Source: Anthoceros angustus (taxonomy: Eukaryota > Plantae > Anthocerotophyta). From it: 64,000 nt of DNA. Both the position numbers and the translations under genes were made by a program. Of this stretch, positions 1 to 64,000 are shown piece after piece (within the stretch, counting starts at the first letter, position 1; every line of letters starts with the position of its first letter). Where the stretch lies: assembly GCA_010909165.1 (NCBI GenBank), contig MU008151.1:1-64000 (forward strand), written 5' to 3'. The notes beneath the pieces were generated by a model, which did not search any database, was not told the DNA's origin, and saw only the letters and a list, made by a program, of their open reading frames with translations.

Positions 1-29
1 GGGCTCCGTGAAGCGGGAGAATTGGTGCA

Positions 30-1750
30 GTGGCATTTGGATGTGTTCCAAATGGTCTGACATTTGACAAGGTCACCGTCCGGGAGTTTGCCCGGAAGAT
101 GTCAAGGCGTCAACAAGGAGGTGCGGTCCAAGAACCTCCGGAGGACCCAAGGCGATGGACCTTGAGGTCCCGGGGGCCTACAACCGCCCCAAGGAGGAAG
201 AGGGGGAGGGTGCCGAGCCCCTCAAGGCGGGGGAAGATAGGTCCACCACGCAGCTGGCGTAAGGCTCGACGAACGACCACCAACGGTCGATATCCAGCTG
301 ACAATGAGCCGTGGCCCGATCATCGCCCATCGAACCTACTCACCAAGGTGGATCACCTTGGTGATAATCTATTGGTGTTCCCGCACGCGCGGGGAACCAA
401 AGTTCTATTCTAGGATGCCACTACTCCCCGCTACGTTATTCGCGCCCTCCGAGGTGCCTGCCCTTCGTCCCCTCATCGAGATCCATGGCCTCCTTCCTCG
501 CTGCTGGTCTCGTAAATCCTCCATAAACTCTCCACCGTTTTTCCGTGAACCCTCTCACCCGACTCAAACCATGGTATCCTGCATATTGCGAGGTGTTCAA
601 CCGATGTATTCCCTTTTCCGAAAGTCCATGCATTATAGTTTTTGGGTTGGCAAGGACGATGAGGACATACATAAATAAGCGCTAATTACTACAAACAGTA
701 CGGATTCATAATGCCTGCGTATGCACTTTGTTACGGCATGGGTCTCCATTCCCTTGGAATCATGTATTGTGTCGTAAGCAAGTGCATCTATCATTCTTGT
801 CTCAATCACATGTCCATGGATCCTATGATCCACATCAGACACCATAATTTTTCGGTGTTTCCGCTATCTCGTGTAGCATAGAACCGATTTGATACCCATC
901 ACAAACTTCTGTCACAGATATTGGCCTAAGCCGCTTTGATGTATATATTCAGCCCCTTCAAATATTACCATGTTAAAAGGGATGCGGGGATCTCTTCCCA
1001 AATTACCCTCGGGGCAGAAGGGGTCCTCTCCAAGCGGATGCCCTCCCAATCCTCCTCCTCCTCCTCGTCTCTCCCCACAATTAGCAAGGTGACCAACCCA
1101 TGGCGGAGCGCTTTGTTCCTCCTCACCCTTCTTTAGAAGGTTATGGTGCCCCCAAACATGCAGGATGAAAGGGAACAGCACCGATGGGGGAGGCCGCTCA
1201 TTGCGCAGTTTACGAGCCTCCTGTCCTATACGGACGAAGATGATCCATCCCCAGTCTGCCCTCTCACCCCTCATGAGGCTATGCAGGAATATCAAGAGAT
1301 TATCTCCCAGGTGGTCCACCTTGGTGAGCATGTTCCAGTGGACTATAATTTTGGCCACGGCTCTCACCCGTCGGTCCTTCAGGTCCAACATGAGCCACCC
1401 ATTGGAGGACCTCTGGGCGTCCTACTTCAAAAGGGCAGCCCTCGCGCCTCCCTTCCTTTGGGCTGCTAAACCTCATGCTTGCCTTATAATGGCCCATACC
1501 ATGAACATATTCCAGAGAAGCAAGGAAGGACAAGTGAGCTACTTCAAGACTGCCCCTTCTCATGTTATCATGCACCAACAAAAATGGTGTCCAACACACA
1601 CTTTGATGCTTGCTTTGTAGGAAGTGGCAATGGCAACAACCATCTTGATTCGAGCACGAGGGGCCATATGGTATGCAATTCTCCATAGCCTCGTCCTTGC
1701 GCTGCACACGAATTGGCTTAAGTAGATGACTTTCCAATTTTCCTGTTATC
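30..1750. mobile_element. Degenerate retrotransposon-like ORF remnants, two diverged copies in opposite orientation
   Basis: The + frame near 330-400 (NLLTKVDHLGDNLLVF) and the - frame near 1230-1340 (NMLTKVDHLGDNLLIF...ADWGWIIFVRIGQE...LFPFILHVW) are homologous. ORFs are broken and no spliced gene is apparent. The DWGW..F...PF.LH pattern recalls accessory ORFs of bryophyte Gypsy elements (from memory, not searched). Confidence 0.4.
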
Positions 1751-2973
1751 CGAGACCAGAACCCTTGTGTTTTGCAGGTTGTTTTCGATCTCTATGTACA
1801 AGATTTTCTACCCTCTATTCTGCAAGCCTGCATTTTTCCCCTCTTGCATTATGTAGGCCTTGAAATTTCTACCTTGCATTTAGGCAAGGAGTTTTACCCT
1901 TAATATCTGCAATATTTGTACTCTTTGCATAATATTCCTAAATATTATAATAAAAATTAAAATTATAGAAAGTATTTTTCTCTTTCTAAAAGCTACCCTA
2001 ATAAGTACTAGGTTAGAGCTTAGAGAAGGGGCCGAGCGGCCCGTTCTGGGTTCCGGAACGAGCCGCCGCGCTTTCGGATATGTTCCAACCCGCACGAGGA
2101 CGAGGGCTGTGCCGTTAGCTTTCGATTTCAGCTCCACGAGGCGGTGGAAAGAAAGCTAGTCTAAATCGGTGTCGCGCCGAGCACAGCGTGCACACTTGCA
2201 GGCAGCCATGTGAGAACTGGCAACAGTTGCAGCTGCGTCGCAGAGTGCACAGGGAGCAGGCAGCAGGCAGTCCGCGCCCGCTCCCGCCCACTTGCATTGA
2301 CTTGGGGGGCGGGAAAGCAGGCGGCACTCCGTCCCGTTCAGAGTTTCCGTGGACAAATCACTTGTCCGGTGTGGGGCCCGCCGGGAACTCGTCTACGCGG
2401 AGCGCAAACTGTATCTCTGCGGGATGCGCGTGCGCGGGCTCCGGTCCCTAGACTCGTCTGTGAATGCGATGTTCCGCGTCAGGCCCGGAGGCCAGCCGAC
2501 ACCGCGGCCGGGACGGAGTCCACCACTGCAGGGCTACGCCAGCAAGCCAGTAGCCAGCTAGGAAGGACCTGCTTTCTGTCATTCTGGCGGGGGCAAATCG
2601 GGGGCCTGTTTTGGGAGTCTGACCCAAAGCTGCTGCCTGGGTTCTCACGATTGGGGCCTGGAGAGGGCCCGGTACCCTGAGAGACCCGCCCCCGAGAGAT
2701 GCTGACTCTTCTGCCCACGCTCCTTGTGCACAAGCTCCAGCAGTTCTCCCGCCAGGCTCATCTTCCGGGCTACTGCTGGCTGTAGCAAACGTCACCACCC
2801 CACTCCTCCCTCCTCCTCTTTCTCATTTCGGACTGCACTCGCGTCCTCCTTCCCCGGCCCCGTATTCTGCCCGACCATAGCCAGCGGGCGCAGTCGTCTT
2901 GCTCTGCCTTGCGATCCCCTCTCCAGTGTGCCTGCAGCTGTGATGCGAAGGTGAGCACAGGTCCAGAACGTTC

Positions 2974-4641
2974 ATGGCTTCGTGCAGGAGCAGGGCGGCT
3001 CTGGCCGTGCTGGCCGTGGCCGCCTTCCTATCCTGCGCCTCCGCTACCAACTACACCGCCGGGGACCAGTATGGCTGGAGGCGGCCTCCCGCAAACAACC
3101 CCGGCTACTTCGCCCAGTGGAGTGCCAAGTATACCTTCTACCTCACCGACTTGATCAGTAAGTCGACATCTCCAATGCCATGCCGAATCTGCTGTTGCTA
3201 GGAATGTGAGAGGGAGGGTTTGTATGCTCGTGGCTTGCGTGTGTGGTTATGGGTGCATTGTGATGAGATGTGTATGTGACGTTGTGGGTGTGCTGTGGTG
3301 AAATGCTGCAGGATTCGACAGCCAAGGAGCCAACAGCAATGTGGTGAACATCGGGGCCTCGGAGTACCAGGTGTGCAACACATCGGATCCCGGAGGCCAG
3401 TACACCTTCCCGACCCCCGTCACCTTCAGGTTTCCGGAAGTCGGGGACTACTACTTCGCCAGCGGCATACCCGGGGACTGCCTGGCGGGGCTGAAGGTGA
3501 AGATCACCATCTCGCCCTCGTCGGGCGGTGCTGCGCCTCCACCGGGGAGCGCTTCCCCGCCGCCCATATCCGAGCCTGTGCCTTCCCTGTCTTCCAGCGG
3601 CGGGGCAGCTCCACCTCCCCGCCTTCCAGCAGCGGACACCTGCTCCGCCTAGCGGCGGCGGCAGCAGCAACTGGTTCTACGTCGGAGGACAGGACGTGGG
3701 ATGGACCATTCCGCCCTCCGCCAGCTACTACACCGACTGGGCGGATTCCGTGGCCCCGCTCTACGTGGACACGGATCGGTTGGGTGAGCGCCGTGTCCAT
3801 GTCCTCAATCAGGGTTGTGATTGCTTGGCCGCTTCCTTGACATCGCACTGTTTCTCACTCTGGGGATTCGTGGCTGTGGCAGTGTTCGTCTACGACAACG
3901 TCACCCACGATGTGGCTCTGCTGAACGCCTTGTCCTACCGCTCCTGCGACACCAGCAGGCCACTCGTCAACTTCACGACCGGGGAGGATGTCCTGGGCCC
4001 GAAACTGGCTAGCGTCTTCTACTTCAGCAGCTCCCATCCCGGTGACTGCACTGCCGGAATGCGCTTCAGCATCCAGTACGTTCCGGGATCTCGGCCTACG
4101 GGTGGCAACCTCCCCTCCCCGCCTGTGGGTGGCACCCGCCATGACCGCCCCCGGATTCTTCCTGCCGCCTCCTGTCGCCCCTGTAACCAGTCCTCCTGCT
4201 GCTCCTCCTACCTCCGGTGTCCCACCCCTTCCGTTCCGATCACTCCTCCCACTTCCTCACCACCTCCGCCTTCCGTCCCTTCTTCTGCCCCCTCACTGTC
4301 CCCCCTACAGTGCCTCCCACTGTCCCTCCGACATCCTCTCCCCGCATCTCCACCGACCTCGTTGTCCCCCTCCTTTGGCTGCCTTCCCTCCCCCCGCCTC
4401 TTGTGAGGGCCCTCCTCCCCCGCCTCCTCCGAGGACCCCTCCTCCTCCTCCTGCAGGTTTCCTACCTCCAGGACTAGTTTTGCCTCCAGGACTGGGTATC
4501 CCCCCAGGAGTGACCGCTCCTCCAGGGATTAGCGCGCCTCCGGGCCTTTTGAGCCCTCCTAGTGCGGCAATTTCGGGTGCAAGGGTGGGAACCCTCCTCC
4601 TCCTTGCTGCCCTCGGTTTGTCTTTGTTGGTGCTCACCTGA
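2974..4641 (+). CDS. Two-domain phytocyanin/ENODL-like chimeric arabinogalactan protein with signal peptide and GPI-type tail; reading frame broken by several indels in C-runs
   Basis: Exons 2974-3157, 3312-3783, 3883-4641, with phase-1 introns at the canonical phytocyanin position. Signal peptide MASCRSRAALAVLAVAAFLSCASA. Domain 1 NYTAGDQYGW...YYFASGIPGDCLAGLKV; domain 2 FYVGGQDVGW...THDV...YFSSSHPGDCTAGMRF. Pro/Ser/Thr-rich stalk and hydrophobic end TLLLLAALGLSLLVLT*. About 5 frame switches between 3617 and 4400. Confidence 0.85.
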
Positions 4642-5210
4642 TGACGGCGCAACAGTGGACATATGTTCTTGGAGCTGCCATCATCTTCAGCGCTCCCTCA
4701 GCTAAGTATTAGTTTCTCGAAGGCCAGAAGCTCTAGCATCATTGTCACATTTCTGTATTATTTGCTCCGTCTACCCTCGAAGGTTGGATTCATTGCAGCA
4801 ACCCCTAGTGTCACTGCCATTTTGTTTATCGCTTGATTTGTCGACCAGCGAACAATGGCTTCCTAGCCGTGAGAAATGTATCGTCCGCCAGGAAAAATGC
4901 ATCCAAGACCCTTCTGTCAGATTGACCACGATGGTTGAAGAAATTTGCCACAATCTATGGAAGCGACCACCTCATTTCGGAGGTGAAAATATTGCAGGTT
5001 CTAACAAACGTGCCGCGGTTTCGGTACTGTTGCGAATACGCATGTACATACATAGCATTCGGCTATGTAGCGAAGATTTTCAGCAACAACGATCTTCCGT
5101 TGGAATACACATTTGAGATGTGGCACATGACTGACTGAATTCACCCCAAGTCATGGTAGACAAGTCTGTCAAAAACTCATCAACAAACAACCCTTCTCAA
5201 CCAGCACCGC

Positions 5211-7815
5211 TTATCTGGGCTGATACATGGAAGGTGAGGCTTCAGAAGGGGAGTTATTGACAGAGCTGTTTACCACGCTGTTGGATTCCTCAGACACCCC
5301 AGTCTCCAGATCAGATGTGTGTGACTCGGGGGCACACAAATCTGTGTCATAGTTCAGAGGGCTCAAGTCCAAATTTTTCACCTTGTCCGAGTACCTGCAT
5401 TCTCGAGAGCTCAGCTTGATCCTCACAACTTCTTCCACTGCGTCCTTCATGGTGGGTCGCTCGTCTCGGAGGTGGGCCAGGCACACCAGTGCCAAGTCAG
5501 CCAGCTGCTGGACCTCCTCGAGGGCTTCCACATCTTGGCTGAGGTTGAGGCAAGGATCTACGATGTCCTCCAAGGACCCTCCGCGGATGAAGGGGATGCA
5601 GAAGGCAGCCAGATTCACCTGGGGAGTTCTCTGCCAGTCTACAGCCTTCTGTCCTGTGATCAACTCCAGTAGCACCACCCCAAAGCTGTACACATCGCTT
5701 TTATCCGTCAGCTGGCCAGTTGCATGGTACTCCGGATCGATGTAGCCGAAGGTGCCCATTGCTGCTGTGGAGACGTGGGTGGCATCCATGGGCACCAGGC
5801 GTGAGATGCCGAAATCGGCCACTTTGGCACGGCACTTCTCGTCCAGCAAGATATTGGAAGACTTCACATCCCGGTGGTAGATGGGAGTTTTGGCAGCAGA
5901 GTGAAGATATGCCAGAGCTTCCGCTGTCTCCAGTGCAATCTCCAGCCTCTTGCGCCAGCTAGCGAGAGCTCGGCCCTTCTTACCTTGGAGGTGCTCCAGG
6001 AGAGTTCCGTTGGGCACGTATTCGTACACCAGAATGGGGACTTCACACTCGATGCAGCATCCCACGAGACGGACCAAGTGGCGATGGTTGACGCTGGAAA
6101 GAATGGTCACCTCGTTCAGGAAGTAGGCTGAGAAGTCCTGTACTGGAGTCAGCTGCGGTTTGATCCTCTTGATGGCCACAACGTCTCCATCCGAAAGGGT
6201 TCCCTTGTACACCGTCCCAAAGGCTCCGCTGCCAATCTCAAGCTCCGGCGAGAAGTTTCTAGTGGCCTTGTTGATCTGCTTCAGAGTGTACGAAACAAAG
6301 CTTTCCTGAGAAGAGACACCGCTCAACTGCGAAATAGACAGCTTGCCACTCCGGGCAATAGTGGCCGATGGCTGGCGCCTTCTCCAGACGTAGAAGATGG
6401 CCAACGTCTTGAGTGCTGCTACCACAAGAATGGCTGGAACAATTATCCCTGCAAGCTCCCACATTGTACGGCACATCACAACCCGCTTGAATATCCCGTG
6501 ACAGTATACAGATTCCACCAAATTAGCCCAACTCGGCTTCATTGAAGAGCTAGCTTACCAAGCACCAGCCATATGGAGACGTGATTCTGTGAAGCAGCAT
6601 GCAGGATGCAGGCAACTCCACCACAATTCTGATCTGCATGCCCACATAGTTGCTGTGTCAGACATTGCCATTCAGGCGTGTCGTCGTCTCTGGCCCACTT
6701 GAATTGCACTGGGTGTCGTTACCTGGTGAAGCAAGAGGGGTTGGTGACACTTCTGGCAATCCTGCTGTTTCGGAAAGAGACACCGTCACTCCAAATTTCA
6801 TTCCCTGCTCACAGTGCCCTGGTTTCCCACAGATGAACCAAAAGCTCCCAGAGTCCAACAACTTGATTGTGGGATTCGCGAGATTGTATGCTGAAAGGAA
6901 GGTGGAGACGTTGCACGCTTGGTAAGCCGCTTGGCTCACCTGCAGTACCGTGTGCCTTCCTTGGTCAAACCCAAAATCTGCAGTGAGACGTTCCCACGAG
7001 GGCACATGAGTTCAATCGGCTTCCATCATCCCCCAAATTGCAAAACAGGCTCTAGGTGAACGCCAGTGCTAGGCCACTCACATAGACTGTCATAGACAGT
7101 GAAGCTCTTCCCTAGAACCCAAGAATCGTTATAGAAACCAGGGTAAGGCGGAAGCTCCCATCCAAATGTATCTCCTACAGAAAAATGCCTGCCCACAGGT
7201 GGAAGCGACGCTTCCGGGCTAGGAGCACTCCCAGGCGACGAAACAGAGTCGCCCGGATTAGGCGCAAACGCAGGCAGCGGGGCAGACGCGGGGGCAAGCG
7301 GCCTCGGAGGATGCAGATGAAACGAAAAGCGCATTCCTTCTCGGCAGTCTGCAATGTCCGCACTTATAAAGCTGACGGTGTCGTTGTCCGCTGGGAAGCC
7401 AGTGAACTGAAGCACAACATTATTCGGATACTGCAGCACAAGGTAAGGGTCCGATGCGTTGCAGTCCAGGTAGCCAAGTCTTCCGACCTGCACCACATTG
7501 TGCTTGCTGGCGTCGAAGCTAAAAACTGCACAGCGCAAGGAAGAAGAAATCTACATGGTCACTCGCACAAACTCCCACATCTGCAATTGCTGCAACAACC
7601 ATTCCAGCACCATACAGCGACTGACCCAGATAATCTCCGGCAAAAAAGTTGCGTTCCGATGCCCACTCATCGTAGAAGCTCTCCGACGGGGGCACACCCC
7701 ACCCATACCTTTCCCCCACATCATACAGCATCTGCCCCTCCACCTCCACTCCAAAACGATGCACAATCCATACTAAAAAACCCACCAGCACCGCCGATCC
7801 AGCCCACGGACGCAT
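5211..7815 (-). CDS. Receptor-like kinase with two phytocyanin ectodomains and a WAK-like RD kinase (737 aa)
   Basis: Exons 7815-7626, 7525-7082, 6977-6664, 6586-6559, 6448-5211 with GT-AG ends total 2214 nt and are open. Signal peptide, two plastocyanin-like domains separated by an Ala/Pro linker, TM helix VSIWLVLGIIVPAILVVAALKTLAIFYVW then RRR. Kinase motifs GSGAFG, VAIK, HRDVKSSN, DFG, GTFGYIDPEY. Confidence 0.9.
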
Positions 7816-9533
7816 CTTCCGGGACCTTCAGTCGCCTCCCACTCTCGCTCCTCCTGACGAAGGTGTCTCGGAATTCCAAATCCTCCTCATCTCCGCAGCC
7901 CGGAGCTGAACCTTGCATGCCGCACCCTCACAGGGCGGTAATACTGGACAACAAAACTTGTGCGAGGAAGAGCTGTGTGACATCCATTCCACTTCCTCCA
8001 GCCATCCATCGGAATTCCTTCCCCACACACTTTTTCAAATTTGTAACCAAAAGCTCTCCCCCAACGCCCCTCCGAACCCCTCGCACAACAGAGATGAGTC
8101 CTGTGCCCGAAAGCTAAGCTGATAAAAATCGGGGTGGGAGAAAGAAGGCTGGAGGCAGTGGAGGACAGATGTATGATGTACCAGCCTGCATGAACAGGCT
8201 TTGCACGCCCCAGAGACAATCATGCCTACATAGCCCAAAGCCGCATCTGACGTAGAAGTGTGAGGAAAAGCGGGCCCAGGTGTTCCGCAGCAGACGGGCA
8301 CGCCAGGCACAAAAATCTGCACCCGGCATCAACCAGGAAGCAACAGCTGTGTGATATCCACCCGCTGCCCTCACCACCTGTTGCAGCGGACAGGGGTGGC
8401 TCTGCCAACCTGCAACTTGCTTTGCTCAAAAAAGGCGGTGAAGCTCGGCACCAGCTCTGCCTAACAGGTTGTCTAGTCTACCAACTGCCATGGCGATTCC
8501 CGCTCTGGTGTTGCACATCCTTTCCGGTGTCCAGGTGTGCGCGTTTGAGCGGAGGCCGCACGTCGCTCCTCCACTGCCCACCAACCCTTACCGTTGCTTG
8601 GGCGCGGTGGGAAAAGGGAGCCGGTAACGGAACAATAACACTAACAGTGACAGTAACAGTAACAATAACAGGGACCTGCAAAGTGCAAACCCACGAACGA
8701 CAGCATGTCAGGTTTGAAGCGGGGCCTGACGACTCGACCAGCTGCCGTCAGTTCAGTACATAAATGCCCATGATTGCCATGGACGTCGAGCCAATGGCCG
8801 TCGCCTGTCGTGACTGCCGACTTCCCCCGCGTGCCCCCTTCGGCCGCATTATTTATTGTTACATATGTGCAGGTTGTTTTTCAATTTCTTTTCCCGAGGA
8901 CGATTGCAACACGTGTCCTTGAGGTACCTACTAGCTTTGATGGCGGACGCTGCTGGGCACGACGGTGATGGCCTCTGTGTGGGAGGTAGGGCACTCGTAC
9001 AGTACACCAACTAAACCAGCACACATATGTACATACAGTATGTACAGGCAGGCAGTACAAGATACACTTCTCTTGGGCATACAGTACATGTGTGCGGCTG
9101 TTGTGAAACAACGACCCAACGTATGTACGTGGGACAGCAACCCAACGTGCAAGATATGCACAAGAGTGCCTCCAGGAAACCAGCTTATTCGTAAGGAACA
9201 TTCTCTTGGTGAGATGCTGCGTGTTGGTTGTGTGCAGCTGGTTGAGAAAACTTTGATTTGACATGTTGGGGTGGAATGCATCCAAATGTACATATCTTGG
9301 AAGGCCCAGCGTGTCACAGGACACAGGATGTCCCTCTTGCCTGGTCTGGAATCCTGGATTCGTAAAGAACCTTGCACGTGTGGAGATCGTGGAAAAGAGA
9401 CCCACCGCAAAAGAGACAAGGCTGTCTTGCTGGGATCGTACACGCACAGGGGCCTCAATTAATTCCGTTTCCGATGTTTATCAAGTACTTTGTGAGCTGC
9501 GTACAGCTTGGGCCATAGTATGGCATGCCGTTT

Positions 9534-10423
9534 GGGACATCCAGAAGTTTCACCCTTGGTTTTTTTGTGATGTTCCTACTTGACACTCCAGGAGGAGCGC
9601 TCGTTTCAGGTACTGGCCGCGAAGGCGCTATCGGCTCTGCTTCACGGCACAGCTTCCCGACTGCCTAAGCTAGACACACCAGAAGTCTTCACCAGCCTCT
9701 TTGATCCTCGATCAGACGGAGATCCATCCCGGACCCGAGAGGCCACACGTACATTTGAAGCAAAACCATGCGATGCCAGCTGAAACAACTTCCTTCCACT
9801 TACCGGTTCCACTCTCGCAGCACAAAACCTTCCTCGGGCTGCATTTGTTGCGGAGGAGGCAAAAGAACTCCGTTGTTGGCCGAGTTGCCCTCCGCGAAGG
9901 TGTTGAGGCCGTTGTCTCCCTCATAAGCTTGGAAGATCTTGTCATTAGGATGTTCGTCGGTGGATGAGCCAAGCCCTTCGTTGAAGTCGGTACGACACTC
10001 TGCCCGGAAAGAATCAGTGTAGGGTATACGAGTGCTCACTGTGGTGATGGCCGAATTAGCCGTTGGTGCCTGTGAAAGGCGATCCGTACCATCGGGCTTC
10101 AGAGGATCGTCCGCGGTCTCCAGGAATCGATCTGGAGTTCTCTGAAGGATTCAAAGCAGCCAAATGGTAGCCCCGAATCGTATCCGAAGTCGAAGGGCTG
10201 CGAGCCCGAGCTGACATCGTTGGCGTAGGTCGCCATGTCTGCAGATGAGCATCGTCAGAGCCAGCTCCTGCTTCCGGTTGTGCGCCTCGGTCACCCTGCC
10301 GAGCTGGCGCTCCAGCTGGCTGCGTCCGCCACGCTGGAGTTCCAACTCGGTGGACACCGCCAGCTGGAGTGTCAAGTAGGGACATCACAAAAAAAAAAAG
10401 AGGGGTGAAACTTCTGGATGCCC
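9534..10423. mobile_element. Segment bounded by ~58-bp inverted repeats and carrying captured gene fragments (Pack-TE-like)
   Basis: 9534-9591 gggacatccagaagtttcaccc...tttttgtgatgttcctacttgacactccag is the near-perfect reverse complement of 10364-10423. No target-site duplication found. Confidence 0.5.
9804..10236 (-). pseudogene. CLC: Clathrin light chain, first-exon fragment with a frameshift
   Basis: Ends in LLPPPQQMQPEEGFVLREWNR followed by a GTAAGT donor, matching the plant CLC motif LP.P..M..EEGF..REW.R. The ATG frame (MATYANDVSSG...) stops early and no downstream CLC exons are seen. Confidence 0.7.
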
Positions 10424-11551
10424 TGCCATGCTTGAGTCCTTGACCCGTTCACACCAAAAAGTTTGCTCCTTCACAACAACCCATGCTTTCTCCGTCCTTT
10501 TCTAGAACAGGCACCTGATCTCTTGGTCTCTGATGTATCCTATCCTATTTTACGAGCTACCGCTCCTGCAAAGTCAGTTGCAGTTGTCCACATTGCAAGA
10601 TGTCGAGCATTCTAAGTTGAGCGGTTTTTGGTCTACCTGTAGAGGGGGGTTTTCCAGCTGCGGGTATGACAAGGCTAGCAGCTGCTGCTTCAGGCATTTA
10701 CTTGGGACAAAAACAGCGTCTAGCCTAGTCGAACAGTCTCAAGGCCTAAAGGCCAGGTTTGCATAAAGGGCCAAGCTCTTCTGATGTTTTGTGCCGTTTT
10801 GTTAAGCACAGAAACATTGCCAAGAGGGCTTGTCAGTATCGTTCAGAGAATGTTGGGCTTCGCTACCAGTTTCCTTACGTTTGGAACCACGATGAGCAAA
10901 CACAGGGCCAATCCCCTTTACACATTCCCCTGGTAGAAATACAACGTGTCAGAGCAAGCCCAACATCTCCAAATCCAAGCAGCTGAAACTCAGAAAGATG
11001 ACATGGGACATCCACTGACGGAGATGATGAAAGCCAGCAGCAGGCTCTCTTCCAGGTTGTCGATGCCATGACTTCAGAGGCAATCCTGTGGAAATGTCCT
11101 CCACTGAGATCTGGCAGCTCTCTAGCTGGCTGAGCATCATCCTCCAGCCTCAGCACTGGCACCGTTTATTGGCGGCGTATCATCCAGCTCCGCCATGCCG
11201 AACCAGCAAGTGCCCCGCTAGCTTCCTGTCCCCTCCTTACACAGAGTCACTCCACTTCCAATACCATGAAGCTCGTTGTGGCAATCTACTGCTTGATACA
11301 GTTAAACTCAGCATCACTCTGGACAATAGCATGTTGAACTCGGATACCTGGCAGACACATGCTTGAACCTTGCAGACGACTGCAGTTGTGGCAGAGTGAT
11401 AAGAAAAAGTACGGAAAGAATCTAGAACCTCACTGCTCACTGCAGAGAGGGTGAACTAGGACTTGAACTGATGAATTACACGCAAGTTTCGTGAACTTCA
11501 CTTGCGAAATCTATCTTGTTACACAGGCAGTTCATGCCAGATACGCCTAAA

Positions 11552-12954
11552 CTAATGCAGCACATTTGGGAACCATTGGAATGAATCAGCTGGACCTTGA
11601 TACTCTCCTTTCACCATGTACCAAGAATGCCTGCATGTAACAAGCTCACTTCAGATTCACCCTTATTTCCACAGCGCAGGAAATAGGAAGCCACAGAAAT
11701 CCAAACTGAACAGGTTGAAATCAAGTAGCGAGAGCACAATACCGTCCGACACGAAGCTTGGTTCCAAGGGCCCAACGAAGCAACCTCGGGTACAGACGAG
11801 CTGGCAGAAAGAAGTTGGTTTTAGGCCCGTCTGCAGCCGCCACACAGAGCTTCACGCATGCTCCTTCATCCTTTGAAATGGTGTGCCCAAACGTATCCAG
11901 ACCTGTGGTGTACCCCCTGCATGCGGACGTGAAACTCACAATGCTATGCTCATCAATTCCAAGCTGGAGATCATCAGCCAAGCTCAACATGGGATGGAAG
12001 AGTTTAGAGGTTCCTACACAATATTGTCCTCTTTGAGAGCAACCCACGCATTCGTAGGCCTCTCATGCAGCGAAGATGTAATGTCATCTTCCCGCGAGTA
12101 TCCCAGCCCAGCTTCAGTGAAGAGGGCAGAGCAAGCCTCGACGTCCCCCTCTTCCATCCTACGAGTCTCGATTCCTGCCACCGACAACAACTTAACCGTC
12201 ATGATCTCAGAAACAGCAATAAGCACAAATACTTGACACGTAACTCACCAGCTGTTGATATCCCGACAGCAGCAGCTGCAGCTTCAGCTTGACTGGAGTC
12301 CACAGAGCCATACAACCGTGTGATGCACTCCACGGGGACGAACCCGAGGCTTGAGTACAGGGAAAAGCTTCTCTGATTCGGTGCCGACTGTTTCACCCAA
12401 ACGTCAAACTGTCAGCAACGGTGCGCGGTGGCTTAGCTAGGAGCCTTACATGCATGTATCCTGATCAATGTACCTGAGTCAGCCGCACAGAGGGCACATG
12501 CGCAGCCTCCGCTTTCTCCAGCAAGGCAAGCATCACCATCTTCCCAATTCCCTTGCATTGGGCGTCGGGACGGACATACACGGGGCCGATTGCCCACACT
12601 GTCTTACCTGAAGCAAAGTCACAGTACTTTAGGCAGCAGACAAAGAGCCTGCCAGGACATTGCACATTAGGCCCACAGCAGGAGTGCTGAATTCAGCGAT
12701 GATAAGACGAGCAGGATACCGAGGTGAATAAATCCTCCACCCAATATCTCGGCAGAGGAATCATCCAGAACGGAAACGCCCACTACAGCGGGATCAGAAG
12801 CCATATGCTTGACCATGGAGACGCCAGCCTCCACAGATGGCAGGTCCAAATCAGGCGGAATTCCCGTAGCAACATTCTCCGCCAGGAAAGCATGGTAGAA
12901 GGCGTCCCCGGAAGCTTGCGCATCCTCCAGCCTGAACTCTCGCAAGGTCACCAT
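11552..12954 (-). CDS. GNAT-family N-acetyltransferase, 6 exons, 305 aa
   Basis: Exons 12954-12720, 12607-12474, 12387-12249, 12174-12018, 11916-11743, 11630-11552 total 918 nt and are open. AcCoA motif A IGPVYVRPDAQCKGIGKMVM, then RSFSLYSSLGF, GYTTGLDTFGH and C-terminus YMVKGEYQGPADSFQWFPNVLH*. Confidence 0.85.
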
Positions 12955-13089
12955 CCTGTCCTTCTGCTCGGCTACCTCAAACACATGGCTACTAAACGGG
13001 GCCAGTGCCCACGCCTGTAGACGTCAGTGCTGCCCGGCCAGCTGAAACATATAGTTAAACAGGGGCCAGTGCGCACACTTTTAGACTGC

Positions 13090-14230
13090 AGTTTGCTCAA
13101 ACGCTTAGAAGTGTCCAGCACGTAAAAGTATATTATACTATACTTTAAGATACGACCAAAGCGACCGAGTTTGTTGACCAATACATCTATCACAACCCTG
13201 GAAATAAATACTTATATTAAAATCTATATAATACTAAAAATATCTGAAGGATATATCAGATTATAGTTTAGTAAATATCAATAATTATTATAAAAATTAA
13301 TATTTTAGATAAAAATATCCTACTTAGAGTGTAGACTAGAAGAAGAGAACTTATAGCTAGTTGCCATATGTGTCATGTGGTGCTTATATACATTGATGTG
13401 TTTTTCATTGTTATCACTTATTATTCACTACAAGACATGTGATCATGTTTTTGACTTGTGATAACAAAGTATGGTTTAAGCAAAATGAGGGAGCCCTAGC
13501 ATTCACCTCCTAGTGTGGGCCCAATTGCATCGTGTACTTTTTCAGTGTTGCATCATAAGCTTTTTCTCACGGTAGCTTCATATATGGGGCGACAGATGAG
13601 GCAGGTCTGGACACCTTTCTTGTCAATGAATAATATTAAGTAAAAAATAAAAAATAGACTATCAAATTTATCTCATATATTGAGCTACATATGAGGTAGG
13701 TCTAGACACTTTTCTTGTCAATGAGTAATATTAAGAAAAAATTAAAAATTAAAAATAAACTATCAAATTTATCTTGAAATAAAGAGTTTGTCATTAGTAA
13801 GTAGCCGTTATGTGCTTTGTAGTCATAAGTGGCCGTAGTATGCTCTGCAGTTATAAGTGGCCGTGTTGTAGTTGATTGAATATATGGACCGTTTTAAGGT
13901 AATTGATTGAGTAAAGGTCTCCACTTGGATAGAGAATGGACACAATTGGTGTCCTAATAGTTGCCCTAATTTTACTTCTTTGTGCTTTCGTTTTACAATG
14001 TAATCGGTGTCCTAATACTTGCCCTAGTTTACTTCTTTGTGCTTCCATTTTACAACATAATATGACATACGTGAAGTTCTAACTTGACTCTTTTGATACA
14101 AGAAAAATAATTATACAAAAAAAATTATCATAAAAAAAGATGCTATATATGCATAATATGCATGTCTGCAGAATATTATACATGTCTCAAAATAGGTGAA
14201 CATTAAAAGGAAAGTGTATACTATCTAGTG
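13090..14230. mobile_element. AT-rich insertion with internal direct duplications, probable non-autonomous TE relic
   Basis: Abrupt AT-rich block. Direct repeats of ~90 bp (near 13598-13680 and 13693-13775) and ~59 bp (near 13948-14050). No ORFs of note. Confidence 0.4.
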
Positions 14231-14742
14231 AGGGACAACCCACCGAAAAAACTTCGATCCGCGCACTTGTCCCCATAGGCCCGGCTACCGGCTACCGGCC
14301 ATCAGCCGCCGTCTGGTTTGTTTGCTTACTGTCTCGCCAGCTCCGATACATTTACATGCATACATACATTCATCAACACAGTAACTTGGTACCGCGGGGG
14401 AAAGATGAAAAGACTTTGAAAAGAGAGTGAAAGAGGCCAGAGAGGAAGCAAATGGAAGCTGCGAGTGCTCCTTCCTTACAGGGCAGGCCCCCCGGGCGGG
14501 CGATGGCCGCGTGGCCCAACGGAGGGCGGGGACACGGGCGCAAGGCCGCTCAATATGCAAAATATCCCTCAATGCTGCAGAATTATATCTTCGTACGTGA
14601 TGTGAAAGAACGGAAGATGCTTACAGTGATCAAGCATTTTATTTCATGCTGGCCATCGACTAACAGGGAGACATGCTGACGATGCAGCTCGACGGCAAGT
14701 CATGGTGAGGCTAAACCTAACCAGCGGGCGTGTTGATGATGC

Positions 14743-16125
14743 CTACGCGCCTAGGAGATGCACAAGGCAAACTGCGAACATTCCAGCGGCAACGCCTGCA
14801 CAGTGTGAAGAGCAGGTCAGACACAGTTGATCGCTGTTCACTAATCGTCTTGGCAATCTCATGTGGCATTGAAGTACTTACTCCGGTGGAAAGCGGCCCG
14901 AGCAGGACTCGGGTTTGGTGAATTTGAGCCTACAGGATTTTCACACAGATATGGTGCTCCAGGCTTCTTTCCACAAGTATCTGCAACGATAAGGGGTATA
15001 GTCAGCCAATGTGAAGCTTGCATGCCCAAATGGGAGTGAAAGTGCTGCTGGCAGGAGTTGCCATACCTGCTGAGGTAACGTTCTGCACAGAGAAGTCCGC
15101 GATAACTGTGCTGCTTGAAGATATGTCTCCGTGAAGGGTGAGTATGAGGTGGTAGTGATCCTGAAACGCCTTAGCAAGGCCCCAAAGGTCGACAGAGACC
15201 AGGTACGTGTCATTGTCGGGCTTCAAGACGTAGGTATTGTCGTAGGAGATGGGGGAGGCTGGAGAATTCGAGTTTGAGTAAAAGTCGAGTTCGTAGGACG
15301 GAGGCAGCTCGACATCTGTGTCAATGGCATTGGAAAAGGCGGTCAGATCTGCTTTCTTTAGAGAACGTCACTGGTTAGGGTCTGCTCTTACTCAGCTGGT
15401 CGCCATTGAAGAAAGTCCTGGCATGATTTGGGTCTTCGTAAACGTAGGCGCTGTCCTGTGGAGGAACGAGGCTGCCGAACGAGTTGGTCGCCGTGCCATT
15501 GAGTTGTTGCATGCCCACATTGTAAGCAACCCCCACGTCTCTGTCTAAGAAGAATATCTGTGATAGATCCGGGTTAACGAAGAAGGTGAAGAGAAGTCCC
15601 GAGTTGCAATCTGGTCGTTGAGACCTGACGGTGTAGGTTATGTTCGTCTTCAGCAGCACCAGGCTCACATTGGAGGTGAACTGGTTCACTGATGAGGCCG
15701 GATTCTGACAAACTGATCCTGTTGTGGTGCTGTTATGAACCGATGTGATGACTATGACTGGGTGGTTTGTCCCAGCATCAGAGGTGAAAACTGCAACGAC
15801 GCAAAACGAAGCACAAGAATGATGCAATCCTTACTCTGACGAACTGAAGATTCCTGAAGTTCAACTAGCCGACAACTATTCATCAGAGCAGCTTACCAAG
15901 TACATCGCCTTGTTGAGCATTGTGCAGGTTGTCGTCAGCCCACCTCTGGAGGAAGGTAAGATTGGCTGGTTCCTGAGTATTCCATCCAGCGGCCCCTCCC
16001 ACTGTATAAAAGTTGGTACCTTTACCTATAGGGTTGAGAAGTATTCTTTGCGCGTCAGCATGTACGACGACGGCAGTCGAGGCTATCAGTATGAGCAAAG
16101 TTAAACTTAGACTGTTCAGCCCCAT
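14743..16125 (-). CDS. Phytocyanin domain fused to an unrecognised domain, GPI-type tail (paralog A, 353 aa)
   Basis: Exons 16125-15897, 15790-15392, 15348-15067, 14980-14882, 14795-14743 total 1062 nt and are open. Signal peptide; FYTVGGAAGW...GDVL|VF phytocyanin start; RDVGVAYNV...FGSL...FFNGDQL; TCGKKPGAPYLC; hydrophobic end SVAAGMFAVCLVHLLGA*. Intron 2 is only 43 nt, so that junction is less certain. Confidence 0.8.
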
Positions 16126-16142
16126 TTCTAAGGTATGGCAAT

Positions 16143-16904
16143 CTAGGGTGCCCTTCTGACAAACAGACGCAACTTCTTGCCTTTCTCCTGTTTCTCCCTC
16201 TTGGTCACTTCTTTTGGGGTATCCTTCTGCTTTTCTTCCTTGTCCTTCTTTTCTGCTTTGTCCCTCTTCTCTTGTTTCTCCTTCTCCTTCTCTAGCTTCT
16301 TCGTCTCCTTCTCTAGTGTCTCCCTCTCCTTCTGTGTCAGCTCTTTGGGTTCGTCCTTCTTCTTTGCTGCCTTGTCCTTCTTCTCTTGCTTCTCCTTCTC
16401 CTTCTCTAGCTTCTTCTTCTCCTTCTCTAGTGTTTCCCTCTCCTTCTTTGTCAGCTCTTTGGGTTCGTCCTTCTTCTTTGCTGCCTTGTCCTTCTTCTCT
16501 TGCTTCTCCTTGTCTTTCTCTAGCTTCTCCTTCTCCTCCTCTAGCTTCTTCTTCTCTTTCTCTAGCTTCTCCTTCTCCGTCTCTAGCTTCTTCTTCTCCT
16601 TCTCAAGTGTGTCCCTATCCTTCTTTGTCAGCTCTTTGGACTCGTCCTTCTTCTTTGCTGCCTTGTCGTCCTTCTTCACTTCTTTGTGCTCCTTCCCTGC
16701 TTTGTTCTCCTTCTCCGCTTTCTCCTCTTGCTTGGACTTCTTTTCCTCCTTCGGCTTCTTCTCCTCCTTCTTAGACTTCTCCTCCTCCTTGGACTTCTTC
16801 TCCTTCTTCGACTTCTTTTCTTCCTTGGCTGGTTTGGCAGTCACCTTCGGATCACCCACTCCGTCTGAAGTCTTGACAAGCAAAATTTTGTATCCAAAAC
16901 ACAT
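16143..16904 (-). CDS. Lys/Glu-rich repeat ORF of unknown function
   Basis: 253-codon ORF with about 3 copies of a 38-aa unit KDKAAKKKDEPKELTKKERETLEKEKKKLEKEKEKQEK plus heptad EKEKKKL repeats. May be the last exon of an upstream chimeric gene. Confidence 0.45.
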   Translation of the reverse strand: MCFGYKILLVKTSDGVGDPKVTAKPAKEEKKSKKEKKSKEEEKSKKEEKKPKEEKKSKQEEKAEKENKAGKEHKEVKKDDKAAKKKDESKELTKKDRDTLEKEKKKLETEKEKLEKEKKKLEEEKEKLEKDKEKQEKKDKAAKKKDEPKELTKKERETLEKEKKKLEKEKEKQEKKDKAAKKKDEPKELTQKERETLEKETKKLEKEKEKQEKRDKAEKKDKEEKQKDTPKEVTKREKQEKGKKLRLFVRRAP

Positions 16905-17454
16905 TGTAATGGCTGCCGTTCGTCAACCTGTTGAGAGTGTCGTCCTCAGAATGCAAGGGATCCTTGTCGACCTGGCCTCTGTCCCTGCTATACCCCGTGG
17001 CCTAATGTAGAATGTGAGCTTCATCGGTGCCGGCAGCCGTTCAATCGGCGGCCGTGCACTGCACCTCACAAACCACCAAGTATGGGCCTTAGGGGCCTCC
17101 GCTTGGCAGGGACAACTCTGATGGCACCGTCAGCCGGCGCCATCCTTTTCCAGGACGTGACAAATCACGTCCAGTTCTCACAGCACGGAGTGCCTTCCCA
17201 TCAGGACATTAACCACTTTACATCAACCGTCATCTCAGGTGATGCAGGTTGTTATCTCAGGTAATTTCAAGTAAAGAGCCTCCTTGTAGACGAACATGTG
17301 CCCAACCAGAATCCCGTTCATGTTCCCAACATTAGCTGCTCGTACCTTTTCGCTCGAGGTGTATTCAAGGGGAGTCGAAGCCATCTGGGGCGGCTAGATA
17401 TCTCCTTTATCTTAATCCTGCGTGAAGTGTCTGTCCACAGCGTGTGCCAGAGCG

Positions 17455-18270
17455 TGAAGAGAACAAAGAAAAGAAGGAAGCAGTCCTGCTCTGCTCACAG
17501 GCATGTGATGCTTACATTGGACAGGAAGACGACACCTCCATGAAACTCGAAATTCAGCTCAACTTTCTTTTCTCCGATCTTGGGTGTGGTGGAGCCAGGA
17601 CCCAACTCCGTGGGCAAGGAAGCAGGATAGGGAGGATCGTAGAATTTGGAATCCCAGCAAACCGCTGCCATCCTTGGAGCCTTCTCTCGATTTCCGCAAT
17701 CCCAGAAAACCGGACACGGCACAGTTCGATACAGAACTCCCTCCTTTGGACAGCCAGAGGTGGACACCAACGACAATCTAACTGAGCACAGCACACGTAG
17801 ACTTGAATTCGTGTCCGAACCGGTGTTGTTTGTGGGGCGTTAACATACTCTGGACTTGAAGCGTGACAGGCCTTACCGTGATCCTGCGAGAGTTCTCGTC
17901 TTGCACTGCTACTGGTGGTGTGAGTCGAATTGTATGAAACAGCGAAGGCATCCGATTTCGATATGAGATTTGTGATGAACATACTGTCCTGATGAGCGAA
18001 ACCACAGGGGAAAGAATTGAAAAACTCTTTCTGGGTGGAAAACAAGGGGGCCCGAGGGCGATGTCCAGTTGATGCTGTGGGCGTCCTTCAACACTTTGCA
18101 CCAGACACTCATGGACTGCCACCAATACATGACCTCAAACACGCAAAGCATGACGGGTCCCATAATGAGCAGGCTTGCTGCCAGGGAATCCGTTTGCATA
18201 TTCTCCTTCGAATGTCTGAAGCAGAGCGTTCCCCCTTGACTCCAATGTCCTTCAATTCCCGAAATCGTCC
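17455..18270 (-). pseudogene. Partial, frameshifted duplicate of the GT61 gene 5' half lacking exon 2
   Basis: 17455-17870 is closely similar to 20585-21010, and 17872-18270 to 21300-21690. The intron-1 donor is fused to the end of exon 2, and the YWWQSMSVWC exon is split over several frames. Confidence 0.75.
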
Positions 18271-19404
18271 CACGGACTGTTCTTTCTGCGAGACGCCAAT
18301 GTTGACAGGCCCACGAAAAAACAATGCTGCACTGCAATGGCACCTTGCTCCAATCCCACTACCTATCCGGACAGCTTTCCAAATTTCCTCAAACTCAGCC
18401 AAACTCAGACTGCATCCTCCACATATACCATCGTCCAGTGCGATATGAGGTAGCAACTGCCCTATAGACAGGCTTGCAAACAGGTAGCAACTGTCATATA
18501 AACTGGCTTGCAAATAAGTCGTAAACCATTATGACAATCATCAACGTAGGCCAAAATCGGTGGTTTATTTAACTCTCCTTCTCTTCTCTTGCCGAAGCGA
18601 TAACTTGGAAACATGAAATAAATTTGTTTGTTTGGACAAATACAATGGAGTGGCAAGCATCCCTGGGCCGGATGGACAACTGGGATGGGGTGCTTACCCG
18701 AGAATGAAGCTTCTGCAAGTCGAGGACCTCTGAAAAAGTCTCTCAAAGCATCGTTCAATTCTAGCCAGGAACAAAACCAGAAAACTCGCCTTCTCCGGTG
18801 CTATGTCGAACCACCTAAGCTCAGCTACGGGCCATGATGGTTCAAGTCTCTATGCTGCCCCGAATCCTACATGTCTACAGCTACTCACAGGTCATGACTC
18901 TTTCAAGTCCCAAGAAGGATTTGCGATTTCAGACGCTGGCGTCCTCAATCATACCTCTCACGTCATCTCGAAGCGGTGTCTGGATCTTTTGCCCACTGCA
19001 TACACAAACATGCTTGACGTACTGGTCTCATGTATTTCCTTTCCAGTCTCCCTGGAACTGCTTGCGGCAGATCCTGACGCTTGGTGCCCGGAAAAGGCGA
19101 TGGATCTGAGGGGCCGAGGCCCTCTCCTTGCATGGCTGAGAACGCACCAGACGATAAACATTCATGATGGGTGTCAGGTTGGTAGGTGTGAGTAGACTGG
19201 AGTAGAGTCTACAGTGGAACTTTTCCTGGTTTGGTAACCAAGGAGGTTCATGACGGTTGGCATCCAATGAGAATCGTGAGGGTGTCATCGAAAGGAAGAA
19301 CAGCACGTTAGCAGGGGTGTCAACTCTGTAGCTCTAGTAACCAAAGCTTGTCGGAGGCCGAAGTTTCCGCTGACAAAAACTCGTCTGAAGTAGAAATTAT
19401 GCTC

Positions 19405-21696
19405 TCAAGCTGGGGTCGTGAGAGCCTTGTAGAATGGAACATACCGGCCCTTGGCCCGGATGATGTCAGAAACAAGAGCCAGCATCTCCTGCACGTTAAT
19501 CGACAGGTTGCTTGCCTTCACCCCTGGACTGTCGAAACGGTAGAAAGAGAAGCGGAGCATATCGGCAACGTAGTGATAGCACCTGTTGGACCAGCCTAGA
19601 GGCCGAACCTCGATAATGGAGGAGTGGTAGGGCATGAACACCATGTTGGACAGCCCAGCCCCATGGCCAGCAACGTAGATCGCTGCCTTACTGAAGAGCT
19701 GTCGTTGCTCCTCTTTCGTCCACTTCACTGTGTCTGAAAAAAGCTGTCATCAGAGCCCACAAGCGAGTCAGGAGTTGTATGAGGGTTTCAAGCACAGCTC
19801 TGAAGGCTTTTACTCTAAGAAGCTTCACTGCCTGGGCTTTCCCAGGTTGCAAGAGCGCACCTTCACTTTCTCCGAGCCCAGCAGAGAAATGAGCCCTGCT
19901 AGGAGTTCCTTGTGTTGCTGGATGCCGCGAGACCTAGTTCGTTCTGAAAGCACGAGGTACCAGGAATCATCTTCCTTCTCCATGGGCGTCTCTGTGCTGT
20001 AAGGTATCTTGAAGTACTGTTGCCTGATGTAATCCCAGACAGCTCCACTTGTAGTAGAGCACTGAGGGCTTTGAGGTTGAATCAGGATATCTGCGTACAC
20101 CAATTCCGGCTTCTCTTCTCGGTGTCTTGGGTCATTCCTGTTGATGTATGTAACATTAAAAGTGTCCAAACCTGCACAAACACCACAAAAATGCAGAGGG
20201 TTGCATTAGGCCATGGCTGTACGATCTGAGAGCCACTAATCAAGCGTGAAAGCCAGACGGACACCTGTTGTGATGCCTACAAACTGGAGCATCTCCGCAA
20301 TGTATGGGGCGTCTCTACTGGTGATGAGGATGGGCACATTTGGAAGAGCTCGCATTACAGGCAGCATCAGAACCCAGCGAGCGAACAGCTCAATCAGACC
20401 ATGATACTGATTGTATGCCAGGGAATGGCCCATGTTGATGAGAATTCTGTGCCTCATTATAACGGACACGTCCCTGTGGTAAAGGTCGTTGGAAGTTTCG
20501 CCGCAACCTCCTTTGAGGAACAGGAACTTGTCATCAAACACTTGTGACTGCCAGTTTGTATACACCTGCAGATGCAACGCCTCACAGCAGTTTACGAGCG
20601 TGAAGAGAGCAAAGAAAAGAAGGAAGCAGTCCTGCTCTGCTCACAGGCATGTGATGCTTACACTGGACATGAAGACGACACCTCCACGAAACTCGAAATT
20701 CAGCTCAACTTTCTTTTCTCCGATCTTGGGTGTGGTGAAGCCAGGACCCAACTCCGTTGGCAGGGAAGCAGGATAGGGAGGATCGTAGAATTTGGAATCC
20801 CAGCAAACAGCTGCTATCTTTGGAGCCTTCTCTTGATCTCGGCACTCCCAAAGGACGGGACACGGCACACTTCCATACAGAACTCCCTTTCCTGTACAGT
20901 CAGAGGTGGACACCAACGACAAAAACTTAGCACAGCACACGTAGACCTGAAATCTTGTCCGAGCCGGACTGTGTGGGGCGTTAACTTACTCCGGACTTGA
21001 AGCATGACAGGTCCAGGTCTAGGTCGCCCGCAAGCCGCGCCCTCGTACACAAGATAGCGTGTGTCCACAAGCGCCAGGGTGGAACTGGTGACTTCGTCCG
21101 GAAGAACCACCACCTGCTTCTCCACAGAAGCCCAGGACAAATTTCTGCGCTCCCACTGACTCTTCCAGCTGGCAACATTGGGCGAGCCATCGCTGGTATT
21201 CACCGCCCACAACCCTACAGCCATCCACTCCCATCACCATCGGTCCGGCATAGGAAAATTCATGAGAGGCCGAACCCACCCATTGCGTTCGGCTAAGCGT
21301 TTCCTTACCGTGATCCTGCGAGAATTCTCCTCCCGCATTGCTGCTAGTGGTGCAAGTCGAATTCGAGGAAACAGCGAAGGCATCCGATTCCGGGATGAAT
21401 TTCGTGATGACACTACTGTGCTGAGAGAAACCGCAGTAGAGGCTATTCAGATACCTCACATTGGAGGAATACAAGGAGCCTGAGGTGAAGTTGGCGCTGA
21501 TGCTGGGATTTTCCTCCAACACTCTGCACCAAACACTCATGGACTGCCACCAATACATGCCCCCAAACACGCACACGATGAGCCCCACAAGGAGCAAGCG
21601 CGTTGCCCCCGGAAACAGGTTGCATACGCTCCTGCGAATGTCCGAAGCAGGGTGTTCATCCTTGACTGCCATGTCCCTCAACCCCCCAGAAATCAT
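19405..21696 (-). CDS. Glycosyltransferase family 61 (DUF563-type) type II membrane protein
   Basis: N-terminal TM LLLVGLIVCVFGGMYWW and C-terminal GT61 signature AAIYVAGHGAGLSNMVFMP...SIIEVRP. About 6 exons; start at 21696 or 21672. Confidence 0.8.
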
Positions 21697-22624
21697 TCCC
21701 CGGTCAGTCCTTTCGCCAAGAATCCTCGCCCTGTATTCTCAGGCCTCGCTAACACACAATCCTCGACACCAAGCTGCTCCAAAATTTTCCCCAACACGGT
21801 CTTCTAGTTGGGCTTGGTACAGCCTCACAATCAGATTGTATCCGCAAGACCAGCCTCCAGTGCCACAGCTCCCTCCCCATGGCGGGAACAGACCCAATCA
21901 CAAATTCATCACTGTCCCAGCCCCGGCCCGAATTCCGCCAGCCTGCGCGACAGCCCACTTCGGCAAACCACGAGCTGCGCAAACCGGGGCTGTTCCTGGG
22001 AGGAAAAGGTCTCCGAAGTGGCAGCTGACCCACGGACATCACAAGGATGCCGGATACACCGGATACAGGCAGCAGCGAGAAGCCCGGCACGCGGGCAAGG
22101 AGTCTTCATCCTCCCCAGACCCCCAGACCCCCAGACGGGACCTCGATGACGCAACCTCATTAATCATATTCCACCCGTATCCAATAAATGCCATCCACAA
22201 CCGCTTTCCGACCTGCCGCTGTCAACCCACCAAGGTGGTGATGAGAGCCTGGTGACAGCCTGCATGCCACTGTGAGGCGTCAGCTTCGCGCTTCGTGACA
22301 GGGGAAAATGCACAACGGTAAACAACAAGCACTACAAACGCGAATCGAAGCGCCCGATCGTTGTCAGTCTGAACATGACGGCTCATCCGTCTCTTATGGC
22401 GACCGCTCATATAAAAAATCTTCTCTATAAAAGTGTGTTGTTATATATTGCAAAGAGGAAAAGAAGACTTTATTATATCCATCCACCCCAACGAAGGGCA
22501 CCATGTCAGGGGACTAGCCTCCACATCACGCATTTCAAAACTACAAACCGCCCAAAGAACTTTGTGGTCATGGATATTATGAAAAGGCCTACTTACCACT
22601 GTCCTTCTGTACTGCCTTGGCCAA

Positions 22625-22850
22625 TATCGCAAAGCATAGGGTTCAAAATGCACAAGTCGGTCCCGCGCTCGCTGTCCTTCTCTGTCCTTCTGCATTACGT
22701 TGGCCAATATCACAAAGCACAGTGTGCAAAATGCACAAGTCGGTACATCTGCAGTGAACATGTGCCTCCAGTTCTAGGGCTAAGCAGAGTGTACAAAATG
22801 CATAAGTCGGTACATCTGCAGTGGACATGCGCCTCCGGTTCTAGGGCTAA
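22625..22850 (+). repeat. Degenerate ~68-bp tandem repeat (caaaatgcacaagtcggtacatctgcagtg...ttctagggctaa)
   Basis: Two near-full copies plus a partial core visible by eye. Confidence 0.7.
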
Positions 22851-22869
22851 ACATTCCCCTAAACAAAGA

Positions 22870-23610
22870 ATCGGGGAGTTTTTCTCTATTAATTAGTTAA
22901 ACATATATCCTAGTTGATTATATAATATTAAGACCTATCGTTTGCTCATAAGTTGCTCCCCAATCCCATGTTTTTTGTCCAAGCCCATGCTTTTTGTCCA
23001 AGCCCATGTTTCTATGAATTATTCAGTATTTTAAATTATTTATAAATAGGAAGTGTCCCTAAAATCTAGTAGGATAAGACCCTATGGGTCCGGCAGTCAT
23101 AATAGCCCAAGAGGATAGTTGCGTTGCTGCTTAGGATGAGGTTTTTTTTGTTGTCGTCGGGCTAATGGGCGTGTGGACTCCCGCGAGTGAGCTCACATGG
23201 GCGAGAGTACCAATTTTTAAAGTAAAAGTAAACAAAGTCTCATGAATAATGAATATCGACAAAATCCAAAGGTCTCGAGACTAAGGTAAATTGGACAGCT
23301 ACAAGCAAATGGTAATGCTAGAGATTTAGTAAACGCATTGAAGGATATATTAGATATGGAAAATATTGAAGGAAATATTAGCTTAATAATTCATCAACAG
23401 CAAAGAAGAGGAAAAGTGCTGAAGGAGTTGAGCCACCTTTAAAGAGTAGTGAAAGGAGTCGAAAAATTAAACATTTTGGCCAAGTGACGCCCAAAACCAT
23501 AACGTCCTATGGTAGTATTATTGTCCATACCCATTTAGAAGTATATAATCCATTTAACTGTCAAGATAATAATATTATGAAATAAAAATACTCAAAGTCA
23601 AACTAATTCA
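22870..23610. mobile_element. AT-rich TE-like relic with short tandem repeats
   Basis: AT-rich block with repeated gcccatg(c/t)tttttgtccaa near 22964-23010; non-coding. Confidence 0.35.
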
Positions 23611-23911
23611 GAGCAATGAGCAATGAACGCGAACCCAGGGCCGGGAGGACTTGGTTGGGGCAAAAGCAAGAGCCGGAGTTCTAGAGAGAAGTTGTACGTA
23701 CCCCGGAGTAGCCGGTAGATATCCGCCACGATGTACCGTATAATGTATGATGTTGGTCCGAGCCTGCCTTTAGCAGAGGCGCGTGGAAGCGTACGTCCTA
23801 ATACATGATGGACAGGTGCGCTCCCTGCTGGGCGAGAAGCAGCCGACGTCTGCATACAGGGAGTCTGCTTGATGAGGGAACACGCTTGTGTGGTTTTGTG
23901 CGCAGAGTAAG

Positions 23912-25274
23912 ATGGAGTTGGTTGCAGCTGCAACGTGGTGGACCGTTCTGGCAGTCTTGTTGTTGGGGAGTGCTTCCTCCTGCGGTGCCGCCGTGAACAG
24001 CAGCAATGTGGGCAGCCTTGCGTGGCCTGGCCCGTTGGATATCCTCAACGTCGGGGGAACGTACGGCTGGAACATCCCGCCCAACGGGACCTTCTTCACC
24101 GAGTGGGCGGATGGGAGCATGCCGGACGCTGCAATTGGGAATGTGTTAGGTCGGAGCTCTTGTCCTGCTAGCCTGAGTTTGGGTTTACAGCACACCTCCT
24201 GCTTGCCTCACTGAGGCGCCGTTGCCACAGTCTTCAGGTCCAATCCAGGCTCCAACAGTAGCGTCGTTGTCTTCACCACCAGTGACCCGTCCGTAACCGC
24301 TCAAAACATATGCCAGAACAAGAATGTGGCAGGGTCCTCTTGGGGGACCAACCATTTCACGACTCAAGTCAGCCTCATCTTGCTCAAGGCTGGGGTCACG
24401 TACTGGTTTGTGTCAGGGTATGGAGGGGACTGTGAGGCTGGGATGGCCTTCAAGGTCACGGTGAGTCAGGGATCTGTTCCTGATGTCACACAGAGGGATG
24501 TTGGCGTGGCCTACAATGTGGAGTATTCTGATACCAGTGGGGCGAAGGTTTCTGGCTTCGGCTCTTTGATAGCACACCAGCCTGCATCATTTGACAACTC
24601 GTCTGCCAATGCAGGGAGGTATTTCAACGGAGATGCCTTGAGTAAGTAGATTTGTCTCCAACAAGCTTCAGCTCTGAGTTGCAGGGGCCGGTTTAACATG
24701 ACGTGAATTATGGTCGTTTCTGTACTCCAGATATCGCTTTCTTTGAGTACAACAAACTGTTTGTGAGTGCAAAATCGGGGGGTGAGGCCTCCTGCCAGAA
24801 TTTTGATACACAGATTTCTCTTGGCGGTGGACTCTCCACGAATTCCTCCAACAATTTGCTGTATCTGAGTGTGTTCCTTAGAGTATCCGATGGTGATCAC
24901 TACTCCTACTTCTTGTCGGCCACCGATAACTGCGATCAAGGGATCAAAATAGTAGACCTCTCCATCCGAAAAACGTCCGCTGCAGGTCAGAGCTTCTCAA
25001 ACTAGGCGGGAGCATAGATGTTTCTACCAGCCCTGCTTACAGGTGTCACTCCCTCAATGGGTGCAGGTACTTGTTCCGAGAATCCAGGATCGCCGTACAT
25101 CTGTTCACATGCAAGCACAATTTCAGGTTCGGCTGACACTGTCTTCCAATATGATATGAACATGCATGTTTCTTACCTGTTCAGTAAAGAAAAGGGTGGT
25201 GGCTTGCAGGTTACAAACTGCTGATCGGCTCTTCCTTTCTCTTCGTTATTCATCTTTTTGTGGTGTGCTTATGA
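23912..25274 (+). CDS. Phytocyanin domain fused to an unrecognised domain, GPI-type tail (paralog B, 350 aa)
   Basis: Exons 23912-24149, 24231-24641, 24731-24985, 25043-25126, 25210-25274 total 1053 nt and are open, with the same intron phases as paralog A. LNVGGTYGW...GNVL|VF, YWFVSGYGGDCEAGMAF, RDVGVAYNV...GFGSL...YFNGDAL, TCSENPGSPYIC, hydrophobic end LLIGSSFLFVIHLFVVCL*. Confidence 0.82.
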
Positions 25275-25481
25275 TTGGAAGCTACATGATTAGCACGACT
25301 GAAGGATCAGATGTAGACACAATAATTTGTACATTTCACTGTGGTGTGTAATTACTTTCCGGATTGTGCTACAACATTACTGAACTTTGACTGCCAAGAT
25401 GGAAATTGGATGGAAACTTCCCTACTGTTCCCTCCTGCAAATAACTAGCGTAGTTCAAGATTCCACAACTTGGACTCTACT

Positions 25482-26755
25482 TCAATCAAGTTGGATGGAG
25501 ACTTTCCCCAAAGCTCTTCCCTTCTGCAAGTAGCTGAACGCTTCCAGCACATCAGTGAACTTGTAGGGCGAGGTTGGGTCTTGGATGGGCTTCACTGTTC
25601 CGTTCTCAAAGTAGGGGTTCAACCGGGTCAAGTTGGCTCCAGAAGGAACGAGACTGAAGGGCTGGAAGTTTGGTGCCAGGTTTTGAAATTCGGCTACTGC
25701 AGCACCAACACCTCCCTCTTTCAGAACCTGTACACCCTTGGCTGACTCTCCTGCAGAGAGAGAAGTCCCGATCACGCTTGTCAACACGCAACGACCGGAC
25801 TTTGCAGACTCTCAGGGTCCATAAGAAGGTGAGCATAGCCAACTCATCAGTACCGTTAGTGAACTCACCAATGGTATCGAACACGAAATCGTACTTCTGA
25901 GGCAGCTCCCAATAGTTGGTTTTACTGTAATCTATTGCAACGTCTGCACCAAGGCTTTTGATAAACTCCTGCTTCGCGCTGCTTGCTGTTGCTGCGATGA
26001 GCGAGGCTTTGAATTCATGTTTCGCAAGCTGGAATATACACGACAAGAGTGAGGAACAGAAAGTGCAGGCTCCTCCAAGCAATGTCCGGATCAAAAGCGG
26101 TATCAACAACAGTACCTGGATGGCAACAGAGCCCACACCCCCGGCACCCCCAACAATGAGCACCGACTGCCCAGGCTTGAAATTAGCGATGTCAAAGGCA
26201 TGCTGCGCAGTGAGAGCAGCTACAGGAAGGCCTGCAGCCTCCACGAAGCTCAAGTTCTTGGGCTTGAAAGCGACCAGCTTCTCTTCTACCGCAACGTGCT
26301 CTGCTAGTGTCCCGAACCTCTTGGGTTTCACAATCGAGCTCTCGTGCACATCGGCATAAACTTCGTCCCCCTCCTTGAAGCCTTTCACATCCTTCCCCAC
26401 CTTCACCACTATCCCCGCCACGTCGTAACCGGGGACGTGCTGCTCAGTCACACGAAAAAATGCAATACGGAATCAGAGAGAGCAAAGCCGCCTCCAAAGT
26501 TCCCACAGCGCAACATTAAAATCTGATTAGAGTGGTTGGCCAGCTTACCGGAATTTCAGAATCAACAGCTGCAAATTTTCCTCCAGCTCGCGCAGAGTCG
26601 ATTGGGTTGAGACTGGCAGCCTTCACCTTAATCAGCACCTGGTCGTCGGCCACCTCTGGCACCTCTACGTTGTCCTCCAATTTGAGGACCTCCTGAATGG
26701 GGCCATACTTCCGGTAGATCCAAGCTCTGTGTGTCTCGGGCACTTGATACGCCAT
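25482..26755 (-). CDS. NADPH-dependent enone/quinone oxidoreductase (MDR family, 2-methylene-furan-3-one reductase-like)
   Basis: 4 exons; motifs VKAASLNPID, PGYDVAGIV, GTLAEHV, VLIVGGAGGVGSVAIQLAK, GRALGKV. Confidence 0.93.
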
Positions 26756-27135
26756 GGTCTCCGATTCTGTCGGTCGATACTCTACACACCACAATTCGAC
26801 GGAGCACCTTTGTACTGACTCACACCAAAGCTTGACACCCACTTGCATTATATGGGGGATTGGGCCACCTAAAATCTATGAAACTTCGCGAGAAGCTTCC
26901 TCGCACCTCCCACTGCTTGTGAGAACATTAGAGCTGCCCGCTTCGGAACATTAGACCTGACCAGGTGCATACAGAATTTACAGGAGAATATCCCTCTGCA
27001 TTTAACACATAGGCTTGAGGTTGTGCACGACCACGACGTTAGGAATTAGGATCACGCAGGACGCTGCTCCTACAGAGAGTCCAAGGCGACGACAATCCTT
27101 TTTAATATTATCTTGGGTCCCCGTGAAGGGGGGTG

Positions 27136-27331
27136 GGGTGCGCCTGGCAATGGACGTAGTGCAATACCAAAGCGACGCGCCCAGGGCCGAGGTAGCAAGC
27201 CACCCCATGAGGCCATGGCCCCTGAAAGAAATTAGATTAATATCATGTGAGTCGATGACCCACGTATCAGATATTAAACTGATAAGAACAGATACTACAC
27301 TTGATCTTAGCCAAAAGGCCGAGAAAGGTAT
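27136..27331 (-). ncRNA. U2: U2 snRNA, copy 1
   Basis: AUACCUUUCUCGGCCUUUUGGCUAAGAUCAAGUGUAGUAUCUGUUCUUAUCAGUUUAAUAUCUGAUA includes the branch-pairing GUAGUA; loop IV UAUUGCACUAC present. Confidence 0.97.
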
Positions 27332-27392
27332 GAAGCTTACCGGTTAGCGTCCGTTTTTTATTGCCGCCCGACGACGCTGGTCATTTCGTGGA

Positions 27393-27403
27393 CAATATGG
27401 GAT
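27393..27403 (-). promoter_or_regulatory. snRNA upstream sequence element (USE) variant ATCCCATATTG
   Basis: At -62 to -72 from the U2 start, with an A-rich TATA-like box near -25 to -30. The same core occurs at the same spacing in U2 copy 2. Confidence 0.75.
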
Positions 27404-27503
27404 ATTGATTCCAGGCCCTTGTACACGAACTTGTCCGGTGTAGGGGCTCGGTGATTTTGATGCGGGTGCGTGGGCTGGGCGTGCGATTTTTCGCCGAGCG
27501 GCT

Positions 27504-29451
27504 ATGGGTCGAGAGTGCGAAGTCTGCAAGGACAGGCGAGCTGCTCTTCGACGGCCCAAGACAGCGCAGCAGGTGATTTCCTTGACGGTGTGGAATAATC
27601 TGCTCCTTCACAAGGATCAACAGCTCTGACAGTACACTCTTCCATGTTGCAGATTTGCCGGGAGTGCTTTTACAGTGTGTTTGAAGAGGAGATTCACAAC
27701 ACGATTGTGGAGAATTCCCTTTTCAAGCCGGGGGAACGTGTGGCCATAGCTGCGTCGGGTGGTAAAGGTGGGTGTTGGCAAGTTGGAACGTGTTTGTGTT
27801 TGGCTTTCAGATTCTTACTCATGATACAACTTGCAGATTCTACTGTGTTGGCACATGTGCTAACGGAGCTGAACAGGAGGCACAAGTATGAGCTGGATTT
27901 GTTCCTCCTTTCAGTTGATGAGGGTATTACAGGTTACAGGGATGACTCGCTTGAGACTGTGAAACGAAATGAAGTCCAGGTACATTAGGGCTTTGTCAGT
28001 GGCCATGCTGTGATTCTGGTTTCAGGTTAGGATGGTCCTTTCGTGTGACTGGTCTTCGTCTCCTTGGGTTTGCAGTATGGGGTTCCGCTGGAGGTGGTCT
28101 CCTATAAGCAGCTCTATGGATGGACTATGGATGAGATTGTCAAGGAAATAGGTCGGAAAAACAACTGCACTTTTTGCGGAGTATTTCGTCGCCAGGTAAC
28201 AACTGTTTCGGAAGATGGGCAGTCATGCGTTTGGTGTGATGCCGATTTGGCCTGGCCATTCATGTTGCATCAGCATGTTATTCACAGGGGAACTCCTAGC
28301 AGCTGTGAGAGTTTTACTGGACTGTTCCTGTGTTCCTAGGCCTTGGATAGAGGAGCTGCACTGATGCGGGCCGATAAAATGGCAACAGGTCATAATGCAG
28401 ATGATATGGCAGAGACAGTGTTGCTCAACATTTTGAGAGGGGATATTGCTCGGTACTACGTGCTGAACTTGTTTGAGCTTCTTCATGTGTGTTAAAGGGT
28501 GTGATAGCATGTTGTCTTCACAACTGTAGTTTCAGCACCAGTGACTAATGACACGCACAGGCTGCAGAGGTGCACGTATATCACAACTGGAGAAGATGGA
28601 GCTCTGCCTCGCTGCAAGCCTTTCAAGTACACTTATGAAAAGGAGATCGTCATATATCCTACTAGTAGGCTCTGAAGGATTTTTGTTGAATCGTTGTAAG
28701 GTTCCCTTTTTCTTTCATGGCATGTTGCACAGTTCCATGGTATGTTGGCTCCTTAACAATGCTGCACGTACGCATACTTCAAGAAGCTGGACTACTTCTC
28801 TACTGAATGTAAGCCAACGGCCTAGAAACCCTTCCTTCGCTGTGTGGCTTGTGAAGTTGTTGCAGTCAAGCTCAGCTACTTTATCAGTGAGGCGGGTTAC
28901 AAGGCTCTAATGTGTGTGCAGGTATCTATTCACCAAATGCCTATCGAGGCTTTGCTCGAGAATTTATTAAGGACTTGGAGCTCGTAAGGTGAGCTGAGGG
29001 TTGTCAAGTTGTGAATTCAGCTCCTGGTTGAAACGCTGGTATCAGTCTAGTGACCCGTGTATGTGGTGAGGATGGTTAGACCCCGAGCAATTCTGGACAT
29101 CATCAGGTCTGCGGAAAGATTCAGAATTTCTTCCACGGCAAGAATGCCGGAGCAAGGCGTCTGTGGGCGCTGTGGGTACATATCCAGCCAGGTAATTGCA
29201 GTATAAGGTTCTCTTGGTGATGAGATTTGTTGGAGGGAAAACGGTCGTGAGTGACGAGAATTGTGGTGTGACAGACATTGTGTAAGGCCTGTGTGCTATT
29301 AGATGGCCTCAATAAGGGCCAACCACGGCTTGGTATCAGCCGAACAAGAGGATCCAAGAACGTCATGACTGGAAAGTTGTCAGCAGGAGTAGCGAAGAAG
29401 CTGGAAGAGGCTAAGCTGGATAATAGTCCAGACACCTATCTCGATTTTTAA
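27504..29451 (+). CDS. CTU1: Cytoplasmic tRNA 2-thiolation protein 1
   Basis: [98 protein letters not shown]; multi-exon. Confidence 0.96.
28654..28767 (+). other. U12-type (minor spliceosome) AT-AC intron in CTU1
   Basis: 5' end ATATCCTA, branch site TCCTTAAC at 28750-28757, 3' end GCAC. Removal restores [16 protein letters not shown]. Confidence 0.92.
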
Positions 29452-30135
29452 TTGGCCCTGTTCTATCTCAGTAGACAAGCTTGCGTCCCGTCGGTTCAGT
29501 GCTGCTCACCAAGACAGGAAGACCGGATGTTATATTTCTTGGTCGACTGTACAAATGTCCCCTTCCCACAGTCTTGATCCGTCCTTGAGAAGGTCGCCAC
29601 CCAAGAGTTTGTGGCGTGTACGCGCCCGCACTGTTCACAGCAACTTCCATCCGTATAGCTAGCCGCCAAGACACTAAAACACCTTTCCAGTTCATGTCAA
29701 GCTTCCCAAGATCAATTCAATGAGTCAGCAACAAAGAGGACGGACACGACATCCAGGTCAAAGGTTGGCTGGCACCTGTACCGTGTGGGCCAAAGTTGAC
29801 CGTGATGCCTGCTGGATCTGAAGGCCGGCCTCCAAGACTTGAGTCACGCAGCCTATGTGGTGCAGGCAGGCACTGCAGCCCAGGCCCCCTTGTGTCGGTT
29901 AACCGGTAGGAGGACACAAGTACATGTGATACACTGTAAGCACACACACTGCCATCCCATGCTTCCGAGCTGGAAGCAACCCACCACCTAAAGCGCTCAT
30001 GAATCAATGTCTATCATGGCCTAGGCTACAGCGCATTCAATGTACAACTGCTCCCACCGACTCTGTTCTGCCTGCCATGTGATAGGCACAAGCAATGGGT
30101 GCGGGACTTCGAGTCTGACATCTGCCACCGAACTC

Positions 30136-31096
30136 TCAGCTTTCATCTTCCACTGCAGGGACCCGTTCCGTGTGCTTGTAAATAGCGGCCAGTATTCTAC
30201 TCTTCTCTCGGGTGGGGAATGCCTCAACCAACTCCCCATTCTTGTAAAAGTGGAACAACGGTACAGCCTGTCACAGAAGCGCTCATAACTGCGTTGGTGC
30301 ACATACATACATACTTACTGAAACGACACACAGCAGAAGCATCCCAGGAGTCCAGTCTTCATTCACACATGCCAGTCATTCCCAGAGGCAAGCCAAACTC
30401 CGCGTAAACACATCCATCATACCCGAATTTTGAAACCTGCTGCAACCTCAGACTGCTCCTCATACTCGTCCATGACCTACAGTGCGCTTCAGTTAGCTTT
30501 CCCCTTGAATCCACACTACTGCAAAAGTCGGGTACACCTGCCAAGGATGCTACCACTCAGTTTCGAAAGTGGCTCCTCACATTATGCTTGAGGAAGATGA
30601 CAGGTGCATTGCCGTTGCCAGCCCCTTTACAAAGCTTGATGAAGCCTTTCTCGATATACTTGCAGCTGCCACAAGCTGTCCGATAGAAGTCCACCACAAC
30701 TAGGGAATTGTCCAACTTCGACTCTGCCAGAATCTGTTCAAACTCGCTGCTGGTTTTGAACTCCCTCACGCAATCCACAGGACAGGTACCCTCATCGTCG
30801 TCATCATCCTGCATCAAGGCCCTTCGAGCTTCCTCCTCTGCCTTTTGCTTTCTATACCTAGCAGAATTCAGAAGTGCTCTAGGGCTTGATGAGAGACTAG
30901 GGCAGTCCCTCATCAAGACCTTGATCCCTCCCTGTTCCATCATCGCATCCAACCGTAGCCCCATCATTCTATCACTGCGACATATTCTGGTAAGAGAATA
31001 AGGTATGGCTTGCCGGAACCAGGATGAACAGACGGGCGTGTCTGACTGAACAGATGGGCAACAAAAACCTACAGCTGCCGAGGATGAGCCTGCCAT
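30136..31096 (-). CDS. Chloroplast thioredoxin-like protein 4 (atypical CGSC site)
   Basis: CPVDCVREFKT...VVVDFYRTACGSCKYIE...VIFLKHN|VMDEYEEQSEVA|AVPLFHFYKNGELVEAFPTREK; 3 exons with transit-peptide-like N-terminus. Confidence 0.9.
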
Positions 31097-31990
31097 GACC
31101 TCCACTTGAAGGCTGAGATGGAAATTGAATTCGATCCACCAGATCGCTGAGCACCTCCAACTCACTCCAGTGCTGATAGCTAGCTGCACCTCGATTGACG
31201 TCCAGAAAGGTAGGAAATCCTGACAAGCACAAAACCTCCACTTGTGAGGCTTTATCGTGAAGAGTGCGGATTGCGCAAAGCAGCAAAATGATTTTGCACC
31301 TGGATTAACAGCACTCAGAAAGGTGGGAAAATCCTGATCAGTACAATTCCGCCACTCCAATCGTGAAACTCACCGTGAAGAGTGCAGATTCCGCAAGCGG
31401 GCAATGACTGGCCGACATCGCTGATATTCTTCAGATATTTTCTTGGAACGGAGCACTTGTCCGGAAGTGGTGCTTTGTGGGACTCAGCATCACCAAAACA
31501 GGTGCTTATATAATCTCAAACATGGTGTCTAATAATCAGACAATAAAGAAGGGGCTGACTTTACCTCGTCTGCTGGTGTACCAACGTATGTACTTTGTCC
31601 TGCCTGCCTGCAGGCTTTCTTTCACCTACCTCTGTCGTTGGCCGCTCTTGCTTTGAGCACCCTAGATAACTATATATATGGATATATTATATTATATTAT
31701 ATATGGATATATTATATTATATTTATAATGACGTGATCTTTATTTGTTGCCAATGCCAATTGAAGTATTTGGTTGCTAGTTTATAGGAGCTACATGCAGT
31801 ACATGCATATGAGTTCTTCATATAGTATTTAGTTATATGTCCTATAATCTTTTTTTGTTGACACATGAGGCGCACTATGCTATGGTGTACTCAATGCTCA
31901 CTTCTAAAAAGTTTGTTTGTGAGTGTTGTAAGTATGGAAAAAGTTCCCCAACTCATCCTCCTGGGGTACCTAACGCACACATCTCAAATA

Positions 31991-32090
31991 TTTGCGTACA
32001 TTGGGTTAGGGTTGCATTAGGGTTTGCGTACATTGGGTTAGGGTTGCATTAGGGTTTGCGTACATTGGGTTAGGGTTGCATTAGGGTTTG
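31991..32090 (+). repeat. 32-bp tandem repeat x3 containing TTAGGG motifs
   Basis: Unit tttgcgtacattgggttagggttgcattaggg, three exact copies. Confidence 0.9.
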
Positions 32091-32183
32091 ACAGCCGTTG
32101 TCGACCTTATTAACATGCAAACATGTTGACAATGCAATGCACCCTAAACTCGGCCTAGTAGCTTCACCATTTGAAGCAGGCCT

Positions 32184-32348
32184 GGCAACTCTCGAAAGCG
32201 CCGTAGGAGACTGAAAATTGAAATGGAGCCATGAGGCAAGGCAACTCTCGATAGCGCCGTAGGAGACTGAAAATTGAAATGGAGCCATGAGGCAAGGCGG
32301 TTTGCTTTCAACACCCTCAAAATTGAAATGGGAGCCATGAGGCAAGGT
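32184..32348 (+). repeat. 56-bp tandem repeat, two copies plus a partial
   Basis: Unit ggcaactctcga(a/t)agcgccgtaggagactgaaaattgaaatggagccatgaggcaa. Confidence 0.85.
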
Positions 32349-33230
32349 TCTTCAAGTGCATGTTCACATGTGCCATATGTAGATGAGAATACACATAGAT
32401 ACAATATTAAGGAGAGAGTGCAGAAAAGTTTTTGTATGAAACCTTGGAATTGGGTACACCATATTATGCACCCATATAAACTTATCATATAGAACAATGC
32501 AAATTCATCATTGTTGTGCCCTATCAATCCACCCCATATATAATGACAATCTTATGATCCAAAGGTCAGCTCTACGATAGATATATATGAATAATAATAT
32601 AGTGCAGATACTATCTAATAAAAAATATAATGAACTCAAAGATATAAATATAAATTATAAATGTGAGTCAACTATATACCTATACATATTTCAAGTCCGA
32701 GACCGAGATATTTGTGAGGACAAATATACTCCCGAACAAGGCAGATAGAATCCACATAGGTATCCCACACAGCGAAGGCAGTAAAAAATATTAAAAAAAG
32801 CCGTGAAAGAAAAAACAATATGGATGCGTGAGAGCACGGAAGCGTGGCCCGTGGGTACTTGATAGGCGATTCCAAGCACAAGTTCCGGTGGCGCTCCAGG
32901 TGGCGCGCCGCCGCTTCCGCCTCCAGGTTGTGGCCGCGTATGAGTACATATTAGGGCTCCCAAAAGCGGGAGGGACCTACTGTTTGGATTTGCCAATTTG
33001 GGACACTGCTGATATGTTTGGGATCTTTGCTATTCTGGGGGAACGCCAACTGCATGGCAGGCGCCAATACACCGGACAACCTGCAGCTTTCGGTCTTCCG
33101 TGCATACATGCATGACTGAAAACCCGATTATCATGCCTCGGACCATGAGCACAAGAAAGTGTCAAATGGACGCACATCTATAACAACGCTGTTATTAAGC
33201 ATCCTGCGCTTCGCTCGGTACTCAGATCGG

Positions 33231-33308
33231 ATGCCTGAAGGGAAGATGCGGTGCCTGAAGGGAAGATGGGGTGCCTGAAGGGAAGATGCGGTGCCTGAAG
33301 GGAAGTGG
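33231..33308 (+). repeat. 20-bp tandem repeat, about 4 copies
   Basis: Unit tgcctgaagggaagatgcgg. Confidence 0.85.
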
Positions 33309-34034
33309 AAGCCCCTGGGCAAGTAGCTTACACACATCACCATGGTACAAGAGTTGTTAAGTAGCAAGGCTTGAATAAATGTGTTTTTCTTCTTGTATAA
33401 TATATGTTATTTTTTCTTTTCTTTGTGTATGGCGACGCCTGGACGCATAATGCGCTATGGGCATATGGGGAGACCGAGAACCGGCAGAGGGCCGGAGGCG
33501 GACCGTGGTCGTACCAGTACCAGCGCCGGGAGGAGAGCCATATATAGTTCCGCCAGTGCGTAGTGCCCATTACCTCCCTCCTGCATGCGGGTTCGATCTG
33601 GGTGTGGTATAGCCCAGGTACGACGCACCCACTGCGCCTCGGGGGGCCTCTTGGACGCCGGAACGTGCTCCTTAAAAAGCTCTCCCCTCTTCCTGGCTCT
33701 CCTCTTTTCGGGAGAGCTACAGACTTGTACTTGGCATTCGCGGAAACACGCCTCGCGATTCTTCGTCTCCTTCCGGGGGAAAGGAGGCGCGACGCGAGTC
33801 CAGGCCACGCGCGGCACGGCCGCGTCCAGCTCCAGCTCCAGCTTTGCTCCAGCTTTGCTCGCTGCGTGCGTCTCCTCCAGCGGCGCCGGGGTCTGGTCTG
33901 GTCTGCTCTGGCCAGGCCCGTTCATTTCGGTGCTGGGTCGTGAGGCGCAGGCGCAGGCGCAGGCGCAGGCGCGGCGCGGGGCGAGTCGCCGGATTCGGGC
34001 TCGCTCTCAGGCCGATCCGAGGCCGCGGCGTCTC

Positions 34035-34061
34035 ATGGACGCGGAGACCCGTGTCTTGTAG
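34035..34061 (+). promoter_or_regulatory. Upstream ORF MDAETRVL* in the H+-ATPase leader
   Basis: ATG 34035 to TAG 34061, ending 61 nt before the main ATG. Confidence 0.55.
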
Positions 34062-34122
34062 CAGCAGCCGGGAGGAGAGCTCCGGCGGCTCGGGCTGGTT
34101 GCGGAGGCGCGCGGGCCGCGAC

Positions 34123-37100
34123 ATGGCGGAGGACAAGCCGGCGCCCGAGGGCGCGGGGAGCAAGGGCTCGGCGGAGGCGCGGGAGGCGGTGGACCTGGTG
34201 AGGAGGAGGAGGGACAAGAACTGGGGCTGGTGGAGGGGGCTGAATTCTGTGCATGCTGTCGGAAAATTCGGTGCCTTGCGTCGGCCGGGGATTTGTGGAA
34301 TTCGCCACGATTCTAGCCTTTGCATGGGCGGCAGGCCGCCTCACGATCATATTCCGTCTTTTGCTCTTGCGCAGGAGAGAGTTCCCATCGAGGAGGTGTT
34401 CGAGCAGCTGCAATGCACCCGGGCTGGACTCACGGAGGCCCATGCAGCTGAGCTGCTCAATGCCTACGGCTACAACAAGCTCGAGGAGCGCAAGGTAAGG
34501 CTGGCTCCAGTACTTTTGCATGCAGCGAGCGAGGGTGGAGGTGGAGGCGGAAAGTCTGCCTCGGAATTTTGCGCCTTGGCAGTCGATTTTAGGGAGCGAG
34601 CGACTCGGTGTCTCAAGATCCTAGCCTGCGTTTCTAGGACTGGGACCGGGTCTTTCGGGCCAAGTTTTTGTCTTCCAGCGGAATTGGCGCATCGCGGCTG
34701 CCGCTGCTGAGAGATTGTGGTGATGCTCTTGCTGGCAGGAAAGCAAATTTCTCAAGTTCCTGGGGTTCATGTGGAATCCGTTGTCGTGGGTGATGGAAGC
34801 TGCAGCAATTGTGGCGATTGCCGTTGCCAATGGAGGGGTGCGTTGCGGTTGCCTTGTATGCTTTGCAACAGTTTGCAGATCTGCTTCACGTCCTGCAGCT
34901 CATTCCGGCTGGTTGATTTCGTGGACTGTAGGGCAAACCCCCGGACTGGCAAGACTTTGTCGGAATCATTGTGTTGCTCGTGATCAATTCTACCATCAGT
35001 TTCATTGAAGAGAATAACGCAGGAAATGCTGCGGCTGCATTGATGGCCCGTCTGGCACCCAAGGCGAAGGTATCTTATCTGCGATTTATTAGTTCTTGCT
35101 GTTTCTGGAGGAGGAAAAAAAAAGGCCTCAGCCAATTGGTCTCCAGGTGCTTGGAAGGAGTTCTTATCCCGACTGTTAAATGATAGGTCTTGCGGGACGG
35201 AGAGTGGAAGGAGGTGGATGCCGCGATTCTCGTGCCTGGAGACATCATCTCCATTAAGCTTGGGGATATTGTCCCTGCAGATGCTCGTCTTCTTGAGGGT
35301 GATCCTCTGAAGATTGATCAGGTGTGATGCGCTTCCTACCTGCAGGATTGGCTGAACTGCACGTGACTTTGGAGCAAACACTCTTAACAGTTTACGCCTG
35401 GTTGGCAGTCTTCTTTGACCGGAGAGTCTCTTCCGGTCACTAAAAAGCCAGGAGACGAAGTCTATTCAGGATCAACCTGTAAGCAAGGTGAAATTGAAGC
35501 CGTGGTCATTGCAACTGGTGTGCACACCTTCTTTGGGAAGGCTGCCCATCTAGTGGATACAACAAATCAAGTCGGCCATTTTCAAAAGGTTGTGTACGCT
35601 GTTATGCAGGCAGTTGTCCCTGTGTTTCTACGAGATGTTTGGGTCTGTCAGTTGGCAATGTCCCTTGAATTATCTGATGATCTCACGTCTGTTTCTGTCC
35701 AGGTGCTCAGGTCTATCGGAACTTTCTGCATCGCATCCATCTTCATTGGTATAGTCATCGAAATTATTGTGATGTTCCCAATCCAGCATAGAAAGTACAG
35801 GGATGGCATCAACAATATTCTGGTGCTCTTGATCGGTGGCATTCCTATTGCAATGCCAACTGTCCTGTCTGTGACCATGGCCATCGGTTCTCACAGACTC
35901 TCCCAGCAAGTAAGTTGCACTGGAAACTGATACTGGCTTTGCCCATGAACTTCTCTAATGGCAATCAGTACACAGGGGGCTATTACCAAGCGCATGACAG
36001 CTATCGAGGAGATGGCTGGAATGGATGTGCTCTGTAGTGATAAGACTGGAACGCTTACTCTGAACAAGCTGACTGTTGACAGAAACCTTGTCGAGGTGAG
36101 GTGAATAGGAATCTTGATACGAAACGTTAATTTCTGGTCATTTCCCTTTGCACTTCTGTTTTTTGTGACCCTTGCTTTGTATGCAGGTGTTTTCGAAGTC
36201 GGTTGACAAGGAACGGGTTGTGCTGCTTGCCGCAAGGGCTTCAAGAGTTGAAAACCAAGATGCTATTGATGCCGCAATTGTTAGCATGCTGGCTGATCCT
36301 AAAGAGGTTGTTACCCACTCTTCGACCGGCAGTCTCACAGTTGGTCCCGACTTTAGGACATTAGACCCATCATTTCTTATCCATTGTATTCTTTAATGGG
36401 CCTAGGCTCGTGCAAACATACAAGAGTTGCACTTTCTTCCTTTCAACCCGGTGGAGAAGAGAACTGCGATCACATACATAGATGAAGATGGCAAGTGGTG
36501 GCGTGCAAGTAAAGGGGCGCCAGAACAGGTCTAACATAAAAACTTTGGGTGTTGCCTATTTTCTCTTTGAGCTGCCAATTTTTTTTTTTTTTTCTGGCTG
36601 CATTCATACTGCTTGACCTCAAATCTTCATTTCTGTCAATTGCCAGATTTTGGAGCTGGCAAGCAACAAGAACGAAATTGCTTCAAGAGTTCACTCTGTG
36701 ATTGATAATTTTGCTGACCGTGGTCTTCGGGCACTTGGAGTTGCCAGACAGGCAAGTGCAGTTGATGCTCTTGGCAGGTTTCACGAGCTTCTGACTTGCC
36801 GTAGGTGTTATCTGACAGGTCCACTGTCTGCAGGAAGTCCCAGACAAATCGAAGGACAGTCCAGGCGGTCCGTGGGAGTTTCTTGGTCTGATGCCCTTGT
36901 TTGATCCACCTCGGCATGATAGTGCAGATACCATTCGAAAAGCCCTAGATCTTGGTGTCAATGTGAAGATGATTACAGGTATCTCAGATTGTGCAATTGC
37001 AACCTGAGATTGCTTCAAGTTTTAAGTTAGCACTGTTTTGAAAGACCGTAGGTGGACCTAGTGTCCTCCTGTTTTAACACTAGATAATGTCCTCCTACAG

Positions 37101-39174
37101 GTGATCAACTAGCTATTGCAAAGGAGACTGGGCGACGCTTGGGTATGGGAATCAATATGTATCCATCGTCCTCTCTCCTTGGTGGGAAGAGGGATGAAAC
37201 AATTGCGGAGTTACCTGTTGATGAGCTCATTGAGAAGGCAGACGGGTTCGCTGGGGTGTTTCCAGGTGAGCAAATTTGATTGTTCACCCTCTTCTGTGTG
37301 TTTTCTTTTTGTATCTTCTTCCTCTGACATACTCGGGTCCGTTGCAGAGCACAAATACGAAATTGTGAAGCGGCTGCAAGAGAAGAAACATATATGTGGA
37401 ATGACTGGTGATGGAGTGAACGATGCTCCTGCCTTGAAAAGAGCAGATATTGGGATTGCTGTGGCAGATGCCACTGATGCTGCTCGAGGTGCATCTGATA
37501 TTGTGCTCACAGAGCCAGGCTTAAGTGTTATTATCAGCGCTGTGCTAACAAGTCGGGCAATTTTCCAGAGGATGAAGAACTACACGGTACTATGAATTCT
37601 TACTCTGCTTTGAGTCCCAGTCAGTAATGCCACGTTTGGTTTGCCTTTGTTATGTATGAAGTTTTGGACATCCCTTGTTATGTACGAAGTGTTCGATATC
37701 TGTTGTTATGTATGACGTTCTGGACATCAGCTGACACCACCTTTGATGTCAATGGCAGATATATGCCGTTTCCATCACCATTCGTATTGTGGTAAGTAGG
37801 TGTTGTGGGGTCCTTTTTTGGTGTCTCCACGTTATGGGAGCTGCCCTGCAGGTTGCCGGTTAACGAAATCGTGCCTTGCGTTTTGGTGTCTCAGCTTGGA
37901 TTCATGCTCCTGTCTTTGATCTGGAAATTCGACTTTTCACCGTTTATGGTCCTCATCATCGCTATCCTCAATGACGGTAAAAACCCTGATCCAGCTCTGG
38001 TTCTTTGCAAGGTGGTATCAACATGATGGGGCCAGAGTACTGACAAGATCATGTGACAGGTACTATCATGACCATTGCCAAGGATCGAGTGAAACCCTCT
38101 CCGCTCCCTGATAGCTGGAAATTGAAAGAGATTTTTGCCACGGGAGTATGCCTGGGCACCTACATGGGTCTCATCACCGTTCTCTTTTATTGGCTGATCC
38201 ATGAAACAAACTTTTTCCCGGTGAGGGGGTTGACTGATAGGAGAACTGAATCGATTGGTGTATATCTTCTGCTGTGTTCTTGTACTAACCCGACCTGTGC
38301 ATGTGTTCCAGGACAACTTTGGTGTCCGCTCTATCAGTTTCATGAAGGGAGAGGAGACTTCTGCAGTTTATTTGCAAGTGAGCATTGTGAGCCAAGCGCT
38401 CATTTTTGTCACTCGTTCCAGGGGATTTTCTTTTATGGAGCGGCCTGGATTGCTCCTTGTGACGGCATTCCTTCTTGCCCAATTGGTGAGTAAAAATCTT
38501 CTCTCTGAATATGGCACATGTCCGTGGAGGTGGAGTCTGACGACCATTTTCTTGGTTCAGGTCGCTACATTGATTGCAGTCTATGCAAACTGGGGGTTCG
38601 CAGACATCAAGGGCATCGGCTGGGGCTGGGCAGGAGTGATTTGGCTGTTCAGCATCGTCTTCTACGTGCCCCTTGACTTTATCAAATTTGCTGTCCGCTA
38701 CATTCTCAGCGGAAAAGCTTGGGACTACATGCTAGAGCAAAAGGTGCTGAAGCAACCCGTGTTTGCCAGGAAACTAGTTTACAACTGAAGTCTAACAGTC
38801 TGATGTGTGGTGGATGCAGACGGCCTTCACCCGTCAGAAGGACTTCGGAAAGGAAGCCAGAGAAGCACAGTGGGCTCATGCCCAACGCACTCTTCACGGT
38901 CTTCACCCGGTGGAGACCAAAGGAACTACGGAAGGGTTTTCCACCTTCAAGGAATTATCGGACATAGCAGAGCAAGCGAAGAGGCGAGCAGAGATCGCCA
39001 GGTTAGTGAGTTTCCTTTCGCGCACTTCCTTTCTTGCCTGTGTTTGAAACAGATTTCTTACCGGCCTCCCTATGAAGGCTGCGGGAGCTACATACCCTCA
39101 AGGGGCACGTGGAGTCCGTTATCCGATTGAAGAATTTGGACATCAACACTATCCAACACTCCTACACTGTCTGA
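34123..39174 (+). CDS. AHA: Plasma-membrane P3A H+-ATPase with penultimate-Thr C-terminus
   Basis: [61 protein letters not shown]-terminus [31 protein letters not shown]. About 20 exons, one with a GC donor at 36752. Confidence 0.97.
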
Positions 39175-39701
39175 AAATCCTTCAAATATTTTGCTCTTTG
39201 TAGTCACTTAGGAATAGGTCTAGGTAGTTCTCCTCTACTTTAGAATTGTTGGCGAACCCCGGAAACAACTTAGCTGTGGTGGGTTTTCATAGTCTGCCAG
39301 TTTTTTGAGTTATTTTCGATTCTAGACAGTAGGTTGTACTGTTGGCAATGTACTGTCGCACTCCAAGTATGTGCGGCGTAGCGCTTGTACATAAATAACA
39401 GCGTTGATCGACTGTTTGGGGACCTTCGCATATAATTCTTTGAGTTGGAAAGTTCCACGTATCAAGGTCCATTTTGGCACTGTGAATTGGCTCTCCATCA
39501 CATGCACCTCCTTTCTCATTCTCCAACGGCGTTTGGATCTTCGTCCCTTCATGCAGTTCCTCTCCGATTCTCTACCAACGCTATTATCCGTTTCGATATC
39601 TGCACAACCTGTCCAATTCTCCGACAGTGCTTTTATGCAAGTACATGTGTAGTTCCATCGATGAGTGTGTCGGGGATGTGTTTCTGTGAGAGCCCTGAGG
39701 T

Positions 39702-42700
39702 ATGCCAGTCATGGCTGCCTGGAGCTGCTCAATTGGTGGCTTCGCAGGTATATCAGGAAGAGCTGCCGCTCACCTGACTGTAGCCGACCCACCGTGGCCT
39801 AGTAAGGCAGCCAGCCGCAGCAGCCTTGCAAGGCCTTCAGTCCCTGCAGAATTAGATATGCAGGTAGGTCGTCCTGATCCTGTGCCTCGCAGGCCTGCAG
39901 AGTCTGAAAGGGTGGTAACAGGTGAAATTGTGAGCAGATTATGCGAGCAGGGGCAGCTCAATGAGGCCGTTGAGGCTCTGGGAGTTCTGGTGCAGACAGA
40001 CAGTCGTGTTTTGAAAGCTGTCTTTTACGCTCTTGTAAGGAAATGTGTAGCCATAAAGGATCTAGTTCTGGGGCGCCGTGTTCATGCTCTAACTGTCGAA
40101 AATGGGTATGAATCTGACACGTTCTTGTGTAACCACATCTTGCGAATGTATGCTTCTAACGCCAGGTTGCAAGAAGCGATGGATGTGTTCACCATTGTTG
40201 CCAAACCAGATGCTTTCATGTGGTCTTCCATAATCTCTGCGCATGTTAAGCACGGACATGCGGATGAGGCCATTCAACTGTATCAGGAAATGCGTGGGTC
40301 AGATGTGAAGCCAGATTGCCATGTGTTTGTAGCAGCCTTGCAGGCTTGTGCGAGGGGAGCAGATTTGGAAGCTGGGCAGCAGGTGCATGCTGATGTGCTG
40401 GCCAGTGGGGTCGAGCCTGACTTGTTTGTTTGTAATTGCTTGGTGGACATGTATGCAAAGTGTGGCAGCTTGGAGGACGCTCAGAGGGTGTTTGACGGAC
40501 TTGGTCAGAAGGATGTGGTGACCTGGAATGCCATGATGGCAGGATATTACCAGCAGGGCATGGGTCAAGAAGCCCTTCGTCTTTACAGTGCTATGCAGCA
40601 AGATGGCGTGGATGCACCTGATTGTGTCACATTTGTTTGTCTCCTGCAGGCATGTGCCAGTGTGGGTGCCCCGGCTTTGGAAAGGGGAAAGCAGCTTCAC
40701 CGACAGATTGAACAACAGAGACTCCATGTCGATGTGGTTCTCGGTTGCAGCCTGGTAAACATGTACGCAAAGTGTGGCAGCATGGAGGATGCTCAGAGCG
40801 TGTTTGACAGACTTGGTCAAAAAGATGTGGTAACGTGCACCACTCTGTTGGCGGGATATTCCCAGCAGGGCATGGGACAGGAGGCCCTTGATCTTTACAG
40901 CGCCATGGAAGAAGAAGGCATTGCTTCACCCGATTCTGTGACATTTGTGTGCCTCCTGCAGGCATGTGCAAGTGTGGGTACTCCGGCTTTGGAGAAGGGA
41001 AGGAAGTTTCATAGACAAATTGAAGAACAAGGAGTTGCGGTTGATGCTGTCGTAGGCTGCAGCCTGGTAAACATGTATGCCAAGTGTGGTAGCCTTGAGG
41101 ATGCCCAGATGGTGTTTGACAGGCTTCCACAAAGAAGTGTAGCAACGTGGACTGCTCTGATAGTAGGCTATTCACAGCAGGCAGTCGGTCAGAAAGCCCT
41201 CGATCTCTACAGCGCTATGCAAGAAGAGGGTGTCGATGCACCTGATTCTGTAACATTCGTGTGCCTCCTGCAGGCATGTGCTAGTGTGGGTACCCCAGCT
41301 TTGGAGAAGGGAAAGGAGCTTCATAGACAGATCGAAGAAAGAGGGTTTGAGGTTGATGTTGTGGTAGGCTGCAGCCTGGTGAATATGTATGCGAAGTGTG
41401 GCAGTCTGCAGGATGCTCAGGCCGTGTTTGACAGGCTTCCTCGGAAGAATGAGGTTACCTGGACCGCCCTGATAGTAGGATATTCCCAGCAAGGTATGGG
41501 TCAGGCAGCCCTAGATATTTTCAGTGCTATGCAAGATGAAGGCATCGCTGCACCCGATACCGTGACATTCGTGTGCCTCCTGCAGGCATGTTCAAGTGTG
41601 GGTAACTCGGCTTTGGAGAAGGGGAAGCAACTACATGCACTGATTGGAGAACGAGGACTTCAAGCTGATATGACTGTAGCCAACAATTTGATAAGCATGT
41701 ATACAAAGTGTGGCAGCCTAAAGGATGCCCAGAGGGTGTTTGACAGCCTGTGTCACAAAGATGCTGCAACCTGGACTGCACTAATAGCAGGATACTCCCA
41801 GCAGGGCATGGGTCAAGAAGCCCTTCATCTGTACAGTTGTATGCAAGACGGATGCAGCGCTGCTCCCACTTCCGTGACATTCGTGTCACTCCTGCAGGCA
41901 TGTGCAAGCGTAGGTTCTCCTGCCCTGGGAAAGGGAAGCAGCTTCACGCGCAGATTAGAGAAAGAGGGTTTGAGGTTGATGTTGTGGTAGGCTGCAGCCT
42001 GGTGAATATGTATGCGAAGTGTGGCAGTCTGCAGGATGCTCAGGCCGTGTTTGACAGGCTTCCTCGGAAGAATGAGGTTACCTGGACCGCCCTGATAGTA
42101 GGATATTCCCAGCAAGGTATGGGTCAGGCAGCCCTAGATATTTTCAGTGCTATGCAAGATGAAGGCATCGCTGCACCCGATACCGTGACATTCGTGTGCC
42201 TCCTGCAGGCATGTTCAAGTGTGGGTAACTCGGCTTTGGAGAAGGGGAAGCAACTACATGCACTGATTGGAGAACGAGGACTTCAAGCTGATATGACTGT
42301 AGCCAACAATTTGATAAGCATGTATACAAAGTGTGGCAGCCTAAAGGATGCCCAGAGGGTGTTTGACAGCCTGTGTCACAAAGATGCTGCAACCTGGACT
42401 GCACTAATAGCAGGATACTCCCAGCAGGGCATGGGTCAAGAAGCCCTTCATCTGTACAGTTGTATGCAAGACGGATGCAGCGCTGCTCCCACTTCCGTGA
42501 CATTCGTGTCACTCCTGCAGGCATGTGCAAGCGTAGGTTCTCCTGCCCTGGGAAAGGGGAAGCAGCTTCACGCGCAGATTAGAGAAGGAGGACTTGAAGC
42601 TGATGTTGTTGTAGGTTGCAGCCTGTTGAACATGTACGCAAAGTGTGGCAGCCTAGAGGATGCTCAGGATGTGTTCGACAAGCTTCCTGAAAGAGATGTG

Positions 42701-43576
42701 GTGACATGGACCGCGCTAATAGCAGGATATTCCCAGCAGGGCATGGGTGAGGAAGCCCTTCGCCTTTACGGTGACATGCAACAAGAAGGCATTGCGCTAC
42801 CTGGTTCTGTGACATTTGCCTGCCTCTTGCAAGCATGTGCAAGTGTGGCAGCTTTGCAAGCAGGGAGGCAGCTTCACGCACAGATTGTGGAACAAGGGCT
42901 TCAAGCTGATGCGTTCGTCGCCATCAGTCTACTTAACATGTATGCAAAGTCTGGCAGCATGGATGACGCACAGCAGGTGTTCGATGGGTTGTTACAACGA
43001 CACATCGTTGCCTGGAATGCTCTGATTGCAGGATACACCCGTCAAGGAGAAAGTGATGTGGTCTTCGCCCTAGTCCAGAGAATGGAAGAGGATGGCATAC
43101 AGCCCAACAGCATCACATTCCTTAGCCTACTAACAGTGTGCAGCCACGCAGGTCTAGTGACCAACGGGCGAGAGTACTTCGACGCCATGACCAGACAGTA
43201 TGGCATCACCCCCACTGCGGAACACTACTCATGCCTGGTGGACCTCCTGGGTCGTGCAGGCCACCTGGACGAGGCACTAGCAGTGGTGAGGACAATGCCT
43301 ATACAGCCCTCCGGCACTGTCTGGCACGCTCTACTGGGAGCATGTCAAAAGTGGAGTAACCTGGAAGTGGCACTCCACGCTTTCCATGAAGCAGTGAAGC
43401 TAGACAGCAAGGATGCCGCAGCCTACGTGTTGATGGCCAACACATACGCTGGTGCCCAGATGTGGCCCGAGGCCAAGGAGATGCAGGAGAGAAGGAAAGA
43501 AACAGGGGCATGGAAGGAGCCGGGCCAGACCTGGTGGACAGACATGGACGGCCTCATGCATACCTTTAGGGTTTAG
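39702..43576 (+). CDS. PLS-class pentatricopeptide-repeat protein with E domains (organellar RNA-editing factor type); one frameshift
   Basis: Intronless, about 10 P-L-S triplets (SLVNMYAKCGS / VTWTALIAGYSQQG / PDxVTFVCLLQAC), then HYSCLVDLLGRAG, WHALLGAC and WKEPGQTWW. A 1-nt deletion in the G-run at 41933-41935 splits it into two ORFs. No DYW domain. Confidence 0.93.
41336..42586 (+). repeat. Near-identical 624-bp tandem duplication within the PPR gene (2 PLS triplets per copy)
   Basis: The two copies appear identical by eye except for GGG vs GGGG near the end of copy 1. Confidence 0.92.
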
Positions 43577-44800
43577 GGTCAAAGACCATCCATCCCCCGA
43601 GGGAACCAAGACATGCAAGGATAAGGAACAAGAATATGATATCCCAAAGCAGAAAAAATCTATTGTCCATACTCTTCTCAGAGCTTCGAGTGCGTAGAGC
43701 TCCGGCACAGATAGTAAAGAATCACCCACATCCCCCCCGCTATCACAGCGAGCTTGTGAAGGATTCGTCCTCGAATTCTTGGCATTTTCCTCCGTGCCTA
43801 GCGCCTCCTAATCATCGCATCCTGGGATTTCTTATTGGGTTTTTGAAACTTGAACGTGAGCAAGCTCATGGCGGATGATTGCAAGGGATGTCAGGGAAAT
43901 GTCCATTGCGTTTGCAACATGGAAGACTGATGAAAATTGAAAAGGAGATGATGCGAGCCATGAAAGCCCCAAGGTGGCTGCCGCACGAAGCGGGAAAGCA
44001 TGATGAAACCCATGCCGAGGCCCGCGCACTGGAGCCTGTTTCTCGCGTGGGGTCTGTGATGGCCAGCCTGCATTGATGGGACTGTCGCTGGATTACCGCA
44101 CTCCTCCCCGCCCTTACCGTGCACCCATTATCTCCCATTTAATGCCCTCCAGATCCGACGGTACCAAAAATCCGCCACCTCTCGATGGCCTTTCCATCAC
44201 CACCCAGTCACCACCCGATTCACACCCGAACGGATAATTAGGCTCATTAATCGACCTTGGCCTTAAACGGCGTTCGGTCGTGGTGGTGGTCCTCGCCCGG
44301 CGCCGTTGGCCGTGTGTCTGGGCGCCTGGCGTTGCGTGCCTCGATTGACTCTGCTCTGCTGAATCGCAGGAGCCGGAATCCTGCAGACTGCAGCCCCGTT
44401 TTTTCCTGCCTCTCCACCTGCACGCGCAGTGCTCCACTTCGCTGCCTGTCGCTCTTCGAGTTCGTACTTGGTGAAAGATAGACAGCCCAATTGCATGGCT
44501 CACTTGTCTCGGGAAAATGATGCCGAGGAACTGCTGCCCACCACCGCCACAAGGTGGAGTGCTCGGTGTCCAGCCGATATAATGCCCGTGGCATGTCGGC
44601 CTGACCTACTCCGCTTCCTCTCTTGTCTGCTGTTCTCTGCTGCGCTGCTGTGATCTCGTCATCTCAAGTCCTCTTCATCTTCATCTCCGGTGTGAGTGTG
44701 GGATTTCGTCGTCTCTTTCCCGAAGATGTGCTTTTCGGAGCGCAGGCCGGCTCCTGCTCCATTCCCCAGACATTAGGCACCGGCGACCCTGCCAGCGAGA

Positions 44801-46785
44801 ATGAAGGTTTGCCACAGAGTGTGCTAGAGCGTGGATTTCGGATCCGTCCCCGGGCACCGGGATGGGGTCGTGGGCTTGAATTTGGGCATTGGTGTGTGTG
44901 TGTGTCCGTGGAAGGATCTTGCCCTTATTCTTCCTTGACTGTTGTGTGACACTGTTCTGGCCAGCTCTTGAGTTGGATGCAACGTACTTTTCAAGGGACT
45001 CGGGTGAATCCGTGCAAGGAGCCTTGCAATGGTGAGTGAGCGTGGCTTGATGTCACCGAGTTCTGCCTGTCTTTCAGCTGTTGAAACTGACTTTGTCCGA
45101 TTTTTAATGTCTGGAACGAATGGATGTGGACCTGCAGTGGTCACGGAGGAGAGTGTGAAGAGGAATGCTGGGGACAAATTAGAAGAGCCAGGCGCGCACT
45201 ATTTCCTGATCCGACGCAAGAATACTGATGACGAGTGGATTCCTCTCAAGATTTCCTCAGCGTCTGAGAAGGAGGCAATTGCTGATGGGACGGAGAGACA
45301 GCGCCAGATTCAAAACTTTCAAACGGATCTGAAGAAATCTAAGCTTCGATTGCCGGGTTTAAGCTGCTTCAACCAGCCTGGTTTGGCCGAAGCACGCCCG
45401 GCCTCGACATTTATTGATGATCATTTAGGATTGCTGGCGATCGGGACTTTTGGATTGAAGGGATTTGCGGATGGAGATCTTGGGGATTTGGAAGGATTTG
45501 AGATGCTGGTTGGTGGGTCGGAGAAGGACCTGAGATCTCAGCTCGGGATTCCGCTGCCGGGGCAGGATGTTCGTCCGTTGGAGGAGTCGCCCACGAAGCA
45601 GTACCTGGAGATAGGGGAAGGGATTTGCGCTCAAAGATCAAGGCGCAACAGTCCCGTGTTTGGGGAGAATTCGGCAGGAGAGCTGCAGGTTTTCGGAGGG
45701 TACTGTTGGGAATCGAGATCAATTTCAGGGCCCGGTGGCCTTGAGGAGGAAGGGGATGGAGATGGCAAGCGCGAGGAGGTGAATGCTGCTGCCACGCATG
45801 CAACGCAAGCTGCAGGATTGGAAGACGGTGCCGGCAGACGAGAGGGGGCAATTGTGATTCGACACGGCGACAGCATGTTCTCTTTGGAGAGCTTCCTGGA
45901 CCTGGGTGTGCCACCTAGCCTGTTCAGGAGAGAGAGCGAAAAGAAGCTTTTCCACAGAATTGCCAGGTTTCTTGGTACCAAGAAGGGGAGGGGCAAGAGC
46001 GAGCTGCAGCCTCCTAACGGTGACCGCAAGCTTGCGGTAGCCGTAAAGACAAAGACGGGAGAAGTATCTGAGCGTATAAAGATCACAAATTCCCCAGGTT
46101 TTATGCAGAAATTGTTCAGAATGAGGCCAAAATCCTCGACTGTGGTCAAGCCACTCGTGAGGTTGCACGAGCAAGCAAGCAATTCTGGTAAACACATGGA
46201 ACAGGCTGAAGACAGGGAACGTCGGAAGCTCTGCACGAACGTGGGATTCACTTGTGGTTCTCACCACTCCAGGCGGAAGAGGTCTGGCAGGCCACAGCTG
46301 AAGGACCTGTTTCATGAAGACAACACAGACAACACAGATGAAATACAATCTGAAGAATTTCTGTCTGCATCCAGTCAGGTTAGTCGTCAGTGTCTTAGTT
46401 GTCCAGCCGTCCGTGTTAACCAGGCACCCATTATCTTTTATCTTCTTGTGTAACAGGATCCCAAGACGGCACAGCAAGGAGGCGGACAAGCAGTGTGTGA
46501 AGGTCCTTCCCTTCTGGAGTCCTGCAAAGTCATCGAGCAGTCACCCGAAATGCATTCTTTCGACGATCTCACCATCGACTGGGCCGACTCTGATGACGAG
46601 TTTGCCTCGGATCGAAGTGGTTTTGACGACCATTTCGAGCTTAATCAGGAGCAGTGGCTTGAAAACGACTCTGAATGTGAGATTTTGTTCCGTCTACCGC
46701 GTTCTCTTCCCTGGCTTTCCATGTACTTGCAGTACTGACACGGGAGACTTGTGCGCTGGCTGCAGACTTCGTTCTGGAACTATGA
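44801..46785 (+). CDS. LAZY: LAZY1/DRO1-like IGT-family protein (517 aa)
   Basis: Exons 44801-44806 (MK), 44965-45031 (LLSWMQRTF, domain I), 45138-46378 (GLLAIGTFG, IGT motif), 46457-46676 and 46766-46785, giving WLENDSEYFVLEL* (CCL/EAR-like domain). Total 1554 nt, open. Confidence 0.92.
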
Positions 46786-47416
46786 GCTCAAACGCGTGTA
46801 AACCATCATGCATGTGATACCGTTTCCATCCTGCGTGCAAACCTGAAACGGAAGCTCCTCGTACGATTGATGACTGCGCTAAGGTATTTCTCCTATCATA
46901 TGTGTGACCACCAAACGGCGTACCTCCCTCAGCTCGCATCCACCCAACTGCCACGTCCGCACATCCTGCTCAGCAGAAGGTTGGGTCGACCTGGAAAGCC
47001 AAGAAAACCACGTCCAAGCCTTAATTGTGTATGTCGTTCATTGGTTAGGACTATGCCCTGAATGGGGAATGACACTTGGAAACTGTAAGATCGCTTGTTA
47101 TCAGATGCCACTGGCATCGCACTCAACATTCAGGACACCTGGATCCCACAACGTTGAGCCCTAAGGTCTCAACAAGGCAGCTAATCAGGTGAAGCTGAAT
47201 CAATTGCTACTCTATACTATCGCACATGGTCTCCTTTGTGGACCCTGTGGTGTTGCTTACATCAGCAGACTTGTGCTCCATTCCAGGATCAATCTTCAAA
47301 ACCTGCTGCCATTTCGCGAAGGTATTAGTGAGCAACCCATACCTTGCTCGTGCAAAGCAGTGTAATCCAAACCTATCAGCGAACACGTACCTAGAGGGAG
47401 CAAATCGGTACAGTCT

Positions 47417-48304
47417 TCAGTATTTGGAAGGAGTCACGGGCGGAGGGTGAGGAGAGTAAACAGGTGGAAGTGTCTCGGGAGTCTTGGGAACCTTGTAATC
47501 AGGCTTCTTCACCTCGGGAATTTTGGGAACCTTGGGAACCTTGTATTCAGGCTTCTTCACCTCGGGAATCTTGGGAACCTTGGGAACCTTGTATTCAGGC
47601 GTCTTCACCTCAGGCTTCTTGTACTTCGGCTTCTTGTCCTCCGGCTTCTTGTACTTTGGCAACTTGTCCTCGGGCTTCTTGTACTTCGGCAACTTTTCCT
47701 CTGGCTTCGTGTACACGAGCTTCTTGTACTCGGGCTCCTCGACCTCTAGCTTCTTGTAAGCTGGCTTCTTGTACTCTGGCTCCTTCTTCTCCTCGGGCTT
47801 CTTCTCCTTCTCGGGCTCCTTGTCCTCATGCTTCTCCTCCGGTAATTTCTTGTACTCAGGCTTCTTGTACTCAGGCTTCTTGTACTCAGGCTTCTTGTAC
47901 TCGGGCTTCTTGTCGTCGTCGTTCACCTTGGGGTAAGGAATGTGGACGGGCTTGGATGGTGGAGGGGGTGACTTGTAAACGTACTTGGGAGGGGGAGGAG
48001 GAGGAGAGTGAACTGGTGGTGGGGGAGACTTGTAATCGTACTTCGGAGGAGGATAGCTCTCCTTTTCCTTCTTGTGTCCCTCGGGCTTGTCCTCCTTCGG
48101 CTTCTTGTATGGCTTGTGCTCCTCATCCTTCTTCACATACTTCTTGGGACCCACGTCGCCATAGCCAGGCAGCTTTACACCAGGAACAGGAACAGGGGCG
48201 GTGGTGTAAGTCAGGAGAGATCTGCTGGCACCAACCTCCTGAGCCACATTGGCGATCCCTGCAATGAAAAGAACCACAAACAGGCAAATTGCTCTGCGCC
48301 CCAT
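47417..48304 (-). CDS. Secreted extensin/proline-rich cell-wall protein with KKPEY repeats (295 aa)
   Basis: Signal peptide MGRRAICLFVVLFIAG..., YDYKSPPPP and YVYKSPPPP (YxY crosslink motif), many KKPEY and KVPK repeats. Confidence 0.85.
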   Translation of the reverse strand: MGRRAICLFVVLFIAGIANVAQEVGASRSLLTYTTAPVPVPGVKLPGYGDVGPKKYVKKDEEHKPYKKPKEDKPEGHKKEKESYPPPKYDYKSPPPPVHSPPPPPPKYVYKSPPPPSKPVHIPYPKVNDDDKKPEYKKPEYKKPEYKKPEYKKLPEEKHEDKEPEKEKKPEEKKEPEYKKPAYKKLEVEEPEYKKLVYTKPEEKLPKYKKPEDKLPKYKKPEDKKPKYKKPEVKTPEYKVPKVPKIPEVKKPEYKVPKVPKIPEVKKPDYKVPKTPETLPPVYSPHPPPVTPSKY

Positions 48305-50279
48305 TCTCGAGCGCCTCGCGTCCTCAAATCTCCTCTGTCGCTTCAATGAATTAGAACCAAAAGAGAACTGGTGACTTGACAATCTGCACTGCCCATTATA
48401 TACTGAGCTCTTGGTGCCCGCATCCAATGCACGCACTGTAGCCATGTCTTCGTTTGTGTGCCTTGAACAGGACCAGACTGCCCAAAACTGGCCAGGCTAG
48501 TTCGTGTAATCAACGTGGACGGTCAAGGAGAGGAGCTTTTCTCGAGGTAGGCAGAGACGTCCAAATCCACCCGCAACTGCAGGGATCAAACTGCGAGCTT
48601 CAAGTACATCCGCAGGCCTGTGCTGAACACGAGGGGATTGAATTTCCTTAGTTTGGCCAAAGGCTTGAATGTTACACAGCCCGACAAGCAGGTCTGGCAC
48701 TGGCCCACCAGCACCACTTGCCAGTTGTCATCAACATGGTGTGATCCATGCTTGAATCCGACAATAGCTGAAGGGAAGGTTGATTTTACAATGTGGACGA
48801 AGGCAGGCAGAGACATGCAATGCTTGTCCTAAAATGGGCTCCAACCCATGTTACTCACATACGAAGGAAGGAAGTCACTGCACGAAGGGACGTGACTTCC
48901 TTTCGCTCCTACTGTCAGCAAAACTCGACAAAACTCAGAACGCGGGGAGACGTGGGCCACGAACTTTTTTCACTTCCATGCGTCGTTCACTTCACAATCT
49001 ACAAGCTTCTCGTGCAGTGAGAGCCTTCTTCATCTTGCAACTGCGAGGGCTAAAGAACCTTCTCTTGCAGGGAAAGATGGTTTTTTATTGAGGTGAAAGC
49101 CCATCCAGGAGGGGACAACCAAACGGGACCCGGGGGTCGAGGTGGAAAGGAGCAACTGAGCTCCCCACCTAAAGTTACCTGGCAGGGAAAGCTCTCTTCA
49201 TCTCACAACTGCGAGCACTAAAGGGAAGGTGGAGCAAGAGATTGGAAATGTGTGCATTGTTGGTTAGAATGTTATAATAATTCAGGATGCAGATCCGTGA
49301 ACACTCAGGACTCTGGTGACCCGTCCCCGCAATCCCACTCATCACCCTCCACAAGGGCAGTTGCTCTCGTGCTAGCTCCGTACTTTTCTGCGACAAGGAG
49401 GGACCCGCAATCGTTTCGCAGCCGGGAGCGGCGAAGAGAGACAGAATGCCAGTAGATCTATCTACCTACTGTAGGAAAGGAGCAAATTGTCAGGGAAGAA
49501 TGTCTCATCCGGAATCTGAAATACTTTCCTGAGCAAATTTCTCGGGAACAACGATAATGATTGCCAAGGCTTTCACTCATCAACCACCAACCACCGTACC
49601 TGGATGGGCTCACCGTTTCTCTCACCCTATGGGACTATGTCGTCCTGCAGCTCACTGCTCCAAGCCCGTGTGCTGGACCACTGAACCACTGAACCCACCA
49701 GACCTACCGCTGGGCCCAGTCACGATTATCAGTGGTATCATGCGCAGTACAAAGTTTGGTGTTGCTAGATTCTTCATCACCTTCCGAGTATCCTGCTGGC
49801 ATTCAAAGAGGCCACTGTAGAGTGTAAAAGCCACTTAGAATGCTGGGAGGATACTTGGGAGGCAACGAAGGTTGAAGTGAAGCCCTCTGCGTTTAGGACA
49901 TGCTCACAGCTGGAAGACAAGTTCAACGGAACACCCGACATTGGATTGGATCCAGATGTGGATGCCTGATTCAGCTCTACTGCCTGCTTTGAAGAAATGG
50001 AATGGGAAAGTGAACAGACAAGAAGCGTTCCTGGCTGAGAAGCTCATCCTGGAAGGACACTCCTTAGTACTCTCTGGCCAATGGCCAGAGACGTGGGAGG
50101 ATGGTTGTGATGCTCATTGAGCTGCACCTTGGGGATTGAAGCAGTGAAATCCGGAGGAGTTCTCAGAAAATGCGTGGATAGACGAGGTGAGATGCATGCG
50201 AAAGGGGAATTGACGTGCCGCGCACCTACGACTTGAAAGGCAAGCCCGAGCCAGGAAGGGAGGAGAGCAGGAGCAGGAC

Positions 50280-50420
50280 GGGCAGGTATACAGGAGGAGG
50301 ATGACCAGGTATACAAGAAGGAGGACCAGCAGGTATACAGGAGGAGGACCAGCAGGTATACAAGAAGGAGGACCAGCAGGTATACAGGAGGAGGATGAGC
50401 GGGTATGCAGGAGGAGGAGC
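50280..50420 (+). repeat. 23-bp minisatellite, about 6 copies
   Basis: Unit ccagcaggtataca(g/a)ga(g/a)ggagga. Confidence 0.8.
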
Positions 50421-51554
50421 ACCACAACGACAGGAGGAAGAAACGAGGAGAGCGACAGTCCTGAGAAAAGAAGGACGACGACTGGAGAAAAATCGGAACA
50501 AGACGACAGGGGATAATGAGGAGGGCGACAGGAGGAGGGGAGAGCCTAGGCCCTAAACGACTGCACTAGGGTTTCCAATCTGGGGAACAGTGCCTGAACA
50601 CGGAAATGCACAGGCACATGAAGAATTGCGGGTCTTGTGGATGATGGTGGGCTCAAGTTTCGAAGCTTTGAACAATTCAAGCTAGCACGTATTGGGAAGT
50701 TGGGATCGCTGAGCTGTTGAGGAATTCCAAAATGAGGTAGCTTTCTCCATGCCTACTGCCACTGCCATTGGAGGGGCCGATCCCCTATTTCCTGCCGGAA
50801 AAAGTGCAGTGCACGACCACTTTCTACGGGGTTGCCCGTCCACCCCGTGCACCTTCCACTGTCAATTGGTTTGCTCATTTTGATGAGGAAGGGAGTGGTT
50901 GTATTGCACTGCTTGTTTTATTTTACTGTCACAGTTGCAGGTCAAGAAAGTATGAACAGGGTAGGTTCATTGGTCATCCGACTAGTACCTGGTCTGCGAT
51001 CACCGTCCGTAACGAAAAGTGGGAATGGCCTCTTGTAGAAAAACATCCCGGGCAAGCCAACGTGCCGCAATCAGGAGCTTCTAATAACTTCAGATGTGCA
51101 TGGTTAACATCTCGGCTTCCTTGAGATTGCCGGTGAACGATTTCCTTTTGTGACATCCTGTGACCATGTAAGGACCACGCTGTAAATGCCTTGCGTCGGA
51201 ATTGACGACCTTCAGTTCCTCATCACGTTGATCGACTGAGGAGACGAAAGAGTAAAGAGTCCGTGTGTTGCAGGATCAATGCAGCCAGCAGCGGCACCAA
51301 AGTCTGTGTGTTGGAGATCAATGCAGCCAGCAGCGGCACCAAGCTGAGCTGAGACACAACTCCATCCCACCAGGTTAACACCCGGAACTCGGTAAGTCAC
51401 TCTACCGGACTTATTTACCGTTACAGTATAAAATAAAATTTCATGATCAATCAGGACCGAGGGGTTCGTCCAATTAGGTACACAAAAGAAGTGTTGGCTG
51501 CTCTGCAGGTTGGCCTTTCGCATGGAAGGGCATTCATGAATTAGCGTTTCAATT

Positions 51555-53336
51555 TTAGATTTCAGGTGCCTTGGCCAACTCCTCCTCAATCAAACCAATG
51601 CACTCACCAACAGATTTCCGTTCAGACATGGCTGACGTTAACTTCGAGTGTAGATTCTTGTGCCGGCGCAGTAATGTTATAGTGTTGAGAACAGCCCATC
51701 GAATCTGCGAGTCAGCTTTCTTCTGGGTGAACCTTAAGCCCTTCAGAAGCCGATCGAGCTGCATTACCAACGTTTGAAAAATCATTTCATCTTACACAAA
51801 GTAAAACAGCTATTGAAAAAACCGCTACGACGATGTAAGCAGCATGTTGATATGACGATGAAAGGCTAGACTACCTGGTTCAGATCAGCAAGACCACCCT
51901 CCGCAACACCAAATGACAAATATTCTGTCGCCACTCCAGCTAAGGCAATGCATGAGAACTTATCCAGCATCTGCAGAACACACCTGGAGTCTTCAGCACA
52001 AAAGCAACTTGCCATGGAAAGTTGTGGCTCTAAAAGCACTCGATCTTACATAAAGAACAAGATGCTTACCGTAGATGATAGTTTTCCAGACGCTACCTGC
52101 AAATCCCAGGACGAAAGCTAGCGTACTTTAGAACTACAACACTGAGAGATTGAAGCAAGCCATGTGCCACTCTGGTTGAAAGTTACCTCTTCCTGAAACT
52201 CAAAATCAACGAAAGTAGTTCCTGCTTGAACGTTGAAAGCGCCATATTTCCGAAAAGCCTCAAAGCTTGACAGTGTATATTCCTTGGGAAGGATTCCAAC
52301 AAGATAGGATATCAAGAAGTGGCCTGCCTCGTGCTGCTTAGCATCAAAGACGAACGTCAGAGCGAATCCTGACCCTGTGTGGAAAAGAGACGAGGCAACT
52401 GATCTGCAGAATCAAGTGAAGCCGTATACTCACTTGTGCAACCCTGTCTTTGTATTTGCTGCTCAGTATCCTTCCAAGGGAGTCAAGAAGCAAACTTTCT
52501 AAACCCCCTCCGTTTATGATCTGCAGATGATCAGTATAGATAGCCTCACAACCTGCTTTCTAAAGGAGAGGTTCACAAAGAGGAACCCAGGAACTCGTTG
52601 GAAGGGCAGTGCCAAACCTGATCCAGACTTCCAAGGAACAGAAACGAAACGACAGCCGCAAGTAACTGATATTGATCGAGTCCAAGAGTCTGCCACGCAG
52701 CAATGCCGCCTGCAGCAGCCGCAATCTGCAACGTTCGCCGCACTCCGCCAAGAGTTGCATCAGTGGGAGAAAGAAAGCGTGAAGTGTCAATCTTGTTCAG
52801 TCGCAGTTCTTCCAGGGTGTAAATCCTCTGAGGGACCTACACAAGATGCGTCATTCAGCTGTCCATTCTCTCCTTACGACGCTCCTGCTCGATAGCCATC
52901 CCAACACCAGCGAAGGGCACAGACATGCTAACCTACCCTACTGTGAGTCATGAGGTCTTCGAATTTCCAAACAAGTACAGAATTTCCAAGGAGAGAAGAC
53001 ACATACTTGAGCTGCTCCACCAAAACCACGCAGCCCTGACTCTCCTTGCCGAGCTCTGGCAAGAGCCAAAGCTCCTCTGTCATTGCCAATTCCCAGCTCT
53101 TCATCCAACGCCTTCAGCAATTCAATCCTCCCCAGCTCACCATTCCTCAGTAGCTCCAGCTTCCTTTCAAATCTTTCCCCAGCATCATACTGCTGCTTAT
53201 TGTTAGCATCAAGCGCACAGCGACTGATATTATCGGACCTCCAGACTTTCCGATCATTATGCTTCACAGTACAACAATCTGCACGAAAACCAAAGCCAAA
53301 CAAAGACGAGCCGTGGCTCGCAAGGAGGGCCTCCAT
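51555..53336 (-). CDS. Plastid peptidase M41-like (HEAGH) protein of the At5g27290 stress-regulated type
   Basis: Spliced peptides GFGGAAQ|VPQRIYTLEELRLN...SPTDATLG, RVAQ|HEAGHFLISYLVGILP, CIALAGVATEY, FTQKKADSQIRWAVLNT; 7 exons. Confidence 0.9.
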
Positions 53337-53403
53337 AGGAAGATAACAGTGGGCAAAAGTATCCTTTTTAGGATTAATTTGTGTCCCCTTGCGGGGGTTG
53401 GGA

Positions 53404-53599
53404 GGGGTGCGCCAGGCAATGGAGATAGTGCAATACCAAAGCGACGCGCGCAGAGCCGGAGTAGCAAGCTATTCCATGAGGCCTGCACCCTGAGAGAAAT
53501 TAGATTAATATCATGTGGATCGATGATCCACGTATCAGATATTAAACTGATAAGAACAGATACTACACTTGATCTTAGCCAAAAGGCCGAGAAAGGTAT
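53404..53599 (-). ncRNA. U2: U2 snRNA, copy 2
   Basis: First ~70 nt identical to copy 1. Stem IIb differs by structure-preserving changes (GUGGAUC/GAUCCAC vs GUGGGUC/GACUCAC). Confidence 0.97.
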
Positions 53600-53661
53600 G
53601 AGATTTGATTGCTAGGGGTGCAGGACTTATACCGCGGGCTCGACGGCGGTCGTTTCCTTAG

Positions 53662-53672
53662 CAATATGGGGT
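53662..53672 (-). promoter_or_regulatory. USE variant ACCCCATATTG of U2 copy 2
   Basis: At -63 to -73, with TATAAG near -30. Confidence 0.75.
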
Positions 53673-53816
53673 AAACACCTGCCTTAAGAGCACGCATTTC
53701 CTCTTACCTCCGGCAATAACATCTCACATAGACCTTGGAAAGACGTGGGTATTTTTTTTCGGAATGGATCATGGGTTGCTCCTCAAAATTGAACAAGTGA
53801 CGAAGGCAAGTCCAGG

Positions 53817-55786
53817 CTACTCCCCGGGGAATCTCACCGAGGCAGAGTAGTTCTTAATCCTACGAGCTTCCTCTTGCCTTGCGGCGATCAACCTTACTTT
53901 AGAGACCAGCTGCTGAAGAGACTCTGCTTTGCCGTCACCACCAAAGCCCCTGTAGTCTTCCTCTGCAAAGTCCTCCGGCAGGCCGTCTGAAGGGACGTCT
54001 GCCTTTGGGTTGGCCGCAAGCTCTACAGCAGCCACGTTTCCAGGGTCTCCCTCCCTCTCAAAAAACTTCTCTATTTCCTCTAACGTCTTCCCTTTGGTTT
54101 CTGGTACACGGAAGTAGATGAAACAAATGGACAAGCCTGCAATCACTGCAAATAAGAAGAAGATCCCAGCTGGAGTTATGGCATCTGACAGACTTAGGAA
54201 GGAAAGAGCGACCACCCCGCTGACAACCCTGTTAGTTGCCGTTCCAAGGCCCATAGCTTGTGACCTGAGCCTCAGAGGAAAAATTTCGGATGTCAGCACC
54301 CAACAGATGGGTCCAAACCCGATGGAGAAGAAAGACACATAAGTGCAAGTAGCCACAATGGCCAGCACAACAGGGAGTCCAACTCCACTCCCAGCTCCTT
54401 CAAGCTGCACGGGCAGCTGAGATCCGGGACCTTGGGACTTGACGTTGAGAAGCACAAACCCGACAGCTAGGACAGCTAGAGAGATGGTCATCCCTGTGGC
54501 ACTAACAAATAAGAGAGGCCGTCGGCCGACCCGGTCAAGCCAGATAGTGGCGACAAGAATAAAAGCGGTCTTGAAAAACCCAACAGCAACAGTTGCCCCC
54601 AGAATTCCTGACTTGCTGGTGATGCCAGCTTCGTTGAAGACAGTCGGACTATAATATACCGTTGCATCAATACCAGAGGCCTGCTGGAAAAACTGAATGC
54701 CTAAAGCTACTATAAGCATCCTCCGTACAGGTGGCGTCGGGAAGAGCAGTTCACGCCAAACACCCTCACCTTGACCTTTCTCGTGCATGCCTGGAGTGAC
54801 CTGCCACATTTTCCCAATGACATTCCCCTTGTTAGAACCATCCTCCAATTGTACTGACGCATCCAGCCCGGCAGCCGACACTATCTCCTGCAATCGCATA
54901 TCTGCCTCCGCTTTACTAGAAGAGGTCTTTACAAGGACCTGCTCAGCTTCTGCCAATCTGTTCTGAGTTACTAGCCAACGTGGGGATTCTGGCATGACCA
55001 GCACCCCAGCAGCAAGCACAACAGCAGGAATGACCCCCACACCAAGCATCAACCGCCAGCCGAGATGCGTGGGCAACCCAGCAAGTAAGAAACTTGAAAT
55101 GTACCCCATCAGAATCCCAACATTGATAAAGATCTCTTGAAGCGAAACTAGTGAACCCCGAGTTCCAGCAGGAGAAACCTCTGCAGTGTAAACTGGTGCA
55201 ATCATGAGAGCAAAACCGACCCCAATGCCCGCAATAATGCGGCCCAGCATCAAAATGGAAAATGAGGGAGCCAATCCCATCAGAGCAGCTCCCACAAAGA
55301 AAATGACTGAAGCCACAGCCATCGTCTTCCTCCTACCTACTACATCTGAAAGCTTCCCAGCCACTCCTGCTCCCACAAGGGATACCAGATTCAAAGAGCC
55401 CACAAGCAACTCCACCTGCAATTTTTTAATCTTCAGATCGTCCTTGATGAAAAGCACAGCACCACTCATGACCCCGATATCTGCACAATCCATTCAACCA
55501 ACCAGCTAAGTCAACTGACTCTGCTTGCATTGCCGGTAACAAAGCTCTGGATTGAAGTATGGTTCTCATCAAGTCGTATTCAGCAAAGGAACGTACCATA
55601 GCCTAGCAGGCTGGAATTGAAGGAGGCCAGCAACGCGCACCCCAAGGCATATTTGTTCAATCCCGGAGGTCTGGGGCCGGAATTGTGGTGATCCTCAGTC
55701 AAACGCTCGTACCCGTTTGTCTGCTTCAATATGCCAGTAACTGAATCCAAGGTACTTGTTGGGCTTCCCACTCCGAGTTCCGCCAT
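53817..55786 (-). CDS. PLT: Polyol/monosaccharide transporter (MFS sugar porter, PLT/PMT type)
   Basis: Exons 55786-55597 and 55480-53817. NKYALGCALLAS..LLGY|DIGVMSGA, PESPRWL, IQFFQQASGIDATVYYSP, DRVGRRPL, SEIFPLRLR, VPETKGKTLEEI. Confidence 0.95.
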
Positions 55787-57352
55787 TGCTTGAAATGCAC
55801 ACGGATCATGCCCAAGCGATAGATATTGCAGCAATCCACAAAAGCTACAACCTTCTCCTCCCCGTCATCAAAAAGACCGGCCCATGCCACCCGATTGGTG
55901 TGGCCCAAATAGCAGCAGTAACACTGCAGATCTGGATCCGGGCAGCAGAATTGAGGGGACCCCAGCCGAGATCCAATAGAGCGCGGTTCTCAAAGTGCAT
56001 TCTCCCAGGAAGCATTAACACTGGAACCTGGCCATGAAACCTAAAACTGCGAAAGCTCTGAGAAGGAGGGCCTGGTCACCTCCGATTCCGGCTCGGACAG
56101 AGACGCTACTCCACCATATGCACTGGCTCTTGCTCCTTCCCAATCCCAACCATCAGCCAGGCCATGTAGGAGACTCAATCAGTCTCATCTGCAAGAGGTG
56201 AATGCACGACAGAATGCCAACTACTGTCGCCAAACTCCCAGGCCAGCACTTCCTGGTCCTAATTTAGAGCACTTGTCACTGGAGAAAGTCTGCCTTCCTC
56301 CTGCGACACCAAACGCAAATGCAGCATAAATCTCGTGCGAAACCTGGTGCACTAAACTGCAAATCCAGGGCAGTTGAAACCCACGTGCAACACTCCGGGA
56401 AGGGGCGACAGCAAATGCCCTCGCTATAGTCGCCTCTGTAAATGTGGAAAAGGTTACCGCTACCGGCCAAGCGGGGGCTAAACAGCCTCTCCCTCGTGCT
56501 TCACCCGACTATGCCTAAATGTCAAGCTGCTGGAGGATGATGCTTGTTATGGCCCCCTGATCATGGCCGTCATTAACCAGTTTCAGAAGTGCATACTTGC
56601 GGTGCGCACAGTGGATTCAGGAGCCAAAGATGGCGGCTGCTTCAACATCAAGAAGGCAGCTGCTGCAAAGAACCTTCAAGACAGGGCCGTTCTCCCTCCT
56701 TCCTTTGGTTCTTGCGTCTTGAACTTCATCTCCTTTTGACACTCAGGGATGGCCCTCCTTGCTTGCGCAGATCCGTAGGCGCCTTTCCTGTGGACTCCGT
56801 AATTCTCCGATCCCTAGCTAGCAATTCCATCGAGTCATCTCGCCTTGCAGTGCTGGTCTGAGCGGGATAGAAGTGAGCAACTACCATGGGACGGCAGCAT
56901 GTAAGAACATAACTGAGGTGAAGTGGTGAGCCAAGCTTTTGCTTATGATCTGCTGCTCTGTTGTTTATGCTGCCCCAGGAGTGTTAGTATGGACTCCCAA
57001 CGGTCTGGCAAGGAGCCTGGAGGCTATCAAGCTGGAAGCATACTCAATGCATTAGGATCCTTGTGCAGGCCTGTAGCCTGTCCTTTCTTTCATAGACCAA
57101 AGTTTTCGAACCCCATGGCTTCTCTAAAGGTCCCCACTCCATGCAGGCAGTTACAAGCCTTCAAAGGACGCAGCAGTGATGCTTCTGCATTGGATGCAAC
57201 AGCCAAAAGGGGGCCATCTGGTGAAAAATGCTGCTGAGGATGCAGCGAATGTCCATCCGTGATACAAGCATTGCAAATGCCCGTTCTCTGGCTGTGCGAT
57301 GCAGGTCATTTGACAGCTCTATAAACAATTAAGAACCCATTGTGAACGTGAA

Positions 57353-57425
57353 GCTCCCGTGGCCTAATGGATAAGGCATCTGACTTCTAATCAGGGGATT
57401 GCGGGTTCGAGTCCCGCCGGGGGTG
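57353..57425 (+). tRNA. trnR-UCU: tRNA-Arg (anticodon UCU)
   Basis: Full cloverleaf with A box TGGCCTAATGG, B box GGTTCGAGTCC, anticodon loop CT-TCT-AA and a TTTT terminator right after. Confidence 0.96.
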
Positions 57426-57459
57426 TTTTAGCCACCTGATCATAAATCGTTTTACACTT

Positions 57460-57535
57460 AATTGAGCGACAAAGTTAGAGTTCTTTTGTTGTGTCACAAT
57501 ATTGAGCGACAAAGTTAGAGTTCATTTGTTGTTGC
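57460..57535 (+). repeat. 41-bp direct duplication downstream of the tRNA
   Basis: attgagcgacaaagttagagttc(t/a)tttgttgt twice. Confidence 0.75.
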
Positions 57536-60500
57536 GATAGGGTGAAATGCGCGGGCACAACGAGGGTCACGCCGAGGAGTTGAATTCCCTGGCCAAGATG
57601 TGGTCAGTCACAAATCTTCCGTGCCGGCCTGTGACGCTATGAAAAGCAGCACAGATTGGGGCAGAGGAGGGAGACGCAGAGCCGGAAAGCCATGAATGCG
57701 CATGAGCGGTACCGGGAGCAGGCCGGCTGTCGCCCTGCCCCATTTATTTCACCGTCACGACTCTCTCACGACCCGATGCCAGCAGCAGCAGCAGCAGCAG
57801 CCAGGCAATGGTCTGGCCAGTCAGGCTGCAACTTGCTTCCACGCCAAGCCACACTTTGTTCAGACTCACAGCTCACAGACATGTGCCCTAACAAGGAAGT
57901 GCCAAGGCAAGGAATCGCAAGGCCAGGGCGAGGGAACGCTGTACACATTTGAAAGCGCGGTGTAGTGCGCATTAATGGCGATGAGACAAGCACGGCGTCG
58001 CGGCAGCGCAACAGGCTGCACAACCGGCGTATGTACATAATAGTATGTATGTAGGTATCCACAATCCCCGCGGTACAGGTACATGCAATTGCAAATGCGA
58101 TTTGCAACACTCTCTCTTCTTTTCGGATGTTTGCTTTGTGCTTTGCAGTCTTGCAGTTGCTTTCCCCATTTCTCCGGGGACCCGGTGCGAGTGCCAGGAC
58201 AGTACATACACGGTGCGGGGACGGGCGGGAGATGGCCCTCATGACTGCCGATGATGCTGTAATCATGCCCGATTATGACCTGAGCGCGGAAAGTAGAGAT
58301 TCGGCAGGAAGGGGGAAGGCAGCAGGACAGCCATGGCACTGCAACATGCATATGGATCCGGGGACTACTACATTACGCATGTCAAGACAATGCAACAAGG
58401 CTGATACATAGGTACACAAACATATATTGCATGTATGTTGTAGTCTGCGTAAATGGGAAGAGCAGGCCTGGCCGGACAGCGGCAGAAGCTGCAGGCCAGT
58501 GGCACATCCCACGGAGCCGCAACTGTTACATATATACTGGCAAGAGGAGGTCCAGGTCCAGGTCCAGGTCCAGGTCCAGGTCCTGCTTCTGCTGCTGCTG
58601 CTGCCGCTGCCGCTGCACATGCAGGTACAGTAGTAGCAGTTGCCCGTTTGTACAGTGTACATACAGTTGTGGTGTCTGCTGAGAGCTCTCTCAGAATGAG
58701 AACAGGCTTGCTTTCATTCCTTTTCCCACCTCAAGCCCTTTGTGTACATTGTGGTAAAGTGTACCTTGACCACTGGTGTGGCCCCATGTGTCCTAGCCGC
58801 TACATCCATTGTGGCCTGCTTTTGGCTTGGATCCCGAGGCCCCAACCCACGGCCACGTTGCATGTAGAATACCTCCAGGACCTGCTCCTCCTGGTGTTGC
58901 GTTTGCGTATGCCGATGCAGTGCATGTCCGTTGTGGGTTGTGGCTAGGGTCAAACTGGGGGACGCAAAACGTGTGTGTGGGGAGGCACCAGGCCACATGG
59001 TCAGTGGTCACACTACTCTGATGTCATGCTTAGGACCGCAGGAGCAGCAACGGCAATGGCAGCCTGCAGAAGGTGCAGCAACAAGCTCGGAGGCTGGGAG
59101 TGGTTTGTGACATGGGCGTGAGGCGAGCGCGTTGTGTAGTCCACCGGAGTGTCTGACACGCTACTGTATCGGACTCGGAGGAGAGGAAGAGCAAACCGCG
59201 TGGGTTGGAAAGATGAACCGCGTCGCTGTTGGGCGGACTGCGACACATGTGTGGCGGAGCGCGGTAGCAGGGGGGGGCATTGAAGGCGGCAGCGGGAGGG
59301 GGACGGGGGCCTGGTACATGTGCACGGGCCTGTGTGACGGCATTGATGGAGCTGGCGCGGGCCACAAGAAGGTCCGGGCGACCACGGGGACGTGGCCGCA
59401 TTTATCTCGTTTCCCGTTGCCGTGGCGGACTGGCTGCCCTGGGCCTAGGGCTTCTTGCTCCGGTCCCGTGTCCCGTGAACCGTGGTGTGAAGGGCGTCTC
59501 GGGGATTGGAATTCACGCGGAATGGCAGATATTTCACACGGCGTGAGGACGTGAGGAGGCGGGATCGGGGGCCGCGCTCCGGCCGGGGCGCCGCTTGGGG
59601 GCGCGGGATGTCTCATGTTCATCACTCTCGACTCTCACGCTGCAACAGTGTCTCGGTGTCGGAACCAAATTTGCACAGACACCCTTGCCTCACGCCTGTC
59701 ATTATGCTGCTGATGGAGATGCTTGCAGCTGGAAGGAGAATATGTATGTAGTAGTTCGTTATCAGCAACACAACAGCAGCAACACTGACTTGCCAGTGGA
59801 GCGGGCCTGCTGTTGTGACAGGATGCGGGGTACAGTAGCCTAGGTCCTAGTAGTAGTCGTGTGATGCGCAGGATCCAGGCTCCATCATGCGGCTCCATTG
59901 GTTGGTGCTGCTTTTACGCTGGAGTTGGTGGAGGAGCCCGAGCAGGAGCAGGAGCAGGAGCCGGAGCCGGAGCAGGAGCAGGAGCCGGCTGCCTTCCTTC
60001 CTTCCTTTCCCTCCTTCCGTGTGAGAGAGAATGAGTGATGAATCGTAACATAAACGAAACATTCATGCCAGATCGCGGGAATGAAAACAATGGCAGTGTG
60101 TCAGGTTTAGGCATGGTAATGCAGTCAAAGAAGTTGGTGCTGCAACTCCTAACGCCTTGCACAGCAAGCAATTGAAGGCGGCGCCATGTCAATGCCGGGT
60201 CGCCCTGGCGTGCCGATGCGCACTCACCATCTCTCTCCACCGGGTCATGACGGGTCCGCCACCACCTGCTGCCACTGCGGCTTGCCAACCACTCAACCTC
60301 GACTCGTCCTTAACGACTCCAGCCAGCTGCCTTAGCTGGATTACGAGTCTTCATGCAAGCGAAGACCAGGCTTGCCGCTCACGCGACTCCACTCCCGCCT
60401 GCCTGCCTGCCTTCCAGCTCCACCTCGTCGGAATCGGTCCCCGATCCCCCATCCTGCGCCTGCGCCCCATTCTGCGCTTGCAAGTTACAGCTCTGCCTAG

Positions 60501-61308
60501 ATTGATGGCAAGTATCCATGGTGCAATCGAGTGCCAACTGCGCACTCAACCGGGCATCCCAGCGGTGTACCTAACTCCAAGTGCAGCTGGTGGATAGATC
60601 TTGCTGATTTGCTGAATACTGAAAGAAGGTCTCGCGCTCAGACCTCCCCTAATCAGCATCTTCCCTTTCCGCCTTCAGGATGGCCTGGCCTGGCCTGGCC
60701 TGGCTTGGCTTGGCCTGGCCTAGCCTTGCCCGGCCTGCAGAAATGAATGAGGCAACCAGCTTGGCGCAGACACAGATCGCCATGAATTCCTGTCCTTCTC
60801 TCTACTCTCTCCTCGTGCCAAGGCCAAGGCCGAGCCCGAGCCGCTGCTGCAGCTGCGTGTGTGCTAGTACAACGCCATAGCGTAGCGCACAGGCTGCAGG
60901 CTGCAGGCTGCAGGCCTCGGACTCCCTCTCTCCTCTCTCCCCACGCTGCCCTCCACTCCACACTCGCCTTCTCCTCGCTTGATCTTCCTCTTCCCTTTCG
61001 TTCCCCTTCCTTCTTCTCTTAACGCCCCGCCCTTCTCCGCTTCGCCTCTCCGCCTCCCGCCACTCGCTGCTGCCAGCTTTCCGCACGCCGAATCCGCTCC
61101 GCATTCCTCCCCCCCCAATCCGTCCCGTCCGCTTCCGCTCCCGGCCTCCCGCCGTGCCGCGCTGCCGGAGCAGTTTCGTCGTCTTCACTCCCCCTGCTCC
61201 GTGCCCGTCGCTCGCCTGCTGCCGCTCCCCCCTCTTTTCCCGCGACGCGAATCCCCGATGCCACAATTCCGCTTGCGGCGTTGAGGAAAGCGGGAGGTGA
61301 TTCCGGCC

Positions 61309-61671
61309 ATGGCCAGCTCCAGGGTGCGCGGCATCGGCAGCGGGAGCGGCGTACTCTTCGTCTCGCTCAGACTAGTGTTCATCTTCCTGCTGCTTCTGCT
61401 CAGCGCGCACAGGACGCAATCACGACCGTTTTTCCTGCGCGGACTGAAGCACGCGCGCTCCACCTCCGCCTTCCACCACCACCATTCCAAGCCGCCGGAG
61501 CGGGAACGGGAGCGGCCCAAACCGGGAGGTGGCGCTGGATTTGCTTGTCCCGGCTGGGAGAGCGACGCTTCCTCGTCGCCGGATTGCGCCCCGCCTGCTC
61601 CCAGCGATGGCGACATTTTCGGCGGCTCCAAGAGAATAATTCCATCGGGGCCGGACCAGCTGCACAATTGA
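61309..61671 (+). CDS. CLE: CLE signalling peptide precursor (120 aa)
   Basis: Hydrophobic signal LFVSLRLVFIFLLLLLSA, variable region, C-terminal FGGSK-RIIPSGPDQLHN*; single exon. Confidence 0.9.
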   Translation: MASSRVRGIGSGSGVLFVSLRLVFIFLLLLLSAHRTQSRPFFLRGLKHARSTSAFHHHHSKPPERERERPKPGGGAGFACPGWESDASSSPDCAPPAPSDGDIFGGSKRIIPSGPDQLHN

Positions 61672-63287
61672 ACCACATCCCTTCCTTCCCTGCCTTGCCT
61701 TCCCCTGCCCGGACTGGATTGGATTGGCTTGCTTTCATACATTTAGTATCATCGACGCGCAGGATGAAGATGATCAACCTCCCAAGGACTTCACAGGCGC
61801 TGGCATGGATCGCAACAGGGCCTCGGGAGCCTTTTGGAGGCTGCTACTCTCTACGTGTGTATCATATCTCCTCTGCTATCCGGCTCATATGCAAGTATAC
61901 GCAGTTTACTGTCGGGGGATATCTGGTTCTGGCACAGGTCGGAGCTGTGAAGGGATTCTAGTTTACATTTGGAAATCCTGTCCACGCTGCAACGCAGTTC
62001 CGATGCGCGTCTGCTTCCTTTCTCACCTGCCATCTCTATTCCCTCAACCTTTTGAAATTCAGCAAACATCTACATTTTAGTATCCGTCGCCTCCGCGAGC
62101 GCTCCACAAGAGGACGTCCAGAAGGTGTGGTGACAAGACGGAACAACGGCAGCCCCAGCCTGGGAAATGCACACTCTGTTCAACAGGAGGAGCTTGCGGC
62201 CCAGGATTGTAGTGCAGCTGTCAGACCAGGCAGCTGTGACTTCCATTTGAACATTCAGTTCGGGAGAAGGAAGGGTTCAAATTTGGAAATCACAGTTCGG
62301 CCCACACTCAGGTTCCTGCTCCGCCCGCTCTCAACACTTGACAAACATGCATACGGGGAGACACCACCAACTTTCTTGTCTCTTCTTCTCTTTTCATCAT
62401 CTTCTTGCGGGAGGCGGCAGTAGCAGGAACATAAAGTTATGTCAGCTTAGGTTTATTGATCAGTCACTCTAATGATATGTACAACCGTCACACTTTTCAG
62501 TGACGCCAAGAGAAGATTCACCTTCTCGTATTCAAACGAAAAAAACCAAAGTCTCTTAAGTACAAAGCATGTGCCTTGTGCTCCATTGGGCAGGCTAGGG
62601 ATTGTGACTTCTCTCATCACATGCCTTCAGTTGCGTTGCCGTGTTCGCCATCTGAAGGAAGTTGTTCACTTGCTCACTCACCCGTAAGCAAAGGAAAACA
62701 AAGCACGGAAAACAAACTCGTCGTCGGTGTCACCCGGCCCTAGTAACACCTGCTGCTGCTGCTGCTGCTGCTGCTGCCACCAAAAACATTCCCATATGTC
62801 AGAAAATCCACATCGCTGCCCGAGGCACAGTATCCGGTCTCACTGTGGATACTAGGATTCCCCCCACCGCTTTACAGCCAGATGCATAGCACACCGGAAT
62901 GGACCTTCACAGTGAACCTTGCTATCTTTTCTTTCTTCGTGGGAATATTCTGCTTACTACAAACCCACCTGTAACTAAACAGGCTCGCAAATGCCTGCTT
63001 CTCCACACCACCTTTGTCAGATTGTGTGGATGTACAGACAGTCAACGAGAAAAAGACTGCTTTCTGATGAACCTCCTACCCTCCTCGTCTGACAAAACTG
63101 TCCAAGTCGTCCACCTACGCTCGAGATTCTGGTCCGCAACAGGGCCAGCATGATGGTCAAGGTTGCCACAGAGCAGACACACGACTTCATCAAGCGAAAG
63201 ACTGGTTGACATGTCTCATTTCGCAGAAAGCCCTCAGAGAAGGCAACCAGCTGCTCAGGAAGGTGGGATCCCACTCCTACATCTGTA

Positions 63288-63989
63288 TTAAACATATTTT
63301 CCACGGTATCTGGGTCGAGAATCCAAGAGATCACACGGTGCGACAGAAATATGGGCACGCACAAGTGTCTTGCAATTGCACGACTGCATTTTCAAAGATG
63401 AGTCTTCCACTCTACCGAGTCGACTCACTGCAGGTGAAGAAACAGGCCTTCCAGACTCGCTGTCTGCCGAGTCTGCCTTGCAGTACATACATTCGGACTC
63501 ACCATTCGCAGGCAACACCACTGAGTGGATACTACCCTTCTCCCTGTGCAGCTCTAGCAGTCTTACATGGTTCTCTCTGAACTCCAAATGCTTCCTGGCT
63601 GCAGCATCTGCCATCTCTGCAGTGTACCGACATGTTTTCTCCATGGTCAACAAACAACGACTGTACTTAGTGCTAAGTATCTGCTCACTGCTTGCCCGTA
63701 GCTGGAAACACGGATGTGCTGGGAAGTAGTTCTCAGCACACTCATCCCTCGCTGCGGGAAAGAAGAACACCAACCTCCCGCCCTGGACAAGAAGTCGGGC
63801 AGCCATATCCAACAGATCATGAACGCACTCCGCCAGGGTGTAGGGAGCCGTGGATGGAATGTGTGCTGCTCTTTTCTCGGTTGGGATTGTGTAAGGCTCC
63901 CTGGTTCCATTCAACATCTTCCGGCCACCAGATTTGCGACCACCAGCACGCACTCCATACGGCGGATCACAGATAATGGCATCAAAAAC
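63288..63989 (-). CDS. TRM11: tRNA (guanine-10-N2)-methyltransferase homolog, last exon (gene continues beyond the window)
   Basis: VFDAIICDPPYGVRAGGRKSGGRK...AHIPSTAPYTLAECVHDLLDMAARLLVQGGRLVFFFP...SEQILSTKYSRCLLTMEK. Confidence 0.9.
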   Translation of the reverse strand, partial: VFDAIICDPPYGVRAGGRKSGGRKMLNGTREPYTIPTEKRAAHIPSTAPYTLAECVHDLLDMAARLLVQGGRLVFFFPAARDECAENYFPAHPCFQLRASSEQILSTKYSRCLLTMEKTCRYTAEMADAAARKHLEFRENHVRLLELHREKGSIHSVVLPANGESECMYCKADSADSESGRPVSSPAVSRLGRVEDSSLKMQSCNCKTLVRAHISVAPCDLLDSRPRYRGKYV

Positions 63990-64000
63990 CTGAAGACGAA

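Follow-up and report, generated by a model that had tools for sequence, protein, structure and literature searches.

A two-domain ENODL-type phytocyanin gene and a phytocyanin receptor kinase gene lie tail to tail in Anthoceros angustus

Receptor kinases (RLKs) with phytocyanin-type ectodomains are, to our knowledge, rare and unstudied at the bench; annotated examples are found in Ceratodon purpureus (M758_5G193500/KC19_5G200500) and Cryptomeria japonica (LRK10L-like 2.4, XP_057830654). In Brassica, the receptor kinase gene SRK is closely linked to SLG, a kinase-less gene of the same domain type, whose freely secreted product closely copies the ectodomain of the SRK from the same haplotype. 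Other cell-surface pairs consist of a GPI-type protein and an RLK, and the genes of the known GPI co-receptors are not known to be generally linked to those of their RLKs. Precedents for such pairs are ENODL14/15 with FERONIA and LYM1/3 with CERK1, the latter being a same-domain pair (PMC6726743). A bulk survey (bioRxiv 10.1101/2023.12.21.572927) counts the phytocyanin domain Cu_bind_like among the putative RLK ectodomains, and two-domain phytocyanins with a signal peptide, an AGP-like region and a GPI signal form a described class, which includes the ENODL types III, IV, VIII and X with two plastocyanin-like domains (two-PCLD), considered chimeric arabinogalactan proteins (PMC4499708).

The locus described here lies in the first 64,000 nucleotides of contig MU008151.1 of Anthoceros angustus (assembly GCA_010909165.1), and this whole stretch is referred to as the window. 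A plus-strand gene for a two-domain phytocyanin and a minus-strand gene for a receptor kinase converge tail to tail; both sit where the original prediction had placed them, and the distance between their stop codons, given there as about 570 bp, is 569 nt (Table 1). The two are separate, transcribed genes. We consider it likely that they are neighbours within a group of copper-less phytocyanin-type genes clustered at this locus, adjacent through local duplication and domain shuffling, with coupling between them possible. The window contains four copper-less phytocyanin-type genes between 2974 and ~25300; the two beside the pair, at ~15.4-16.6 kb and ~23.9-24.6 kb, were recognized with the same domain profiles. 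The RNA evidence is the contig set of run X1, an unstranded assembly that carries neither strand nor transcript ends. Both genes are found in the contigs of this single library, so that the expected overlap in expression holds as presence only, without tissue or cell resolution, and not as co-regulation. X1 record 2 runs unbroken over 4053-6447, from the last exon of the plus-strand gene across the gap into the kinase gene, and the 3' UTRs of the two genes abut or overlap.

Table 1. Features of the convergent gene pair (window coordinates)
Feature	Position	Strand	Remarks
Plus-strand phytocyanin gene	2974-4641	+	ATG 2974, in-frame stop ahead of ATG; TGA 4639-4641
Exon 1	2974-3157	+	Putative signal peptide (2974-3045), domain 1 N-half; RNA joins 3157 to 3312, GT..AG
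Exon 2	3312-3783	+	Domain 1 C-half (to ~3517), Pro/Ala/Ser linker, domain 2 N-half (from ~3669)
Exon 3	3883-4641	+	Domain 2 C-half (to ~4091), stalk, GPI-type tail, stop 4639-4641
Pro-rich stalk	4092 to ~4554	+	Many letters absent from window DNA
GPI-type C-terminal signal	~4555-4638	+	Rule-based reading
Inter-stop gap	4642-5210		569 nt; entirely within one RNA contig
Receptor kinase gene	7815-5211	-	ATG 7815; TAA 5213-5211
RNA-seen 5' exon	7786-7950	-	Donor GTGGGT after 7786, joins 7525, GT..AG
Predicted exon 1	7626-7815	-	Putative signal peptide, domain 1 N-half; genome only, ORF from ATG 7815
Exon	7082-7525	-	Domain 1 C-half, Pro/Ala linker, domain 2 N-half; RNA-covered
Exon	6723-6977	-	Domain 2 C-half with complete type-1 copper ligand set, short stalk
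75-nt exon	6559-6633	-	Cys-containing juxtamembrane piece, start of membrane span; phase 1 in and out
Last exon	5211-6448	-	Rest of membrane span, juxtamembrane, RD kinase, Ser-rich tail, stop 5213-5211
Protein kinase domain (RD)	~5430-6239	-	Pfam Pkinase, E 9e-45

The plus-strand gene encodes a two-domain ENODL-type phytocyanin. Its introns 3158-3311 and 3784-3882, both GT..AG, are confirmed by X1 RNA contigs, and a phase-1 intron lies inside every domain of both genes of the pair. Pfam recognizes Cu_bind_like in exon 2 (domain 1 C-half, E 2e-4) and in exon 3 (domain 2 C-half, E 5e-8), and in the alignment the columns of the disulfide Cys pair are invariant in both domains. The copper ligands whose loss characterizes the ENODL type (His, Cys, His, Met/Gln) are replaced by Ser, Ser or Ala, Asp and Leu in domain 1, and domain 2 has His, Ser, Asp and Met at the same positions. 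The N-terminus is basic and then continues into a 15-residue hydrophobic stretch (mean 2.46, best at residues 8-22). At the C-terminus, the small residues S-A-A or S-G-A are followed by a short spacer and by a hydrophobic stretch of 15-16 residues ending at the stop (hydropathy 2.67 across the last 15); judged by rule of thumb, and in a frame reached only via the extra letters of the RNA contig, this tail suggests that the product is probably GPI (lipid)-anchored. The putative signal peptide and the GPI-type signal together therefore lead to a predicted location at the outer surface of the plasma membrane, and the Pro-rich stalk, which contains 18-nt PPGxxx repeats at 4468-4509, is probably glycosylated. 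The layout originally proposed for this gene (signal, domain 1, linker, domain 2, Pro-rich stalk, GPI-like hydrophobic tail) is borne out, with the signal and the tail as predicted parts, except that in the window DNA it is not one unbroken open reading frame.

When the window DNA is read alone, the frame of domain 1 ends at the stop 3650-3652 and that of domain 2 at the stop 4404-4406. The letters missing from the open reading frame are C or G, and they are restored by the RNA contig, which has an additional C after 3616 and an additional G after 3633, being otherwise colinear in exon 2, and a net gain of 20 letters within 4108-4386 that carries the frame of domain 2 into that of the tail. 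Through these extra letters both domains and the tail come to share one frame, and the frame jumps made in the earlier reading are therefore justified by the RNA and not by the window DNA. Two ways of bridging the frames by splicing were rejected: a 70-nt intron at 3528-3597, where the RNA contig is colinear and has the two extra letters instead, and GT..AG introns in 4100-4460 leading from domain 2 to the tail frame, none of which is of the right length class and in place of which the RNA has its net 20 letters.

The kinase gene encodes a receptor kinase with two phytocyanin domains, as had been predicted, together with a 75-nt exon that the prediction had not listed and that the RNA contig reveals through its joints (6633 to 6723 and 6448 to 6559). 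Introns 6978-7081, 6634-6722 and 6449-6558, all GT..AG, are confirmed by X1 RNA. The only RNA contig of the gene joins 7786 to 7525, skipping most of the predicted exon 1 (depth zero over 7526-7785 in X1), and extends 616 nt further upstream of the 5' exon; for this reason, the signal peptide and the N-terminal half of domain 1 rest on the genome sequence only. There, the donor of the predicted exon 1 (GTCAGT, following 7626) has phase 1, the phase also seen in the other three domains, and the motif pattern of this half matches the other three N-terminal halves, its E of 5e-21 being circular, as it is one of the four sequences from which the profile was built. The stalk, described earlier as Pro-rich, is short and not a long Pro-rich one, consisting of ~20 residues plus the Cys-containing 75-nt exon, and the membrane span occupies residues ~315-343 of the gene model.

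Only the kinase makes the gene WAK-like. In the ectodomain exons Pfam shows Cu_bind_like alone (E 1.7e-4 in 7082-7525 and E 2.8e-13 in 6723-6977), the WAK-type ectodomain (GUB_WAK, EGF) being absent from them. The kinase, of the WAK/LRK10L-type RD kind, carries the motifs GSGAFG (GxGxxG), VAIK, HRDVKSSN (HRD) and DFG and appears, as judged from its sequence, to be active. When the kinase exon was used in word-based protein searches, the best matches were Marchantia WAK_LRK10L-8 (61% identity) and Selaginella WAKL20 (60%), with nothing above 61%, so that the searched collection must contain neither the proteins of the window nor close relatives; the length filter of the first of these searches left out the ~733-residue full-length class.

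The two domains of the kinase ectodomain are unlike each other at the copper site. Domain 1 is copper-less, two of its ligand positions being occupied by Ser and Asp. In domain 2, His, Cys, His and Met, plus the disulfide Cys pair, align to the cucumber basic protein 2CBP, and all four ligands align residue by residue to 2CBP and 1F56; its best PDB match is mavicyanin 1WS7, which has Gln at the Met position. With this complete ligand set, domain 2 would be expected to bind copper. All five local copper-less domains carry Asp in place of the second His ligand, in comparison with 3 of the 130 domains of other species, a count drawn from a list biased towards copper-binding domains.

In the original prediction, the plus-strand protein was held to mirror the RLK ectodomain. 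The order of parts agrees with this idea; the sequences of the domains do not, since all six domain pairs show identities of only 27-34%, with the lowest value between the two second domains (26.7%), and neither gene is a domain-by-domain copy of the other. The sister relationship that a domain tree might have revealed is likewise absent from the best tree, in which neither the two first domains nor the two second domains are sisters, and the two domains of the plus-strand gene are weakly grouped with kinase domain 1 and two other local copper-less genes. The five local copper-less domains form one group with an SH-aLRT of 89 in a quick tree of 117 rows and with 60/56 in a careful tree of 53 rows, their joins being flagged by the tree program as possible long-branch attraction. 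Domain 1 of the plus-strand gene joins the two other local genes (97/80), and kinase domain 2 is placed outside the local group among canonical phytocyanins, where it adjoins a Sphagnum protein (93/79); its highest identity, 46%, is to a Diphasiastrum protein. The power of these trees is low (107 columns, with long local copper-less branches of 1.6-2.6 changes per column), and none of the four groupings submitted to AU tests on these columns was rejected (p 0.41 for the two first domains, p 0.15 for the two second domains and p 0.39 for the two kinase domains with each other). Protein searches were run exon by exon, the joined domains being used for alignment and trees only. A profile search of 1.84 billion representatives returned many multi-domain phytocyanins and, for each of the four domains, no close relative, with best identities of 33-46%, and an atlas look-up of kinase gene exon 2 returned generic phytocyanin clusters only, all below 0.9.

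When compared with the two-PCLD ENODL types, the plus-strand gene shares two copper-less plastocyanin-like domains, the disulfide Cys pair, a Pro/Ala/Ser-rich region and one phase-1 intron per domain, together with a putative signal peptide and a putative hydrophobic C-terminal signal. However, it diverges from them in its very long Pro-rich stalk with PPGxxx repeats, in the Asp at the second His position of both domains and in a best identity to any protein found of just 33-38% (34-38% in one comparison and 33-37% in another). The kinase gene resembles the Ceratodon and Cryptomeria RLKs in the presence of one or two phytocyanin domains, one span and a WAK/LRK10L-type kinase, whereas the ectodomains are very divergent and the one described here combines two unlike domains, the membrane-proximal one with all four copper ligands. 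The Ceratodon ectodomain gave 3 matches only in a word search, and its phytocyanin domain is barely detected by the local domain profile (E 0.98). In the tree, the two domains of the Cryptomeria receptor kinase pair as sisters (99/93), suggesting that they were duplicated independently.

The layout shared by the two genes of the locus probably goes back to the way in which two-domain phytocyanins arise, namely when a domain encoded by two exons is duplicated internally. In the explanation preferred here, the plus-strand gene encodes two cupredoxin domains that have lost their copper ligands, in a protein that would be exposed on the outside of the plasma membrane, and the kinase ectodomain unites a local copper-less domain 1 with a canonical, ligand-complete domain 2, followed by one span and a WAK/LRK10L-type RD kinase. 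Their adjacency would most likely result from local duplication and domain shuffling.

The prediction had also raised two functional relationships, the first of which to be considered is a decoy of the SLG/SRK kind, where the plus-strand gene would be a kinase-less copy of the ectodomain competing for the same ligand. As in Brassica, a receptor kinase gene is closely linked to a kinase-less gene of the same domain type, and the tight linkage and the same order of parts (signal, domain, linker, domain, stalk) agree with such a role. A decoy would nevertheless have to reproduce the binding surface closely, and here identities of 27-34% come without a domain-by-domain match, the copper site of kinase domain 2 is missing from both plus-strand domains, that domain belongs elsewhere in the family according to the best tree, nearer to the phytocyanins of other plants, and the plus-strand product is predicted to be GPI-anchored whereas SLG is freely secreted. 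On account of the low identity and of a kinase domain 2 that is ligand-complete and grouped with canonical phytocyanins, this relationship is extremely improbable. Alternatively, the GPI-type two-domain protein could be a co-receptor contacting the kinase ectodomain through cupredoxin-cupredoxin interaction, most plausibly at the copper-less domain 1, and could possibly, by analogy with LLG/LRE and ENODL14/15 (FERONIA) or LYM (CERK1), aid in ligand perception or receptor delivery. The likeness to these systems consists of a GPI-type surface protein plus an RLK and, for LYM-CERK1, of one fold common to both partners; in contrast, those pairs owe their definition to binding and genetics, and this one to gene linkage. 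The 569 nt from stop to stop, the transcription of both genes in one library, the common fold with the rare His-to-Asp state shared by the plus-strand domains and kinase domain 1, and the ENODL14/15-FERONIA and LYM1/3-CERK1 precedents (PMC6726743) are in its favour. Nonetheless, adjacency is expected anyway in a tandem gene cluster, and the synteny check found no gene annotated with Cu_bind_like up to 10 kb away from the phytocyanin RLKs of Ceratodon and Cryptomeria, both distant relatives. Nor is linkage to the RLK gene known to be general among GPI co-receptors. The support for a co-receptor role comes from the adjacency, and we regard such a role as unlikely, albeit not far-fetched.

A regulatory link, whereby convergent 3' ends that abut or overlap would give rise to transcription interference or antisense RNA, finds some agreement in the single RNA contig that spans the kinase gene, the gap and the last exon of the plus-strand gene. 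However, unstranded contigs merge any transcripts overlapping by word length, both RNAs are co-present in one library and closely spaced convergent genes are common where genomes are gene-dense, so that we judge this link very unlikely. Quite unlikely, too, is a cognate one-fold module, in which the GPI-type copper-less protein would pair with kinase domain 1, domain 2 would serve as a copper/redox sensor and the overlapping convergent transcripts would keep co-regulation. The locus provides a concrete and cheap pair for studying same-fold co-receptor pairing and cell-surface copper/redox sensing; the evidence is that of two ordinary family members as neighbours, and its value lies in the hypothesis and not in the result. 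Same-library expression and abutting or overlapping transcripts are also what a functional link would predict.

Plant nuclear DNA makes up the window. Genes are densely packed in it, introns measure about 100 nt, and the pair under study has genes of PPR, H+-ATPase and sugar-transporter type in its vicinity. Nucleotides 2974-7815 are occupied by two convergent genes whose stop codons are separated by 569 nt, in agreement with the tail-to-tail arrangement and the spacing of about 570 bp originally noted. When searched with Pfam, exon by exon in the case of spliced models (joined proteins served only for local alignments and trees), all four predicted domains carry Cu_bind_like (plastocyanin-like) in their C-terminal half (E 2.8e-13 to 2e-4), and the minus-strand gene encodes a complete protein kinase (E 9e-45). 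The linkage of a GPI-type double-phytocyanin gene to a phytocyanin receptor-like kinase was correctly observed, given certain corrections to frames and exons.

Features of the two convergent genes and of the further local phytocyanin-type genes
Feature	Position or extent	Strand	Basis
Plus-strand gene	ATG 2974, TGA 4639-4641	+	ORF reading
Predicted signal peptide	~24 residues, plus-strand gene N-terminus	+	sequence reading
Linker domain 1 to domain 2, Pro/Ala/Ser	~50 residues	+	sequence reading with RNA letters
Pro-rich stalk, PPGxxx repeats at end	roughly 150 residues, approximate	+	sequence reading with RNA letters
Tail: small residues, short spacer, 15-16 hydrophobic residues up to stop	plus-strand gene C-terminus	+	
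Minus-strand (kinase) gene	ATG 7815, TAA 5213-5211	-	ORF reading
Added 75-nt exon, absent from the original model	6559-6633	-	X1 contig 2 joints
Phytocyanin-type gene, at about 15.4-16.6 kb	15378-16602	-	local profile match
Phytocyanin-type gene, at about 23.9-24.6 kb	23876-25002	+	local profile match

The corrections derive from X1, a public RNA run of one library under the same species label, available as contigs only; 72% of the words sampled from the stretch occur in it, and the comparison covered 2700-7950. Two contigs map here: contig 1 begins upstream of 2700 and follows the plus-strand gene as far as 4080, and contig 2 covers the kinase gene and extends to 4053. Since contig 2 spans the inter-stop gap (4642-5210) unbroken, the 3' ends of both genes abut or overlap; the contigs carry no strand or transcript-end information.

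In the window DNA, the plus-strand ORF is interrupted twice: the domain 1 frame meets a stop at 3650-3652 and the domain 2 frame another at 4404-4406, ahead of the hydrophobic tail, which lies in the third frame. In the RNA, a C added after 3616 and a G added after 3633 lead from the domain 1 to the domain 2 frame, and a net 20 extra letters in 4108-4386 lead from there to the tail frame. Extra C/G letters occur at 15 places or more between 3616 and 4386, all in the proline-coding part of this gene. Because all listed differences are letters absent from the window within C/G runs, and because window and RNA contig are identical over 4641-7950, the breaks look like homopolymer-type assembly errors in a C-rich, proline-coding stretch, the gene itself being probably intact. 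Once the RNA letters are restored, the anticipated order of signal, domain 1, linker, domain 2, Pro-rich stalk and GPI-like tail is recovered. Two-domain phytocyanins with a GPI signal are a described class (PMC4499708), to which the protein would belong as judged from its sequence. Both introns (joints 3157/3312 and 3783/3883 in contig 1, both GT..AG) are phase-1 and occupy the same position within a domain.

In the kinase gene, contig 2 shows joints at 7082/6977, 6723/6633 and 6559/6448, the added exon encoding a juxtamembrane segment with Cys and the first part of the membrane span. In the spliced model, 733 residues long, a predicted signal peptide is followed by D1, a Pro/Ala linker and D2, after which a short stalk leads through a single membrane span to an RD kinase, which keeps all catalytic motifs and whose nearest relatives are of WAK/LRK10L type (Marchantia WAK_LRK10L-8, 61%; Selaginella WAKL20, 60%). 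The signal, two domains and linker were noted originally, whereas the shortness of the stalk and the extra Cys-containing exon were not. The sole RNA contig of this gene, which reaches 616 nt further upstream, joins 7786 to 7525: its donor follows 7786, whereas the predicted donor follows 7626. It thereby skips 7526-7785, where the remainder of the signal peptide and the N-terminal half of D1 are encoded. This joint puts the ATG at 7815 out of frame and leaves in frame only that at 7918, from which the N-terminus has no hydrophobic stretch. Owing to a conserved N-half motif and a conserved phase-1 donor, exon 1 with the donor after 7626 was kept as a predicted coding exon, although the contig skips most of its length.

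Alignment with cucumber basic protein, plantacyanin and mavicyanin reveals that kinase D2 retains both His ligands and the Cys ligand as well as the two disulfide Cys, together with the axial Met of the first two (mavicyanin has Gln there). In each of the remaining three domains, between two and four copper ligands are missing. The two further phytocyanin-type genes each encode a signal peptide and one copper-less domain, followed by an unrecognised region opening with a common DVGVAYNV motif. Asp replaces the second His ligand in all five local copper-less domains, as opposed to 3 of 130 domains of other species. Just upstream of the 15-kb gene lies a long Lys/Glu-rich repeat ORF with KEKEKxEK-type units (16143-16904, minus strand).

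Among 1.84 billion representative proteins, a profile built on the four C-halves found 1962 matches, none of them a close relative. Trees of 130 domains cut from the best 150 of these matches, plus the two further local genes, were built on 107 alignment columns, with the local domains on long branches. The five copper-less domains cluster together (SH-aLRT 89 in a quick tree of 117 rows; 60/56 in a careful tree of 53 rows), those of the two further genes grouping with plus-strand domain 1 (97/80). Kinase D2 falls apart from them among canonical phytocyanins, adjoining a Sphagnum protein (93/79), with a maximum identity of 46% to a Diphasiastrum protein. A D2-D2 grouping is 20.6 log-likelihood units worse than the best tree, but over 107 columns AU tests reject neither it (p 0.15) nor D1-D1 (p 0.41) nor the pairing of the two kinase domains (p 0.39). 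On the best reading of these sequences, both plus-strand domains would be of the same kind as kinase D1, and the ectodomain of the kinase would be a mosaic. The proposed mirroring accordingly holds for general layout and not for sequence, the six pairwise identities being 27-34% and the best tree offering no domain-by-domain match.

The convergent genes are probably neighbours in a local cluster of phytocyanin-type genes. A true receptor/co-receptor pair would fit their adjacency and their joint presence in one RNA library, and it has good precedents in ENODL14/15, which partner FERONIA, and in LYM proteins, which partner CERK1 (PMC6726743); in the latter pair both partners have the same fold. 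However, the expression overlap found amounts to presence in X1, and both this and adjacency are expected of neighbours where four phytocyanin-type genes stand in tandem. Such a pair appears rather improbable on our analysis. Antisense regulation between the convergent genes is less probable still. A receptor/decoy pair, also envisaged originally, is unlikely, since the domains are far too different, D2/D2 being the lowest at 26.7%.

Among other plants, Cu_bind_like has been recorded among putative RLK ectodomains in a bulk survey (bioRxiv 10.1101/2023.12.21.572927), one moss transcript encodes a phytocyanin receptor kinase, and a kinase of this type in Ceratodon purpureus carries just one phytocyanin domain. 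In a 691-residue receptor kinase of Cryptomeria japonica (P0340, on stretch L003), an LRK10L-type kinase carries two phytocyanin domains of canonical kind; the tree pairs these two domains as sisters, suggesting that this two-domain receptor arose independently. No Cu_bind_like-annotated neighbour lies within 10 kb of the Ceratodon kinase in two assemblies, nor did our own profiles, which barely detect its own domain (E 0.98), find any nearby; the Cryptomeria kinase has no other gene within 10 kb. The anticipated conservation of the pair was therefore not seen beside either kinase, which is weak evidence against it, as both species are distant relatives.

The upstream neighbour of the Ceratodon kinase (L001 1341-5609 and L002 1263-5530 in the two assemblies) is a Sugar_tr/MFS transporter gene, and a 558-residue ORF at 53817-55493 (minus strand) of the window, separated from the kinase gene by about 46 kb, resembles a sugar/polyol transporter by sequence reading; this is probably a coincidence. 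Elsewhere in the window, large pentatricopeptide-repeat ORFs (39702-43576, plus strand) contain a near-identical internal duplication, marked by two antisense ORFs, 41527-41907 and 42150-42530, that are identical to each other. The protein encoded at 47417-48445 (minus strand) looks secreted; with its SPPPP motifs and numerous KPEYKK-type repeats it resembles an extensin or a proline-rich protein of the wall.

Follow-up and report, generated by a model that had tools for sequence, protein, structure and literature searches.

Gene structure and transcript support

The window, that is, the whole stretch of 64,000 nucleotides of the Anthoceros angustus contig MU008151.1 that was analysed, carries on its minus strand a receptor-like kinase (RLK) gene of five exons, and beside it a convergent gene that also codes for phytocyanin domains (Table 1). 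The reading frame of the RLK gene is intact, as the preliminary description had it, and all four of its introns run from GT to AG and lie in phase 1. The coding sequence is GC-rich, and the introns are around 100 nt long (100, 104, 89, and 110 nt). In RNA contigs of two sister species, X2 (organism B) and X6 (organism C), which are about 94% identical to the locus, we found all four joints at exactly the predicted positions. An RNA contig of A. angustus itself (X1), which matches the genome with 0 mismatches, has the last three joints as predicted and differs in intron 1, where it joins 7525|7786; the joint 7525|7626, which marks the end of exon 1 in organisms B and C, is absent from the own-species RNA contigs. 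The joints on both sides of the 75-nt exon 4, 6633|6723 and 6448|6559, are present in X1, X2, and X6, and they replace a junction at 6664 that had been proposed earlier and does not exist. The RNA contigs extend over the 3′ ends of both the RLK gene and its neighbor.

The differences from organisms B and C point to purifying selection on the kinase, since among the 40 of 164 differences listed the kinase holds 15 synonymous and 5 non-synonymous substitutions out of 20, the latter mostly conservative, while the tail has 8 of each. A search of the NCBI proteins with the kinase exon returned no near-identical protein.

Table 1. Features of the RLK locus, with positions in the window, and accessions of related proteins
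Feature	Positions	Strand	Description
RLK gene	7815..5211	−	Five exons; 733 aa, one stop, terminal
Exon 1	7626..7815	−	Start codon at 7815; codes for the signal peptide (residues ~1-27) and the first third of phytocyanin domain 1 (D1); ends in phase 1
Exon 2	7082..7525	−	Phase 1-1; remaining two thirds of D1, linker 136-175, first third of domain 2 (D2)
Exon 3	6723..6977	−	Phase 1-1; remaining two thirds of D2, all four copper ligand codons, disulfide cysteines, Ser/Pro stalk
Exon 4	6559..6633	−	75 nt, phase 1-1; encodes DQNCGGVACILHAASQNHVSIWLVL, Cys-containing juxtamembrane stalk and N-terminal part of the transmembrane segment
Exon 5	5211..6448	−	Rest of the transmembrane segment, RRRQ stop-transfer, juxtamembrane region, RD kinase, Ser-rich tail, stop at 5213-5211
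Alternative 5′ donor	7785..7786	−	Exon ends at 7786, followed by GTGGGT; used by X1, skips 7785..7526
Convergent neighbor gene	2974..4641	+	Signal peptide, two ENODL-type phytocyanin domains, Pro-rich region, hydrophobic GPI-like tail
Cu_bind_like RLK relatives			Adiantum nelumboides MCO5591003.1; A. capillus-veneris GOP47_0021510; Physcomitrium patens XP_073395867.1; Ceratodon purpureus M758_5G193500

A tandem phytocyanin ectodomain with one complete copper ligand set

The ectodomain had been described as a signal peptide followed by two phytocyanin domains and one transmembrane helix, and this layout was borne out by Pfam, by domain alignment, and by hydrophobicity. The Pfam family Cu_bind_like (PF02298) matches the exon-2 piece, which covers D1, with E 1.7e-4 (22 bits against a gathering cutoff of 20.8), and the exon-3 piece, which covers D2, with E 2.8e-13. 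Strongly hydrophobic 19-residue windows occur only in the h-region of the signal peptide and in the segment 315-343, which is followed by RRRQ. D1 is divergent, and a search of the PDB with its exon-2 part alone gave no match; over both domains together, the ectodomain aligns to a Nelumbo tandem blue copper protein (P0121) with E 2e-30. An intron at the same position and in phase 1 splits both domains (GDYL|VFSF at residue 63.3 and YDSL|YFGF at residue 211.3), which agrees with the earlier remark that both carry the intron typical of the family; the phytocyanin RLK of Physcomitrium has the matching intron at DDII|EFNF.

The two domains differ at the copper site. By domain alignment, the ligand positions of D1 are occupied by H72, S118, D123, and M128, so that two of the four ligands are gone and D1 has no copper site, a loss of the kind known from ENODLs. 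Assigned residue by residue against mavicyanin (1WS7), cucumber basic protein (2CBP), and plantacyanin (1F56), the ligand set of the membrane-proximal D2 is complete, with His220 (6954-6952), Cys261 (6831-6829), His266 (6816-6814), and Met271 (6801-6799) in the canonical Cys-x4-His-x4-Met spacing and in the His-Cys-His-Met order of cucumber basic protein and plantacyanin. Both domains have the phytocyanin disulfide cysteines. Judged by these residues, D2 is a cupredoxin of the plantacyanin/uclacyanin type and D1 one of the ENODL type, and D2 probably binds a type-1 copper ion. The composition of the D1-D2 linker (136-175) is rich in Pro, Ala, and Ser and resembles that of arabinogalactan proteins (AGPs); linkers of this kind bear arabinogalactan glycans in chimeric AGPs. 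In all these features the ectodomain resembles known phytocyanins, but those are small and secreted or GPI-anchored, while the Anthoceros module is tethered to a kinase by a transmembrane helix.

The kinase belongs to the WAK/WAKL clade

Exon 5 matches Pfam Pkinase and PK_Tyr_Ser-Thr with E of about 1e-45. The kinase, at residues ~392-661, contains the Gly loop GSGAFG at 394, VAIK with K415 (6170-6168), HRD at 513-515 (D515 at 5870-5868), DFG at 533, and the APE-type motif DPE at 559; with every one of these motifs in place, it is predicted to be the catalytically complete RD kinase that had been proposed. The kinase had also been called WAK-type, with its placement left to a phylogeny, and in the tree that we ran it falls inside the WAK/WAKL clade with support of 94/92 against outgroup kinases auto-named as PERK, PBL, LRR-RLK, lectin-RLK, and CrRLK1L-type. 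By identity, its nearest kinases are MpRLK-Pelle_WAK_LRK10L-8 of Marchantia (61%) and WAKL20 of Selaginella (60-62%).

The gene shares further features with WAKs and WAKLs (RLK-Pelle_WAK and WAK_LRK10L). The kinase carries the GCCIE..PILVYEY signature, and relatives are auto-annotated as WAKL14, WAKL16, or WAKL20. We compared gene structures with loci of Physcomitrium and Sphagnum jensenii, and in each gene the N-terminal part of the transmembrane segment is interrupted by a phase-1 intron, after which a single exon encodes the rest of that segment and the kinase: the intron lies at VSIWLVL|G in the Anthoceros RLK, at NLLLVA|G in a Sphagnum WAK with GUB_WAK and EGF domains (L002), and at TAIIA|V in the phytocyanin RLK of Physcomitrium. 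The ectodomain sets the Anthoceros protein apart from WAKs, as it consists of two cupredoxin domains with no GUB_WAK_bind and no recognizable EGF domain; neither gave a Pfam match in any ectodomain exon. At the place of the EGF exon, the Anthoceros gene has only the 25-codon exon 4, starting with DQNC, which matches the EGF exon of L002 in position and phase and may, as an inference, be its relic. On present sequence evidence, the Anthoceros protein is thus a WAK-clade kinase and not a canonical WAK.

Phytocyanin RLKs in ferns and mosses

Proteins with the same architecture occur in other non-seed plants. A two-domain protein of Adiantum (P0253) is collinear with the Anthoceros RLK over 717 columns (E 8e-104), and a second two-domain relative was found in the same genus (P0265). 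The relatives in Physcomitrium and Ceratodon (P0108, P0117, and P0259) have one phytocyanin domain, which aligns with D2 of the Anthoceros RLK. All share with the Anthoceros protein the signal peptide, the phytocyanin domain or domains, the transmembrane helix, and the WAK-like kinase, but none of the fern and moss relatives found keeps the full copper ligand set, which occurs only in D2 of the Anthoceros RLK. Copper is evidently dispensable for such receptors in other lineages, since all the relatives found have lost the ligands. A profile search with the D2, transmembrane, and kinase regions was swamped by multi-kinase proteins, and its only new relative was P0253; three candidates whose match to the profile started early (P0136, P0225, and P0127) were rejected, as they proved to be GUB_WAK or lectin RLKs. 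Region-restricted word searches with the moss and fern ectodomains return very close relatives only and say little about the wider distribution.

Whether these genes descend from one fusion was addressed with AU tests on the kinase tree, whose backbone is poorly supported and in which the Adiantum branch is long: a single clade of all members gave p = 0.013, Anthoceros with the fern gave p = 0.085, and Anthoceros with the moss p = 0.10. The Anthoceros ectodomain is nearer to the generic tandem phytocyanin of Nelumbo (105 bits) than to the ectodomains of the fern and moss RLKs (63 and 42 bits). Independent fusions are therefore possible, given that the AU tests do not favor a single clade and that the Nelumbo match exceeds those to the fern and moss proteins.

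In the literature that we searched we found no characterized phytocyanin RLK. The metaRLK preprint (10.1101/2023.12.21.572927) lists Cu_bind_like, as a “pECD” class, with the RLK ectodomains that had gone unreported before. The Anthoceros protein has the features of this class, namely a signal peptide, Cu_bind_like, one transmembrane segment, and an RLK/Pelle kinase on one transcript, the last from RNA of the sister species. The preliminary description had not recognized the architecture as that of a characterized family, and had asked whether it might be an already described, widespread subfamily. The answer is in part yes: in the literature searched it is characterized nowhere, but neither is it a one-off, as it is present in several lineages (Adiantum, Physcomitrium, and Ceratodon) and catalogued in the preprint. 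The Anthoceros gene belongs to a small, uncharacterized set of RLKs with phytocyanin ectodomains in non-seed land plants, and its architecture is unusual, not unique.

The neighboring double phytocyanin gene

Both pieces of the neighbor match Pfam Cu_bind_like, with the ligand positions changed (Cys to Ser and His to Asp). We considered this gene as a recent donor or duplicate of the RLK ectodomain and rejected it, because the two are only 26-34% identical and do not align collinearly.

Discussion

We regard the gene as, very probably, that of a genuine type-I RLK of the WAK/WAKL clade in which the GUB_WAK/EGF ectodomain was swapped for a tandem phytocyanin by recombination in phase-1 introns. 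The alternative is that two neighboring genes, one for a secreted tandem phytocyanin and one for a WAK-like kinase, have been joined by read-through or misassembly. It draws on the rarity of the architecture only, and we consider its probability negligible: single RNA contigs from three species join the ectodomain exons in frame, by phase-1 splices, to the transmembrane and kinase exons, which effectively refutes it; moreover, no stop codon or polyadenylation-type break separates the two parts, and the annotations of Adiantum and mosses contain collinear proteins. The earlier view of a fusion as opposed to a chance juxtaposition is upheld by the same contigs. Exon shuffling, which had been proposed as its origin, is plausible. 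All introns are in phase 1, and the addition of phytocyanin exons to a WAK scaffold fits because the intron in the transmembrane segment is common to this gene and the Sphagnum GUB_WAK/EGF WAK.

A different doubt concerns A. angustus itself, where the locus could be decaying or silenced by unproductive splicing, the dominant mRNA using the donor at 7786 and yielding no surface receptor. This splice is that of the sole own-species transcript contig, X1, which has the joint 7525|7786, no coverage over 7552-7675, and none of 14 words sampled from the body of exon 1 (7627-7785). The signal peptide is lost in this mRNA; the frame from the ATG at 7815 stops after 63 aa, a 714-aa frame without signal peptide opens at the ATG at 7918, and the long 5′ part of X1 holds nine upstream ATGs. 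A secreted isoform, that is, one with the signal peptide, is accordingly shown only in the sister species, since the own-species contig takes the donor at 7786. Nevertheless, we judge decay or silencing unlikely: the evidence comes from one small RNA run, and minor isoforms are lost in assembled contigs, while the genome keeps the canonical frame fully intact with both splice sites, the canonical donor is used in the sister species, and the substitution pattern points to purifying selection.

If the protein is a functional receptor of the WAK/WAKL clade, its ectodomain would lie in the wall or apoplast and there bind a wall glycan, a peptide, or another protein as partner, and engagement of the ligand would lead to trans-phosphorylation of the kinase. 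Such a receptor would resemble the GPI-anchored ENODLs that act with FERONIA, but with binder and kinase on one chain. ENODL14 and ENODL15 interact with FERONIA (PMC6726743). In both systems a surface protein of the phytocyanin fold is coupled to a receptor kinase, and a GPI-type double phytocyanin adjoins the Anthoceros RLK; the differences are that in Anthoceros a single polypeptide is involved and that the kinase is WAK-type, not CrRLK1L-type. The neighbor and the RLK might form a pair of a GPI protein and an RLK of the same fold, in the manner of LYM-CERK1 or TMM-ERECTA, although a co-receptor role for the neighbor seems doubtful to us.

A role in copper or redox sensing is speculation from sequence, and for copper binding itself the one piece of support is the D2 ligand set; the cell-wall or microbial ligand that the preliminary description named beside them is likewise a candidate input only. 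In such a role, the type-1 center of D2 would be the sensor, with apoplastic copper, or the Cu(I)/Cu(II) state as set by reactive oxygen species or ascorbate, shifting conformation or oligomerization and thereby switching the kinase. The four ligands, their spacing, and the disulfide are in place in D2, which sits next to the membrane, and the ligands were kept there though lost in D1, in the neighbor gene, and in every fern and moss relative found. Against this, any function that relatives of this architecture have is carried out without the ligands, and the rigid sites of cupredoxins hardly alter with redox state or metal loading. Owing to this rigidity, any copper held by D2 is likely to be structural or constitutive and not itself the sensed signal, and we think a copper or redox switch improbable. 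Still less probable, in our opinion, is the fullest version, a working copper-center RLK that would sense apoplastic copper or redox state directly, shuffled onto a WAK scaffold, perhaps as one of several independent fusions in non-seed plants and perhaps with the neighbor as co-receptor.

What the ectodomain recognizes defines a plant receptor kinase, and we know of no characterized one with a metalloprotein ectodomain. Phytocyanins and ENODLs, in turn, are abundant surface proteins whose biochemical roles are mostly obscure; to our knowledge, FERONIA is their sole link to signaling, and there the partners are separate polypeptides. The value of the Anthoceros gene is tempered by the presence of its architecture in databases and in one preprint, and by the absence of the secreted isoform from the own-species transcript contig. 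Nevertheless, phytocyanin and kinase are joined covalently by nature in this gene, which is evidence of a genetic kind that the fold is able to provide the input of a receptor, and with the copper site of D2 intact, the importance of copper or redox state can be approached directly. As relatives exist in Physcomitrium, a tractable model, the family of phytocyanin RLKs is testable.

Gene model and transcripts

All four introns of the five-exon receptor kinase (RLK) gene, whose exons are listed with the other features of the window in the table, are GT..AG introns of phase 1 and 89-110 nt each, and the spliced ORF encodes 733 aa with a single stop at its end. Pfam places a Cu_bind_like (phytocyanin) domain in the exon-2 piece (D1; E 1.7e-4, marginally over the gathering score), another in the exon-3 piece (the membrane-proximal D2; E 2.8e-13) and Pkinase/PK_Tyr_Ser-Thr in exon 5 (E ~1e-45). 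Hydropathy gives only two strongly hydrophobic stretches, the N-terminal signal-peptide core and residues 315-343, the latter directly followed by RRRQ. The kinase motif set is complete (GSGAFG, VAIK with K415, HRD at 513-515, DFG at 533, and DPE), the ectodomain has four N-glycosylation sequons, and the 41 residues between D1 and D2 (linker and flanks) contain 13 Pro, 7 Ala, 7 Ser and six AP/SP/TP dipeptides, a composition that marks the linker as a predicted arabinogalactan-glycomodule type.

We aligned four RNA runs to window 4700-8400. The sister species, organisms B and C, share 93-95% identity with the window and gave one spliced contig each, with joints (7525|7626, 6977|7082, 6631-6633|6721-6723 and 6447-6449|6558-6561) that match the model exactly, exon 4 included. 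These joints show that the double-phytocyanin RLK gene of the preliminary description is real; its junction at 6664 was misplaced, as the RNA joints there delimit the 75-nt exon 4.

Features of the receptor kinase gene and of the rest of the window
Feature	Position	Strand	Remarks
Exon 1	7815..7626	-	read and three-frame translation of 8000..5100
Exon 2	7525..7082	-	read and three-frame translation of 8000..5100
Exon 3	6977..6723	-	read and three-frame translation of 8000..5100
Exon 4	6633..6559	-	read and three-frame translation of 8000..5100
Exon 5	6448..5211	-	read and three-frame translation of 8000..5100
GPI-type double ENODL neighbour gene	2974-4641	+	convergent to RLK; same exon layout
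Weak phytocyanin-like match	24044-24466	+	tblastn, 27% to D2
253-aa ORF, Lys/Glu-rich repeats (EKEKKKLEKEKEKQEKKDKAAKKKDEPKELT...)	16143-16904	-	opposite strand reads as Ser/Phe-rich ORF

Origin and distribution of the fusion

The closest kinases belong to the WAK/WAKL group (Marchantia MpRLK-Pelle_WAK_LRK10L-8, 61% identity; Selaginella WAKL20, 60-62%), and maximum-likelihood trees place the window kinase inside that clade with support of 94/92 against the outgroups, the backbone within the clade being without resolution. We rebuilt the exon structures of a Physcomitrium RLK with a phytocyanin ectodomain (Cu-RLK; L001) and of a GUB_WAK/EGF-type WAK from Sphagnum (L002). The former keeps the canonical phytocyanin phase-1 intron and has another phase-1 intron within the N-terminal portion of the TM helix, after which TM and kinase share one exon; in the latter this TM intron is also present, behind an EGF exon of phase 1-1, and the last intron of the window RLK (VSIWLVL|G, phase 1) falls in the same place. 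Because all three share this intron, exons 4 and 5 resemble the 3' portion of a WAK gene, to which the phytocyanin exons would have been attached via phase-1 introns. The phase-1 TM intron common to the window RLK and the Sphagnum WAK thus favours exon shuffling, as originally proposed. The small, phase 1-1 exon 4 opens with DQNC, resembling the D-x-N-E-C with which calcium-binding EGF exons begin; in WAK genes an EGF exon occupies its slot, with DINKC in L002. As a hint from sequence, exon 4 may be a truncated EGF relic.

The architecture, which the preliminary description did not recognise as a characterised family, is not a one-off: relatives occur in mosses and Adiantum, and the metaRLK preprint (10.1101/2023.12.21.572927) has already catalogued Cu_bind_like among hitherto unreported RLK ectodomains. 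Ceratodon purpureus M758_5G193500 and its cluster relatives, which include Physcomitrium patens XP_073395867.1 (annotated WAKL16), have one Cu_bind_like domain and a kinase, and the moss phytocyanin domain, TM helix and kinase are collinear with those of the window from D2 onward (43% over 502 columns). An exhaustive profile search found two Cu_bind_like domains and a kinase in Adiantum nelumboides MCO5591003.1 (706 aa), collinear with the window protein across 717 columns (33% identity, E 8e-104). Adiantum capillus-veneris also has a copy (1057 aa); it carries two additional Pfam families, PF27073 and PF25431, which may reflect either merged gene models or an additional fusion. Constraining all Cu-RLK kinases to a single clade gave p = 0.013 in the AU test, against 0.085 for window plus fern and 0.10 for window plus moss, and the window ectodomain scores 105 bits with a generic Nelumbo phytocyanin, above the 63 bits it reaches with the fern and the 42 bits with the moss ectodomain. 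A Sphagnum balticum protein (457 aa) branches basally in the moss Cu-RLK kinase clade (support 100); its short, Ser/Thr-rich ectodomain gave no match in a search for Cu_bind_like, so the ectodomain has been gained or lost within this clade. The architecture is rare and uncharacterised, yet it is catalogued and occurs in three or more lineages of land plants. In its main text, the 2026 metaRLK 2.0 paper makes no mention of a Cu_bind_like RLK ectodomain, and our literature searches turned up no functional work on a phytocyanin-RLK.

The window seems to hold a cluster of phytocyanin genes. The product of the neighbour gene has a signal peptide, a pair of ENODL-type phytocyanin domains (motifs FASGIPGDC and FSSSHPGDC, with Ser for Cys and Asp for His), an extended Pro-rich region and a GPI-like tail that is hydrophobic. 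We rejected it as a recent ectodomain donor, its match to the RLK ectodomain being 26-34% identical and not collinear. The two stop codons lie ~570 nt apart, and since RNA contigs of three species extend from the RLK 3' end into the neighbour, an antisense overlap of the two 3' UTRs is probable.

Expression, copper site and function

Set against the joints of organisms B and C, an artefactual fusion is excluded in practice. Unproductive splicing or decay of the locus in the window's own species is a real, if rather unlikely, rival. Organism A, whose RNA has 0 mismatches to the window and is thus the same species, yielded a single contig of 3971 nt with the last three RLK joints, in which 7525 is joined to an alternative intron-1 donor at 7786; a second search found 0 of the sampled words of the exon-1 body (7627-7785) in this run. 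With this donor, translation from ATG 7815 yields 63 aa and translation from ATG 7918 a 714-aa protein without signal peptide, and the secreted isoform is demonstrated in the sister species only. Nevertheless, assembled contigs lose minor isoforms, so the absence of the canonical isoform from organism A is not established and it may still exist there. Among the classed subset of differences from organisms B and C, which covers the kinase domain and the C-terminal tail, the kinase domain has 15 synonymous changes and 5 mostly conservative replacements, and the tail 8 synonymous and 8 non-synonymous; nucleotide divergence is 5.4% in exon 5, 6.3% in exon 2 and 8.5-9% in exons 3 and 4. These classes and divergences point to a gene under constraint, most strongly in the kinase. 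Upstream of the 7786 donor the organism A contig also continues unspliced for 780 nt or more (window 7786-8400 and beyond, minus strand) with nine upstream ATGs; this part may represent a long 5' leader, point to a second promoter or belong to an overlapping transcript.

The exciting alternative of a true copper or redox sensor, one of the roles first suggested, we consider improbable. D2 aligns to mavicyanin 1WS7 (E 1e-11), cucumber basic protein 2CBP, plantacyanin 1F56 and stellacyanin 1JER, and alignment to the sequences of these structures gives His220, Cys261, His266 and Met271 at the four type-1 copper ligand positions, with Cys-x4-His-x4-Met spacing and the family disulfide cysteines present; D2 is probably loaded with copper. 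By its sequence D1 is divergent, with His72, Ser118, Asp123 and Met128 at the ligand positions, an ENODL-type loss of Cys and the second His; its exon-2 part alone has no PDB match, and the whole ectodomain aligns over both domains to a Nelumbo tandem blue copper protein (E 2e-30). The full ligand set was found in none of the moss and Adiantum Cu-RLK relatives, and the two-domain layout with a predicted intact type-1 copper site adjoining the membrane is distinctive of the window gene. We favour the ectodomain as a binding module, in which the copper of D2 would not be the sensor. ENODL14 and ENODL15 bind FERONIA directly, and pairs of a GPI-protein and an RLK that share a fold are known, for example LYM-CERK1 and TMM-ERECTA (PMC6726743). 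On the most likely reading, in which we have considerable confidence, the gene encodes a WAK-clade receptor kinase that works at the cell surface and whose ectodomain is a phytocyanin tandem.

Follow-up and report, generated by a model that had tools for sequence, protein, structure and literature searches.

Genes A and B, two loci of the analysed window (the whole stretch of 64,000 nucleotides of Anthoceros angustus contig MU008151.1), probably encode secreted, copper-less, phytocyanin-like surface proteins of GPI type with two domains, the second of which is degenerate, and with a non-redox role. This joint explanation was given a probability of about 0.65. A and B are not a new protein class. 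Because their second half is most likely a degenerate phytocyanin copy, they are most likely an uncommon form of a known family, restricted to one lineage, and not a new kind of protein.

A and B are genuine paralogous plant genes (Table 1). The five exons and identical intron phases reported for each in the earlier note were confirmed: both 342-aa ORFs are intact, and all eight introns are of the GT...AG type and lie in phase 1. The exon models were also compared with transcript data from a related species, in which spliced and unspliced contigs matched all four intron positions. For the B-type, contig L002 (spliced) against L003 (unspliced) revealed four introns at homologous places; for the A-type, L001 (spliced) against L004 (unspliced) gave four introns at the same positions. 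The divergent orientation described for the pair stands in so far as the genes are placed head-to-head, but they are not neighbours: the ~7.8 kb between them contains a direct repeat, a KE-rich ORF and a GT61-like gene. Local synteny around gene A is kept in the related species. Relatives of A and B were found in the read sets of this one species only, and the family is very restricted in public data.

Table 1. Position and content of genes A and B, their exons and the neighbouring phytocyanin genes (numbering of the window).
Feature	Position	Strand	Content
Two-domain phytocyanin gene	2974-4641	+	Two copper-less domains, Pro-rich region, hydrophobic tail; phase-1 intron after xDxL in both domains
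Receptor kinase with two-phytocyanin-domain ectodomain	5211-7815	-	Exon ~7538-7083 holds domain 1 C-half, linker and domain 2 N-half
Gene A	14743-16125	-	Five exons, 1029 nt, 342 aa, one stop, at the end
Gene A exon 1	16125-15897	-	Signal peptide and domain 1 N-half (..YTVGGAAGWN..WA..QGDVL); phase-1 intron directly after GDVL
Gene A exon 2, first part	15790-15392	-	Domain 1 C-half (Cys104, Cys138; without copper ligands), then short linker
Gene A exon 2, last part	15790-15392	-	Probable domain 2 N-half (RDVGVAYNV..SFGSLVPP..FFNGDQL); phase-1 intron directly after GDQL
Gene A exon 3	15315-15067	-	Probable domain 2 C-half, strongly diverged, both cysteines gone; 3' end ADFSVQNVTSA
Gene A exon 4	14980-14882	-	Cys loop TCGKKPGAPYLC and short Ser/Pro-rich spacer with candidate omega sites
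Gene A exon 5	14795-14743	-	C-terminal hydrophobic tail, 16 residues, GPI-signal type, and stop codon
Gene B	23912-25274	+	Five exons, 1029 nt, 342 aa, one stop, at the end
Gene B exon 1	23912-24149	+	Signal peptide and domain 1 N-half (..NVGGTYGWNIPP..WA..GNVL); phase-1 intron after GNVL
Gene B exon 2, first part	24231-24641	+	Domain 1 C-half (Cys107, Cys147; ..YWFVSGYGGDCEAGMAFKVTV), then short linker
Gene B exon 2, last part	24231-24641	+	Probable domain 2 N-half (RDVGVAYNV..GFGSL..YFNGDAL); phase-1 intron after GDAL
Gene B exon 3	24731-24985	+	Probable domain 2 C-half; Cys pair kept (SCQN .. DNCDQGIKI)
Gene B exon 4	25067-25126	+	Cys loop TCSENPGSPYIC and short spacer
Gene B exon 5	25210-25274	+	C-terminal hydrophobic tail, 18 residues, GPI-signal type, and stop codon

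Domain 1 is a phytocyanin domain, as previously proposed for the N-terminus, and is classed as ENODL type because the copper ligands are absent. The contiguous cDNA of the B-type orthologue (L002:1995-2390) scored 26.1 bits against Pfam PF02298 (Cu_bind_like, cut-off 20.8 bits) and covered profile positions 1-84 of 84. The A-type orthologue reached 17.5 bits, under the cut-off. In the window, domain 1 is interrupted by an intron and exon 2 alone therefore gives just 13.1 bits. Half-domain profiles built from the neighbouring genes only scored 32.6 and 35.7 bits on domain 1 of B; for domain 1 of A the values were 7.9 and 11.5 bits. These scores were matched by shuffles in 0-3 of 200. In both genes intron 1 lies inside the domain, in phase 1 and directly after GDVL or GNVL, and the cysteine pair of the C-half (C104/C138 in A, C107/C147 in B) aligns with that of the neighbours' domains. 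The type-1 copper ligands of uclacyanin, stellacyanin and plantacyanin are His, Cys, His and Met/Gln, a set that neither A nor B presents. Alignment to the copper-complete domain of the kinase revealed that one of the four ligands is kept in each protein (the first His only in A, the Met only in B), the Cys being replaced by R/S and the second His by D.

The region past domain 1, for which ~200 aa had been given, measures ~160 aa. From its sequence, it is most likely a second, badly degenerate phytocyanin domain (domain 2), and the claim that a new domain is fused to the phytocyanin is probably not correct. Intron position and phase, weak in-register profile matches and the cysteine pattern favour the phytocyanin-like origin. 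Among phytocyanins, the presence of a conserved phase-1 intron within the domain has been published as a family hallmark (PMC4499708), and the neighbouring phytocyanin domains have it after xDxL in four cases out of four. Intron 2 of A and B is likewise in phase 1 and directly follows FNGDxL. The motif G[DN]xL occurs exactly twice per protein, each time directly before a phase-1 intron; the chance that the second occurrence falls at one of the three other introns was estimated at ~3 in 1000, which argues against an unrelated domain. The same applies to the exon layout, which is identical to that of the two-domain kinase gene: both follow the order signal peptide and N-half / C-half, linker and N-half / C-half, and the kinase exon that corresponds in layout to exon 2 of A and B has a phase-1 intron on either side, one after GDYL and one after YDSL.

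Profile comparisons with other genes point in the same direction. The N-half profile made from the neighbours only gave 9.0 bits on the domain 2 N-half of A (0 of 500 shuffles as high), and the match reaches the profile end in register, with FGSLVPP opposite yGWevPP and TFFNGDQL opposite aFllvDsL. The corresponding C-half profile gave 8.3 bits on exon 3 of B (2 of 500 shuffles as high), where DHYSYFLSATDNCDQGIKI stands opposite sfyFisgkpgdCeaGmkf; both matches were chosen out of ~14 sequence-profile tests. In hhalign, the C-halves aligned over 55 columns with E=0.0065, a score that 1 of 120 column shuffles also reached. When the whole window was searched in six frames, the top non-self match of the domain 2 N-half profile was the phytocyanin exon 1 of the kinase, in the register FFAGDYL/intron; with the C-half profile, phytocyanin halves were not ranked first. 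The cysteines of B occupy corresponding offsets from the intron, at 21 and 67 in domain 2 and at 27 and 67 in domain 1, and in the A-type domain 2 both cysteines are gone together. MAFFT, used unconstrained, placed exon 3 of B against the domain 1 C-half.

It remains somewhat unlikely, in the face of these agreements, that residues ~160-320 form an entirely new domain without relation to phytocyanins, the intron and the weak matches being coincidental. A new domain would nevertheless fit several results. As stated in the earlier note, the region matches no Pfam family, even at E<=10; no match was obtained among PDB sequences or by fold comparison either, the AlphaFold model being uninformative there. 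Domains 1 and 2 showed no significant similarity when compared directly by BLAST, and when the C-halves of the two domains from the family itself were compared by hhalign, E was only 0.16. The N-half profile-profile score was not above that of column shuffles (12 of 120 as high), and A-type exon 3 and the B-type domain 2 N-half did not match the neighbour-built profiles. Finally, the neighbouring phytocyanin genes contain nothing that corresponds to the RDVGVAYNV block or to the CxxxPGxPYxC loop and its mini-exon.

Between the paralogues, exon 2 displays 38% identity (BLAST, E=5e-26) and exon 1 is also clearly related (E=6e-9). No similarity was found by BLAST between the two exons 3, so the description of the sequence between the blocks as highly diverged holds for this exon. 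Every block listed earlier as shared was found in both proteins: RDVGVAYNV is common to both, and the others read SFGSL/GFGSL, FFNGDQLN/YFNGDALN, DFSVQNVTSA/DLSIRKTSAA and TCGKKPGAPYLC/TCSENPGSPYIC in A/B. Overall, the two paralogues and two orthologues share 40-65% identity. Within the protein, conservation would now be highest in the N-half of the putative domain 2 and variability highest in its C-half. A conserved scaffold with a variable surface, suggested earlier as typical of recognition or adhesion proteins, may be present. The low identity of exon 3 (23% for A vs B, 38% for B vs its own orthologue) would suit decay at one or both loci, as duplicates that have lost their function in a phytocyanin cluster under birth-and-death evolution, their ORFs being recent relics. 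So would exon 3 of the A-type orthologue, whose reading frame is broken by 1 nt in both the spliced and the unspliced contig. Such decay is very improbable: A and B retain full ORFs and every splice site, and the B-type ORF is unbroken in both species, with transcripts in the related one. Conservation of the domain 2 blocks, Cys loop and tail between paralogues of only ~40% identity requires long purifying selection.

Domain 2 is followed by a conserved Cys loop of 12 residues (CxxxPGxPYxC), encoded by its own mini-exon. Both proteins begin with a signal-peptide-like segment and end with a hydrophobic tail of 16 (A) and 18 (B) residues, in agreement with the GPI-type tail noticed before. Considering the signal peptide and the terminal tail, A and B are probably GPI-anchored surface proteins. 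ENODLs are a recognised class of GPI proteins (PMC6726743), and for most phytocyanins with tails of this type a GPI anchor is predicted (PMC3184959, PMC6726743). In all four sequences (A, B and the orthologues) the terminal hydrophobic stretch measures 12-18 residues with no cytoplasmic residues after it, and small residues are located 5-10 positions upstream. These features make it decidedly improbable that the C-terminus is a plain membrane anchor or stays unprocessed, the proteins being tail-anchored type I or secreted, even if the tail of A is short and contains a His and the candidate omega sites were assigned by rule of thumb only.

The two neighbouring phytocyanin genes have the cluster and the intron rule in common with A and B. 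Another shared trait is an Asp at the position of the His ligand that precedes the second Cys. Unlike A and B, the neighbours display long Pro-rich linkers between their domains, and both domains score on Pfam (20.7-51 bits).

Phytocyanins, including ENODLs, form a large family in land plants. Its copper-less members function in signalling between cells, and Arabidopsis ENODL14/15 work with FERONIA. The products of A and B would be secreted, N-glycosylated and probably GPI-anchored at the cell surface, with the predicted order signal peptide, phytocyanin domain 1, linker, domain 2, Cys loop mini-exon and GPI-type tail exon. Domain 2 may have originated by internal duplication, or may have been inherited from an ancestor that had two domains, as the neighbouring genes do; divergence since then would have put it beyond detection by family models. 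If A and B resemble ENODLs and other plant GPI proteins in function, they would most likely have a non-redox role as binding or co-receptor proteins on the outer face of the plasma membrane, and one may speculate about a partnership with the phytocyanin-ectodomain receptor kinases, which are numerous in this genome. TMM pairs with ERECTA, and LYM proteins with CERK1. On such analogy, domain 2 could, whatever its origin, be a lineage-restricted new binding module whose GPI-anchored carriers partner or decoy phytocyanin-ectodomain kinases, a proposal considered doubtful; the module may combine an invariant face (RDVGVAYNV, FGSL, FNGDxLN, CxxxPGxPYxC) with a fast-changing C-half. Together with the two-domain GPI protein and the two-domain receptor kinase of the cluster, A and B are modest, concrete candidates for the pairing of a GPI protein with a receptor kinase in a non-seed plant.

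As copper-less and probably two-domain phytocyanin-like proteins, A and B can be compared with known families. Arabidopsis ENODL14/15 are examples of the copper-less phytocyanin subfamily ENODL (PMC6726743; Hou et al. 2016 cited therein). ENODLs and A/B both display a signal peptide, a phytocyanin domain without type-1 copper ligands but with the conserved Cys pair and a phase-1 intron, N-glycosylation sequons and a C-terminal GPI-type signal, which in A and B is a putative one. In ENODLs the single domain is followed by a Pro/Ala/Ser/Thr-rich, arabinogalactan-type region, whereas in A and B a second, unrecognisable domain of ~135 aa and the CxxxPGxPYxC loop take its place. Such a region after the domains is limited to ~10 residues in A (NSPNPSPA alone) and absent in B; total Pro amounts to 20 of 342 residues in A and 11 of 342 in B.

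Proteins with two phytocyanin domains have already been described (PMC4499708, PMC3184959), and two are encoded in the same window. Phytocyanin types III, IV, VIII and X have two plastocyanin-like domains and type V has three (PMC4499708), while the multi-domain type VI of rice lacks a GPI signal (PMC3184959). Like these, A and B appear to carry tandem domains after a single signal peptide, and the phase-1 intron of the family lies in each domain; in the described types both domains are seen by Pfam, in A and B the second is not. The locus would offer a tandem phytocyanin whose second domain is without any recognisable signature, yet with intron, cysteine spacing and anchor retained. With this signature lost, counts of such proteins from Pfam-based surveys would be too low, and the proteins would carry the wrong label 'phytocyanin plus unknown'. 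GPI-anchored SKU5/SKS-type proteins, which are multicopper-oxidase-like, are listed in PMC6726743. As plant surface proteins with several cupredoxin-fold domains and lost copper sites, which probably serve signalling or wall processes and not redox, they resemble A and B in their proposed form. With three laccase-type domains and about 590 aa, they form another cupredoxin family with no sequence relation to A and B.

Genes A and B, paralogues which code for a phytocyanin domain (domain 1), a further domain (domain 2), a Cys loop and a tail, with each domain cut by an intron into an N-half and a C-half, were rebuilt from the raw window sequence. Exons were joined with in-house scripts for the frame and length check and for the alignment of A with B. 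Each model comprises 1029 nt and 342 codons with a single stop at the end, and all eight introns are of the GT...AG type and in phase 1. This agrees with the earlier note, which had described five exons with identical intron phases in both genes. Each protein has a signal-peptide-like N-terminus and a hydrophobic C-terminus (16 or 18 residues). BLAST comparison of A and B gave E=6e-9 for exon 1, 38% identity with E=5e-26 for exon 2, and no similarity for exon 3. The conserved blocks listed previously were all found in both proteins, and the lack of similarity in exon 3 bears out the strong divergence claimed between them. The two genes lie head to head, not adjacent, with an interval of ~7.8 kb which contains a lysine/glutamate-rich ORF, a GT61-like gene and a direct repeat.

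Coordinates of genes A and B and of the associated features (window positions, unless a contig of the related species is named)
Feature	Position	Strand	Remarks
Two-phytocyanin-domain gene	2974-4641	+	
Receptor kinase gene	5211-7815	-	two-phytocyanin-domain ectodomain
Gene A, exons 1 to 5	16125-15897, 15790-15392, 15315-15067, 14980-14882, 14795-14743	-	
Gene B, exons 1 to 5	23912-24149, 24231-24641, 24731-24985, 25067-25126, 25210-25274	+	
Phytocyanin domains with Asp just before the second Cys	3302-3520, 3885-4109, 7302-7538, 15567-15788, 24233-24472		
Lysine/glutamate-rich ORF	16143-16904	-	253 aa, internal repeats, immediately upstream of gene A
Direct repeat	17450-18153 and 20596-21581		three collinear blocks, 78-92% identity, flanks the GT61-like gene
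GT61-like glycosyltransferase gene	19405-19728	-	PF04577, 26.8 bits
Zinc-binding dehydrogenase-type exon	25482-25787	-	PF13602, 32.5 bits; starts ~200 bases past the gene B stop, opposite strand
B-type orthologue, coding region	L002:1875-2972		
Lysine/glutamate-rich ORF of the relative	L004:9254-9487		adjoins the A-type orthologue
Frame break of the A-type orthologue	L001:846-850; L004 ~10655-10660		one base, exon 3

The earlier note had considered that cDNA might fail to support these exon models. Spliced and unspliced contigs of a related species (Logan runs SRR33208241 and SRR33208242) provide cDNA-level support for them, and on the basis of the spliced contigs an artefactual origin of the models was rejected. 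On contig L002 the B-type mRNA is present in fully spliced form; its reading frame of 365 aa is intact and comprises the signal peptide, domains 1 and 2, the Cys loop and a GPI-type tail. In L003 the B-type gene is unspliced, with four introns at homologous positions. The A-type gene is spliced in L001 and unspliced in L004 with identical junctions. Its frame break is present in the spliced and the unspliced contig alike, and in the protein as called (P0008, 363 aa) the last part of domain 2 is missing along with the Cys loop and the GPI tail. This orthologue is a truncated variant or else a pseudogene that is still transcribed. The similar lysine/glutamate-rich ORF that adjoins the A-type orthologue on L004 indicates that gene order near A is kept between the two species.

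Pfam, like all searches and fold predictions, was applied to A and B one exon at a time, or to the contiguous cDNA of the relative. On single exons, domain 1 remained below threshold (Cu_bind_like, E=0.1) because intron 1 splits it. On contiguous cDNA, domain 1 of the B-type orthologue reached 26.1 bits (cut-off 20.8) with the entire profile covered, and that of the A-type orthologue 17.5 bits against the same cut-off; for the four phytocyanin domains encoded by the two neighbouring genes, the C-halves gave 20.7-51 bits. Half-domain profiles built from the neighbours only gave 32.6 and 35.7 bits for domain 1 of B and 7.9 and 11.5 bits for that of A, far above shuffles. When compared with the copper-complete domain of the kinase, A retains only the first His of the four copper ligands and B only the Met. 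The Pfam and neighbour-profile scores, together with the missing ligands, identify domain 1 as a copper-less, ENODL-type phytocyanin domain in which the two cysteines of the family are present.

Domain 2 is probably a second, degenerate phytocyanin domain, a reading to which we give a chance of about two in three from its sequence anatomy, namely introns, exon layout, half-profiles and cysteines. The motif G[DN]xL occurs exactly twice per protein, and a phase-1 intron directly follows each copy (GDVL/GNVL at intron 1, GDQL/GDAL at intron 2). In the neighbouring genes, each of the four phytocyanin domains is interrupted by a phase-1 intron behind xDxL, and a phase-1 intron inside the domain is conserved in most phytocyanins (Cao et al., PMC4499708). 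In the kinase gene, the C-half of the first phytocyanin domain, the linker and the N-half of the second are located on one exon flanked by two such introns, a layout exactly matching exon 2 of A and B. The neighbours-only N-half profile matched the domain 2 N-half of A with 9.0 bits (0 of 500 shuffles as high) in an alignment reaching the profile end, FGSLVPP against yGWevPP and TFFNGDQL against aFllvDsL. The corresponding C-half profile matched exon 3 of B with 8.3 bits (reached by 2 of 500 shuffles), DHYSYFLSATDNCDQGIKI being aligned against sfyFisgkpgdCeaGmkf. These good matches were drawn from ~14 tests, and the neighbour profiles found no match in exon 3 of A or in the domain 2 N-half of B. 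For the C-halves, profile-profile comparison covered 55 columns at E=0.0065 and brought both Cys into register (1 of 120 column shuffles scoring as high); the N-half score fell inside the shuffle range (12 of 120). Counted from the intron, the cysteines lie at offsets 21 and 67 in B-type domain 2 and at 27 and 67 in domain 1; in A-type domain 2 both are lost together. Unconstrained MAFFT alignment placed exon 3 of B on the C-half of domain 1. When the whole window was searched in six frames with the domain 2 N-half profile, the top non-self match was phytocyanin exon 1 of the kinase, in the FFAGDYL register; phytocyanin halves were not top-ranked with the C-half profile.

Direct comparison of the two domains speaks against a duplication, as BLAST found no significant similarity between domains 1 and 2 and hhalign within the A/B family gave E=0.16. 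Pfam returned only sub-threshold matches on the individual exons of A and B, and nothing for domain 2 on the orthologue proteins or on domain 2 alone. No PDB sequence was matched in the profile searches, and the ESM Atlas yielded only unnamed bacterial clusters, at 0.89. AlphaFold2 models were too poor for use (mean pLDDT of 53.5 for domain 2 with the tail and 36.5 for the full-length orthologue). The Foldseek comparison proposed in the earlier note, run against PDB together with VIA-align wide on the low-pLDDT domain 2 model, produced only generic beta-sandwich matches within noise. A match to a known Pfam family, by which the earlier note's reading of a new domain would have been refuted, is not given by the Pfam scores, but on balance the anatomy favours the known phytocyanin fold family. 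We have no explanation for the asymmetry between the halves of domain 2 on the view that this domain is just a stalk: the N-half is the best-kept region (identity of 65% between B and its orthologue, 51% between A and its orthologue, 42% between A and B) and the C-half the worst (38% between B and its orthologue, 23% between A and B, the comparison of A with its orthologue being excluded by the frame break). Protein identity is 40-65% in the compared sequences, a divergence at which synonymous sites are saturated.

Exon 4 codes for CxxxPGxPYxC, which is kept in A, B and both orthologues (4/4) and lacks an equivalent in the neighbouring genes. Exon 5 codes for the hydrophobic tail alone, which forms the protein end and is preceded by small residues 5-10 positions upstream. 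These features would fit a GPI signal, as predicted for most phytocyanins that bear a tail of this type (PMC3184959, PMC6726743). The number of N-glycosylation sequons is 5-7.

With a secretory signal, a copper-less phytocyanin domain and a terminal hydrophobic signal, the A/B proteins would be GPI-anchored on the outer side of the plasma membrane. By analogy with ENODL proteins, their role would be non-redox binding; ENODL14 and ENODL15 of Arabidopsis bind the receptor kinase FERONIA (PMC6726743). More speculatively, they might pair with phytocyanin-ectodomain receptor kinases of the same genome, for which known pairs of GPI-protein and kinase sharing an ectodomain type offer a model (PMC6726743).

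An exhaustive HMM search of 1.84 billion cluster representatives with a profile made from the exon 2 alignment of the two genes gave four matches only, two plant clusters and two Bacteroidota proteins. The plant matches are exon-sized fragments from the Logan assemblies of SRR33208241, and the same clusters also contain longer products from SRR33208242. The Bacteroidota matches (P0003/P0004, outside the window) are a Chitinophagales M43 protease (E=3e-18, 14 matched repeats) and an Aquimarina choice-of-anchor L protein (E=7e-5). Both are type IX secretion substrates with many Ig-like repeats; in view of their Pfam make-up, the matches probably reflect repeat-amplified beta-strand similarity and not homology. 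A word-index protein search (queries B exon 2, protein P0006 and the orthologue domain 2 region) only found the relative's own cluster, which is weak evidence since the B exon 2 query also failed to retrieve protein P0001. A literature search on hornwort phytocyanins gave nothing specific.

Several plants are known to have proteins in which the plastocyanin-like domain is present two or three times (PMC4499708), the type VI phytocyanins of rice are multi-domain (PMC3184959), and two genes with two phytocyanin domains are present in the window. A and B are therefore probably a variant of known multi-domain phytocyanins and not a new kind. New features are how far the second domain has diverged, the conserved blocks in its N-half and the mini-exon for the Cys loop; the restricted occurrence in public data is a further one.

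Just before the second Cys, Asp replaces the His of copper-binding members in the phytocyanin domains of the window (table), the membrane-proximal one of the kinase being the sole exception; the L002 orthologue has Glu. This common change suggests growth of the phytocyanin cluster from one copper-less ancestor.
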